Below, piece by piece: positions 1 through 64,000 of a stretch of DNA of 64,000 nt. This stretch comes from Protoeuglena noctilucae. Lineage: Eukaryota. Both the position numbers and the translations under genes were made by a program. Where the stretch lies: positions 248,001-312,000 of the forward strand of contig OY253681.1 in assembly GCA_958009085.1 (NCBI GenBank), written 5' to 3'. Under the pieces are notes generated by a model that was not told the DNA's origin, searched no databases, and saw only the letters and a program-made list of their open reading frames with translations. How positions within the stretch are numbered: position 1 is the stretch's first letter; each line of letters starts with the position of its first letter.

Positions 1-287
1 CGGATTCGCATGCGTGTTTGACATCGGGTGGCGCAGCGTCTTTCGGCTCGGGCTGTCCGCGCTCGCACACCGACCGGCACTTCTGTGGGCAGCGGCGTGT
101 CGACGGGAGAGCTCCCCCGGCCGTTATATCCATCCCCTGTGCTTGTTTTCGTACCCTGGCGCCCCGGGATGCCTCGGCCGGCGCTCCACGGGGCGTATTT
201 CGTCCCAGTCCAAACGCTGGTTTTTTTTGTGGGGCGCTGGGGCGGTGCCGCGCCCTCGCTTTCGGCATAGGGGCGCGGCTCGTGCAG

Positions 288-3200
288 ATGCATTTCGCAA
301 AGGCGCGGGTTGTCCCAGAGAGCCTTCCCGTGATCGCGCTGGGTCATCGCGCCGGGTCATCGGGCTCCTTGCGGCCCTGTCGATCGCGGGGCGCAGGGGT
401 GCCGGGTTTTCAATTACCAGCGGTCTCGTCGACTGCGACTGCTCGCTGTGGGCTTGCCCGCCGCCGCGCCCGGTCCCAGGCTCGGGGTCGCGAGGACCCA
501 CAAGCCGACTATCCGTTCCGTGTTCGCAGGCGCGGAGCCCGGCGCGGACCCCGCTGGTTCGGTCCCGCTCTGCTAATGTCAACAGGTGCGTTCGGCGCAT
601 CTCCCGGCGTCCCGCGCCCCTGGGCGGTCCCGGAGACTCGCGCACCAGGCTCCCCTTTGCGGGCCTCCCGGTCGCAGGGCGCGGCCTCCCCGACGCCGCC
701 CTCCGCCCAGCAAGCTCTTTGTCATGATCGCGAGTTTCCTGCCTGCGCGCCTTCCCCTGCAGGTCCAGGAGCGTGACGCTGCGGGTGGCTGCTGGGACGG
801 AGGCGGAGCCCGCGAGCGAGGCGGTGGAGGCGAAGGCGAAGGAGGCGCCGAAGGAGGCCAAGATGCCGCTGTCGGAGGTCGTGGTGGGCAAGACGTACAA
901 GGGCGTGGTCCGCAACGTCCAGGTGCGTCGGCGCGAGCTCCATTTCCTGGCTGTCGCTTTCTCGAGGTCCCGCGCGCCCCGCGACGCGCCCCGCCGCCCC
1001 GCACGCAGACCTACGGCGCGTTCGTGGACATCGGCGCCGCGTCGGACGGGCTCGTGCACATCTCGCAGCTCTCGACGTCGTTCGTGAAGGACCCGAAGGA
1101 GGTCGTGAAGAGCGGCCAGGAGGTGGAGGTGCGCGTGCTGTCGCTGGACATGGCGGCCAAGCGCGTGGCGCTGACGATGCGTTCGGAGGGCGAGGAGCGC
1201 CCCCGCCGCGAGCGCCGGAAGCGCCGCGAGGGGCAGGAGGGCGAGGGCCAGGTCCAGGGCGACCGCCCGCGCCGCGAGCGCCGGGAGCGCCGCGAGGGGC
1301 AGGAGGGCGAGGGCGAGGGCCGCATGGAGCGCCGCGGCAAGGTGGCGCGGGCCTCCAAGCCCCGCGCCGAGCGCAAGGCGGTGCCCTTCAAGGTCGGCGA
1401 TGTGGTGAAGGGCCAGGTGGCGCGCATCCTGCCGTACGGGGTGTTTGTGTCCCTGGTGGAGGGCGTGGAGGGGCTCCTGCACCAGTCCGAGGTGCAGACG
1501 CAGGAGATGGAGCCCAACCTGCGGTCCATGTTCGTGGAGGGGCAGGAGGTGGAGGTGCGGGTGCTGTCGGTGGAGGGCGGCAAGGTGTCGGTGACGCAGA
1601 AGTCGGAGGAGGAGCGCAAGCCCTTCCGCGGGGCGTCGGCCACGGTGGATCCCTCGACGGTCAAGACGGCGCTCGAGTACCAGATGGCCAAGGCGGGCCT
1701 CAAGGCCTCGATGTTCAAGGTGGCGACCGCATGAGCGACGCGCGGCGCGGCGTAGTGCGCGCCGTAGCCCTCGGCCGGCCCGCTGCGGGCCGTTGAAGGA
1801 GGGCGGCCCTCGCTGGCGCCTCCGGCCCTGCGCTGCGCTACCTGCCGGCCTCGTGGCGATGCGATCTCAACGCACCGCCCCTGCGCTGTGCCCAGGCACC
1901 GAACCAGGCGGACAAGGACGCCAAGGCGAGTACCGCCAAGGCCGCTCCTGCCCCCGCTGCCGAGGCCAAGGCTGCTCCTGCAGAGGCCAAGACCGCCCCT
2001 GCTCCTGCTGAGGCCAAGGCTGCTCCCGCCCCTGCCCCTGCTCCTGAGGCCAAGGCTGCCCCTGCTCCCGCTGCTGAGGCCAAGGCCGCCCCTGCTCCGG
2101 AGGCCAAGGCTGCCCCCGCCCCCGCCCCTGCTGCCAAGGCCGCCCCTGCTGCTGAGGCCAAGGCTGCCCCTGCTGCTGCCAAGGCCGCCCCTGCTGCCAA
2201 GGCTGAGGATGAGGTGAAGGCTGCGCCCAAGGCCAAGGCGACCTACCAGGACACGACGGTGCTTCCGACGCCCGAGCGCCCCGCCTCGCCCGTGGCGGTC
2301 GAGCCGGCCGTGCCGGTTGTTGCCGTCGTGCCCAGCCCGGAGGAGGCGAGGGCGACTGCTGCGGCGTCTGCGCAGGCCAAGGCCGAGGCTAAGGCGGAGG
2401 CTAAGAAGGAGGCCAAGACGGAGGCCAAGGCGGCCCCTGCTGCCCCTGCCAAGACGGAGGCCAAGGTGGAGGCGAAGGCAGCCCCTGCTAAGGCGGAGGC
2501 TAAGGCGGCCCCTGCTGCCCCCGCCAAGACGGAGGCTGAGGCGGCCCCTGCTGCCCCGGCTAAGGAGCTGCGGGAGGCGACGGGCGCGGGGATGATGGAC
2601 TGCAAGAAGGCGCTGGCAGAGGTGAGAGGGGCAGGTGGTTGGGTGTAGAAGCTTGGATGTCGTCGCCTACCGCTCGCCTTGGGAACTGACTGCGCCGCAC
2701 AGGGCACGGTTAGCTGGGTGCCGCTGAGGTTGAGACCGTCCTCACGGCCTCTTCGCAGTGCGATAATGACCTGGAGAAGGCCACCGAGTACCTGCGCAAG
2801 AAGTGCCTGGCATCCGCCAGCAAGAAGGCCGGGCGCGTGGCGGCGGAGGGTCTGGTGCAGGCATACATCCACGCCGGGTCGCGCCTGGGCGTGCTGGTGG
2901 AAGTCAACTGCGAGACGGACTTCGTCGCGCGGGGCGAGAAGTTCCAGACGCTGGCGAACGACATGGCCATGCAGGTGGCGGCGTGCCCCGAGGTGGAGTA
3001 CGTGTCGATGGCGGACGTGAGCCCCGAGGCGCTGGCCAAGGAGACGGAGATCGAGATGGGCAAGGAGGACCTCAAGTCCAAGCCCGAGAACATCCGCGCC
3101 AACATCGTGAAGGGGCGCGTGGAGAAGCTGTTCAAGCAGCGGTGCCTGCTGGAGCAGCCCTACATCCGGGACCAGGACAAGACGGTGGAGGAGGTCATCA

Positions 3201-4303
3201 AGGGGGCCATTGCCGAGATCGGCGAGAACATCCAGGTGAGCTGCGTGCCAGGCGTAGGAGCGCCGCGTCCTTTGCGGCTGTGGCGTAGCGCGTTGCTCCC
3301 GGCGTCTGCCTTGCGCAATCCTCCTGCACACCCGTCCTGCACACGCCCACGCACATCCCAGTGGGCGCACTGTCTGCGCCGATCCACCACCTTGCCGCAC
3401 CTGTCCCATCTGCCTTGCCGCACCCGCGTCACATCGTCACTCACCGCCTCCTGCTCCTGACGCCTCCTGCAGTTCCGTCGTTTCGAGCGCTTCAATCTGG
3501 GCGAGGGCATCGAGAAGAAGGAGTCCAACCTGGCCGCGGACATCGAGGAGCAGGCGGCTGCCATGAAGAAGGCGGCCGAGTCGAAGGCGGCCGAGGCGAA
3601 GCCCGAGGCGCCGGTGGAGGCGAAGAAGGAGCCGGCGGCGGAGGCGGTGCAGGTGTCCGCGAAGGACGTCAAGACGCTGCGGGAGATGACGGGGGCGGGG
3701 ATGCTCGACTGCAAGAAGGCGCTGGCGGCCGAGGGCGGCGACGTCGAGAAGGCCGCCGAGTACTTGCGCAAGAAGGGCCTGGCGTCCGCCAGCAAGAAGG
3801 CCGGGCGCGTGGCGGCGGAGGGCGTGATCGCCTCGTACATCCACGCCGGGTCGCGTCTTGGCGTGCTGGTGGAGGTCAACTGCGAGACGGACTTCGTCGC
3901 GCGGGGCGAGAAGTTCCAGACGCTGGCGAACGACATGGCCATGCAGGTGGCGGCGTGCCCCGAGGTGGAGTACGTGTCGATGGCGGACGTGAGCCCCGAG
4001 GCGCTGGCCAAGGAGACGGAGATCGAGATGGGCAAGGAGGACAAGTCCAAGCCCGAGAACATCCGCGCCAACATCGTGAAGGGGCGCGTGGAGAAGCTGT
4101 TCAAGCAGCGGTGCCTGCTGGAGCAGCCCTACATCCGGGACCAGGACAAGACGGTGGAGGAGGTCATCAAGGGGGCCATCGCCGAGATCGGCGAGAACAT
4201 CCAGGTCCGCCGTTTCAAGCGTTTCAACCTGGGCGAGGGCATCGAGAAGAAGGTGTCCAACCTGGCCGAGGAGGTGGCCGCGCAGACGGGCGTGCGCGCT
4301 TGA
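288..4303 (+). CDS. PETs: Plastid polyprotein of EF-Ts (PSRP-7 with 2 S1 domains + Ala/Pro/Lys/Glu linker + 2 EF-Ts domains)
   Basis: Inferred exons 288-302, 530-585, 763-922, 1009-1719, 1896-2621, 2759-3235, 3473-4303. Arg/Ser-rich transit-like N-terminus; S1 motifs [18 protein letters not shown] and [13 protein letters not shown]; two EF-Ts units ([24 protein letters not shown]). First exon is tentative. Confidence 0.93.
1925..2560 (+). repeat. Coding minisatellite encoding AEAKAAP(AP)-type linker repeats
   Basis: Repeated GAGGCCAAGGC(T/C)GC(T/C)CC units seen directly between the S1 and EF-Ts parts. Confidence 0.9.
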
Positions 4304-4506
4304 GCAACGCAACGCAGCGAGCCGTCACGCTCTCGAAGTCCTGTTAGTCCTACGACCCCCTTCCCTCACGTAGCCCACCAGCCAAGGCCTTTTGGCGTGC
4401 AGTACGGTTGAAATGACCACTTCATGAGGCACTGCTTATCGCTAGTACACCCAGCTCACGCAAGGGCCAAGAACAAGGATGTCAGGCTGGATACACCTCG
4501 GCACTC

Positions 4507-5868
4507 TCACAACCCCGCACCCTGTGCTGCCTCTTCCCGCGCCCGCTTCCGGGCCAGGTACCGCTCCTTCGCACTCAGAAGCGCGCTCTCGTCCATCCGC
4601 CGGGCCGCAGGTGGTGCAACCGCCTCGCCCACCCGCCTTGCCTCCGTGCCCCCACCCTGCTCTGTGCCCACGCCCCCTGCCTCGACCGGCCCCGGCCCGG
4701 GCCCAGCTCCAACATTCCCACTACCCTCGCCACGTGCGTGCTCGGCCCCGAGAATCCCTGCATCCTCTCTGCCGCTCTCTTCACGGGGTGCCCCGTTGGG
4801 CGCAGCAGCAGGCTCGCGCTCGTCCCCCGCAGTCGCCCTCCCCTCCGCAGGTGCCCCGGCGTCCTCGCCCGCAAGATCGCTCGCTGCCGCGGTGCCAGAC
4901 GCGCGCGCGGAGGGCGCGGGCTTGGCCCCAAAAGCCGTGTTCTTGGTGAGCAGGTTGCGGTAGAAGTCCGTCAGGTCCCCCCTCTTGGTCACGTCCTCCT
5001 TCTGCTCCTCCTCCTCCTTCTTATTTTGCTCCTGCGCAACAGCAAGTCTCGCAGCTTGCCGTCAGTGCCGAAATCGCACTGCAGTGCGTCTTTGATCCTC
5101 CAAGCCGTGCAGCGACGCTCACCGCGAGCCACTTCTGCTCCTCCTCCAGCTTGCTCCGATACGCGGCCGTAACAAACCTCTCCTTGTCCCCGAACTCGTC
5201 CTTCTCCTTCTCCTGCTCCTTGCGCAAGCGGCGCTCGTATCTGCGGAGGGAAAACCGCCTTCCCTCGCATCCTGGCGGCCCTGCCGCATCGCCAGCTGCG
5301 AATTCGACCAACAAAGTCGCGGATGTGCGCACCGAATCGACTCCTCCATCTTGCGTTCCTGCGCCTTGGCCATCAGCGCCCCGACGTATTTGCTCTCCCG
5401 GGCGATGCGGTCGCGCCGGGCGGGCTCCTCGCGGGCGCGCTTGATGTCGTCGTAGACGCCGTCGTAGTCGAACACGGTGGGGTCCTCTTTCAGGGCAGAG
5501 GCGTGCATATCCGCGACCTTCTGCTGCACCTGCTTGGCGGCGCCCACCCGCTGAACCTGCGCCGAGAACGGACCGGATTGGCTTACCCAAACCTTGGAAC
5601 CCACGTCGGCTGTCATATCCACGTCGCGCTCACCTGTTTGTTCACGCTGGCGTGCCCATCGCCCTCGTCATCGGACTCCTCCCCGAACACCCCCTTCAGC
5701 GGCGCCCGCTGCACCGGCTTCGCTGCCGCCTGCGCGCCACGAGAGCAAGGAGTCGAACCATAATCCCTAACTCGCCATCCATCCTCCAGAACGGCGAGGC
5801 GACGGGTGCGGCACCTTGGTGGGAGGGCCACGAACGTTCAGGCCGTACTGGATGCCCTCCTGCTTCAT
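4507..5868 (-). CDS. NSRP1: Nuclear speckle splicing regulatory protein 1 (CCDC55/DUF2040)
   Basis: MKQEGIQYGLNVR start; ALKEDPTVFDYDGVYD, EFGDKERFVTAAY, DLTDFYRNLL, SAKERYLARK motifs over several exons. Confidence 0.88.
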
Positions 5869-6103
5869 AAACAGGGAGGACTTCCCATGCTGAGGACCAC
5901 TCATGACACCTAGCGCAGGGCGACAGCCCAGGAGGGGCGCAGGCGCTGCAGCAGTGCTCGCTCTCTATCTCTGAATCCAACGCGTGCACAATCGAATTGA
6001 CAAAATACAGGCACCTACGTGTGAGCAGCCGCACAAGTGAAAAGACTGTGAAGAAGCGCTGCCCGACACAAAACCCCGACGCACATACAGACTGGCAGCG
6101 TCA

Positions 6104-7224
6104 CTAGCTCGTGCGCCCCTTCTCCCCCTTTTTCTTCTTGTCTCTGTCCTTGTCCCGGTCCTTGGCCTTCCCCTCCTTGGCCTCCTTTGCTTTCTTCGGC
6201 TCCCTCTCCTTCTCCCCTGACCCGTCCTCCCTCGCCCGCTTCTTCTCCTTGCCTGCCCTGCTCGACCCCTCCTCGCCTCCCTTGCTCCCCCGCTCTTTCT
6301 TCTCCTGAGAAACAGAACACGCGACCGTCCAATCCTCGCGTGCCGTGGTTCCCACACCGCACCCGTGCTCCCGCAAGCACCGCCAATCCCAACTCGCCTT
6401 GCGTTCCCCTCCCAGCCCCGTCTCCTTCTCCAGCAGCGACCCGACCATCGTGAAGATCCCCGCGGCCACGATCACGTCTTTCAGCACAAACCTCAGCAGC
6501 GTCCCCTGCTCCACGCGCTCGCCTGCGAGGGCGGCGACACGCTACGGCTCCCGCCGCCCACGAATCCCCAAGCAAAGGCAGCAAAGGTACCCGCGGCGGG
6601 GCTCGAACCCGCACCTGACTTGGTGGCCCACGCCGTGTCGCTCTTGGGCTGAAACTCCTTGCGAATGTCCTGCCGCCCGATGGCCACGTTGAAGACCCCA
6701 CCGCACAGCAGAGAGAGGTAGTCCGCCCCCACCTTGCTCACCGTCCCGGACATGAGCGCGCCGATCTGCGCAAGCGCGAGGCGAACCGACCGCGTAATGC
6801 ATCGCATCGAGTCAGCTACAGCTCGGCCGAAACTGCTCCTGAGGCCACAGCTCGCACCTGAGGCTTGAAGATTTCGAGCTTGGCGCTGGCAGGGACGCGA
6901 ATGTACGGAAAATACGTGTGGATGCGTCCCACGCCGCCCGCCATCTTCACCCGCGAGAAGGACAGCACGACCCCCCGCTGCGGCTCCCCTGCGGCGTGGG
7001 CGGAGGCCGAGCGCGTCAAGTCGAGTACCCGCAACGCTTAAGCGATGTGAAACCTAGCGTGCGCAAGTCTCACGGTACGTCAAGACCATCTTCCGGAGCT
7101 CCTCCTCGACCCCAGAGGAAAAGCTGCCGCTGGTGGACGGGTGCAGGTCGAACTCCATCGCCACGCGCTCATGGGTTATGAAGCGCTCCAGAGGACCGCG
7201 ATCCAGCTGGGAAACCTTGTCCAT
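6104..7224 (-). CDS. RPA43: RNA polymerase I subunit RPA43 with Lys/Glu-rich tail
   Basis: DLHPS, GVVLSF, GRIHTYFPYIRV, IFKPQIGALMSGTVSKVGADYLSLLCGGVFNVAI, GTLLRFVL pattern typical of A43; spliced. Confidence 0.8.
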
Positions 7225-7909
7225 GGATGCAGCCCTCGCGCCGCGCGGGCGCACGTTCCCCCGCTGCCGCCGGTGTCCCGCCTCGCGCCCCTGCGCGGGC
7301 TGGCGCGGCGGCCGTGGCGACGGCGATGTGCAGCAGGAACGGGAGAGGCGAGTGCAAGCGGGCGCGGGGTCCCAGCTGTCTGCGGCGGCCAACGCACCTC
7401 GCCGACACGCACTCAACGTTGTGTTCGAGGGAGGGGAGCCCAGTGCGCTTTAATCCGGCACTCGCGTCACCTCTAGGATGATGTTCTTTGCAAGCAATGC
7501 CGGAGGGGGACGGCTGATACGCGGGCATCATGCGAAAACTTGCGAGTTGTCAGAACGGGCAGTCGTGCGGATCATCCGCGCATCCGCGCCGCGCGGCCAT
7601 GCATGACTTTGACTTAACACATCGTCTTGCTGCGACCCTACGCGCTCCACCTTCGGTAGCCGACGGCGAGCTTGCACCCAAGGCGGCATCGAAGGCGGCA
7701 TGCGTGCGGAGGGCGCTGGATCGGCCAGCGAGGTGGGAGATAGAGCCCTCTGTCCTGCATGGATGCATTTCGAATGTCTTTGCGCCGCCAGCGAGAGCGG
7801 GCCAGCTGGGGTGTCAAAAGTCACGCCAGCTTTCGCGTCGAGGGCCTCGCCTGTTTAAACCAGAAGCCTCCAGCCTCATTTAGGCTCTCCTGGGGCATCG
7901 GGGGGCGCC

Positions 7910-9729
7910 ATGAGCAGCGTACGCGGCCCTCAGCGCCCTCCACGCCACCCCACCCAGGATGCCTGGCATGACGGCAAGGATGTGGACAGCCTGGTGGACT
8001 GGGCGCGCGTGCGAGATGTCCTGGCTGAAGAGCAGCTCGCGGCGCTGAGCGAGCGCGGCTTTGTGGTCGTCGACGGTTTCTGGGGCAGAGAATGGAGTGC
8101 CGCTTTCCGTGCCGAGATGGACCATCTGGTGCGCACGGACAGCATGCGCCCAAACAAGACTGCCTTCACGGACGCTCAGGTACGCTCCTCGGCGCTGCGC
8201 AGCACGTTGCTGGCCCGCCCGCGCAGCACATTCTCGCCCCATGGGACGGCTCGTGTGAGACCGACTGCGCGCGCATGCACACACAGGGCCGCACCATTCT
8301 GACGACCAAGCCCAACATCTACGAGCTCGACCTCCACGACTCCGCCACGCGCCGCCAGCTCCCCGTCTTCTCGGACCTCTTTGCCCACGCGGGGCGGCTG
8401 GTGAACGGCCTCGACGCATCGTGCCCCGACCTCCGCCTCGACATGCGGCCGTCCTCAGACACCTGCGCCATCAAGCTGCAGTACAACGGCGGCGACGGTG
8501 CCTGCTTCCCCTTGCACTACGGTGAGGGCAGCCATCGCAACGACAGTGCTGCTCGCAACGACTGGGGCGGGACCTCAATGCTAGCCGTGCAACTGAGCCT
8601 TCCCTGTCAGCTCTTGTGCCCCACCTATAGCTCATCGTGATGAGTGCATGATGTGCATCCTGCACACGCCGGCGACCTTGGCTCGCGTTCTGTGCTGCAG
8701 ACAACCCCGGCAAGCCCAACCGCCGGCAGGTCACGATGCTGACGTATCTAAACCCCGACTGGCGCGAGGGCGACGGGGGAGAGCTGCAGCTGGTGCCCTG
8801 GCTGTCCACGCCCGTCGTGATCCCACCCAAGGTGACGACGATACCGTACGACGAGAGACGTGCTGTGACGCGGATCCTAGAGACCTGCGGATGCAACGCG
8901 TCCCTGCTTGCTCCGTTCGTAACACTGACCTATTGCCCTGTCTCTGTCATAGTCCTATCTCTGTCATTGCCCTGTCTGTCGCTATCTCTGTGCAGATGGA
9001 CCGTGTTGTCTTCTTCCTCTCCGATCGTGTGCTCCACCGCGTGCTCCCCGCCCGTGCCGAGCGCTTCTGCTTTACCATCTGGATGGACGGCACCCACACC
9101 AACCTCCCGGAGCACAACATGCTCGACATCTCGCAAGTGAGCCGTCTGCACACGCCCACACGCTCCCACTGTCAGCGCAACTGCGCTCGTCACGCATGCA
9201 TTGCACGCTGCGTCTCCCATCTCCCATCAACCCCGCATGTCCCCTACCTCACCTCCCTTCACTCGCCACCCGTCCCACAGTTCCAAGATTTGGAGAGCCT
9301 CTGCGGCCATTTGGCCCTGAGCCCCGCACAGCGTTTGCTCGCAAGGGGCGTCTACGAGAGCGCCTTTGCTCGCTCGATCAAGGAATGCATGCGGGACGCC
9401 AAGGGGTGTCGCGAGATGGTGGCGCAACACCAGGCGAGGGGGCGTGGATGGGGATGGGTGACGTGGCCGGTGCCACTGTGGGTGCTACTGCGGGTGCGAT
9501 CGCCGTTCACCCCAGTGCAGCTTGGGTAGCTCATGGCGGGCCTGCCAGAGTGATCTGTCAAAAGAACTTAGCCACAGCCGCTCTTTAGTGACGCCATCTA
9601 CTGCTGTCGTCTTTGCCTTCACAGATGTACATCGACGGTCTGTCGAAGAACCGCGTGCTGGAGAGCCTGGTCAAGCGACTGCGTGACTACCTCGCGACCC
9701 TCATGGAGCTTCAAGACTTCACCCTTTAA
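7910..9729 (+). CDS. 2OG-Fe(II) oxygenase, EGLN/PHD prolyl-hydroxylase-like
   Basis: GFVVVDGF; spliced FPLHYDNP (HxD), YLNPDW..GDGGEL, DRVVFF.SD.VLHRVLP, RFCFTIW. Start uncertain (7759 or 7910). Confidence 0.8.
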
Positions 9730-9958
9730 TGTGCTACTAGCCGCTTACTACCCACCATGCAACGGTGGTTCCCGAGGCACATCATCTGCCGTATCTCCAC
9801 GCGCCCCTTTCTACACCCACCGCTGCCCACGCATGACACGCGCGCTCCCTGTGCCATGACGCGTCTCTTGTCGATCCTTTTCCCACCGGTCGACCATCTG
9901 CTACGACTGGCACACGTATGCCCATTGAAAGCCTCGTCGGGCCATGTTGTGCAAGCCA

Positions 9959-12900
9959 CTACGCCTCCACATCCGCCCCTGCCTCTGGAACCTCTGTCAG
10001 TGCCTCCGCCAGTAACCGGGACGCCAGGGGGAGCACGAGGAGGTCCGCCAGGGAGCATCGGAGGCCGTCGAATGCGACGATCGGGTCCGGAGCATGTTGT
10101 GCCTCGCCATGAACAGCGATTGGTGCAGTGACGGTCAGTGTGTCGCCCCTGTCATCTCCCGCTGCTGCCGCTGCCGCTGCCTCCGCGGTCGCCTGGATGT
10201 CGGGGAACACCCCCGCGGGGTACTTGGGATACCGCTGGCTGAAGTGGGTGAGGACGACGCGCTCGGCCCCGGCTTGCAGGGACGCTGAGAGCGCCTCAGC
10301 GGTAGTGCTGTGGATGAGGTGGGACTGATGGTGGTGGGTGAGTGAGGGTGTGAGTAGGTTAGGATGCGGTGGGGAGACCGGGCAAGAGGGACCAGGGTGT
10401 GGCCAATTGCAATCAGCTATTTCTGCCACCTGCCGTCTCTTATAAACCCCCTGCCATCACCAGACCACCATCCACCCGTCTCTCGCCTGTGCCTCTTCCT
10501 CTCGGCCTGCCCCTGCAGCCCCGGCTCAAACGTCGCCTCATGGATCAACATTGTGCAACCGTGGGCGGCACGCGCCAACGCCCTGGAAGGCCTCGTATCC
10601 CCTGAGTAGCACAGGCGCCACCCGGACGCATGCGACAGCACGACGGCGTGCGCGTCGGCGCAGTGCTCCACCGGTACGCTGGAAAGCGATGCGAGGCCCA
10701 CAGCACAAAGCACGTCCGCCCATGCGCCACGGCGCTGGGGGTGGCCGGACGACCACTGCGCGTCCTTGAATTGCAGGAAACGGCAGGAGAGGCTTTGCAC
10801 CGGCAGGCACTGGGATAGCCAGGACTTGCTGCGGGGCAAGAGGGGCGGGGATTTGTGGCGTGAGAATGGTAGGGGCATGTGACAGAACGGCAGGTTCAGC
10901 CGAGCGCAGACGCGTCGCAATGCATCGCAGCGTGCTGTGAGGTTGCGAGTGTGCAGGACAAACTCTCTTAGTAAGCCATATGCGAGATCCATAGTATTAC
11001 GCATGTCTCACCATTGCCACGGCCCCACGATCCACAGGGGCCTCTCGTCCCTGCCACCCGCCTCTGCCTGTGCCGCAGCCCTGGCCCTGAGGACCCCCGG
11101 CAGCCCCACACAATGGTCGGCATGTTTGTGCGAGACCCAAACGATCGCCAACCGCGCCGCCACCTCTCGCGACACCGCCGGCCCCAAATGGCGCACCATC
11201 GCACCCCACGTGCCCTCCCCGCAGTCCAGCAGCACAGCCGCGGGCAATTGCATGTACCCATTCCCACTCTGGCCTTCTCCCTGCCCTAAACCACCACACC
11301 CGCCCTTGCCTTCACCCTCATGTGCGCAACCACGCCACCCCCGCATGAGCAAGATGCCGCTGCTGCCCCTGTACTCGCTAGGCTCAGCCGACCCCGTCCC
11401 CAGAAACACCACTTCCCACTCCTCCAAAGACCCCAGCGCCGCCAGCGTCGCCACGCTCACGCTCTCCGGGCCACACACCGCGTCGTGGACGCCGTGATCC
11501 GGTGCAGACGCAGCGTCCTTCGCGCCTTTTTCACCGCCATCGTCACTGCCACTGCTGTCACCGTCGCAGCTACCGCTGTCGCCCCGGCCATCGCCCCCGT
11601 CGCCCTTGCGACCTGGCCGGGGCTTCCCGTCGGCGCGCGGCGAGCCTGGCTGCGACGAGGACGGCGAAGAGGAACCCAGGGAAATCTCCTCAGCGTTCCT
11701 TACCGTCGGAGCGACAGGCGGCGGTGGCAAAGGTGTCATTGGCATGCTGCCAAGTCGCGTCTGCGCCCCCAGGCTCCCTTGCTCGCCCCACACGCCCCAG
11801 CCACGGTCCCAATTGGCATATCCCTGACCATAGGCGTGACTCTGGAGCCCACCCCACCCCTGTCCATCGCCCGGCCCGCCGTTGCCCTGCAGTCGCGCAC
11901 GCGCACCCCGCAGCGCCACCATCGCCCTTCCCATGGCTCTCTCAACCTCTGCCGCCCTCTGCTTCGCCCACGGATGCGTTTCCAGCAAGTCCCCCTGCAC
12001 CCCAGCCTCGTCCACAGGCTCAGGCACTCGGGCTGACTCCGCGCGTGCTCTGGGCTTCACACCCGCACCCGTGCCAGTCCCCTGCCTCACTGAGACCGGC
12101 CCAATGCCAGTCGAAAAGAGCAGCGGACACCACATGACCTCGGATGTTGCGACACCCACCCCGCCCGCCTCGGCAGGCCCAGGCTCACCGACTCGCGGCC
12201 GCTTGCGTGGCCCCACCCCCGCATCGCCTGTTGCGCCATCCCCGGACGCCCCACTGCGCTCGGCGCATGTCCCGCTCACCATCCCTACGGATCCCGCCAC
12301 GCCCCCGCCGCACTCCCGCAGCGCAGGCCGGCCCCGCGCCCGCCACCGCCCCACGTGCGGCACGGGGAAAGCCCTGGGGCACAGAAACCCCAGGCGAGCG
12401 GAGGTGCGCGACGAGGCCTGAAATCCTTCAGCGCCCTCGAGGGTCTCCGCTGCCCCGGACACGCCCACAGGCGCCCACTCCCCGAACCCCGCCACAGTAT
12501 GTGCGTGGGCACGACCATCGGCATTCGTACCCGCACAGCGCCCAGCCTCGTCGCTGCCCGAGGCCCGGCGAGGCGGCACGCCCCCCACGGCGACAGCAAC
12601 GCGTGGAGCGTTCGCGGCCGCGGCCAGGTCTCGCAGGGCGGCTCTGGTCGGGAGCCATCCCCCGGGCGACATCTGAAAGGCGATAGTCCGGCGTGTGGGG
12701 GGCGTGGCTTGGAGGAGCGAGGTCGCCGCATGGGACCGGAGCTCCGCCACGTCTTGCAGAGACTCGCACATGGTGATGGGGAGCACGCAGTCGATAGCCT
12801 GCTTGGGGCAAGTCAGGGACGGGAGGGGTGAGAGCGACGAAGATGGGCGGGTTGCTAAGCGGTTACCCTTCATGCGACTCAAACATGCAAACCCTCTTAT

Positions 12901-13990
12901 GCAGTGGTCAGACCCGCACCCGGAAGTAGAAGAGCAGCATGAGGAGACGAGTGCCTGGCTCTGGCTGACTTGCGGGGCGTCCGAGGCTGACGGAGCGATC
13001 GTGGCTGGGCGCAGGGTGGCGTGTGGAGGGAACCGGGGTGTCTGTGTACAGAGGGCTGGATCCGTGGGGGAAGCGGTCGAAGGAAGCGGAGGGCGGCGAT
13101 CGAATCACGGGGAGGGAGACGGGCCCAGGGGCCGCCGGGTGGGTACGGTCCGTACGAGTCTCATCACGATCCCTGTCGCCTGCCTCGCTGTCAGCGCTGC
13201 TGCTGTCGCTGCTCTCGCTCGAGGATTCGCTCGCAGGACTCGAAGGGGAGACCTCGGGAAGGGACGCATCGGCATCGCTTGTGGGCGCGCGGGCCGGTCC
13301 ACCCAGCCATGCAGGGCGGGACTCCCAGGCGCGGCCCTGGACCACAGCCGAGACCTCCACGTGCTCATCGCTGCGGAGGCGGCGATGACAGGCAGCTCTC
13401 CCCACGCAACTACTCCTACAGCCATCCCCATCTTAGCCCCTCAACACGGGCAGGTGTGTCACCGCCCGCGCCGATGTCTCGCTCGCCTGTACAGCAAGCT
13501 AGCTTGAGGGCCATCGACAGAGGACACCAGCACCCTCGGATGCTTCCAGGAGAAGATGGGCGAGAAAGACGAGACGTACGCGCCGGTGCCACGCGGCCCA
13601 AACACCTCCACCTCCTCGTGGCCGTCCGAAGCCAGTCGCAAAATGAGTCCTGCAGATAGACACGAAGTAGATGCATGTGTGTCAGGCCTGAGGCACCGCC
13701 GCTGGGGCCGAAGCGCGCGCGGGGAGCTTGGCAATGCAGGCCCGCCTGCCTGGCACGCCACCCGCCGCCTCCGGACGTAGGCTCGGCAGAAAGACGGCCT
13801 TCAGAGCACTCGATGGCCGGATTTTATGCTCGAGGGCCAGTCGCGCAAAGCCCTCGGGCGCCCCGACGAGGTACTGAGCCCGCTGCTGTCCCGGCCGTGA
13901 GCCACCCCCGGCAATCAAGATGGCTGGGCCGATGCCGTCCCCCGGAGCGCCCACCACCGTCGCTTGCCATTCAGAAACCCGGGCGGTCAT
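9959..13990 (-). CDS. Long-form tRNase Z (ELAC2-like metallo-beta-lactamase)
   Basis: N-terminal YLVGAPEGFARLALEHK; FLGTGSAEPS, LLDCGEGT, SHKHADH (HxHxDH), YSGDTRP, LIHEATF, HST, LTHFSQRYPK. Internal exon structure between 11500 and 13600 uncertain. Confidence 0.85.
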
Positions 13991-14296
13991 GGGGCCTTGT
14001 CCCCGCGCAGGGCGGCCGCGCCTGCACCCGACGTCGCGGCCGCAGACGTCCCGCGCAAATCAGCCACGCCCCAGCTCTGCCATGTAGGCCTGGCTAGGGG
14101 AAGTCGAGGAACTGGAGTACGCATACACACGTCAGCGGCATCGGCAAACGTCCCGCTGGCCCCACGCAACGTCAGTGGAGGGTTTACATTGGATTTTCGT
14201 CGTCTATCCTAATCCATTGGCGACCAACAGTCGATGACGGTTGTGAGTTGTTGACAAGAGATCGCGTAACCCAGTATATACCCAAATCGGGGGCCA

Positions 14297-15825
14297 TGCA
14301 GGCTTCCCAGGTGGCCGTTGGCACCGGCCATACCTGTCGACCCCTCGAGAGGGTCCTAGCCGCGCCTTGGCGCCGTGAAGCATGCATGAGATGGAGACTT
14401 CGCGCCGAGGGGGCGGGAACGCCTGGCGCACCGAGGGTGAGATGCGAGACGTTGTCTGCTGCGCGGCGTCGCTCCCTCTGCGTAACGTCGCGAGCTTGCG
14501 CGCAGGAGAATGCCAACCAGAACGAGAGGTTGGTTGCCGCCGCCATCGCGCCCAGGCGCGGGGGGAAGGGGCGCGTCCAGCGCACAACGCCAGGTACGGC
14601 GCAGCAACAGAGCAACATTCGCTGAATTCCTGACGCACCGAGGCGCCGCATGGACTGCAGTTTGCCCTCGCCTGCTCTGCAGAGAATAGGCGCCTGCGCG
14701 GTGAGCGGCCGACTCGCCAGGGCCGCGAGGGCTCTCGGCCTCGCAAGACGCTCGAGGTGCGCTGGGGGTGCGGCCATCCTCGACCCTCCTCGCCCCTGTT
14801 TCTCCCGCTAAGCGCGCTCCATCGCGGTCCGCAGGAGATCAGTTTGATGGACCGGACGGCCATGCTCGAGGGCTCTGTGCGGGTCGTCCTGGAGGAGGGG
14901 GTCATCTTGAGGGTCCGTGCGGAGGTCGACGGGTACCTGCCCATGTCAGAAATGGGCGACTGGGGACCGCTTGAGAAGTTCCAGCGGGGGATGCAGGTCC
15001 GCGCTCACGTGCTGTCATGCAACCCGGCGCGCCATGAGCTGCGGCTAACGCTGCGGGTGAGAGCAACGAGTAGCGCCTGGCCCTGGCGTAGCATACATGG
15101 CGCCGCCCGCGGCGTTGTCGGTGTCTGCGACGCGGCCATCGATGTCAAGCCCAATGGCCTCCAACTGCCGCCGCAGCGCGGCGGATACGTGCTCCAGCAG
15201 CGCATCAAGGTCGAGGCGATGCGGGCGGGGGAGGAGTACGACGCGCAAGTGAAGAAGATCGTGCGGGTCACGGACAAGGACGGATGGGTGCAGAACGGGG
15301 GCGTTTTCGTGGACTTCGGATGCCAGGTGGGCGCTGCGGGAGAGGCCGGGCGGTGAGCAGTCGAGATCAATTGCCTCGGCGCAGCTTGGGACGATCTCCT
15401 GGGACCCTCGTGCTCTCGCAGGTGGACGGCTACCTCGAGAGCGCCGTGGGAGTTCCGCCAGTGGGCCGAGCCGTGCGCGTCCGCGCTCTGCCAGGTACCA
15501 TTGATACAGGGGCGCTCGAGGCTGCAGTGCACGCATTGCTATAGCCAGCCAGGGCGGGCCAAGCGACTTTGATCGTCCGGCGCGGCCCGCAGTTGACATG
15601 GAGGAGGCGCGCGTGCGGAGGAGGATCCCGATGGAGCTTGCAATCGCCCCAACAAAAGAGAGCGCACCGGCGGACCGCCCTGCAGCAGCGGCCGCCCCGG
15701 CTGCCGCAAAGGGCAAGCAGGGCAAGCAAGGCAAGCAGGCCGCGGCTCCTGCACAGAAGCCCCAGGTGGAGGAAGAGGACGAGGACGAGGACAGCAAGTA
15801 CGCGTATTTGGACGAGCTGTTCTGA
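14297..15825 (+). CDS. S1 RNA-binding domain protein, probable organellar transit peptide
   Basis: Two S1-like segments (VDGYLPMSEM...VRAHVLS; GGVFVDFGCQVDGYL); acidic C-terminus; spliced; start tentative. Confidence 0.65.
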
Positions 15826-15971
15826 CGGGTATCACTCGTCAGGCATGCCTGAGCTAGCAGCTGCATGTACCTGACAGCCTCACAAGCGACCGGGCGATTC
15901 TTTGTACACGTTGAAGCTGCGGAAGACCCTGTCTGTTTGAATCCCCCCGCAACATCGACCGATAAGTGACC

Positions 15972-16918
15972 ATGAAGTCCCTCTGCGCCACGATCTGCGC
16001 CGCCCCGAGGCTGGCGTCGGCGCATGCGCTTGTCAAAGCTAGCAGGCACATGCAGCGCGGCAAGACTGCGACGTTCGCCGCGGCAGGTGCGCAAGGGCGG
16101 CCCTGAGCGTGCAGCTGATCCATCAGAGCGCGCGATTGCTGCCGAATGAGTGGCGATGGCTTCGATGCCAGGCTCATCCTGCTGTCGTAAAGTCGTTCTC
16201 CATCTCGGTCGCAGATCCCTCCGTCGTTTCCACGGACAAGGCCCCGGCGGCCGTGGGCCCTTACTCGCAGGCCATCAAGTCCGGGGCGCACGTCTACGTC
16301 TCTGGCTGCATCGGCCTTGTGCCTGGAACGAAGGTGCGGACTAGACGCGACCCTTGGCGTCGGCAGGTCGGCCGAGCCCGCGCAGAGCGGGCTGTGCCCA
16401 CCCGCCCATCGTTTGCTTCGTCCCCCGGGTCGCGGCGGTCCTCGCCGCCGCTCCCGAACCTCAATTCGCCTACGTTTCCGTAGAACCTTGCGGGGGATGA
16501 CACGGTGTCTCAGACGGAGCAGGTGATGAAGAACATGAGCGCCATCCTCGAGGCAGCAGGTGGGCCGCGGCGTGGTGCATGTGCCCGCGCAGCAATCGGC
16601 GCGAGCGGCACGCCCATGATCGACATCTGGCTCGTCGCAGGCTCTTCGTTCGACAAGGTCGTCAAGACGACGATCCTGCTGGCCGACATGGGGGACTTTG
16701 CCGCCGTGAACGAGGCGAGCCAGCTGGTTTACACAAAACGATTTTAGAGCGCGTCGCCGCGTCCCAGGGACAGCCCGCGCGAAGCCAGCACGTGCCGCGC
16801 TCCCTCGCAGGTCTACGCCAAGTACTTCCCCAAGCGCAAGCCGGCACGCGCGACGTTCGCCGTCAAGGCGCTTCCGCTGGGAGCCAAGGTGGAGATGGAG
16901 TGCATCGCAGAGCTCTAG
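15972..16918 (+). CDS. RidA: RidA/YjgF/UK114 imine deaminase with targeting peptide
   Basis: [67 protein letters not shown]; 5 exons. Confidence 0.93.
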
Positions 16919-16980
16919 AAGAGAGGGGAAACCAAAGACAGCGCTCAAGGCGACAGGTAGTGCATCGGGGGCGGCGCTAG

Positions 16981-17815
16981 TCAGGGCTGGTTGGGCGCCT
17001 GGGCCTCGGCCGGGGGAGGCTTGAACGTGACAAACACCTTCTTCCAGTCCGGCCGCTGCTGGATCTGAGGCCTCGGCAGCTTGAGCTGGTCCAGCGGCGT
17101 CCCCCTGCGCGGACTCGCGCGTACGGAGCTCGGCGACTGGCGCATGGCGGGCCTGGGCCACAGCAGTCCCCTCGTCACGGCACGCACCTGGCATTTGCAT
17201 GCAATATCTTCGCCCGCGCGCCCCGTGAGAACACCGGCTTCTTCTTCCCCTCGTAGTTCTGCGAAGGAGGGCCGCGTGCGTGCCATGAAGACGCGGAAAG
17301 GGGCGAGGAACCACTGTCGCGCATGCACGAGGAGCCCCTTGCGCGTGCACCCACCAGCGTCGCAATCCTCTCCACTTCCAGGTTGTACATCCTCTCTAGA
17401 ATCTGCCGGATCTCAAACTTGTTCGCCTGCGGCCAAATAACGGCGCGGAATCGGGTTCGTGATGCCGTCCGCCTCGGCAGAGCGCCTCGCCTTAAGCGCC
17501 CGGTCACGCGCTGCAGGTCGCCTTTGGGACTGTTCGGAAAACGACGTCCCTCACGAACTTCCCCGCCCGGATGTCCGCCTCCTTCTCCTCGGTGAGGGCT
17601 GGGGGGTGCAGATACAGGGGCTGCGGGGACGCCAAGAGGACCATTCGCTTCACTTCCATCAGTCACACGGCTCACGTACGTCTGGGACATGCCACATCGC
17701 TCCATGATTTGCCACGCCGCGAACGCACCACGTTCGGAAACCAGGTCGGCAGCCGGTGCATGACGCCCCCGGGCCTGGCCCACACGTAGCGGAATGCCTT
17801 GAGATTCCTGCCCAT
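16981..17815 (-). CDS. Ribosomal protein uL23, mitochondrial-type
   Basis: WFPNV, VVFRTVPKANKFEIRQILERMYNLEVERIATLNYEGKKK, RPDWKKVFVTF after splicing 5 exons. Confidence 0.85.
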
Positions 17816-18265
17816 CCCAGTCCCTTCTGTCTGTCCCCGACAACCGTCTCAGGAGAGCATCGGCGAGGGGGGCCCCTCCCGAGCACGCGCACGATACGGA
17901 AACAAACGCCTTGCTTTCCACACAAACGAACTGGGTGTCGGGCGATGCCAACAGCGAATCCGGCTCTCAGAGCGCGCAGGTCTGCGGGCGCAGATGCGCA
18001 TTTCGCCCCCCGTGTCGCTGCATGTCTGCAGTTCCACTGGCACAAAGTTGGGGCGCTCTGCCTCGTCGGCAGGACGTCCATTCGATGCGAGCGCCTCCCC
18101 ATCGCGTCGTTCGCAGCGATTTACGAGCAAAAGCGTAGCTTTCATCCCGCACCACGTCGCCATCGCGTATCTCTCGGTGGCCGCCGACCCGTGATCGAGA
18201 CAGCCTCTTTTCTGCGCCTGCATCGGCGCTGACCTCATTGGCAAGAGGAGGCATCTGCAGGGAGG

Positions 18266-20860
18266 ATGGTGGAGCAGATACAGTCGGCGATCCTGAGCCG
18301 GCTGGACAAGGATGGCGTGGTGGAGGACACGACCGACCTGGCCCAGGCGAGCGCGGAGGATCCTGCCTGGCGTTGCCTAGCCGCGGTTGGCGCGACTGCT
18401 ACGTTGGTGCTCCACTCCGCGACGATGGCTCGCGGTCACGCACGCCCGCGGCGGCGATATCCTTCTGCGCATCGCCGCAGGAGCTTGGCATGGATAGCCA
18501 GGCCGTGGTGGGCGCGGCCAAGTCCCTGGAGGCCGCGGAGATGATTTTGACGGAGCTGAAGAGCACCAACGTGTGGAGGCTCACCGAGGAGTCCCAGCAG
18601 TACGTGGCGGTGGGCGCCTCGGCAGAGTTGCAGCTCTTTCGCGCGATCCCGGAGGACGGCATCGACATGGCCGAGCTCATGAGCATCGCGGGTCCTTACG
18701 CGGAGGTCGGGTTCCGCCAGGCGATGCAGCAGAAGCTGATCCGGCTGGACAAGTCGGGGGGGGCGCCCAAGGTGCTGCGGGCAGGGCCCGAGCCGGCGGA
18801 CGCATCTCTGGATTTGGTGAAGCGGATCGACCGCGGGGAGGAGACAGACACGAAGACTCTTGAGTCAGGCGAGCGGGCGGTTGGAGGCCGTGCCTTGGCG
18901 TGGCAGGGGAGTGTGTGTGGGGAAGCATGCGGAACGCTGCGAGACCTGCATGGCCTATCCTCTTCCCTTCGCGCAGCCAAGAAGCGCAAGCTGGCCGTCT
19001 GCGTGACGTTGACGTCGTTCCGGCTGACCAAGGGCCCGAAGTTTGCCTTGGAGCGCCAGGCGCTGGCGGCAGAGCTGACCCAGGACATGATCGTGAAGGG
19101 AACGTGGCGGGAGACGGCGTTCAAGGAGGTCAACTGGGCCGCGCTCGGGCTGCCCACGGCCGGCGGGCACCTCCACCCGCTCCTCAAGGTGTGGGCAGCG
19201 CCACTGCACCCTATCGCTCGCTGCGGTGCGGCCCCAGTCCCGCCCACGCACGCCGCCGCACCGCTCACGCTCTCCCTATTTCTGTCCGGCAGGTCCGCAC
19301 TCAGTTCCGCAAGATCTTCTTCCAGATGGGCTTCGAGGAGATGCCCACGAATAACTACGTGGAGTCCTCTTTCTGGAACTTCGATGTCCTCTTCCAGCCC
19401 CAGCAGCACCCCGCGCGGGACGCCCACGACACCTTCTTCCTCACCGACCCCTCCACCTCCACGTGAGGGCCGCCCAACGCCCAGCCTACGTCGCAGCGGA
19501 CCGCCGCCCGCGTGGACTGCGATGCTGCGATGCCAGCCTTGTAGCCGCCCCGTGGAGCTTCACCGCTGCCCCGGCACTCCGTTGATCTCCGCAGGGAGCC
19601 GGAGACGGCGTACCTGGAGCGCGTGCGGACGACGCACGAGAAGGGGGGCTACGGATCGCTGGGCTACAACTACGACTGGAAGATCGCCGAGTCGCAGAAG
19701 AACCTCCTGAGGACGCACACGACGGCCGTGTCGTCCCGGATGCTGTACAAGCTCGCGCAGGAGGGCTTTAGGCGAGCGGCGATGGGCACTGCAGGGTGCA
19801 GAGCGCGGGGGCAGGCCGATCGTCGACAGCTCGCCGTGCCGATGGTGGCAACCCACTCTCTGCGCGTTTGCCGTGCGAATGGGCCACCGCTCCGCTTGCG
19901 TGCAGGCCCGCCAAGTACTTCTCTGTGGACCGGGTGTTCCGGAACGAAGCGATTGACCGCACGCACCTGGCCGAGTTCCACCAGGTCGAGGGGCTCGTGT
20001 GCGACAGGTAACAGACGCTGCAGCAGCCATTAATTGCATAAGTGTTTATTCATGCGCTCAGTTCGTTGCAGCGCGCCACCCGTATGTCGATGTCCGCACT
20101 TGGAGGCCCTTGCGGATATGCGGGACCACACCTGCACCTCAAGAGCACGCCAGCACTGGCCTGGGCCCGCCTCGACGCTCGATCTGCTCCACGCGATTCC
20201 CGCAGGGGCCTCACCCTCGGCCATTTGATCGGAGTGCTGCAGGAGTTCTTCCAGCGGCTGGGGATGAAGAAGCTGCGCTTCAAGCCCGCCTTCAACCCTT
20301 ACACGGAGCCCTCCATGGAGATCTTCTCCTATTCGGAGGAGCTGGGCAAGGCGAGCGACGCGCGCGAGCGGCAGCGCGGGGCGCGGTGGGTACCGGCACC
20401 CGCTGCTCATAGGGAGCCGCGCGGCCGTGCCTACATGCTGCCCCGGTGGCCTGATGCGGCCGTGCGCGCTTCCAGCACTGTGGGAAAATCCCGAAGAATC
20501 AAACTCTGAATTTCCTCTGAATTTCCCCTGCCCGCCACACCGCCTGCCCGCCGTGCTGCACGCAGTGGATGGAGGTGGGCAACTCGGGGGTGTTCCGCCC
20601 GGAGATGCTCCGGCCCATGGGCCTGCCCGAGGATGTCACCGTCATCGCGTGGGGGCTGTCCCTCGAGGTGCGCGTTGCCAGCATCGTACTGCCATCGCAA
20701 GGCCCATTGCGCCAAGGCTGCCCGGGTGCAAAGAGGCTCCCTGTGCCCGCAGCGCCCGACCATGATTCTGTACGGCATCGGCAACATCCGCGACCTCTTC
20801 GGCCACCGCGTGTCCCTCGCGACGGTCAAGAAGAACCCCATCTGCCGCCTCGGGTTCTGA
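18266..20860 (+). CDS. FARSA: Cytosolic phenylalanyl-tRNA synthetase alpha subunit
   Basis: [78 protein letters not shown]; 9 exons. Confidence 0.96.
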
Positions 20861-21161
20861 CCGCCATCTCTGCGTGCGTGGCGTCAAGTAGGGACCCTCT
20901 AGGCAATCGCAGCGGGCTTCTCGCCGCTGAGTGTGTTTGAAGCGATCTGTATATTTTGAATGACGAGGTGTTTCTTGCCTATGTCCGTGTCCCTTCCTTC
21001 AAAGGCGCGGCATGCTCAAGGCCAAGTCCGGCGCGTCCCTGTACCCGCCTACTAAGCTAAGCTCTTCGCTCTTCTGTGAGAGTCTGTGGCGAAACCCGAG
21101 GCCAGCTGCTCCCGCGTGCTCGCCGCGTAGAGGGTCAGCGGCTCCGTGGCCCGTCCGGTGC

Positions 21162-22402
21162 TTAGGCAGTGGAGCGGCGGTCCGCGGGGAGGGCGGACTG
21201 GGGGCGGTTCACGAGGAACCCGGCGCACTGCACCTGGCGCACGTTGTCGAAGCCCACCACGCGGATGTACGCGTCGGGGAAGGCGCGGCGGCAGGCGACG
21301 ATCTCGGACAGCACCTGGTTGGAGTCGCGGCAGCCGAACATGGGCAGCTTCCACATCGTCCAGTAGCGGTTGTCGTAGTAGCAGGCCGTCACGGGGCCCA
21401 TGCGGACTGCGCGGGGAGCAGGCGGGCGGGCGGGATCCGGGCAGGGTGGCTGGCCGTTCGAATTGGGCCCGTCATGGATCTCCCTCCCTGGCTTATCCGG
21501 AGCGCGGCTCACCCGTGTTGGCGTTCGAGACGATGGCCTCCTGGGCGGACGCGAACTCAATGCAGGGGATCATGCCGTTGCGGGTGAGGTAGTCCACCTG
21601 GCGGGCGATCGCGTCGGGCGTGAGGGGCGGCAGGTACGACAGCGTCTCGAAGAACTTGTTGTTGAACGGCTGCCACACCTGCGAGAAGGGACGGAGGCGG
21701 TGGCGGAGGTGGGATCGGGCCCGGGGAACGGGATCGCCGCGCGCCGCGCTCGCCCCAGTCAACAAAGCACTTCATCTGCCGCTCGCGGCGCGCGCTGCGC
21801 ACTCTCGGGGGCGCGAGCGTCGCGAGCGCGCCTACTTTCGCGCAAAAGACGCGCGGGGACCGGGCGACGGGCGCGCGGAGGCGGCGCGGAGCGCGGTCGG
21901 GGCCGCCCGGCCCTGCCAGGGTGGGGCGGCCTCGCCTGGGCAGTTCGGCGGGCGGAAACGCCGGCCAAGAGGGCGTCGGGGGCGAAAAACGCGCAAGGAA
22001 AGGCAGGGGGGGCAGGCGACGCGCGGGGGGAGGACCGGGCGGCCGTAGTAGTGCCTCGACGCGGCCGAGGCTTCCCCCGCGCGATCGACCCTCAAGCCCG
22101 TTCCTCCACCGCAGAAAATGGCCGGAACTGCCCGCAGGCGGGGTGGCCGGCCGCCGGGGGCGCCTGGGCAGGCCCCAGCAGGCCGGCACACCTGGGGCCC
22201 CACGCCATCCGGCCGCGCGGCGCTCGCGCGGCGGGCCCCGGCGGGCCGCGGGGCGCGATTCGGGAGCGAAATGGAGGGGCGCGTGGGCATCCGCCTCGCT
22301 CACCCGCATCATGGAGGTGGAGGCGGCGTTCGAGCGCCGGGCGGCCTGGGCCTTGGGGGCGACGGCCACGACGGGCGCGACGGGGGCGGAGATGGCGAAC
22401 AT
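21162..22402 (-). CDS. RBCS: RuBisCO small subunit precursor
   Basis: Exons 22402-22304, 21678-21513, 21406-21162; [40 protein letters not shown]. Confidence 0.97.
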
Positions 22403-22873
22403 GGTCACGAGGTGCGTCTCGGAAGCGAAGGGCCGCTGGAGATCTGGGCCGAGTGGGGGACGGCCGCCCCCATTTTGAGCCCAAAACGTCAGTCGCCGCG
22501 CCAGAAGGGCACCGTCCCCGGGCGATTTCTCTGGAACCTTATCCTGGATTTCGCTCAAACCCCCGCTCGCGATGAAGATGTCGTCGCGGCATGTGGCCGC
22601 CCAGGCCCGGAAAGCGACGGGACGCAAAAATGGGCTCGATCGGAATTTTTGAATTTCTACGGCCGCAAGCGTGCTTCTCAGTCCCCGCGCCCCGTCCATC
22701 CGGCGTCTTCAATGCGCGTGCATGCGTGTGCACGCCTCTTGCGACGCGCCCAGGGTGCTGCACAATGGCTGACCGGGCTCATCAACAATGCCAACATGCA
22801 GCCGGCGTGTGCAGTCAGCGCGCACGGGAAGGGCGTGCGTCCGCGACCGTGCGTCCTCTTGGCCGGGGTCGTG

Positions 22874-24104
22874 CTACATGAGCTGGCAGCACGAGTTGGA
22901 TTTGCGTGCCTGGCGGTAGAACAGCTGCGACGCCATGGACAGGTCGTGGCTCTTGGCCACGAGGTCGTCCAGGCGCGCACCCCGCTCCAGCACGGACTCG
23001 ATCGTCTTGTGCAAGATGATCTGCGGGTCAGGAGGGGGCACGGGGAGGTCCGCACCGACACCACAGCATGCCGACATCCACCCAGGCAACCAACGGCCTC
23101 CCAAAAGCCCCTCATATACCCGCACACTGACTAAGTCTTCTGCGCTGGCACGATCCCCTCGCGCTGCGCCCCACCCACCTTGGTGTCGTCAAGGTCGCGT
23201 TGGATCTTGGTCAGCTGGTCGGCGTTGGCAGGGTCCTGGTACTTGCGAATCGCCTCTTGCAACTGTGGCCGGTGCGAGGGGTCGGCTGACACGCCCGGAT
23301 TGCGGCTGATGACGGGCAGCCGCAGCTTCAATGTGCAGACTGTCTCGTCCCCTCGCCTGTGCGTCCGCCCCCGCCGTGTCCTCCCGCTGACCGCGCCAGG
23401 TGTCCCCGTAAGCCTTGCAGAAACGGTCGATCTCCGCGTTCAGCACGGAGAACGCGGCCCGTGTCGGATAGTCCCTCGTGCACACCGCGATTGCACCTGC
23501 GCCCCGGGGAAGGGCACGGGCTCCGGCGTCGGGGGCGGTCTCCTGAGGCTTCTAGAGCGGAGAACACGCAACATGCCCCTTATTCATGTCGTCGGAGACC
23601 TCACCCAGCCCGTCTGCGTTGTAGACATGGCAGAGGTACCCCTCGTGCTCCACCGTCTGCCGCTTGCCGGGAGGAGTGCGCTGCACTAGAGTGCGCTGCA
23701 TGGAAGGAAAGGACGGTCGTCCGGTGGGCACGGGCGCGGCCGAGACTCGCCCGCGCGGCGCGGCCCGCGAGCGCCCGGCTTGCGCGAAGCCGCTTGTGGC
23801 GCCGGTGGCTCACCGACACGAACCGAAGCATCTCCTGCACCGACGGCTTTTGGAAGAACCTGGGTGCGAGAGGGCGGCGGGCGATGTCACGGGAAGGCGC
23901 GTCGGGAAGGCCAGTGGCGGGATCTGGACTCCAGGGCCGCGGGGCCCATCGCCGGCTCGCCGGAGCCTGCTGCGCCATCACCGCCATCGCTCACCCAAAC
24001 TCGGAGACATCGCTGGCGAACCCCAGGAACGTCGGCGTAAGCTCCAAGCCGTTCCACTTCAGCACCGCCAGGGCAGTGATCTTCGTCTTGGGCGCGGCCG
24101 CCAT
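22874..24104 (-). CDS. YKT6: Longin R-SNARE YKT6
   Basis: [47 protein letters not shown]-terminal prenylation motif CCQLM; 6 exons. Confidence 0.95.
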
Positions 24105-24561
24105 CCGGCGCCCTCAATGAGTGTAACGGCCGAACGCCGTCAGCCACGCACGAGTTCGCCGGCCCCAGGTGGACGGGAGGGGAGGGGAGAAGCGCGTGTG
24201 AATGCAGAGGAGAGAACTTGCGCCCGGTGCTATTGCTCGTCGGTCCGTGTTCGACGTTCGGCGACGGAGAGCGAATGCGAGCGAGCGCAGCCTCGGTGGT
24301 GTCTTCATACTCGGCGCGCCAGAAGAGAGGGACGACCGACTCATGCTCTACAGGTAGCAGGACCGCTACCATAACATCCTCTAGCATGTTGTGTTGCAGG
24401 CATGCAAGGATGCGAACCCAGAGAAGCGCAGCCAAACTGCCCTGGGCAGCAGCAGCAGCAGCAGCAGCGGTACCAGCAGCAGCCATGTTGGCCTGCCTTG
24501 GCTCAATACCATAGCCTCCTGCTCCTGCAACCTCAGCGGCCGACTAGTAAGAACTCGCTCC

Positions 24562-25777
24562 TCACTTCTTCGCCGGCTTGGCTGGCAGGCCGCCTTCCTT
24601 CTTGTACTCCAGCAGCACCGGGTACATGGTCGTGAAGGCCAGGTTGATGTCCTCTCGGGATTTAGCCCCGGTCAGGACCACCTTGCCCGACACAAAGATC
24701 AACAACACGACCTGGGGCCACACGCGGCGCTCACCGCCGGTTAAAGATCAAACGCCAGCGGCGGCAGGGCACCGTGGCCCGCGCTGGCACCATCTGTCCC
24801 GCGCATCGGGCCCAACCACACCTTTGGGAGCTCCAGGCGATAGATGAGCCCCGGGAACAGCTCGGGCTCGTAGTTGGCGAACTCCCCGTGCGCCATCTTG
24901 ATCCCCTCGAGCCGGATCGGGAAGTTGACGTTCCCGACGCCCACCACGTTCTGCGTAAGCGACAGGGGCGTCTCCGCTGGCCCCCTCGCCACCGCGAGCA
25001 GCTCGACAGCACGCGCGTGCCTGCCGGCAGGCGGCTCGCTCATCGCCTCGCTCATCCCAACGCAACGCGCCTGGATCTTGAAGTCCTTGAACTTGACCTT
25101 CTTGGCCAGGGCCTGCTGCACGGCCTTGGCGAACTTCTTCGATGCCATCTCCGCGTCCTCCATGCTCTTTGTCCCCGTGCACACCATGTTGCCCGTATGG
25201 AAGATGAGGGCCGTGGCCTTCGGGTTGCGGTCCCGCACAATCACCGCCTTGAAGCGCTGCGGGACGGCAGAGCGCGGAGACGTCAAACGTGCATCGGCAT
25301 TGGGGCTCGGAGCCCGAAATCGGACGCCCGGCGCGCGCGTCTCGCTGGACGGAGCACGCCCTCACCCGTGGATTGTACTCCGCGTTCTTGAGCTTCTTGT
25401 AGAGGGCTGCGAGGTCCAGAGACACTTGCAAAGAGCACGTCGCCACGACGTTCTGGATCGTCGGGAGCTCCTGGCCGATGGGGAGGGGCGGAGGACCCTG
25501 CGAGCAGCGCTCGCCGTGCGCGTCGGGTGCGTCCGCCGGCTCGCAGCAGCGCACGTTCCAGACCACTCATCGTCGCCGTGGGCCGGAAAACTGCCTCGGG
25601 ACGCCGGGCCGCCCGCGCAAACGCCGAGGCCATGGTCGCGAGCTGCTTGCCCGGCGCCCTGGGCGGCGAGCGGCTCTGCGCCGCACAGCAAAGACATCTT
25701 GGCGCCCAGCGCGCGCTCGCAGAGCAAGGGCCCACCTGCGGCGCCGCGTTGGGAGCCGTGGTCGAGGTGGACGCCAT
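24562..25777 (-). CDS. TBP: TATA-box binding protein (somewhat divergent)
   Basis: [63 protein letters not shown]. Confidence 0.93.
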
Positions 25778-26197
25778 CTCTGCAGCTCCGCCGCGGAGCT
25801 CCGCCCGGTTGGGTCTGACGTTCGCAGCCCCCGCTAGTACTGAGACTATCTTCTAGCGCGCCGGTGGCGCAGAAGGGGCACGAGAGCTCTCAGAGGCACA
25901 CGGGCCTTGGCACCCTCAAGCACGGGCCGTCGATGGCGAGTCTAGCGCCCTCGAGGTCTAGGACGAGGGGCTGACAGCGCCGGTAAGCAAAGGCGTCACC
26001 CAAGACGCGCCGCGCCACTTCAAGGGATGCGCGCGGAAGCCTAGCAAGCTTCTTCTCCACTCAGAGATCCTGTTCACGATAGCCACACATCCAAAAGAGG
26101 ACAGTACATGTGAGGGTACGAAGGAGCGCTGCGGACTGTACAAAGGGGCAGCGCAGTGCACGAAGTCAGGCGCCAGGCGTTTCGCCCGCAGCACGAC

Positions 26198-29100
26198 CTA
26201 GTCCCCTGCGCCTGCTGCCAGCCATAGAGTCGTTTTGCGCCCTCGCTTGTCTTGCCTACCCGTGGCTCCCGTCTCCACGTCGATTGCGTCGCGATCGTCC
26301 CCTGCCAGCGGCTGAGCAGCTTGCACAGCAGCTCCTGTGCCATGGAAGCGCCCTACGCGGGCCCAGTCGAGCGCGGGCCACGCGCGGAGGACCTGCAGAA
26401 TGCGGCCCTCGCATGCGAGACCGGTCGCCTGCACCGCCTCGGCCAGGCTGCGATCGTGGGCCTCTCGCAGGGCGCGCATTGCCCCCACCGTGCGTGCGAG
26501 CTCGTCTGCGGCCGCGTCGCTCGGGACCATCCACGGCCACCCGCAGATGGGCCTCAGCAGCACGCGGTTCGTCCACCGGTTGGCGTACTTGGCGGCCAGC
26601 ACCCGGGGATGCCTGGACGTCACCGTAGGTGGGGCCGTCTTGACTTTCTGCTGCTTCCGTTTGGACGCGCGACTGCTCCTGCTCTTGAGCAGCTCCCGGA
26701 TCGTCCCAGCCGCCGACGTGGCCAGGTCCCACATCTGGACAAGCTGGGCGAGGATCTGTGAGACACGGCACGCGGATGAAAGCGTAAAGCAGTCGGTCGA
26801 GAGCAGACTTCCGCAACCATGCATGCCGGGCTGCGTTGGGTTGCGGCAGTTCGCTCCTTGCTCACAGCACAAATTGCGGCTGTGGTGGGCCAGGTGGTGT
26901 GTGCTACGACACGCTGCACACCCACCTGGACTCCCGCGGAGAAGACGGCGGCGCCGAGGATGATTTTGGATACGACCTGTCCGTAGAGGAGCTTGGCGTG
27001 GTCACTGGCACCCGACTGCTCCATGCGCTGCGCCAGCAGGATGGTGACAAACATGAGGAGCTGGGACAGGGAGCTCAAGGTGTCCACGAGCTGATAGAGA
27101 CCGGACTCGAGGGTAGGGTACGCGATGCCGAGGCACGTCCCGACCGCGTACACGCCGGCGATGGTGGCCGTGGAGGGGAGGCGCATGGACGCGCCCCTTG
27201 CAGCTGCCGCGCCCATGAGCCCCAGGATCACGGTGGACTGGGCCAGCTTGTACACCGCCGCCACCAGGGGCATGTGCTGGACGCGGGCCCACCGCCGCCG
27301 CTCCGGCGCACTCGGCACGTCGCCGTCATGCGCCCCCCGGCGGCGCAGCGGTGCCGGGAGTGGCACGAGCACCCCCCTGTCCATGGGCATAGGCACCGAC
27401 ACCGACGGCGGCCCTTGCATCACCCGGTAGGTGGGCTGCACGCGCACGACGACCGGCCCGATCACTCCGTCGAAGAGCACAGAGCACGACTGCACCAGGA
27501 AGTCGCCGAATGGAGTGGCCCCGCGCCACGTGCCCAGCGGGCGCCGGAGGCCCACGCCGAAGCCGGACAGCACGGGGATGGGCCACCTGGCATGCCGGGC
27601 TTCCGAGGGCGACACCTCGTAGAAGACAACGCGGTCCTGGGGATACGCCGCCAGCTGCGGGCATGGATAGGGCAATCGGGATTGGACAGGGCGAGAGGGG
27701 GGGACTGTGTTTGAGACGCAGCGTTCCTGGCACAGTCTGTATGAGCCATGGAATGGGTCGTACTCTGTACAAAGCTGGTGCAGAAGCATACATGTCTGGC
27801 AGGCATGGCCAGGGCACCTGGAGGATGAGGATGAGGAGCGTCCCGATGAAGACGACGGGGAGGGCCAGGGCTGCGAGGACCACGAAGGCCACGAGCAGGG
27901 CTGCCCACGTGCGCAGCGCGAGGAGGCTCCCGGCCGCCTGACACGACACGGGCAGCGTGAGCAAGGCCAGAAACAGCTCCGGCCGAGGCCATAACAGCGG
28001 CTCGGGGGCCTCCCGCCGACGCTCGCGAGAGGCGGTGGCAGCAGCCGACGCGTCGCGCCCCCACGGGCTGCGGCGGTGCATGAGACGGTACAAGAGCTGC
28101 AGGCGACGGACCTCCACAGCGGTGGGGGGATCCAGGGCGGGGCTGGAAGCCTCCTTGGGAGCGTCTGCACCACGGCCGTCACTCCCGGGGTTGGACTCGC
28201 CGCCAGTCCCCGCGGGTGGCGCCGGGTGCACATCGAGCGTCGCCGTGCCCGTCTGAACCTCCGCTGCCGACACGCGGGGACGGATGGAGCGGATGTAGCG
28301 GAGGGAGCGGAGCCTTTCGGCCGCGAGGCGCAGGGCCCGGCGGTTGAGTGCGCTGCGCAGTGCCTGCTCTGTGCGTGAGAAGACGCCCGAGGGAGTGTCT
28401 TAGCGGGCTATGAGGAATACGAGGAGGTGGAGCGCGCATGCCCCAGAGCCGAGCACGAACACCCAGAACAGCTGCCGCGCCGCGGTGATGGTGGCGTCCA
28501 GCTGCGCTTGCTGCTGCGCGGCGGACGGGGCGGAGTTGTCCGAGAGGAGGCGGCGCCTGCAGGTGCGACGAGGCGATGGGGACCCTCACATTCATGACGT
28601 CGCTGGGTCACCTGTAGTCACCTTACATATGGGTCATGGCGTTAGTCACCGAGACATGTCAGCCGTATCAACTGATTGCGGATAGCCCTGCTGCGGATAG
28701 GGCTCACCCGGTGGCTCCTGAGGCTGTGCCTGGGGCAGGGCCACGAAAGAGGCTGTCCGTGGGGGCCGGCCAGGAGAAGTTGAAGATGTCGCCAGCGGCA
28801 TTGGTGAAGTCCGATACGACCTGGCTGACGATGGGCGGAAGCAGGCTCTGGGAACCACCTATGATTTGGATTGTCCTGGGGGTGCAGGCAGCAGGTCCAT
28901 GCGGTCAGATGTGCGGTAGGGGAGCACAGCTAAGCAGCGGCCGCGTCACATGTCATGGGGCTGACTCACCCCGCGAGGGCGAGCGCGTGCGCCCCTGCCG
29001 CAGCGCCCACAGCCGCGGTGGCGACACCGGAGGAGGACCCCTGCGCGCCCAGTGTCACGGCGACGAGGGATGTAGCCGACGCAGCGGCCGCCGACGCCAC

Positions 29101-30977
29101 CGGCGCTGCCGCAGCCGTCCCCGCCACGCCCGAACCCAGCGCGGCGCCCGAAACCTGCGGAGGCGCAAGTTGATGTCACGCTCGGACCCAGACACCTTGA
29201 ACATGGCACATCACCAGTTGCATACAACGCCCGTGGGTTACCTGGGGGACGTGGCACATGACCGCCACGGGTGCAGACTCGACCGACGCGTTGCCGTAAT
29301 AATCCACGAACGCCCCGGGTTTCACGTGCACCGTCACGACCGCATCGGCCTCGCTGGCCGTCACCGCCACGGTGCCCTCCCCCGCCCTGGCGTCGAGCAC
29401 CACGGTGGCCTGCCCCCCGGGGCCCTCCACGGCGACCGCGTCCGTCAGCGGGCCCACTGACACGACGGGCACGCCGATGTCCAGGCTCAGCGTACTTGTG
29501 CCCCCGCATGGGAAGACTCGGAACGCTTTGGGCACGAGCACCGGCCTGGGACTCGCAGACGAGGTGTGCAGGGCCAAAGACGAGGTAGCAGTGCCGGAGA
29601 CGGGGACGAGCGATGGCAGCGAGGGGCTGGGGCGACAGGTGAAGGTGCCACGGAAGCCGGGGCTGACGGAGAGGGCCACCGTGAGCACGGTCGCCGACCA
29701 GGAAGCGAGGGTCTGTGAGACGAAGCCGCCTCCGCCGAACACTTGCAAGACGTCCACGGCGTCGGAGCGGAGCTGAGAGAGGGCCTCGGCCGGCAAGGGA
29801 GCTGCCAGTGTCAGGCGCAGCACGATGCCTGTTGGCAGCACGTCCACGGGACTGGACGCGTGCAGGGATGCGCAGGGGTCGACTGGCGCGAAGGAGCCGT
29901 CGGGAGAGGGCGAGAGGGCCTGCGAAGATGCAGGTGAAGGTGGCGCATACGCTTGCGCAGCTGCGGCATTTCACTTGCAGCTGGTCCCACGCTTGTGAAG
30001 CTTGCCTGTTGCACCTCCAAGTAGGCGATCAGGCCGGCCAGGTCAGACTGGGAGACTTGCCCGCAGAGCACGTCTCCACGGGTCAGCAACCAGGCGTCGT
30101 CGTGCAGAAGCGGTGGCAGGGATGGCAGGGTGCCACCCCCATCTTGAGAGGGTGGGGAGTTTGAAGGCGTGGGAGTCCCGCTTGGCGTGGATGGGGAAGG
30201 TGAGGGAGAGGATTGCGTCGGGGGCAGAAAAGTGGGAAGGTGGAGACCAGGGCTTGGCGTGGATGGGGAAGAAGTGGGAGAGGATTGCGTCGGAGGCTGA
30301 AGAGTGGGGAGGTTGATGAGCGGAGGTGGGAAGTCGGTGGGTGGCCCTGTGGTGGGTGACGGCGCTGTGGCGGGTGGCGGCCCGTTGATGGGTGGCAGGG
30401 TGACGGGTGGTACTAGAGTTGGCGGACTGGACGGCGGGGGGCCAGATGTGCTCGAGGGTGGAGAGGCTGAGGTGGGAGAAGTCGGCGTGATGGGGAGGGG
30501 TGGCAGGGGCAGCGTCGGTGTCGGGGTGCTCGGGAGGACGTCAACAGGCAGGACTGGCGTGGGCTGGCTGGGCGCAGGAGCCGGCGAAGTGGCGGTCGCG
30601 GTGGGAGCGGGCTTGGGGCTTGCCGTTGGCAAGCTGAGACAGAGGGTCGGGTCCTGGAGGCACGAGGCCAGACGCCGAGCGGACGACCTCTGCGGGCGGG
30701 AATGTGCGGCGTGGGGGAGGCCGTTAGGCGCGCGATGCAGGCGCACAAGATAGCATGACATAACTGCAGAGTTTCATCCGCAGCACATAACTGCAGCGTT
30801 TCATCCGCAGCACCGCGCGATATTCACCGCGAGAAGCGAGGGCGGGGGGTCGTGCACGCATGACGAAGGCGGTGCTGCCGCGACCGATTGGCGCGCCAGA
30901 GCAGGGAATATTGCCTCCCCATGCACCCCTACCAACGTAGTGACACTCAGCAGGGTAACGAGCGCCAGCGACGGCAT
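26198..30977 (-). CDS. Large secretory-pathway multipass membrane protein: signal peptide, Pro/Ser/Thr-rich stalk, beta-rich Ig-like region, TM cluster
   Basis: MPSLALVTLLSVTTLVGVHG signal-like start; P/S/T-rich 30150-30630; VTVHVKPGAFVDYYGN; GRRLL; hydrophobic segments including WPRPELFLALLTLP; C-terminal AKYANRW. Many exons; joining them into one gene is inferred. Confidence 0.6.
30758..30811. repeat. 27-bp tandem duplication
   Basis: ACATAACTGCAG(A/C)GTTTCATCCGCAGC twice, one mismatch, in the likely first intron of the membrane-protein gene. Confidence 0.9.
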
Positions 30978-31677
30978 GATTGAGCTTGGCGACAAGGGTG
31001 CAGGTGGAGGCCTAGGGCGAAGCGAGCGCCTCGTATCGGCCGCCGCGCGAGTGGCAGCAGCCATCGAAGCATTGAGCTTAATAGGCAATGCCTTTTTCAT
31101 CGGCGTTAACGGCTCTCGGACGCCAGGCGGCCTCCCAACATTCCTCGACATGCCAACGAACTACTGTTGCATCCAATGGCTGGATTTTATTGCCGAGGTT
31201 ACTAGCGCACAGCAGTTTGTCGTCTCTTTAGGGACTCTATCGACTTCAGGAGGGACGCCGAGGTTGCTGTGCTGCACAGGGCAAAGTTGGGCTCCTAACT
31301 CATTTCTAGCGTCTCAGGTCCCCATTGCTTAACAGTCTCTGCTTCCCACGTCTCCCGACCTCTCGCACGCCTCTCATCGCCCCTTCACTGACTTGCTTCA
31401 CGCTTGCAACCTCACCCTTGTTGACTGCCTCTCCGCCCTCCTGCATGGGGGGCGGTGGGGCCACACGCAGGCTCGCCCACCGCATCGCCGCCGCGCCTTC
31501 CACGCCCTGGACTGTGATGTCCCTCCTGGTCGCTCCCGGTACCCCCAGCGTACGGTCACCACATTGCTGCAATAACCTGGCATCATTCCTGGGCTCGGGG
31601 ACAGGGTGTGTGGCTCGTGCATGCCACGGAGCGACCCACACGCCCGCGTTTGCAAAACCCCGCGCAGCCTGTCGAAA

Positions 31678-33704
31678 ATGACACCCTCTCTTGGCAAGCG
31701 CAGTTCTGTCTTTGTGTCAAGGCCGACGTGGCCCATCAGGGACGGCGGCCCGTGGGCCCCCGCGCGGCCTTCCCGCCCTTCCCTTGGCGCTTGGGCGGGT
31801 GTGGTCCCCCGGGCTCAGGCGCGGCCCCTGAGCGGCGGCGTCCCTCTGACATTGGACGAATTCGAAGTTGACGTTGCTGGAGACGAGGCGGGAACGAGTT
31901 TCACCCCCGCGATCGACCGCTGGGGTCCGTCAGGCATGGAGCGGCAAACGGACGCCGAGGGCGTCCCGTGGGCGACCGGAAACCCCGCCGTCTTCTCCTA
32001 CGACAAGCTGGTTGCAGGGGAACTCCGGTACCGCTACGGTGAGCTCCGCTGGGCTCGCGCTCGGCGCTGTAAGCAGCCTTCGTCCTCCGGCTGCCTCCAG
32101 CAGGGCCTCTCTTCGCCGCCGCAGACCGTTTCCTGGCGTGTGTGCGCCTGAAAGACGGCTCGGAGGTCCACGTGCACTGCCCCAACACGGGTCCCATGGT
32201 CGGCTTGGTGGGGACCCGCGCAGACAGGCGCATCACGTTGCCGACGGGGGACGTCAAGACCGTCAGGGCGCAGGCGAGTGATCGGGGACTTGCTCCGACG
32301 CATTCGCCGCATCCACACATTACATCTTACGCTGTCCTCCCCCGTGTGCAGGTGTCGGAAGGGGCGCAGGTGCTGATGAGCGACGCGGGGCCCGCCTCGC
32401 GCCGCAAGTGCCGCTTCTCCCTCGAGTGGATGCGCCCCGCGGCGTCGCGGGAGTGGGTGGGCGTGCACTCGGCCAACGCCAACCCCATCGCGCACGCGCT
32501 CTTGACACGCGGCCTTGTGCCTGGTCTGGAAGACCCCACATCAGTGCAGCGGGAGGTGCCCATCAAGCCGGGGACGCGCGTGGACTTCCAAATCGTGCAC
32601 AAGAGGGGCGCGACGGCCGCGTCGACGTTCCTCGAGGTGAAGAGCGTGACGCTGGCGGTGGAGGCGCGGGACCTGGTGCAACGGGGCGGGGCGGAGGGGT
32701 CCCTGGGGATGAGGGACGAGTCTCGGGTGGCCCTGTTCCCGGACACGGTGTCCGACCGGGCGCTGCGGCACGTTCAGGACCTCCACGAGATCGTGCTGCA
32801 CCGCCGGGACAGCCGAGGCGTGGTGCTGTTTGTCATCCAGAGGGGCGACTGCGAGGCGTTCGCGCCCAGCTGGGAGCACGACCCGACGTACAGCGCCGTG
32901 CTGAGCCGGGCCGTGCGGGCGGGGATGCCGGCGCTGGCGGCGCGGTGCCGGCTGACCCGCGACCCGACGCGGGCCAAGGAGGAGGGGCGGGGGTACCAAG
33001 TGGAGTTCTCCGGGCTGGTGCCGGTGGATACGAGCTTGGGGCAGTGCGGGAGCGAGGAGATGGCCAAGGTGGGTCGCACCGTGGTGCGCTTGTGTTGGAT
33101 GCTGGAGTTGCGGTGAGCTGGTCACCGACCGCTGACTGTGACGTCTGTGCAGATCGACAAGGTGCTCGGGAGGCGGCTGACGGCGGCGAGTAAGAAGCGG
33201 AAAGGCGACGAAGGTAAGTAGTTTGGCTGCTGGTGGTCAGTCACACTTGCGTCTTTCTTCAAATCCCACGCCCACTCGAAATGCCGCGCGTTCACACAGG
33301 TGCGGACGAGGAGGGCTTGGCCAGGGCAGTGGCCCGCAAAAAGGCGACGGGGTACAACTTATTCCTCAAGGAGACTCGGGGCATTGTGAAGGAGCAGGCG
33401 AGCGTGGCTGCAACGCGGGGCTGCAAGCACGCACAGCGTGAACAGGGCCAGGAGTGGCTGCAACCTTAGCCCGCTCCTTTGCGCAGAACCCGTCATTCCG
33501 GTGGCCGGACATCACGAAAGAGGTGGCAAGCAGGTGGCGCAGCATGGATGCAGCGGAGCGGGACGCGTGGAACGCCCGTGCAGCGGTGAGCATAGCGAAA
33601 GGGGCGCTGCGATTGGTTACGCGATGCAGCCGGATGGTGCGGAGAAGGACGCGCGTCCCGATCTCGAATGCAAGCAGGACATCCGGAGCGGAGGGGAGTC
33701 GTGA
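31678..33704 (+). CDS. SfsA-family OB-fold/PD-(D/E)XK nuclease fused to a C-terminal HMG box
   Basis: RYDRFLA, HCPNTGPM, WVGVHS..AN, REV, RVDF, FLEVKSVT, FPDTVSDRALRH, LFVIQRGD (SfsA), then spliced KKATGYNLFLKETR..VKEQNPS..W.DITKEVASRWRSM..AERDAW (HMG). Start and last exon tentative. Confidence 0.8.
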
Positions 33705-33742
33705 CGAAGCTGTGCAGAGTTCCTGCCGCGCGGGCGAGGCTC

Positions 33743-35083
33743 TCAGAGACTTCTTCGTCCCGCTGTCAGTCCGGATTTGCGCCTCATGCCTTGGTTCGCG
33801 CAGCCGGCCGCTGCCCAGGAGGCGGCGCCTGCGAGCAGCGCAAGTCTCGCGATTCCAATCTTACTCAGCGGCCCTCGCTGCCCCCGCTGTGTCAAACGTG
33901 TTCCTAGCGTCCGCTCCCGCGACGCTGTCGCGATCCCCACCTTGCCCGTGGCTGGCGCCCCTGAGGGTGGCGGCGTAGGTGCTGGCGGCTCCATCTTAAG
34001 CTTCGAAGTAGTCTCGTGCAAACCCTTCCGTCCGATGTTCTTCGGCGCCGCGGAGATGTACTCCCGGGTCGTCTCTGTCGTCGTGAACCCCCGCATCGTC
34101 GTGAGGTGGTCGCTGGCCGCCCGCCTCGCCATCCGACGGTTTAGCATGCGCGCTTTCGAGAAAAGGGCCTCCGCGTCCCGCACTGCGAGGGGCGCCCGAG
34201 GAGAGACGCTCGTCGGGAGCGGTGGGGAGCGCCGATAGCGCACACTGGCAGGGCGGCTGACGGGGGACGCGAGCAAGTGGCGTGCTGCATCGCACCTGTG
34301 CTGGTGATGGCCTTGGAGCTCGCCTCGTACTCTGACCCCAGTCGCTCCCTCTCCTGCTTCTTGCCATCCAGGTGCTGCGAAGCAGGCAGACAGCCCGACC
34401 TCATGTTGTGAGCACACCGTGCGTGCTTCCACTGCCAAGGCCCCGACCGGCCCCGCCCGCACCTCAGATACCGTCTTGAGCTTTTGATGAAACATGCCGA
34501 TCTCCTTATCGATCCCCTCGATCTCCCGCCGGTCGTCGGCAATCTGCTTCTCCGCCGACGCCTTGCGCTGTGCAAGCTGGCTCATCATCTTGTCCAACCC
34601 GTTGATCGCCCTGCAAGCAGATTCAGCCAGCACTGGTTCACCCACGTTTGGACGCAAAAGGGACGAGGGCGGGACGGCGCGCGGGGCCGGCGTCGCCTCG
34701 CCTTTCGATGAATTTCGGGTCCTGCCTCATGATCTCCTGGATAGACATCTTCTTCATCGCGTTCATCGTCTCGCCCAGCTCCTCCAACTCCGCGCGGGTC
34801 TTATCGTCCGGCTGTGCTGGCGCCTGGGGGCAGGAGGACCGAACAGCGTCGTGCATGTTGCGAGCCCTCCGCTTGCGCTGGCTCCTCGGGAGCGTCGGAC
34901 GATACCGTTGCCGCATTCTTAGCATTTGAAGTCAACTCGCGGGATGCACAGCGACCACAGCGAGGCGTGCCTCGACTAGCATGCCGTTGCGGAGGCGACG
35001 CTCAAGCTTTGCTCGCCCACCTCGGGTGCCGGGGCAGGCGGTGCCGCCTTGGGTGGCTCGGGCTTGGCCTCCTTGGGCGACAT
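33743..35083 (-). CDS. Coiled-coil protein resembling SSNA1/DIP13 with terminal extensions
   Basis: Spliced MSPKEAKPEPP...AINGLDKMMSQLAQRKASAEKQIADDRREIEGIDKEIGMFHQKLKTVSEHLDGKKQE; 3' end uncertain. Confidence 0.55.
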
Positions 35084-35529
35084 GATTTACGACGGGGCAG
35101 CCGCGGTCGTGCGATGCACAGGCCAGAGTTTGAACAACTAGACGGTGTGGTCGTGAAGTCAGTTGGCAGTAGTTTCTACCAGACGCGGATGAGGCGTCGC
35201 GATGCTCCAGTAACTGAGCCCGGCGTGCACGTTTGGCAGCCCAATGAGCTGCACAGGCCTGCTCTGGCATGGGCAGACGCAAGACGCCGTGAACACTGTA
35301 CTCCATGCGCCAGAGACTCGGCCACGCACTTCCCTCGCTCCTGATAGCTTCAGCTGGCACCGGGGAGCACTGCGCGTGTTCGGGTCGACGACGCTATCTG
35401 GTCAGGCCAGGATTTCTCAGATTTTTCACAAAGCAGAGGGCAACACGGCGCGCTCCCGACCGCCTGTGATTCAGAGTCACTCGCCTCGCCCCGCCTGCGG
35501 GCGGGGAGGCGGTTCCAGCGGTTGGCACG

Positions 35530-38500
35530 ATGAGCGCGAGGCGCAGGTGCGCGGCCGCTCCCCTGGCCCGGCGGAACCCGCGATGCAGGCCGGCCCGCAA
35601 CGGAACGGTCCATCGCCCCCTCTCCTTTGATCGCAGCGCTGGTCCCGTCACGCACACCGACCAGGCGATCCTCAGGTACCTCAAAGAGGTCAAGAGTGGG
35701 GACCCTGACTTTGCGGATGTCATTCAAGCCTTGGAACGGACTCTGGACGTCAAAAAGAAAGAGCGCGGTGAGCACCATGCCGCGCATCGGCCCCGTCGCT
35801 GCCGCCTCGGGCCTCTCCCCGAGTCTAGACGCCCTCACGCCCTGGTCCGGCCTACGCAAACCGCCCTGCCGCGTCCTCGGTCCGCAGATATGGCCGCGTT
35901 CGCATCCTTCCACGTTAAGGATGGCAAGCGCCCCGTGTTCCACAACATTCTGTCCTTTCGCGAGGGGCCCGAGCCGCAGCGCTACGTCGACAGCTTCGGC
36001 CGCCTCTGCCGATGGGTGGACGGCTGCATTGAGCTCTACCGTTACGAGCTGAGCCGCGTCCTTTATCCCATCATGGTGTTCACCTACCTGCGGCTCATAC
36101 AGAGGGAGGAGAAGCCGTCCGAAGCGGCTGCAGCGCGGCTTCTGGAGGACCACCGCCACCGGTTCCGGGAAGTCGCGGGCAAAGCCTGCGTCAGGTGCGC
36201 GCTCGATGGATCTACATGCGGTTGCGTTCCCAGGATGTGGGGCGCGCGTTGGCCCGAACGGGGCGCTTGCTTTGCCGGGACGGGATGCACCTGCCCGCGC
36301 TGCGGACTCCTTCCGCCTGTTCGTCCCGCAGGCGCAACCAGGAGATGCGCTTTCTCGAGGGCATTGCGTCGGCCAAGCAGCTGCAGACCCCCGCGGCCGC
36401 CAAGCTGGTCGAGGCGACGTACTCGCTCACCATGTGCGAGTTCACGCGCGACTTGCTGTTCACGTTCCTCCAGGGGTCGAAAATGCCGCTGATCCTCGCC
36501 ATCGTCGTCGAGAACCTGCGCATCCACGTCGAGGGGCGCCCGCCCATGCAGGTGCGTGTGTGTGCAGTGGCAGCACGCTGCAAGGGTCCAGCAATGCGGG
36601 GAGCTGTTTTCAGGGCTTTGTATCGTATGATGCAAGCATACGAGCGCACGCTGCGATGCTAGTCGGCGAGAGTCATTGCATATTGGAGCCGTGGCGTGAG
36701 CGCGCAGGTAGTGGACGATCCTGACATCGACCTCCCCGTGGGCAGCGGTGCGGGCAACGGGACCGCGGAGGACGTGACGAACGACCGGGAGGTGCATCTG
36801 GGTCGCGTGCAGCAGAATTGGGAGGCGCGGATGGACGAGGAGCAGAAGCGGTTGAAGGCAGAGGTGAGCAAGTCGCCCTGACACACAGCCAAGGTGTATG
36901 CCGCATGGTGTGCGCCGCACAGTCGGATCACGGGTGTCGTGTGGCTCCCCGCTGCAGTTCAAGCGCAAGATGGACGAGTATAACAAGCTGAAGAAGTCGG
37001 ACCCATCCGCACAACCGCCCAAGGTGGGTGTGCATGGCAGCAGTAGTGCACCTTGGCGCACCACGATCGGGTGTCCTTCCAGGATGTCACCCGTGCCTGC
37101 ACGAGTGCCTTTTGGATGGACTCAGACAATCTGCGGGCTCTGTCCAGCACGTGCATGCCACGGCACTGCACGTGGCGATCTGGCACTCCTGTCGCCCTCC
37201 GTGCTCTGTGTTCAGGAGCCCCAGGTGGTCCCGGTGTTCCCGGGCGCGGTGAAGCCCAAGGAGCCAAGCGAGGTCCTCAAGGCGATTCTGGACGGGGTAA
37301 ACCCTGCACACGAGGCGGAGGTGCTGGCCGCGATGCGAGCGCGGGCGCTGCCCGACGCCACGCACCTCCCGTCGTGCTGCTTCTTCACTTTCGTCAACAC
37401 GGCGTTCGGGCTCACGTGCGCGACGTCGACCAAGGGAGCCACGATGGTCGCGGGGGGCTTTGAGGACTCGTCCAGTGAGTGTGTGACACACACGCCTGCC
37501 CTCCCGACCCTTTGTGTCCATGCCTCCATGCCCATCTTCTCTCATCCCAAGTGCTAGCGCCGCTAGTCAACGCGCACACCTTATTCATCGTTTCTGCCCA
37601 CCGCAGCCCGGCTCTACGATCTGAAGGACGGGGCAGAGGGGTTGTCGGAGGCAGCACGCACAGCAGGGCTCTCGGGCACGCAGCCTGCGGCGGTGATGCG
37701 GGGTCACACGGGGCCCGTGTACGGCGTGGACTTCAGCCCGGATGGGAGTTTGTTGGTCAGCGGGAGCGCGGACGGGACGGCGCGCATATGGACGACGGAG
37801 CTCAAGTGCTGCGCCGCCACGTACCAGGCAAGGGCTGGCTGCATGACGACTGACATCCTTTTGCCGATGTATAGAGAAGTCGCCTCTCTCAGTTGGCACG
37901 CCTCTCTCAACATGGCTTGCGTGCTTTCCACAACGCGCTGCGGACCCGCCGCTACCCCGCAGCAGCACATGTTCCCCATCTGGGACGTGGCCTTCGCGCC
38001 ATTTGGCTACTTCTTCGCCACCGGCGGCGCCGACACGACCTGCCAGGTGTTCACGACAGACCGCAAGTATCCAGTGCGTATCATGGTGGGCCACCAGTCC
38101 GACGTCGACTGCGTCTGCTGGCACCCGAATTGCACGCTGATCGCCACGGGGTCCAGCGACCGCACCGTGCGGCTCTGGGACCTCAACAGCGGCCTTTGCG
38201 TGCGCGTCTTGTCAGGTGACCCAACTGCACCCCTGCACTCGATGGCGCTTCGTCTGCCGCCCATGCGGGGCGCGCGTTGGTGCTGCACGCGCTCGGATGA
38301 TGAATGGGCCTGTTAAGGGTCGCTTTGCGGGTGCCCGCATCAGTTCCGCAAGGCTGGCCCCTGACCTTGTCTGCAGGGATGCGGGAGGCGGCGACGTCGC
38401 TCGCTGTCAGCCCCGACGGTGCGACGATCGCGGCGGGGAGCGAGGACGGGTCGGTGCGGGTGTGGGACATCGGCAAGGCGCAGCAGATGGCGTGCTTGGT

Positions 38501-39081
38501 GGGACACCAGGTGAGCAGGGGTGCGACCTGTCGTGAGTAGTCTTGCATTTGGCCACCGTGCCTATGGCCTCTCCCACCCTGGGCAGCTCGCAGCGAGCCG
38601 TGTATTCGGTTGGATCCTACATTTCTGACGGTGTTTGCTGTGCGTCTGCTGTGTCTGGTCCATTCTGCAAAGCCCGTCACATGTGCTGGCCACGTCGTTG
38701 TTTCACAGGGCCCCGTGTGGTCTTTGGCGCATTCCGAGGGGGAGGGCAGGCTGCTGTGTTCGGGGAGCGCCGACTGCACCGTCAAGATATGGCAGAACCC
38801 CGCGTTCGGGGAGCTGCGGGCCGAGCAGGGGGTGAGACGCCGAGCGTGTCGCTTCGTGTTTGCTGGGCACGCGCGTTTCGACACGATTCGCTGAAGCGCA
38901 GCGGCGATGTGTTATTCCGCAGCAGAGCGAGGAGCAGGCGGACAAGCGGCGCAAGAAGGAGGCCAATTACCTCCTGCGCACGTGGCAGACCAAGAGCACG
39001 CACGTCTATCACCTCAACTTCACGTGGAGCAACCTCCTGCTGGGTGCCGGGGCACTGACACTGCCCCATTACGCTTTGTAA
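35530..39081 (+). CDS. TAF5: TFIID subunit 5 (NTD2 + WD40 repeats)
   Basis: YRYELSRVLYPIMVFTYLRLI (NTD2), LPSCCFFTFVN, GHTGPVYGVDFSPDG, GHQSDVDCVCWHPN, ATGSSDRTVRLWD, TKST.V..L.FT.SNLLL. Confidence 0.93.
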
Positions 39082-39561
39082 GTGACCGCGGTCCTTGCGG
39101 CGACGGCATGCGCGTGTCTAGGCCGCAGAGATGTCGGCGAGTGCTCTTGCGCTGCATGTGCACGGGCCAGGGACGCTTTGGGAAGATCCGAATGTTTGAC
39201 TGGCCCCTTGAATGCTCGAAAGGGACCTGTGTCTGCATTGGTCGGACTGCCGGGCCGTTTCTTGCGGAGCGCAGCGGGGGTGCAGCCAGTTCCGACCGGT
39301 CCGAACCAGGCGCGCAGAGCTCGTTGGCGCGATGTGCGGCGATTGTTCGAGCAGTTTGGCTTGTTGGTGTGACTTCTCTGCAGGCGGCGTCGCGTGGACG
39401 GGGCGATTTCCCGCACTTGGTCCCCGTTCTGCAGCGGACCCGGACGTCCTCGGGGCTTTTGAGCGGTCCTGCATTCGTAAACGCGAATAAAGTGTGCATT
39501 GAAGGCCTGCGTGCGTCCCGCTCGCGTCGGTGCGCGCCCCCGCGCGTTCCCAGGTGCTCCC

Positions 39562-42500
39562 ATGGCCGGCGAGGGCGCGGAGGCGGGGCAGCAGGGCCAG
39601 GGAGATGGCATAAATGGTCACGGTAAGCATATTGCGCGACATCGGCCAAGGGGCTCCTCCCCCGAGCGGTGGTGCTGGTGCTGGTGTCGCCAGTGCATCG
39701 GCTTACTTACTTCTCAGGCCTCCCTCGCTCGCAGGAACTGACAGGTCCCCCCGGCCGCTGGTGCCATGGCGCGTCCAGGTCTGGGCACTTGCGTGCAAGA
39801 GCGCCGTCTACGAGCGTCGGCGGTGGAGGGTCAACCTCAACATCGTGCTGGTCCCCCTGGTCGTCTGCGTCATCCTCTATGTCCTCCAGCGAGCCATCAA
39901 CTCGCAGATCGTCAACGACCCGCTGAACAAGGTGCGGCGCTGGCACGCAGTGTTGAAGCCTGGCGATGCGGGCTGGACATCGTGACCCCTCCAAATCACG
40001 GGCAGCGATGTCCCCACTTGTACCGCAGTGCGGCTGCAAATGCCTCCGCTGCTGCGAGTGGGTGCCAACCGGGGGCCTTTACGCGGCAGCACCGCTGCTG
40101 GGCGGATGGCATTGGGAATGCCGCGACGCGACGGACGCAAATCCGTGCTCGCCCTTTGCCGAGGTGAGACCTGGCCCCACGAGAAGCCCCGTCGCCCTGC
40201 CTCCCGCACATGCCGCGCTACGCTAAGCTCCCAAGACCCATTAACCGCAGTGTGAGAGGCACGACGAGAGCGTGTGTGGCATTAGCTTCTCGACGCCCGC
40301 TCAGGCGACGTTCTGCGCCATCACTCACCCGCCCACCTGGCCCGCGCTGCTCCCCTTCCCGATCCCCGCGTATCGCGACGAGAAGCTTTCGGGCCCCGAC
40401 GGCGTGGTGGGCCAGGATCCCCCCGGCCTGCCCCGCGACGTCGCAGTGCTGATGCACGCTGGGGACGACCCCGAGCTCTCCGCCCGGCTGGCGGGCAACT
40501 CCCTGCAGAGGACCTTTACGGGGGAGCTCGTCGCTGCCGGGGTGAGGAATCAGAGCTTGGCTGTTCGCCTGCGCAATCGCACAGCGGGGACTTGACCACC
40601 TGCGCTCATGCTGTCCCTTGTACCACAGCGCTGAGTCTGAATCATAAGCTGCGCTCTGCTGACACGTCCTGTTACTGAAATGTTTCCGTTATCCACGCAG
40701 CTGTTGGACCCGGGCCTGTCCGGCGCATCGTTCCCCGGCCTGAGCTCCAACAGCAGCTCCCTGAGTGCCTTCGGGAGCCTCAGCTTCGACGTCGCCTTCG
40801 CCCAGGACACCCTGCAGCTCTCGCGCGCGCTGTCGTACGTCGTTCTCGGCACGGCTGCCGACTCGTCGCCGACGCTGCTGGTCGAGCCGGGGCTGCTGCC
40901 GGACGCGCAGACGACCAGCGCCTCCAACCACTTCCTCGCCACGCAAGCGCAGCTCCCGCAGCCGAGACCCCTGTACGTCGTGCAGGAGGGGACGTGCGCA
41001 CCCGTGCCCACCGCTGCGGCGATCGCCACGCCGCAGGCCGGGCGAGTGCTGCTGCTCGCTCCCTGCCGCGGCCGACTTGGGCTGACATGCAGAGCGGCGC
41101 TGCGCCGCGGCCTGTGTCTGAGTGAGAAATGGTGACGATAAGAATGTTTGTATGTAACAACATCCGCAGGTTCGTGAGCCGGGAGTGCGCGGGGGTGGCG
41201 TTGGAGCCGGCGGGCGACGGCGAGACCATAAGCCGCCAGGTCTACTGCGGGTGGCTGCGGTCCGACTGCATCTTCATCGCCGGGAGCGACCCTCCGAAGA
41301 CGGTGGAGGTCATGAAGGTCCCTTCGTCCCTCAACACCCGCGACCGTGCGCCGGATCTGATCCGAGAGTTCCCCAGCGCGCTCTTCGATTGGAGAGACAC
41401 CACGACCGCGCCAGAGCCGAAGCTCAACGTCGCCATCCACGTCAACAACACCCAGGTGCGTTCCAAGCATCCGCGCGTCGCACAGAGTGACGAGACTGCT
41501 GATGAGAGTGATGCTTGGTGCGTGATGACGTCCCTTGCTGCGCCTGCTGTGTCTGCAGATCCAGAAGATCGTCGACGGGCAGAACTACGCGGGCAAGGTA
41601 CCCTACAGCGTCGAGCGATGGAACCGGGCCATCAACATGGCCACCAACGCACTCCTGCAGGAGGTGAGTGAGGGCTGTGAGTGTCGCCTGTACCGACGAG
41701 TACTGGTTTATGGCTGAGTACATTCGCCACTCGGGCAGCGTGCAGTGTTGCTGTTTGACGTTTTGCGACAAGACCACCCTCTTGTGTACACGTGCCACCG
41801 TCACGCTGAGCCTGCACTCACCGCCCTGTGCCTGCCCCCTTGCTTGGCACGCAGGTGCAGCCGGGGTCGATCATTCGGCTCGAGGGCGTGCGTGACTTCC
41901 CCAAAGAGTCCACGGGTCTGGCCCTGGATCTGTCAGGGCTTGTCGGTGTGTTGTTCTATCTATGGATCCTGCAGCTGCTCATCCCCTCGTGCCTGTATGC
42001 GCTGGTGAGACGATGACACATGATAGGGCACCACAAACGCAAGACGAGTGCCAAGCTAGCTAGAGTCAAAGACCGCACCGTTGTCCCAGCATGTTCGCCT
42101 CGCCGTGGCAGGTTGGCAATCACAGCCCGCACTCTCGTCACATAACCACCACCTCACCTCACTGTAGGTGGGCGAGAAGGAGCGCAACCTCCGCGTCATC
42201 ATGAAGCTTCACGGACTTCGCGACTCGGCCTACTATACTGCCAGCTATCTGTGGTACCTGGGGCTCTACGGCGTCTATGTGACCGTGTTCAGGTGAGCAA
42301 CACGAGCAGACGCACGGGGCCAATGCCTGCCGAACAGTCATATATTCGCACCCTCGCCTGCCTCGCCCTGTCAGCTCGCCCCACCCGTCGCCTAACATCA
42401 CTTGCTGCCCTTGCCGCCCTCCCCGCAGCGTGTCGGGGCACTTGCTGGGTCTGAGCATCTTCAACAAGACCCAAGGCACCCTCCTCGCGCTCACCCTCTT

Positions 42501-45500
42501 CGTCTGGGGCAACCTCATGGTGACGGCCGCAGCACGATGCCCCAACGTGCTTTGGTCTGAGCAACGCCACGCAGCACGTTCGCTCCCGTTAGCTCCTCGC
42601 GCTGCAAAACACAAGGCCGCTTGAGACATGCTATCCCATCCGGGTCCCCTGCGCAATGCAGCGTGGCAAGCATAAAGCGTAGACCGATGTTTGTAACCGA
42701 TGTCCCCCACCCCACCCGCCCCCCGCAGGTGGCGTGGAGCTCCTTCATGGCGGCCCTCGCCCAGAACGCCACGTCCTCGGTGCTGGCTTTCCTCGTTTGG
42801 CTCTTCGCCTCGGCATTCGTGGCCGACTCTGTGCTGCAGCACTACATGCAGGCGAGGGTGTGACCCTGGGGTGCAGGAGATGCCAGGATGCCGTGGTTGA
42901 TGAGCATATCAGTGCAGATGTGCGGATTACATGGTTTGCAAGTCTTGTGGTCGCCTGCAACTACCACACCCCCGCATGGCCGCTCCGCACCCCACGCAAC
43001 CCTCAGACACTCAGCTAGCCATCGCTCGACAACAACAGCTCACTGCGCTCGACTCGCTTTCTTCCAACGACGTAGGAGGGCCCCCTGTGGGTCTCCCGCC
43101 TGCTGGAGCTGCACCCCAGCTTCGGCCTGTACCGCGTGTTGTGGGAGGCAGCGCAGTATTCCTTCCTTGGGGATTACACCAACAGCTTCGGCCTCACGTT
43201 TGCCAAGACCAGGGACCCCGGGTGCGACTACTGGTACGTCATCATCGTCTGGGTCGTCGAGTGGGCGGCGTTTCTGGCACTGGCGTGGTACATCGACCAG
43301 GTGGGTTGGGAGTGGGGGTGTATGGGACACTGGGAGTGGGAATGGATGGTGGCGATTCGTACCAGTGTCACTTCGTGGTATATCCACAGGCAATCCATCA
43401 TAGGTATGCATGTGTGGCATAGATAGTCTACATGCATGCGTGTCTTGAGAAAGGTACATGCATCTCACGCACACACACAGGTGTCGAGCATGGGAACGGG
43501 CGCAGCCAAGCATCCGCTCTTCTTCCTGGGATTCAAACGAGGCGACAGGGGCGCAGCAGGGACCGCGGGGCTCAAGGGATGGCTCGCGAGGTGAGCGCTA
43601 GTGCACTGCACGACGCCGGGGATGCCACAGCACGTTGGCTCGCAGCACGAGGCCGGACATCCGCGCACGCCACAGCTGCAGCGCAGTTCATCAGCGTCAA
43701 CACTGCATCACTTATTGTCACCCTTTCAAATCGTCGCTCGCTTGCAGGATGCGTTCGGGCAAGGGCGGTGCGCCGAGTGCTGGCTCTGCGGCGCGGCAGG
43801 GTGGACACCTGGCAGCCCTGGGCGCACCCATGGCGCGCGTCACGTCTCAGGGCGCCACGGCAATGGGATCTGCGGGCAGCGCGACGCCTTCGGACATGAC
43901 AGCAATCAGCGACAGCCGGGTGCAGCGACGGTCGCGGCGGGTGGATGAGGAGCGGCCGCCCGCCAAGCGACAGCCGGCGCGCGAGCCGGGGCACATGATC
44001 CTGGGGGGGCGGCGCCGGACCACCTACCTGACGGCAGAGGTGAGGGCGTGTGGGTGTGGGTGAGCGCGTGTGGGTGTGGGTGAGGGCGTGTGAGATAAGG
44101 TGAGCGCCTGTGGTTGTGGGTGTTGCAGCACCACACTATCAGTAGTAAGTAACTATTGCTTCGTGTTTTGAATCCATACTTGCAGGTGTTGGAGGCGATC
44201 GAGAGGGACCTGGTGACGGCCGAGGACGGGGCTGACCGCGGCCCTCGGTTCGCGACGGTAGGGCCCTGGAGGACGCCTTCCAGTGCCGACATGGCCAGGA
44301 TCGTCAGGTGACCATGGAAGGGGTTGGGTGGTAGATGGAGAGGTGACTCAGCACATGGGAAACGTGATATGTCTTCGGCCGACCATCGCTCTCACAACAG
44401 CACGTTTTCAGTCCCCCACCCTTCCTGACCCATCGTCCCTGCCTTCGTTGCAGGGAGCTGCGAGAGGAGGTGCGGCGCGACCCGGAGGCGCTGCTGGGCG
44501 GCAGGAGGGCATCAGAGGCATACAGCGACGTGCCACTCGAAGACGGCAACGCCAATGGCAACGCGAATGGTAATGGCAATGGCAGTGGTAATGGAAATGG
44601 CAACGCAAATGGCAACAACGCCAATGGCAACGGTCATAGCAACGCGAGGTCCTCTGCTGCGTTGGGGATCGAGGGAGTGTCGAGGTCGTCGGTCGCTGCC
44701 GTGGAGGGCAGCCGGGGGTGAGGGGTGGATGGGTGCTGGCAGCTATGTGCTAGCTGGTTGTGGCAGCTGCGGTTGCTGGGTGGGGGTGGGGTGGCAGTGG
44801 GTGGTGGACCGATGGGTAGCGACCGTCATGATGGATGGGGCTAAGCCTGTGACGGTGACCATCTTGCGATATGATTATTGCATGTGGAATAGCTCTGTGT
44901 TCACTGGCTGCAGCAACGCCAGGCGGTCGGCAGGCGCACGCAAGGCACAGAGGGCGCCGTCCACGGCCTCCAGGCGAGTCATGCGCACAGCACATGTGAT
45001 GCTGAGGGGTGGTGCTGCGTCTCTATGCTGTGCTGTGATGCTGGTTTCTCAATGCTTTGTTTCATACCACACAAACGTGTCTCTGTGTTGTGCCTAGTCA
45101 TCATCCAAAGGCCCATCCCTCTGCTCTCTCCCCACGCAGCAAGGCGGGGTCGATGTCGCTGGGGTCGGGCGCGGGGCACGCGATGGGTCCTGAGCCTGAG
45201 GACGTGCTCCGCGAGCGAATGAGGGCAGGTGCGTGATGTTACCAGCTCCGCAGTCAGAGCACATCTCGCCTGTTGCACCACGCATCACCGTGCATCGCAC
45301 CTCTCCTGAGCTGCATCGCTCTTTACCATTATCACCGTCATCCCCACCATCACATCACCTCCCTCCCCTTTCCCAGAGCTCCTCCACCGCCTGATGCAGC
45401 GGGCGGGGCCGGGCGCCACCTCGGCATCGGTGGTGATGGCAGGGCTGCGAAAGACATACGCAGTGGCTGGGGAGACAAGGACTGCAGTCGAGGACTTGAG

Positions 45501-47843
45501 TCTCGCTATCAACCGAAACGAGTGTTTTGGCCTGCTGGGGCCCAACGGGGCGGGTGAGGGGCGGTGGGGTGGGGTGGGGTTGTGGGGGGCACAGTAGGGT
45601 AGTGAGAGCGGCAGTAGCAGGGGTGAAATTGGAAGAGAGGGGGGATGTGGTGCACGTGTATCACCGATGAGCTTCATCTCTTGATCGACTCTCATTGATC
45701 GTTGACTGCTCTGAAATTCACACGCAGGCAAGACGACGACCATTCGGTGCCTGGAGGGCTTCGTGGAGCCGACATCGGGGTCTGTGCTGGTGGAGGGGCT
45801 GTCGGTGATCACAAGTGAGTGTTGTGAGAGCAGTGAGAGCAGTGAGCTGTGCTGATGGAGGGGTGGAGGGGTGGGGATGACGACAAGTGAGGGGTGTGCT
45901 GGAAGAGCGGATGTCACTACGCGTCCCTCACACCTTATCATCGCATGTCGACTTAGCTACAATTTCTGCATGTCAGCCAAGACACCACCTCTCCTCTCTC
46001 TCCTCACCCCCAGGCATGGACCGCGTGCACCCTTTGATGGGCGTGTGCCCGCAGCACGACACTTTGTGGCCGTCCCTCACTGCCCGCGAGCACCTCTCCT
46101 TCTACGCCCGCATCAAGGGCGTCACGGGGAATGCCCTGCGCAAGGCGGTCGAGGAGGCGCTGGTGGACGTCAACCTACTCGCAGGCGAGGCTCGATTCGG
46201 CTTGATACTAAGCCATATTTAATTTCGCTTGATCATGCGTAGGACTGACAAGTGTCGGTGTAACGTGTACAGTATCAACATACTCCCACATATGACTCAC
46301 TCTGTCATGCACCCGCAGAGGGTGCGGCGGACCGCCCCTGCGGTCAGCTGAGCGGGGGCCAGCGCCGTCGCCTGTCCGTGGCCATTGCGCTGGTCGGTGA
46401 CCCTGCGGTGGTTTACCTCGACGAACCCAGCTCGGGGCTGGACCCCGCGTCGCGACACATGCTGGCGAGTATCGGTGGGGTCGGGGTTGATGGGATGAGT
46501 GGGAGGCTGTGCACATGCTGGCGAGTGTTGGTGCTGCGGGTGTGGGTGGGATGAGTTGACAGATGGGTGGCTGTGCACATGTCGATACGCACTTGCTGAT
46601 GAGTGCGCGTGTGGATGGCATACGTGGATGGGTTGCTGTGTGCGCACACATGCTGGCGTGTGCAAATGATCGACATGCCTCCTGTGCTGTTCCGCAGTGG
46701 CGCAGCGTGGAGCGTGCCAAGCAGCGCAGCACGGTCGTGCTCACCACCCACAGCATGGAGGAGGCGGAGGTGAGACGAGGGGTGTGGTATGAGAAATGAG
46801 ATGTGAGTCATAGCATGGAGGAGGCAGGGGTGGGGTATTGTGCCCTGCGCGACTGCATCGGCATCATGACCAGCACTCTCACGTTGCCTTTGCTCTACCC
46901 CCCAGTCTCTCCCCTACCCCCTACCCCCCAGGCCCTGTGTGACCACATCGACATCATTACTACCATCAACACCCACTCACCCACTCTCCCTCTAACCCTA
47001 TCCCTCACCCCCAGGCCCTGTGTGACCGCATCGGCATCATGGCCCACGGCCGGCTGCGCACGGTCGGCACCGCACCCGAGCTCACCGCCCGCCACGGCGC
47101 CTTCCTCCTCCTCCACATGCTGGTGCCAGAAACGCAGTCGGCCCTCGCCGTCGACGCCGTGCTGCGACACGTGGCCCGCGACGCCAAGGCGAGGGGGGTG
47201 GCGCGCGTTGGGGTGTGCGTTGGCGATGCGGTGGGCGTGGTTGGGGCGGTGGGGGATGTGCATGTGTGGGGGGGCGGGTTTTGGGGTGCAAAGGGAGTCA
47301 GAGACTTGTGCCCTGTGCTATCTATGCACATGTCATCTCGCACACAGCCCTGTGCTATCCATGCTACCCTCACCGCCTCTCTCACATCCTCAACCCTGCC
47401 CCTTGGCCACGCAGGTGGTCTATGAGCTGGGCGGCTCCCTCCGATTCGAAGTCCCTGTGGCGGCGTGCCCCCTCAGCCACGTGTTCGACACCATGCAGGG
47501 TGAGTGGGCGTAGAGGCAGCAGCGCATGCAGACGCAGAGTAAGTGGGCACGGACAGTGACGGCGAGGAGTGCACAGGCTGCACAGCGTCGATTGCACATA
47601 GTGACCCCCATTGACACCTGCGATGCATGTGCAGGTACTCTCGCATCCAAGAGAGATGGCAAAAGATGGCATTCCACCACCTCTCTTCCCGCTTCTACAA
47701 CCGCAGGGATGGCCAAGCACGGGGTGCAGGTGCTCGACTGGGGGGTGTCCAATGCCACGCTGGAGGACGTCTTCAACGATGTGGCGGCGGCAGCGGTGGC
47801 AGAGGCCGCGGCAGAGGGGGGGGTGGGGGTTGGGGCCGTGTGA
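39562..47843 (+). CDS. Half-size ABC transporter, subfamily A (plant ATH-like)
   Basis: CGCKC, CGISFST..Q...[16 protein letters not shown], Walker A GPNGAGKTT, GVCPQHD.LW, signature LSGGQRRRL, Walker [30 protein letters not shown]; many exons. Confidence 0.92.
44545..44643 (+). repeat. Asn-Gly low-complexity coding repeat in ABCA linker
   Basis: Encodes [30 protein letters not shown]. Confidence 0.8.
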
Positions 47844-48053
47844 GCATAGCAGTGCACCTCTTTGCGCTGGGTGCACTAGGCGTGTTGGGGCACAGCAGCT
47901 GCAGAGACAGCGCCCAGTGACACTGCCGCTGTTTGTTGACATGGGACAGCAACAGTGCAGCATTCCCGTCCTTTCAAGCAGCCTGGCTGTTGAAGCGAGC
48001 TGAGCAAAGGCCACTGCATTGGACCTCATAATACGCAGACACAAGCGAGGCGT

Positions 48054-49154
48054 CTAATCCCGACGCTTGTCCTTCTTGTGCTCTTTCTTGTCCATATCCC
48101 CCTTCTTATCCTTCTCTTTCCTATCCCTATCCCCCTTCTTATCCTTACCTCTCCTATCCCTGTCCCCCTTCTTATCCTTATCCTTATCCTTCTTGTCCCG
48201 CTTCTCTGGGCTGCCGCCCTCCACCTCCCCATCCCGCTTCCTCTTCTTATCCTTTTCCTCGCCCTTTGCTTTACCCCCCTTGTTGTCGTCCACCTCTCTG
48301 TCATGCTTTCCCTCCTTCTCACCCCTTCGGCTACCCTCCCTCGCCCCATCGTCGCTTTTCGCACCCTTGCCCCCATCCCGCCCACCCTGCTTCTTCTTTC
48401 CCTTTCCCCCATCTCTCCCACTCTCCCCGCCGCCCCCTTCGCCCCTCTTGGCCGACGCACCCCCTTCTTGCAAAGCACGCCGGACTGCATGCGAGGGACA
48501 AAGCACGATCGCTGTCGGCACCATCAGTTCCCACAAACACTCCCCACAGCCGCAACGCCGACCCCTCAGCGCACCCGTGAGTCTTCGGGAGACGGGCAGC
48601 GGCCGCAGGGCTCCACCCTTCTCCCCCACCACGTATGTCTGCTTCCTCATATGCACGTGCTGCTCCACCACCTCCCAGCCGCGGCCCGACGGGCCCTCCA
48701 GCGTCCCCACGACCCCGACGCTGTCTTCCGGGCTGTCATCGATGACCAATTCCCTGCGGACGGCGCGGCGAGGGGTCAGGGCGCGGCTGCGATTGCGCGC
48801 CGCGCATCGGCACACGCTCGGCCGCAGCGACTGGCGCGCGCCTTCAATATAATCGATATGCGGTGGCTTAGACATTTTCTTCTTCGGTTACATAAGCAAT
48901 ATCCGCAATCAAACCCGTCCGTCCCGCACCTGCCGTGGAGCTGCACCAGGTCGAGGCCCTCGGGCGGCAGCTGCAAGAGCCACACCTCCTGGCCCTCCCC
49001 GACGCCCGAGCAATCGAGCAGCGGTTTTGCCTGCGGAAGATGAAGCGAGCGGGTGGACAAGAGCGCGTACGGAGCGTACGGGACGCGCGGGCAACGAAGC
49101 GGCGGCCAGTGACACCTTGACCCGCACGAAACCCTCAGGGATGTGGGCCGCCAT
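48054..49154 (-). CDS. RNA polymerase I A34/PAF49-like (plant mediator-associated protein 2-like) protein with Lys/Asp-rich tail
   Basis: Spliced IPEGF...PLLD...EVWLLQLP...LHGRELV, resembling the ELWLIQxP motif; long KDKDKK tail. Confidence 0.6.
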
Positions 49155-49807
49155 CAGCGTTTGTGCGATCCTTGATGCCAGTCAGGCGTTCCGGCAGCCT
49201 GGGCGTCAATGAAGCTCGCTGGGGCAAGACGCAGGGGCGGAAACGTGTGATGCGGTATGGATGAAGCGGCTAACAGCTGACACGCGAGGTCCTGGGTGCT
49301 TGATGCGGTCGAGCGTCCCAGCGCTGATAAGCAAGCTGGCCAATCGGCAACCAGGCACTTGCAAATTGGCCCGTGGCGTCGACTGGCGGTGCCGCTGTCA
49401 TTTGCCCATCGCGGTCTTGCCCGGCGGCCATCAACAGCTGCTCTGCGCTTCGCTCTGCATTCGCCAGTGCCCACTGCCTCCCTCAAGCCAGCCAAGGCAG
49501 CGGATTCCTGAAATCCGGCCATCTTTCAGCTCGACTGCACCCAGCCACTCCCTTTCCTCTCCAGCGATCCCTGAGCTGTCACTTGCTGAATACCGCGTGC
49601 GGCTTGGTGGGTCACCCGCGAGATGCAGCGCGCCGCGGCAGGCGCGCTGAGGGCCCTCCCCAGCGTGGAGCGGGCCGCCGGGGCGTGCTCGACCTCTGGG
49701 TCCTCTTCCGCGTTCGCCGGGTGAGCGGTTGCTCGCAGCTTGTTGGTCATCCGCCAAAGCGACCGCGGGGGGCGTCCCTACCCTTTCACAGAGCCGACCA
49801 ACCCGTC

Positions 49808-50792
49808 ATGATGCGCAGGGCGCTGGGGGATTCGCTCCGTGCGCCGGGCGTTTTCTTCCAAGCTCGAGGGGCCAAGTCTAGACGCATGGTCGAGGTCATC
49901 CTGCTCGAGGATGTGGCGGGACTGGGGATCGCAGGCCACATCGTCCGCGTGAAGCCTGGCCGGTGACATTCGCTGCGCCCCGCGCGCATCTGGCTCGATC
50001 TCCGCTTTCGCATGTCGAAGAGATGCGTGGTGAGCCACGTCGCTGCGTGTTGCCTCCACTGAGCGCCGCCCGCTGCGTCGGCGTCTGCAGCGCACACAAC
50101 TACCTCATCCCGACCGAGGCGGCCAAGTACAACACCTACGAGAACCGCCACCGATACAAGGAGTTGATTGATGCAGCGGGGGATGTGAAGCTGACCGCCA
50201 CGCGTGACGAGGCGGACGCGGAAGTGGACCGGATCCGGCTCGCCGTCAGGCTGCTACGGCGAGTCAGCGAGCGCCGCTTGGGCCGCCGCTGTGCGCTCGT
50301 GCGCTTCGTCTGACATCGTATGATAGCATCCTGCCCCCCGATGGCGCGCGCAGGTCCGCCCCGGTCAACTTGCGCGCCCCGCCCGACACGTCGAGCGGTG
50401 TGAGCAATCTGCGGCTGTACACGCGCCATCATGTCACCGCCGAAGTGCTCAGCCACGAGGTCCTCCGACAGCTGGGCGTCGACCTGCCCCCGCGGGCTTT
50501 CGATATGAAGGTGCGCGCAGAGCGGCTGATGGATGGCCCATTCATGATGGCAGCCCACAGACCTGCCACCTGCAACGTTCCACTAACATCGCGCAAGCTA
50601 TCTGCGCCCCCGCAGGAGCCGATCCGGACATTCGGGGAGTTCAAGGTCCCCCTGCGCTTCACGCAGCTGTCGGAGGAAGGGCTGGCGGTGCGCCCATCGC
50701 TGTTGGTGAACGTCCGCAGGGTGGCGACGAAGAAGCTCGGCCAAGCGACTGCGACAGACGCCGGGGCCGCACCCGCCGCCGATAAGAGCTAG
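49808..50792 (+). CDS. Ribosomal protein bL9, probably mitochondrial
   Basis: VEVILLEDVAGLG..GHIVRVKPGRAHNYLIP; VTAE; EPIRTFGEFKVPL; 4 exons. Confidence 0.88.
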
Positions 50793-51033
50793 CAGCGGCC
50801 GTTGTCCCACGCATGCCTTCAAAACGCGACACTACCGACACTGGCACGTTCCCGGCCAGCCCCGTCGCTGAGCGGGCCTGGCGCGGACAGGCAGCCTCTC
50901 GCTCGTGCCATCCCAGCTCCAGCTTGCTTCCCACCCCGACCCCACCCGTCACTCGTCATGACTGATGAGCGGTGCCGCTCCTTCCCCATGACCGACCCCG
51001 TCACTGTCCGTCGTCCATCATAATCAGTCGTGG

Positions 51034-51231
51034 TCAGTCGTGCTTGCGGTTCAGCTCCATCTTGGTGTACCGCCGCACGGTGTGGAGGTCGGGGGACCTC
51101 CCCGCCCGCAGCCCTTGGCTGCGCGCCCGAAGAGCCCGCAGGTCGGCGAGCTCCTGGGCGGCGACCATGCCCGGGCCTGCCTCTGATCTCTGCGCGGCGC
51201 TGATGATGTCCAGGGCGTCGTGCGCCTCCAT
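51034..51231 (-). CDS. Small 65-aa ORF (MEAHDALD...NRKHD), possibly a readthrough extension or second cistron
   Basis: Coding-like codon usage; preceded by an in-frame acceptor ccgccgcag at 51265; same frame as the upstream TAG at 51436. Confidence 0.4.
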   Translation of the reverse strand: MEAHDALDIISAAQRSEAGPGMVAAQELADLRALRARSQGLRAGRSPDLHTVRRYTKMELNRKHD

Positions 51232-51435
51232 CGCCCGGTTCGGCTGCAGCTTGACAAAGCCAGACTGCGGCGGGGGAGCAATGGTGGGGCATGCCGCGGG
51301 ACCAGTGCATGCACCCTCTCTCCGTCGCCACAAATGGGGCTTGCTTTGATGAATCGAACTTGCATCAATAGACCGGCATTCACTGACACGCTCGCCCACC
51401 TCAGAGAACCCCAACGGCAGACCCAGGCCGTACCC

Positions 51436-52895
51436 CTAGGCGACCTTGGACTTGGAGTAGAGGAGCGTGTCCTTGACCAAAGGCATGTTGACCAGCGCTG
51501 CGAGTGGGTGGGGAAATGCATGATGGGTGGATGATGGGTGATGGGGTTCCACACTCTGACTCCCGCTGCCAAGGGAAAGCGTCTTCTTTTGTCTCTGTGA
51601 ATGGCACTGTCATGCATATGCGCTCGTCGCGTGCGAGCGTGCACGCACCGTTGATGCCGGCCCCGATGGCGACGGCCACGAGGAGTGCCACGAGCACGGC
51701 GACCATCAGCGTCGTCCACTGAGCCGGCGTGCGGCCCGCGGACGTCGCCTGAAGGGCCCGGCGGGCGGGGGCCGCGGCGGCTGCCTGGGCCGCCCGCCAC
51801 CGTGCCAGCTCCTCCGCCCCGGTCGCACCGCCCGCCTCCAGCCCCGTCGCCACCACCACGACGGCGTCCGACCCGCCGGCCTCCCGCAGGACCTGGCGCA
51901 GCGCCTCGGCGGCACCGGCGGCCTGGGCAGAGTCGGGACCGTAAGCGTCCGCCACCGCCTGCATCGACACCACCAGCCCCTGCGCGATCCCCGACCCCTT
52001 GCGCGCGCCGCGGAGGATCCCCGCGAGGTCCCCGACCAGCAGCCGGCCCGCCTCCGAGCCCAGCGGCAGGGACGCGCCGTTGGGAAGGACCAACGACTCC
52101 CCGTCCGCCGACACGGTGCACCCCGCCGCAGCGACGCCGGCCTCGAAAGCCCGCGCGCGGTCCCCCGCAGACAGACGCTCGAGCGCCAGGAAATCGGCGT
52201 CAGAGGGCCCCGGGAGCGCCGGAGCGACCGCCGAGGACGTCAGCCCCACCGTGACCTCCCCGCCCAGGCCTGCAGCGGCGCATCAAGTGCGTGTGGGCTG
52301 CCGGGCTGGCGCGGCGCAGTGCGGAGTGTTACAAGCGATGCGCAGCTCACCCAGCGGCACCACGTTGGAGCCCTGGACGACTTGGAGGACGAGGAGCGTG
52401 TCGGGGATGCCAAACAGGTCGTCCGTCAGCAGCCCGTCCATCTGTGGTAGCCGGAACGCAAGCGCGATGATTCACATCCACGTCTGCGACTGCTGAGGGC
52501 GCGCGGGCCCGCATCGCGCCCTCGCGGAGAGCGTCCCATGCTACGTCAGTTCGCTGGCCCTAGCGTGGCGCGGAGCGCCTGAGGCTGCACTCCCCGCACG
52601 CAGCTGGGTGCCACGACAACTCATCATCGCGACTGGCCATCCTTCTTTGTCATGTACGGGCGCCGGGAGCGGGAATCACCTCTTGAGACTTGGGGTCCCC
52701 CGACTCGGACGGCGCGAGGCCCGCCAGCGACACGAGCATGTGGCGCAGCGAGTCAGCATCCGTCTCTCCTCGCTCCACGAGCCCCGCGGGCTTCAGGTAC
52801 GCCCCAGAGACGTCGGCCAGGGTCACCTCGGGCCGAGCGCCCGAGAGCCCCGCCAGGGCCAGGCTCAGGCACAGACCCCACAACAGCGATTTCAT
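51436..52895 (-). CDS. Type I membrane protein, V-ATPase accessory ATP6AP2/renin-receptor-like
   Basis: Signal peptide MKSLLWGLCLSLALAG; DLFGIP; RRAL processing-like site; one TM helix; C-terminal NMPLVKDTLLYSK resembling the plant MPLTRDTLLY tail. Confidence 0.7.
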
Positions 52896-53678
52896 TTTTG
52901 GATGGAACGATGATTCCAGCCAAGTCGCGACCTCTAAACGGACCAGCGGGGCCCGGGTGCCTCTGGCACGAGGTCCTGCAGGGTTTTTTCGCCGAAACGA
53001 CCCATCTGCAGGGCCCCCCGACCAAACACTACGTATGTGTTGTCGCAGGTGCCGCATCCCGCCTGTGTCGTACCCGCACAGCCCCGCGCCTCAGAAAAGC
53101 AGCGAAGGTGACGACCGGGTGGGTCAGCGCGCTCGCCCGCTTCTACGCTGAGAGTATGCGATGGCTGAACCCGGACGGGGCCGTCGTTGCACGATGCGGT
53201 GCACCAGGACGTCGTGGAGACATTGGGCGCGGCAACATGCGCCCCGTTTTCGCGGCGGGGCGAGTCCTTCCCTGTGCATGGGACCCTTCGCCGATTCTTT
53301 GGAATCTACAGGGCTCACCGACGAAGGCTGACTGCTTTTCGATCAGCCCTGTGGCTTCGCTGCTCCATTCCATTTCGTTGCGTTCCGGCGTTGCCCGCAG
53401 GCACTGCGTTTGCGTGGACGGGCATCTCGAGCTCGCTCGGGTCGTGGTGCCTCGCGCTAGGCCCGGCAGGGCAACTTTCTTTCCGCGTCTCGGGGGGGGC
53501 GAGGAAGGTGACATTTGCGGCATTCAAAGTCCAAGCCCCGCGCGTGCCTTCAGCGTGAAGGCAGCAAGCATCGCGCTCACCTGTATCATCATCTTTCGCG
53601 ACGCCTGTTCGCGAATGCGCTGCTCGCCTGCTTCACCCAGGGGGCCAGGGGGCACGCCTGCATCTCGTCACGGTTTCG

Positions 53679-56600
53679 ATGGACGGGGGCGCCGGGGACG
53701 CGGCCCGGGTCCCGCCGGGGACCCGCGACAGCCGCGAGGATGAGGATCCCATGGCGGACGTGGGGCCGGAGGAGTCGGACGTGTTCGGCTCGGACGGCGC
53801 CATGCACCCGGACCACCCGCTGCTTGCGCGCGCCCAGGCCGCGCTCAAGCAGCAGCTCGAGGAGGCCCGGACGCGTCTCAAGGATCAGCTGCGGGAGCTC
53901 TCCGAAGAGCTGAAGGTGCGCTGCGGCCCGGCGGACGCGCGTGGGGCCGCATTGATGCGGGCCTGCGCGGGCAGCTGCGTTGACGAGCCCTTCACAGCGC
54001 GCGCGCGTCCGGGCCCCCGCAGCACACGAAGAAGAACCGCGAGGACATCGGCGTGGAGCTCTACGGGGCGCAGCAGCAGCTCGCGAACCTGCAGATGGCT
54101 CTGGAGAAGGCGCAGGAGAATTACGAGCAGGTGGCGACCACGCGGCAGAAGGCCGAAGAGGAGGTGCAGCGGATGCGCACTTTGGCCGAGAAGCAGACCG
54201 TGATGACGAAGGAGGAGGAGCGCAGGTGCAGCGGCGCGCGCGAGGCCGCATGGGCCGCAGCTGGCGTGGTGGGTGGGGCTGCCAATGTCCTTTTCCCTGC
54301 ACCTCTGCGCGCAGGGTCGACGCCTACCAGCGGGAGCTGGACCGTCTGGCGCTGACGCTGAAGCAGATAGAGAATTACAACGAGGAGATGAAGCGGGAGA
54401 TCGCCGTGACGCGGCGGGCCACGTACGCGGCGGAAGAGGCGGCACAGAAGCTCGAGAAGGACAAGATGCAGCAGGACCTGTACATCGATCGGCTGCAGGA
54501 GACGCTCAAGCAGAAACACCAGCAGCTCAGGTGCGACGGACAGACTACCGGGGATGCACCTGCACAACCCTCACCCTGCGCTTGCCTCTCTGAGCAGGCC
54601 TCCCCTGACCTCCCCTGTATTTCTTACCTCAATGCCTCATTTACCCTTCCCCCGCCATTTCGCGCGTGGCTCCCTCACCGTCCCGCTGCGCTCGCCCGTG
54701 CCCTGCAGCATGCTCAACATCCAGCTGGAAGCCCAGCGCAAGGAGACGCAGCAGGCGGTGGACACGCTGAACGAGGCGGCGCGGGAGATGGAGGCGATTC
54801 ACTTCGAGAAGAAGCAGCTGGCGCAGCAGTGGCGGTCGACGCTGGTGGCCATCTCGAAGCGCGACGAGGCGCTGGCGGCCACGGCCGAGGCCATCTCGCG
54901 GCAGCGGGAGCAGGAGCTGGCCTTGACGCAGGAGATCGCGGGCGTGAAGAAGGACATTGTGAAGGAGCAGCAGCGCAACGAGCAGCTGTCCGGGCTGCTG
55001 GGGAAGGTCCAGGCGGAGGCGGCGTATTTGACCAAGCAGATACGGGCGCTGCAGGCCAAGCAGGAGGCGGTGAAGGCGCAGTACGCGCATCTGAGCCGCG
55101 CGCTGGAGGACCTGCAGGGGGAGCTGGGCAAGGAGGAGCAGGAGGGGCGTCGGCTGGAGGCGGAGGTGTCGCGGCTGGACCGCCAGTATGTGCGTGTCAA
55201 CAACGACATCCAGGCCCTGGGGCAGGACCTGCTGGCGCGCGTCTCGGAGCAAGTGACGCTCGAGAAGAGCGCGCAGAAGGCCGTGGAGGTCACGCGGGGG
55301 CTGCAGGAGCGCGTGCGGCAGGAGGAGCTGGGGGCGATCGCTTTACAGAACGAACTGGCAAAAGTGGAGATCGACGTGCTCAACACGCAGAGCCACAACG
55401 ACCAGCTGCAGAAGACGCTGCAGCTGCTCGATGAGGAGCTGCAGGAGAAGGCGCGGACGATCGACAAGTATCAGCAGGAGATACGCAGGAGGTGAGGGGT
55501 GGAGGGGTGTGGGGTGTGTGACAGATGAGCGAGCGAGCGTGTGTGTGTATGTGAGGCCAGTACCAGCAGGAGATACGCAGGAGGTGAGGGGTGCGGGGTG
55601 GGTGTTGAGTGGATGTGATTGTCAGCAAAAGATACGCAGGAGGTGAGGGATGACGGTGGGTGGGGTGGGTGTGAAGTGGATGTGATTGCCAGAAGGAGAT
55701 ACGCAGGAGGTGAGGGTGTTGCATGAAGGGGTTGGCTGGGTGTGGGAGATGAGGGCGAGGCGCACATTGCCTGATGTGATGGGGCTAGGTTGTTGGGTTC
55801 GTAGTAACTTACAGAGCGCAGAGTGCATTAAAGACTGCTCCATGGCCCTGCCACGCACCTACTCACCTGCCCATGCATCCCAACACACCCCCACAGGAAC
55901 GATGAGATTGACAAGAAGGCCAAGTATGTGGATATTCTCAACAAGCAGTACGACCGATTGACGGCCAACATGGAGGACGAGAATGTGGGACCGTTGGAAG
56001 CCACGATCAAGAATTTGCAAAAGGAGATCACGCAGAAGGCCGTCGAGGGCAAGGCCCTTCAGCGTCGGTGGATCCAATTCCAGACGCAGCTGGTGGCGGT
56101 GGTGCACGAGAACAACGCCTTGGAGGAGAAGACCACCCGGCAGAAGTCGGAGCACACCGTGGTGCAGCACAAGCGCGCCAGAATGGAGCGCCAGTACGAG
56201 GCGGCGGTGAAGGACATCCGGGAGCTGGAGACGGCGATGGCCCGCATGCAGAACGAAATGACGAGGATCAACGAGCTTATCGCCAAGAACTCGGAGCTGC
56301 AGGAGGCGCTGCAGGTGAGGGATGAGGGCAGGGGTGTGTGTGGGGTGGTGGGGTCGTTGGTTGTGGTGTGAGGGAACGTGCTGCAGGTGACAGTGAGGGG
56401 TGGGTTTGTTGCGGTGATGAGGGCGAACGTGCTGCAAATGACAGTAGAGGAGGGAAGAGGGGTTGGTAGTGAGGGAAGGGCTTTGGACTGGCACCCTGCC
56501 GCGCCTCACAAGCGTTGCCCACCACTCCGCCACCCCCCTTGTTCACCACTAACCCACCCTCCCGCTCCCCCCCTCTTCTAAACCGCAGAACGACAACTTC

Positions 56601-57862
56601 AACCTCGAGGGCAAGATTCTCGCTGACTTGAAGGAGATGGAGGAGGAGGCGTCCCGACTGGAGTCCCGCATTGCGCAGTGCAAGGAGGACAAGCGGGGCC
56701 TGATGGCCGAGGTGGTGGAGACGGAGCGTCACGTGATGCTGTGGGAGCGGAAGCTGCAGCTAGAGAGGGAGATGCAGGACGCGATAGACCCCGACGTGGG
56801 CAACGAGGTGGTGGGGGCCATGCGCAAAGAGATCCACCGCATGCGGCTGCGGCTGGAGGAGCTCGTGAGGCTGCAGGAGCGGCTGATCGGGGAGATGGAG
56901 AGGGGCATCGTGAAGAGGGAGATCATTGCGACCAAGGGGCGGTCGGCGGCCGCTAAGAAGGGGGGGCTCGAGTCGACCGTTGCGGGGCTCAAGAAGCAGG
57001 TGGGTGGTGGGGGTGGTGGGCTGGTGGTGGTGGGGGTGGTGGTGGTCGGGTGGTGGGGTAGCTGTCGTGGAGTGGTGGTGCGGGTGGTGGTGCTGGCGAT
57101 TGTGGTTGGGGCTGTGCTGGGCAGTGGTCACTCCCTCACCCTCCCCCCCACCCTCACCCTCACCTCTCACTCTCTCAGATGTCCGAGCTCAAGCGTTCGA
57201 TCCGCGAGACGGAGCGTGAGGCGGCGGCGACCGACGACCGCGTCCGGGAGCTGGAGCAGATGCGGGCGGCCGTCGCAGAGGAGAGCGAGAGGGTCTCTAG
57301 CCGGTGCTATGCCTTGCGGCAGGAGGAGGAGGATCTGAGGCAGGCGCTGGTGGCGTCGAACGCGGCCAAGACGCGCGCGCTGGTGCAGGCCGCGACGCTG
57401 CAGCGGCTGGCCAAGCGATACGAGGAGGCGGCGGCGGGGAGGCACCGGCACGCGGTCGCGTCGCTGCAGGTGGGGGGCGGGGTGTTGGGGTGGGGGTGGG
57501 GTGGATAGAGGGAGGGTTGGATTGGTGGTTACGTGGACTAGCGGGGTTGATAGAGGGATGGATAGATAGTGGCATTGATGCGCAGACTGGTGGGGTGCGA
57601 TGACGATGGACGGATGCGACGGTTGCGGATGGTGGCAAGTGCTATCCCCAGAGATCTGTGTGTGGTCTAGTCTCTCTCTCTGTGTGTGTATCTGACAGTT
57701 CACATGCCCTCAACCCGACCCCCCCAGGTCCCCGACCTGGAGCGTGAGATGGCGGCGGCGGAGGACGCGAGGGGTCGCATCCTGCAGGCACTGCACGCCC
57801 TGCGCCTCAACAACCCGGAGCTGGGGCAGGTGTTCGATCGACTCATCGCACAGGCATCGTAG
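53679..57862 (+). CDS. CCDC40: Coiled-coil domain-containing protein 40 (axonemal 96-nm ruler)
   Basis: HPDHPLLARAQAAL, REDIGVELYGAQQQLA, EIAVTRRATY, QQDLYIDRL, GPLEATI, LWERKLQLERE, MRKEIHRM.LR. Confidence 0.93.
55470..55716 (+). repeat. Four copies of exon end + 5' splice site in a CCDC40 intron
   Basis: CAG(C/A)A(G/A)(G/A)AGATACGCAGGAG|GTGAGG at the true donor (55492) and near 55564, 55623 and 55690. Confidence 0.9.
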
Positions 57863-58094
57863 ATTGGGGGCATCTTGGGACGCGGTATTTGCTACTGATG
57901 GTGTCTGGGGGTGGCGATCGTGATTCAGCGTCTTGAAGCGGAAAATGGTGTTGAAATGATCGGGGATGTCACAGTTGTTCACAACTTTTCAGTACTGACA
58001 TACGCACGCTGTTCAAAGGCAGCAACCCGAACCCACCCCAGCAATCCGCACCCCGTCACTCCCCACCCCACCGCACCCCACCTTGCCACCCCCC

Positions 58095-60398
58095 TCACCG
58101 CCCCTCCCCCTGCTCCCCCCCCTCACTACCCCCCCGCTGCGCCTTTTGAAACGCCTCCAACCTCGCCGCCATCTCCCTCAACTTCCTCTCTTTCTCACCC
58201 TCCACATCACCACCATCACTACCGCCCCCACCACCACCACCGCCACCCTGCTTCGTCGGCGGCGCCGCCCCCTCCGCAAACTCCCAGGTAGGGTAAGCCA
58301 ACCGCTCCACAAAAGCACTCGCGTTGTTAACAGCCACCTTGGCGTCCGCCCAGTCGACCGCATCGCCCCGCGACCGCGCTTTCAAAAACGCCAGTGCGAA
58401 TTTGAATCCCTTCTCGTCGTCCGTCGCGCTCGTCACGCGCCCGCACTGCTCTCCGCGATCGTCAGTGACTGGGTCACCGGGGCTGCACGTGGCGCCGTAT
58501 TGCAATCGCAAGCCCCACAATCGCATCTTGTGCGCTCCCAGGTTGTGGGCCTTGGAAAGGGTCTCTTGGCCCACATAGCAGCCCTTGTTCAGGGACACGG
58601 CGTGGTACAGGCCGGCTTCCAAAGGGGTCCGGTCCTGAGGGAGGGGTGGGGTGCGGAGGGGTGGTGGGTGGGTGCTGAGGGGATGGTGGGTGGGTGCGGA
58701 AGTGGCTGTGGTTGTAGGTGGGCCGACCATGTCAACTCGACCATCGCTCGTACTGTCGACATGACAGTCAATCCATCATTCAATCTGTCCGCCCGTCTCA
58801 CCTCCACAATGTCTGCTGACCCAAAGAAGCGCACAGCACAATTTTTACACACACACACACACACACCCCTCTCGTCTGCTCCACCCAGCCCCTGTCATCT
58901 CACCCAGCCCCGTAATCTCTCACCTCGGTGATTTCTGTGCCAACGGCCGGCCTCCCCTGCAGCACGCGCGCCCTCTCCCACGCGACGCTGCCCATGGGAA
59001 TGCTGCCGCGGAGCACCAACTGCCGCCAGAGCTCACTGTGTTGGTGGAGGAGATATGGGAGATGGGCGTGAGAATGTCTAGTGGCTGTGTGTGTTTGCAA
59101 TCCTCACAGTTAGTACCGCCACTGTTATTCTCGCTCAACCCCACCAACCCTCCTCACCCCACCACTGCCTCGTCCGCCACCATCGTGAACCCATCACTGT
59201 TACCGTAATCACTGTTACTCTCACCACCACTGTCACTCCAGTCATTGCTACTCTCACCCCACCACCGCCTCGTCCGCGACCATTGTGAACCCCGCCCCCC
59301 TCATCCCCGCCCCCTTGGCCAGCTGCACGGGCGACCCCTGGAAGTTCAAAAGCACGTGGGTGTGCTCCGCACGTTCCGTGATCAGATCACGTGCCACGCG
59401 CAGCTCCTCCAGAATGGGAACGGACTCGGGGCCCACCAGTGCTGCGGGGGGTGCGGGTGGGGGAAGGTGATGTGGGGGAGGGTGGTGGGTTGGCTGAGAG
59501 AGGTGTGTAGCACGAGCAATGGGTGCCTTGTCACTTGCAATGCCTATCATGTCCCGATACCACTGCCACTAATCACGCTTGTTCCAGGCCAACACCACCC
59601 ATTCTCTCACCAATCATGCCCGTCTTGCTCGTCACGTCCTGCACTTGCACGTCGTCCGCAGGGAAGACGTACTTGTCCAGCCTCTCCTTGATCACTGGAC
59701 CCATCCCCGGGGACAGACACACCAGGAAAGAGTTGGACTGGGAGTACACTGTGGCCAAGTCCAGCAGTCGGCCCTGGGGCGTCACGAAGCACGTTTCGCA
59801 CCCAGACCCCGGGGGCAGGCCCGCCACGGCGTTCGTGCTCTGGTCGTGCAGGAAACGGCGCGCGTCGCGGCCCGCCACGCGCAGGCGGCTGTGGTGGGAG
59901 AGGTCTGCGGTGGCGGGACGGGGAGCGTGAGCATCACAACGACTTGTGAGGCTCGCGGATCGACAAGCACAGGACTCAACTGAACGAGAATGGCACATAA
60001 ATTATATTCTTTAAATTTAATTAACTAGTAATCTCACCGACCAGCGCGGCGCCCGTCTCGAGCGCCTGCATCGCTTGCTCGTCGTTGCCAAACGTCACCG
60101 CCACGCCATTCTCGTCGAACGTGGCCCCGGCCTCCTCCTGCCAGTGCCTCGCGTCCGCGCCAATGTCCACTTCCTCCAAAAGGGCGTCGAGGTCCAGCGG
60201 CGCGCCCGGGTCCGGGCCCGCACACCTCCCCACGTCCCTCGACCCTCGCCGCCTCCCGCCCTGGATCTTTCCCCCGCCCCAGGTCCTCCCGCATCCTAGT
60301 TGACGAACGTCACGACGCGACGGGATGGCCCGCGTCCCTCGCAGACCTCCCGCCGCGCGCGCGCGAGCGAGCGAAGGGCTCGCCGCCACCGCTGCCAT
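58095..60398 (-). CDS. YgfZ/GcvT-family folate-binding protein with transit peptide
   Basis: DLSHHSRLRVAGRDARRFLHDQSTN, TPQGR, LDKYVFPADDV, PLEAGL..AVSLNKGCYVGQE, GRVTS. Confidence 0.92.
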
Positions 60399-60810
60399 CC
60401 TCCGACCGCGGCTGCCGCCTGGATGCCTGTTGGGTTAAGGTCGCGGTTGCTTTTGGGGAAAAGGAAGCACTAAAGTTCCTCTGGTTTGCCGAAGATCGCG
60501 ACTGCTCGGCCCAGCAAGCGACAAGACTGCGATCCGTTTGGAGCGCACGCGTGGGCGAGTATACGGGTCGGCAGACGACTGCAAGCCTTCAGGTAAGCGT
60601 TAATCGCCACGCGGCGGTGACCCGAAGTCCTGATAACCCGTCAGTTGGGCCTGAACAAGCTGCGGTTCCTGCGCGAGAACCGCTGTGTCGCCCGCCCTGA
60701 CCTACGCCCCAGTCTTGGCATTCCACGTGTGATTTTGTATTGTCCTCTATGCTTGCACGCTTCTATCATGTCGTAACAGTAGCTGAGCACGCCCACCTGG
60801 TTAGCATTTG

Positions 60811-62861
60811 ATGTCCAGCGCATTGCGCGGCGCCCGAGGTTCGCAAGAGTCGCTGATTGAGCGACTCCGACGAGTTGCTGCGCGAGAAAGCGCCGAGGGC
60901 TGTTCCGGGGCGGCCAGCTTCGAGCTGCTGGACGCCCTGGCCCTTGCGAGCCGACACGATGGCGCGGAGGGCGTCGTGCGGGCGTTCTTGGCTGCAGAAA
61001 CAACGACGTCCGTTCCGGAGCGTCTCGTTGGATGCGTGGCGGCATGCGGAACGCTCGCTAACGACCCCGAGAACGGCGCATTGACGAAGGCCGCTAAGGT
61101 GCGGGGATGCACGGCAGTTTTGCATGTCGCGTGCGCACAATACCGCTACCCTCGGCGTCTCAGATTATTTTCATGTCTATCTTTTGTCGCTCCCGCAGGA
61201 TGCCGTCCTCCTTCTGGCCCGCGAGGCCCCGCACTCGGCCGAACTGTCGCGCGCACGTGCGGTGGCGTGCGCGGCCATCGCCGCGATCCCTGATGGACCA
61301 GCCCGGCTCGCTGCACCCGACGCTGACGCCTTCTTGGCTTTCTGCATGGATGGCCTCCTGCGAGGCGCGCTGGCGGTAGATACAGCCACCGACCCGGGTG
61401 CCGCAGCGAGGCTCCAGGCATCGCCGACCTTCACGCGCGCGGGCGCCGTGGCCGCTACGACGGTGGACGTCTTCTCCCGCAGCAGCTTTGCCGCGCAAGC
61501 ACAGGCCCTGCGCGCGCTGGCCGAGTGGGTGGAGGGCGTCAATGCGACTGTCGGCCCTGCGTGCGTCGCGGGGGACGGCGCAGCTCTGCAAGACCTCATT
61601 CGCGTCTCGCTTCTCGCTTCCGTCGCGATCCTGGACCGCGCCACGGCCGGCGAGGGATGGCAGGGACTCACTTACACGTTCCCCGAGACGTCTGCGCTTG
61701 CGGTGGCCACCCTCGCTGCCCTAGACCTGCAGGGCGCGGCCGGGGCGCCCGTGCGGCGCGTGCTGGACCGCGCCGAGCGATCGCTGGCGGCGTCGGCAGC
61801 CGCAGCGAGGGCTCTAGCGGCCCGCGTGCCTTGCACCGATGCCTTGGGGGCACCCGGGGTGGCTGGCAAGCATGAGGCGCGTGCCGGGGCGCGTGCGGCA
61901 GAGCGAGGCGTGGATTTGGCCCTGGCTGCGCGCGTCGCGGGGCTGCTGGAGGCGCTGGAGGGCTGCTGGCCCCTCGTCGACACGGCCGGACTGGCGGGGA
62001 GGGCGATACCCGCGGCGCTGCTGCTGCTGGGGTCTGAGGACGCTTGGGTCGCAGGGGCGGGCCACGGGCTGCTGCTGAGCATCGTCACGCATGAGGGTGG
62101 AGCTGGTGGCACTGAGGGTGGTAACGAGGGTGGGGGCGAGGGTGGCCGCGAGGGTGGCAGTGAGGGGGGCAAGCACTCTACAGTTCCCATCGCTGCTGCG
62201 TCGGTGGTGCCTGCCTATGCGACCCGCGCCATGAAGGTGCTGGACACAGGCGAGCACGGGGCGAGGTATCAGCCGTATGTCACTGTCATGGACTGCCAAC
62301 GCGCTTTAGCTTAAGCACTGTACTGTCTTGCCCCGCACGCAGTTGCCGCGGCAGACCGTCTGTCAGAGTTTCTGTGTCACGTGCTGGAACACCAAAGCAC
62401 GCGTGGCATGGGTCTCGTGGCCGTCCGAGAGCTGAGCGCCGCGGCTGCCTCTGGCGACGCGCGTGCGGTGGGGGCGGGGCGCGTGCTGGGGAGCGTGCTG
62501 CTTAGCGTGGCGTGGGAGTGGCTCCCTGGGGTGCTGGAGGAGCTGGGCAGGGCGCGGGGCGCGTGGGGGACGCCGGCGTGGCGGGCACTGCTGGAGGCGC
62601 TGGGGTGAGGACGATGCAATCGTGGGGTGTGCATGGGTTTGCATGCTGGGGTGAGGACAATGCATGGGGTGTGCATATGCTGGGGTGACGGCGTGGATGG
62701 TGCTGCATGCCATGTCGGGATGAGGATATGAATGGGTTGATGATGCAATCGTGACTGTCGTTGTCACCATTTGCAGTCGGCGCATGGCTGCGATGGACGA
62801 CATGCGGAAGAAGCCAGCCGTGGCGGCGTGGGCGCTGCAGCACGCGGGGAGCCTGCTGTGA
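60811..62861 (+). CDS. Uncharacterised helical (ARM-like) protein
   Basis: Long Ala/Leu-rich ORF 61198-62270 joined through GT-AG sites to terminal exon RRMAAMDDMRKKPAVAAWALQ. No firm family call. Confidence 0.6.
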
Positions 62862-63301
62862 GAGAGGGGGAGCTGCAACAGCGCACGGATGATGGACAAG
62901 CCTCTTTTTAGTGGTGGTTGGAACGGTTTGTTTTAGGTGGCTGAATGGGCATCGTTTGAATCGCACGTCACGCAGAGGGCGGCCAGAGCACGATCAATGA
63001 AGCAAATGCAAGGCGTAAGTAGTGGGCGAATCGATTTGAGAGAGAGAATGGCGCTGCGTAGAGTCGATGGGCGATCCAAACGAGGGCCGCTCTTCAGATT
63101 GTGCGGCGGCGCTTGGCCTCCCGCGCATGGCTGGCGCCCGACACACCCTTCACGAACACGCAGCTCGTGGAATCGAACCTGCGACGCAAAAGGCGGGAGA
63201 TATCAAGGATGACTCATTGCTCCCATGCGCCCCGCACATGGGCCGTCAGCGCCACAACCCACGCGCCCACCCGGCCCCAGCCAGGACCCCACCGGTGTGC
63301 C

Positions 63302-64000
63302 TCACATGAACTCCTCGCTTTCCCACGCGCGCTGCGTGCTCTCCGTGGCCTGGCGGAAGCCCAGCTTCTCCTTCCAGAGCTTGCCGTCGCCATAGTCCAC
63401 GTGCGCGAGGAACTTGTTGATGCCCAGCTTCCCCAGCGCCGGGTCCAGAATCTCCTCCAAAAAGGTCCTCACGGCCGCGTTCGCGCACCTGGGCTCGTCC
63501 AGGTGGATGGCCGCGGACAGCACGACGGCCGTGCTGGGCCCCGCGCCCGTCTTGACCACGGCCCACGAGATCGACCCGACGCAGACCACGGCTCCGCTGC
63601 GCTCCATGGTGATGGTCGCCGTGAAGCGCGGTGCATGGTCCCGCACCGGGAGGCACTTGACCATATAGTCGTGAAGGTGCAGATCGTAGAGCGTGCCGCC
63701 GGGCTCGCCGTCGTCCTGCGCGTCCCGGGGCAGCGCGACCTTGATGCGTGCCTTCAGCCCCGTCTTGAGCCGATGCGTCCCATCCGTGAGGCCGCAGAGC
63801 GCCCGGAGCGGCTCGGCCGCGGCGCCCATGCATGCCGGGCACAGGGGCAGGCGAAGCGTGGTCCGGGTGGCGTTGGCGACCACATCCAGTCCGCTTGGAG
63901 GATTGGGGAGGTCCCCGAGGCACAGGGAGCAGCGGGCGTCGCCATCCGCCGCGGGACCTGCGGGTGCGGGTCGGCCTGGTGAGGCCCACGTCCCAGCGGT
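63302..64000 (-). CDS. 3' part of a gene with a C-terminal GNAT-like domain (IDM1 C-terminus-like); continues beyond the window
   Basis: LCPAC, then MERSGAVVCVGSI...LGKLGINKFL....LWKEKLGF; acceptor near 63958. Confidence 0.5.
   Translation of the reverse strand, partial: TAGTWASPGRPAPAGPAADGDARCSLCLGDLPNPPSGLDVVANATRTTLRLPLCPACMGAAAEPLRALCGLTDGTHRLKTGLKARIKVALPRDAQDDGEPGGTLYDLHLHDYMVKCLPVRDHAPRFTATITMERSGAVVCVGSISWAVVKTGAGPSTAVVLSAAIHLDEPRCANAAVRTFLEEILDPALGKLGINKFLAHVDYGDGKLWKEKLGFRQATESTQRAWESEEFM

Follow-up and report, generated by a model that had tools for sequence, protein, structure and literature searches.

A single expressed gene in the 64,000-nucleotide stretch of Protoeuglena noctilucae DNA analysed here (contig OY253681.1, positions 248,001 to 312,000; referred to below as the window) encodes an SfsA protein joined to an HMG box. 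The fusion is genuine: it is a nuclear gene of eight exons from a GC-rich marine green alga, and its coding sequence (31445 to 33704, plus strand) specifies 548 amino acids. From the N-terminus the protein consists of an extension, the SfsA OB domain, the SfsA PD-(D/E)XK domain, a conserved basic linker containing a KKRK cluster, and one HMGB-type HMG box. This is a rare new domain architecture, although it is built from known families, and homologous proteins show that related marine algae, forming a small clade, have kept it.

The structure of the transcript was derived from assembled contigs, not raw reads, of three marine metatranscriptome runs belonging to a single study. All the RNA contigs placed on the gene were at least 99% alike. 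Seven plus-strand introns were found, each with its joint present in all three RNA runs; in the DNA-like run X5 the stretch is unspliced and the joints are absent (0/1). The features of the gene and of its convergent neighbour are as follows.

31346 to 31444, plus strand: 5′ UTR, without ATG; contigs start between 31346 and 31362 (X1 record 1, X3 record 6, X4 record 11).
31445 to 31605, plus strand: coding part of exon 1, opening with the transcript's first ATG at 31445; the basic N-extension begins here.
31606 to 31703, plus strand: intron 1, GT-AG, 98 nt; joint 31604>31703 in 3/3 RNA runs; contains ATG 31678.
31704 to 32038, plus strand: exon 2; the remaining N-extension, basic and then acidic, and strand 1 of the OB domain.
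32039 to 32124, plus strand: intron 2, GT-AG, 86 nt; joint in 3/3 RNA runs.
32125 to 32273, plus strand: exon 3; SfsA_N OB domain, with HCPNTG at 32175-32192.
32274 to 32351, plus strand: intron 3, GC-AG, 78 nt, cag|GCGAGT...CAG|gtg; joint 32269>32348 (shiftable by up to 5 places) in 3/3 RNA runs.
32352 to 33068, plus strand: exon 4; the rest of the OB domain, then the entire SfsA PD-(D/E)XK domain, with RVDF at 32577-32588, EVKS at 32634-32645, FPD at 32736-32744 and QRGDC at 32838-32852.
33069 to 33152, plus strand: intron 4, GT-AG, 84 nt; 3/3 RNA runs; the in-frame stop of the unspliced sequence (33114-33116) lies inside it.
33153 to 33213, plus strand: exon 5; conserved linker, with IDKVLGRRL at 33153-33179 and the KKRK cluster at 33192-33203.
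33214 to 33299, plus strand: intron 5, GT-AG, 86 nt; joint in 3/3 RNA runs.
33300 to 33397, plus strand: exon 6; the basic stretch ahead of the HMG box and its helix 1, aligning with the HMG box of homologue P0002.
33398 to 33486, plus strand: intron 6, GC-AG, 89 nt; joint 33393>33483 (shiftable by up to 4 places) in 3/3 RNA runs.
33487 to 33585, plus strand: exon 7; helix 2 and the beginning of helix 3 of the HMG box.
33586 to 33677, plus strand: intron 7, GT-AG, 92 nt; joint 33584>33677 in 3/3 RNA runs; splits the HMG box.
33678 to 33704, plus strand: coding part of exon 8; the final 8 residues and the TGA stop (33702-33704).
33743 to 34726, minus strand: ORF of the convergent neighbour gene, outside the fusion; introns at about 33828-33939 and 34183-34295.

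An earlier note, made from the letters of the window, had placed three introns at 33069-33152, 33214-33299 and (GC-AG) 33398-33486, and these proved exact, all being present in the three RNA runs and absent from X5; four more (31606-31703, 32039-32124, 32274-32351 and 33586-33677) had been omitted from its set. The note's stop codon, 33702-33704, was right, as was its reading that splicing brings the SfsA exon into frame with the KKRK linker (33192-33203) and the HMG exons. The start is different: the ATG that had been chosen, 31678, falls within the RNA-supported intron 31606-31703, so the first nine residues of the proposed N-terminus were wrong, and the real N-terminus, from the first ATG of the transcript at 31445, is longer. 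The frame upstream of 31445 is open back to 31310 and holds no further Met. Two other splice choices were ruled out by the RNA: a GT at 32262, also in frame, was considered as donor of intron 3, but the joint matches the GC donor at 32274, and a 44-nt intron at 33586-33629 was considered at the 3′ end, where the joint ends at 33677.

Whether SfsA and the HMG box are carried by one mRNA is settled by the contigs that bridge them. X3 record 8 (785 nt) spans 32695-33830 and crosses introns 4 to 7, from the SfsA exon into the HMG exons, and its end places the 3′ UTR to at least 33830. X1 record 1 (1620 nt) has its 5′ end at 31346; its listed pieces extend to 33066 (1459 nt), and, judged by its length and by a depth that matches joints 4 and 5, it probably continues to about 33397. 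Transcripts that end at 33116, with the HMG exons transcribed separately, had been named in the earlier note as the outcome that would undo the fusion; the bridging contigs show the opposite.

It is highly improbable that the fusion is an artefact in which adjacent SfsA and small HMG-box genes were joined by read-through or by mis-assembly of the contig. Such an artefact would find some encouragement in the nature of the RNA evidence (assembled contigs from one study), in the stop at 33116 in the unspliced frame and in unspliced contigs over intron 7. These last are 150 nt long (33557-33706) and occur in X1 and X4 (records 2 and 15); they could come from the convergent neighbour, or from an isoform that retains the intron and so lacks the last part of the HMG box. 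None of the four downstream joints, however, breaks the frame, and all three RNA runs contain each of them; the linker exon and HMG box follow SfsA in frame in the homologues P0002 (a single ORF) and P0156/P0260, and the HMG region has been conserved about as well as the remaining sequence.

The neighbour and the SfsA-HMG gene overlap: the transcript region of the former extends into the 3′ UTR of the latter. Its minus-strand CT..AC joints were seen at 33827>33940 in 3/3 RNA runs and at 34182>34296 in 1/3, and a Pfam search of 33743-34726 found no family. A PheRS-alpha gene also lies nearby, and its best named matches are from green algae, at about 40% identity, which points to a green alga distant from any named relative.

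The SfsA part is intact. The translation of exon 4 matched PF03749 (SfsA) with E 2.7e-28 (98.9 bits against a cut-off of 22.8) over positions 3-136 of the 138 in the profile. Exon 3 matched PF17746 (SfsA_N) with E 6.1e-6 (26.7 bits, cut-off 25) over positions 6-29 of 63 only, because the OB domain carries an insertion after HCPNTG; for the homologue P0002 the SfsA_N score is 45.5 bits, and its predicted model has the OB strands. The motifs that the earlier note had recognised (HCPNTG at 32175-32192, RVD within RVDF at 32577-32588, EVKS at 32634-32645 and FPD at 32736-32744) were all confirmed. Columns were called near-invariant when at least 85% of the 91 non-fusion rows of the alignment agreed; in the aligned columns of this kind the window model has the consensus residue or a conservative change throughout. 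It retains RVDF, EVK, FPD, R, H, QRGDC and DP.Y, and with them the catalytic D...E-x-K motif; the catalytic and other near-invariant residues are likewise kept in P0002, P0122 and P0156 (where present). The sole departure of the fusion clade from the consensus is in an OB strand, where RYKRF has become RYDRF in both P0002 and the window model.

As introns split the HMG box in the window, it was scored against Pfam exon by exon. Exon 7 alone matched HMG_box (PF00505) with E 3.9e-4 over positions 23-54 of 69 (21.2 bits against a cut-off of 25.4) and HMG_WDHD1 with E 2.4e-6; exon 6 alone gave no Pfam match. A resemblance to the YABBY domain was also seen, weak and below cut-off (E 0.0027). The spliced C-terminus, on the other hand, matched the linker and box of P0002 with E 2.4e-15 (local phmmer, 255 sequences) and aligned through both in blastp, and the HMG_box scores of P0002 and P0156 are 45.7 and 31.8 bits, against the same cut-off of 25.4. 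Between the window protein and P0002 the HMG region is conserved about as well as the remainder. The box of P0002 found PDB chains of HMGB1, HMG-D, NHP6A and SSRP1 by phmmer (about 1e-4 to 4e-7), and all the PDB matches listed for the box are nuclear HMG-box proteins. Helix 3 of the window box is shorter than that of P0002, stopping about 8 residues past the WNARAA motif. At the probable counterpart of Met13, the hydrophobic DNA wedge residue of HMG-D, all three fusion proteins have N or H, and this may weaken DNA bending. The basic cluster of the linker is of the KKRK type in the window protein and P0122 and reads KKRDR in P0002.

Fold evidence comes from the AlphaFold model of P0002, a homologue 40% identical to the window protein, and not from the window's own protein. 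This model superposes on E. coli SfsA (4DAP) with a TM score of 0.85 (on target) and on the SfsA-DNA complex of Pyrococcus furiosus (4DAV) with one of 0.84. Its three C-terminal helices (470-485, 491-504 and 507-535, pLDDT about 92-95) match HMG-D bound to DNA (3NM9) with TM 0.70 and rmsd 1.4 Å. The segment equivalent to the exon 5 linker is a confident helix, and residues 1-81 have pLDDT below 50 and are predicted to be disordered.

P0002 (541 aa, metagenomic) is 40% identical to residues 66-543 of the spliced model (E 2e-107) and has the same architecture; its matches to SfsA, SfsA_N and HMG_box all lie above the Pfam cut-offs. It is encoded by one uninterrupted ORF on contig L001, which may be DNA or cDNA. 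A third lineage, P0156/P0260, has the C-terminal half of SfsA followed by HMG_box, and P0122 retains the linker motif. In a FastTree phylogeny of 123 rows the window model, P0002 and P0122 form one clade with support 100, nested among green-algal SfsA, and the split between eukaryotes and bacteria has support 99. The claim of the earlier note that SfsA and an HMG box share one protein thus extends from one mRNA to the relatives of the alga.

Beyond these proteins the combination is rare. Among the SfsA matches listed, 119 of 120 lack an HMG box, and a search of the Atlas with P0002 returned SfsA clusters (scores up to 0.79) and no fused cluster. The Atlas contains a giant-virus SfsA cluster; a scan of viral contigs with SfsA alignment A1 gave 13 pattern matches, none of them a relative. 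A homologue search with P0156 returned P0156 alone, low-complexity words having probably filled the candidate list. No Pfam family was found in the 12 flanking ORFs of L001, and when the ORFs of L001-L003 were compared with the window by tblastn the SfsA gene itself was the sole match. No description of a protein with SfsA and an HMG box was found in the literature searched, and within that literature the suggestion that the architecture has no characterised example holds.

The protein is best explained, with roughly even chances, as an SfsA endonuclease tethered to DNA or chromatin, with a preference for structure and with the nucleus as its favoured location. The HMG box and basic linker would bind duplex DNA that is bent, distorted or branched, whatever its sequence, and would hold the SfsA nuclease and OB domain on it, where the PD-(D/E)XK site would cut. 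The predicted role is in repair or in the processing of recombination intermediates. The structure-selective nuclease proposed in the earlier note is plausible. PMC1189080 and PMC3424549 describe SfsA as a protein that binds DNA non-specifically and is predicted to be a nuclease, and, for the E. coli protein, cite non-specific DNA binding together with an effect on the expression of maltose (mal) genes (Takeda et al. 2001).

These experimental properties, as cited there (PMC1189080, PMC3424549), would suit a mainly non-catalytic DNA-binding or chromatin protein, with SfsA as a DNA-binding scaffold, an HMG box that bends DNA and no role in cleavage. A solved SfsA-DNA complex is on record (by the title of 4DAV), and architectural factors typically have HMG boxes. 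Against this stands the retention of the PD-(D/E)XK and near-invariant residues at about 40% overall identity, which is the pattern expected of a working active site, and the non-catalytic protein is considered very unlikely.

The N-extension is about 160 residues long and is made up of 103 basic low-complexity residues and then an acidic stretch. The basic part is probably disordered. The first 103 residues resemble an organellar transit peptide in composition: they hold 10 K/R to 1 D/E, are 67% A/S/T/P/G/R and lack a hydrophobic core. This composition argues against a purely nuclear protein. An organellar enzyme may therefore be envisaged, in which about 100 residues of the extension are a cleavable transit peptide and the HMG box anchors a bacterial-type SfsA nuclease to the plastid or mitochondrial nucleoid, where it might, for instance, act on branched intermediates of replication or recombination. 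The predicted disorder of residues 1-81 of P0002 would fit such an enzyme, as would the bacterial type of the SfsA family, cyanobacteria being among the bacteria in the matches listed.

Other features point away from organelles. The nearest relatives, P0003 (Pedinophyceae) and P0124, and the chlorophycean homologues have just 8-38 residues ahead of the first conserved motif, and basic tails at the C-terminus; in all, 8 of 26 eukaryotic SfsA homologues, these two nearest included, leave no room for a presequence. NLS-like K[KR]x[KR] clusters are enriched in the extensions, occurring in 14 of the 22 named eukaryotic homologues where shuffles predict about 3.8. The KKRK-type cluster of the linker is retained in the window protein and P0122 (KKRDR in P0002), and the HMG box is similar to those of nuclear HMGB-type proteins. 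In L001 the frame holds no Met ahead of P0002 residue 66, and a long presequence would there require a hypothetical upstream exon. On these sequence features the nucleus is favoured, at about an even chance, over the organelle, which is possible but rather doubtful. The broader proposal, that early-diverging marine green algae gave several bacterial-type DNA enzymes, SfsA among them, an HMG box for organelle nucleoids, is unlikely.

SfsA is a widespread protein with an OB and a PD-(D/E)XK domain. Its fusion, intact, to an HMG box hints that SfsA acts on DNA, at least in eukaryotes, and suggests that the substrate there is chromatin or duplex DNA, probably distorted, and not RNA or sugars. The protein is a natural construct with which the substrate preference of SfsA could be probed. 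Tails of NLS type, common in green-algal and oomycete SfsA, point to a possible nuclear role for this bacterial-type nuclease. If the protein does belong to the organelle nucleoid, it would act there as a nuclease bound to the nucleoid, with branched or distorted DNA as its substrate, and would offer the first way into the function of the SfsA family. The reach of the finding is limited to a small marine algal clade and to known domains.

Several known systems invite comparison. After SfsA the next fold match was NucS/EndoMS (5GKE, 2VLD; E 2.3e-3), a two-domain protein with a C-terminal PD-(D/E)XK domain, but the superposition was poor (TM 0.26-0.28, rmsd about 14 Å) and gives no evidence of membership. 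In proteins of the TFAM/Abf2 type a mitochondrial presequence is combined with two HMG boxes in tandem. The fusion shares with them an HMG box and, on composition, a basic presequence-like N-terminus, but the window protein and P0002 have one box each, attached to an enzyme, where TFAM and Abf2 have the tandem pair.

Closer to the C-terminal domain are the non-sequence-specific boxes of HMGB type (HMGB1 A and B, HMG-D, NHP6A and SSRP1; PF00505), the likeness being seen in the Pfam score, phmmer matches and fold of the P0002 box. The inter-box linker of HMGB1 provides a basic lead-in ahead of the box, as in the fusion protein. In the latter, however, the box is single and sits C-terminal on an enzyme, and helix 3 in the window protein is shortened.

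Stand-alone SfsA proteins of green algae (Pedinophyceae, Coccomyxa, Volvox and others) and oomycetes (Aphanomyces, Phytophthora and others) fall on the same, eukaryotic side of the tree. In many of them an N- or C-terminal extension contains basic clusters of NLS type, and SfsA of Pleodorina has a VDK...G..RGR stretch similar to the window linker. The nearest named homologues among the matches listed (P0003, P0005, P0009, P0010, P0013 and P0014) are 34-37% identical to the window protein, but Pfam found no HMG box in the stand-alone proteins among the matches listed, P0014, P0017, P0027 and P0054 included. With the bacterial and archaeal SfsA proteins (PF17746 and PF03749; 4DAP from E. coli, 4DAV and 4DA2 from Pyrococcus furiosus) the window protein shares the OB and PD-(D/E)XK core and the motifs HCPNTG, RxDF, EVK, FPD and QRGDC. 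It differs from them in being encoded by a eukaryotic gene with introns, in its N-extension of about 160 residues, the insertion in its OB domain and RYDRF in place of RYKRF, and in the helical basic linker and the HMG box that follow that core at the C-terminus.

The SfsA motifs lie within a 347-aa open frame (32073-33116, from an ORF listing read over 31000-34500 in a window of ~65% G+C), and 3′ of it are short frames resembling a basic linker and an HMG box. The stretch was contained in eight of the 12 runs listed, of which four were recorded as RNA, all from a single marine metatranscriptome study. Assembled contigs from three of these RNA runs (X1, X3 and X4) and from one DNA-like run (X5) were mapped on 31200-34400, and all were ≥99% alike. 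A single X5 contig spans the whole stretch unspliced, with no joints. Each of the three RNA runs, whose evidence consists of assembled contigs from that one study, gave the same seven plus-strand joints, from which the following introns were set after allowing stated shifts of the joints:

31606-31703, plus strand, intron 1 (joint in 3/3 RNA runs)
32039-32124, plus strand, intron 2 (3/3)
32274-32351, plus strand, intron 3, GC-AG (3/3)
33069-33152, plus strand, intron 4 (3/3)
33214-33299, plus strand, intron 5 (3/3)
33398-33486, plus strand, intron 6, GC-AG (3/3)
33586-33677, plus strand, intron 7 (3/3)

Introns 4-7 are all crossed by one X3 contig (record 8, 785 nt), which begins at 32695 within the SfsA exon and ends at 33830. 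An X1 contig (record 1, 1620 nt) starts at 31346, and the pieces listed for it account for 1459 nt up to 33066; we infer that it continues to ~33397, given its length and a depth in line with that of joints 4 and 5. As contigs cross introns 4-7, a single RNA carries both the SfsA and the HMG exons, rather than the transcripts ending at the stop codon at 33116, the outcome that the earlier note had named as counting against a fusion. Unspliced 150-nt contigs over 33557-33706 were also seen in X1 and X4, and these may derive either from transcripts that retain the intron or from the convergent gene on the minus strand.

Joining the exons gave a 1647-nt CDS encoding a 548-aa product (the window model), with canonical boundaries at all introns. 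Transcript contigs start at 31346-31362, there is no ATG in 31346-31444, and the first ATG, at 31445, is in a frame that continues past intron 1, with another Met codon in that frame at 31517. The three introns predicted from the sequence (introns 4, 5 and 6) and the stop at 33704 were exact, but the proposed ATG at 31678 falls within intron 1 and four introns had been missed, one of them splitting the HMG box. GC-AG boundaries occur in two of the seven RNA-supported introns (donors CAG|GCGAG), far above the usual eukaryotic rate of ~1%.

Pfam was scored on the gene exon by exon. The SfsA RE domain was clear (E 2.7e-28, 98.9 bits against a cut-off of 22.8), and SfsA_N passed its threshold (E 6.1e-6, 26.7 bits against 25) while covering only profile positions 6-29 of 63. 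The 33-aa exon 33487-33585, which is half of the split box, alone matched HMG_WDHD1 (E 2.4e-6), HMG_box (E 3.9e-4, 21.2 bits, under the 25.4 cut-off) and HMG_box_2 (E 1.6e-3); the 32-aa exon preceding it, scored alone, had no Pfam match. In a 100-row SfsA alignment (A1), near-invariant columns were taken from the 91 non-fusion rows, and every window-model residue aligned to them was the consensus or a conservative change. The D of RxDF, E-V-K, FPD, R, H, QRGDC and DP.Y are all kept; the comparison covers aligned columns, the OB columns being unaligned in that run. In the OB strand RYKRF the consensus K is D in the window model and in P0002, a fusion homologue.

P0002 was found by a word-index search with the 347-aa frame, in which 8000 candidates were scored and 422 proteins had E ≤ 1e-3. 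Among the 120 of the 422 matches listed, this metagenomic protein (541 aa) was the one with SfsA_N, SfsA and HMG_box in precomputed Pfam annotation; the spliced 548-aa product was not found among the same 120, where the ORF fragment P0001 alone matched at 100% identity. A separate Pfam scan of P0002 gave SfsA at 1e-28, SfsA_N at 7.9e-12 and HMG_box at 9e-12 (45.7 bits against 25.4), and it is 40% identical to the window model over residues 66-543 (E 2e-107), linker and box included. P0002 is encoded by a single uninterrupted ORF (3727-5694) in a 6.5-kb contig, L001, which supports the fusion independently of splicing in the window, whether L001 is DNA or cDNA. It is also in L002 and L003, which have neighbouring record numbers; the three contigs are probably from one campaign and thus not independent.

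With P0002 as query, 1.84 billion representatives were searched exhaustively without a profile, giving 2972 matches at E ≤ 1e-3, of which 150 were listed. In a local phmmer search of 254 proteins and the window model, the P0002 linker and box matched only P0002, its fragment P0121, the window model (E 2.4e-15) and P0156 (E 2e-4). P0156 and P0260 (557 and 566 aa), from another metagenomic source, have the C-terminal half of SfsA followed by an HMG box (HMG_box 31.8 bits, HMG_box_2 36.2 bits) and, beyond it, at least one further HMG-like repeat, so box number varies within the fusion family. In P0122 (276 aa), an intron placed as window intron 4 is read through, and the same linker motif follows. 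Intron-containing eukaryotic genes in these libraries are mostly ORF fragments, and the rarity of the fusion is therefore a lower bound on its real spread. The fusion proposed in the earlier note is real, and the case for it is stronger than the note's reader could have told: the gene is expressed, its splicing follows the prediction, and it is conserved.

P0121 and P0258, both fragments of the P0002 family, show a weak match to the YABBY C-terminal domain at residues ~30-70 (E 0.0027-0.0054, below the cut-off). The matching part is the first two HMG-box helices, with a GYNLF..K...IK..NP-type pattern, and the resemblance makes a link between this algal type of HMG box and the plant YABBY domain possible.

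A FastTree phylogeny was built from 123 rows: window-model residues 151-440, P0002-P0120 without P0041, P0054 and P0093 (dropped because coverage was poor or inserts were long), and P0122-P0127; P0001, P0121 and P0156 were outside it. The window model, P0002 and P0122 form a clade (support 100) that lies within green-algal SfsA, with P0124 and a Pedinophyceae sequence as neighbours (support 93). Green-algal and oomycete SfsA are separated from bacteria, cyanobacteria included, by a split with support 99; as the method is quick and the sample biased to top matches, no donor was drawn. A 67-member SfsA cluster in the Atlas is labelled 96% viruses (Nucleocytoviricota), and the giant algal virus PkV RF01 has an ORF annotated as SfsA (bioRxiv 10.1101/2020.07.30.228163). 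A scan of viral contigs found no relative. Giant viruses may be part of eukaryotic SfsA history.

Other loci in the window are as follows:

11008-13101, minus strand, weak Lactamase_B_2 match (E 2.4e-5, below cut-off)
18139-19707, plus strand, cytosolic PheRS alpha (PheRS_DBD3, E 6.9e-12)
29811-30773, minus strand, 320-aa Pro/Ser/Thr-repeat frame with PTP, SPP and PPP runs
~33743-34726, minus strand, convergent neighbour gene, 327-aa ORF with no Pfam family
35470-36489, plus strand, TFIID/TAF5-like NTD2 domain (E 3e-12)

The best named matches of PheRS alpha are green algae at ~40% identity, with one further relative at 79%, and the organism is therefore a green alga. The repeat frame looks like either a hydroxyproline-rich cell-wall-type protein or a low-complexity artefact of GC-rich DNA. 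The convergent neighbour has CT..AC joints (minus-strand GT-AG) at 33827>33940 (3/3 RNA runs) and 34182>34296 (1/3), and the region it transcribes runs into the 3′ UTR of the fusion gene (within 33678-33830, plus strand). A Pfam scan of 28 long ORFs in the window found no family in 25 of them.

The nucleus is favoured over an organelle as the compartment, with perhaps an even chance of being correct. Residues 1-103 of the window protein contain 10 K/R and one D/E, are 67% A/S/T/P/G/R without a hydrophobic core and are followed by an acidic stretch, a composition in keeping with an organellar location. Such a location is nevertheless the less likely one, as eight of 26 eukaryotic homologues have just 8-38 residues ahead of the first conserved motif; these include P0003 and P0124, the nearest to the fusion clade, and the chlorophycean ones, and several have basic C-terminal tails. 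Upstream of P0002 residue 66 the L001 contig also lacks an in-frame Met, so that a long presequence there would depend on a further exon that is not seen, although the window protein shares a short motif ahead of residue 66. Pointing instead to the nucleus, 14 of 22 named eukaryotic homologues have K[KR]x[KR] clusters in their extensions, against ~3.8 expected from 500 composition-preserving shuffles each, the basic cluster of the linker is maintained across the fusion clade (KKRK, KKRDR, KKRKRE), and the HMG box is of the nuclear HMGB type. Among P0003-P0126, NLS-like basic clusters are common in N- or C-terminal extensions of oomycete and green-algal SfsA, a sequence feature that suggests a nuclear role for a bacterial-type nuclease.

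The fold was modelled on P0002, the 40%-identical homologue. Its AlphaFold2 model, made with A1, had a mean pLDDT of 73 and pTM of 0.68, with the SfsA core mostly >90, a confident helix over the conserved linker (437-451), C-terminal helices at 470-485, 491-504 and 507-535 (pLDDT ~92-95), and disorder in residues 1-81 and in a Gly-rich insert within the protein. Foldseek against the PDB matched it to E. coli SfsA (4DAP, E 2e-19, target TM 0.85) and the P. furiosus SfsA-DNA complex (4DAV, TM 0.84), followed weakly by NucS/EndoMS (TM 0.26-0.28). The C-terminus matched the HMG-D-DNA complex (3NM9, TM 0.70, rmsd 1.4 Å) and also SSRP1, HMGB1 and TOX. PDB sequence searches concur (4DAP at 3.6e-18; HMGB1, HMG-D, NHP6A and SSRP1 at 1e-4 to 4e-7). 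In the mechanism that we infer, the HMG box would tether a structure-preferring SfsA nuclease.

No description of the SfsA-HMG architecture or of eukaryotic SfsA function was found in the openly accessible literature searched; papers pairing SfsA with HMG use SFSA in other senses, by their titles and the start of their abstracts. In published work, SfsA is predicted to combine OB and PD-(D/E)XK folds, carries an ID-EVK motif and is described as binding DNA non-specifically (PMC1189080), is described as of unknown function (PMC3424549), appears as a nuclease among Cyanidioschyzon HGT candidates (PMC6629376), and has SfsA-like counterparts in bacterial defence contexts (PMC13276650, PMC2743648). 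The SfsA-HMG protein is a new domain architecture made from two known families and so far restricted to a small clade of marine green algae.
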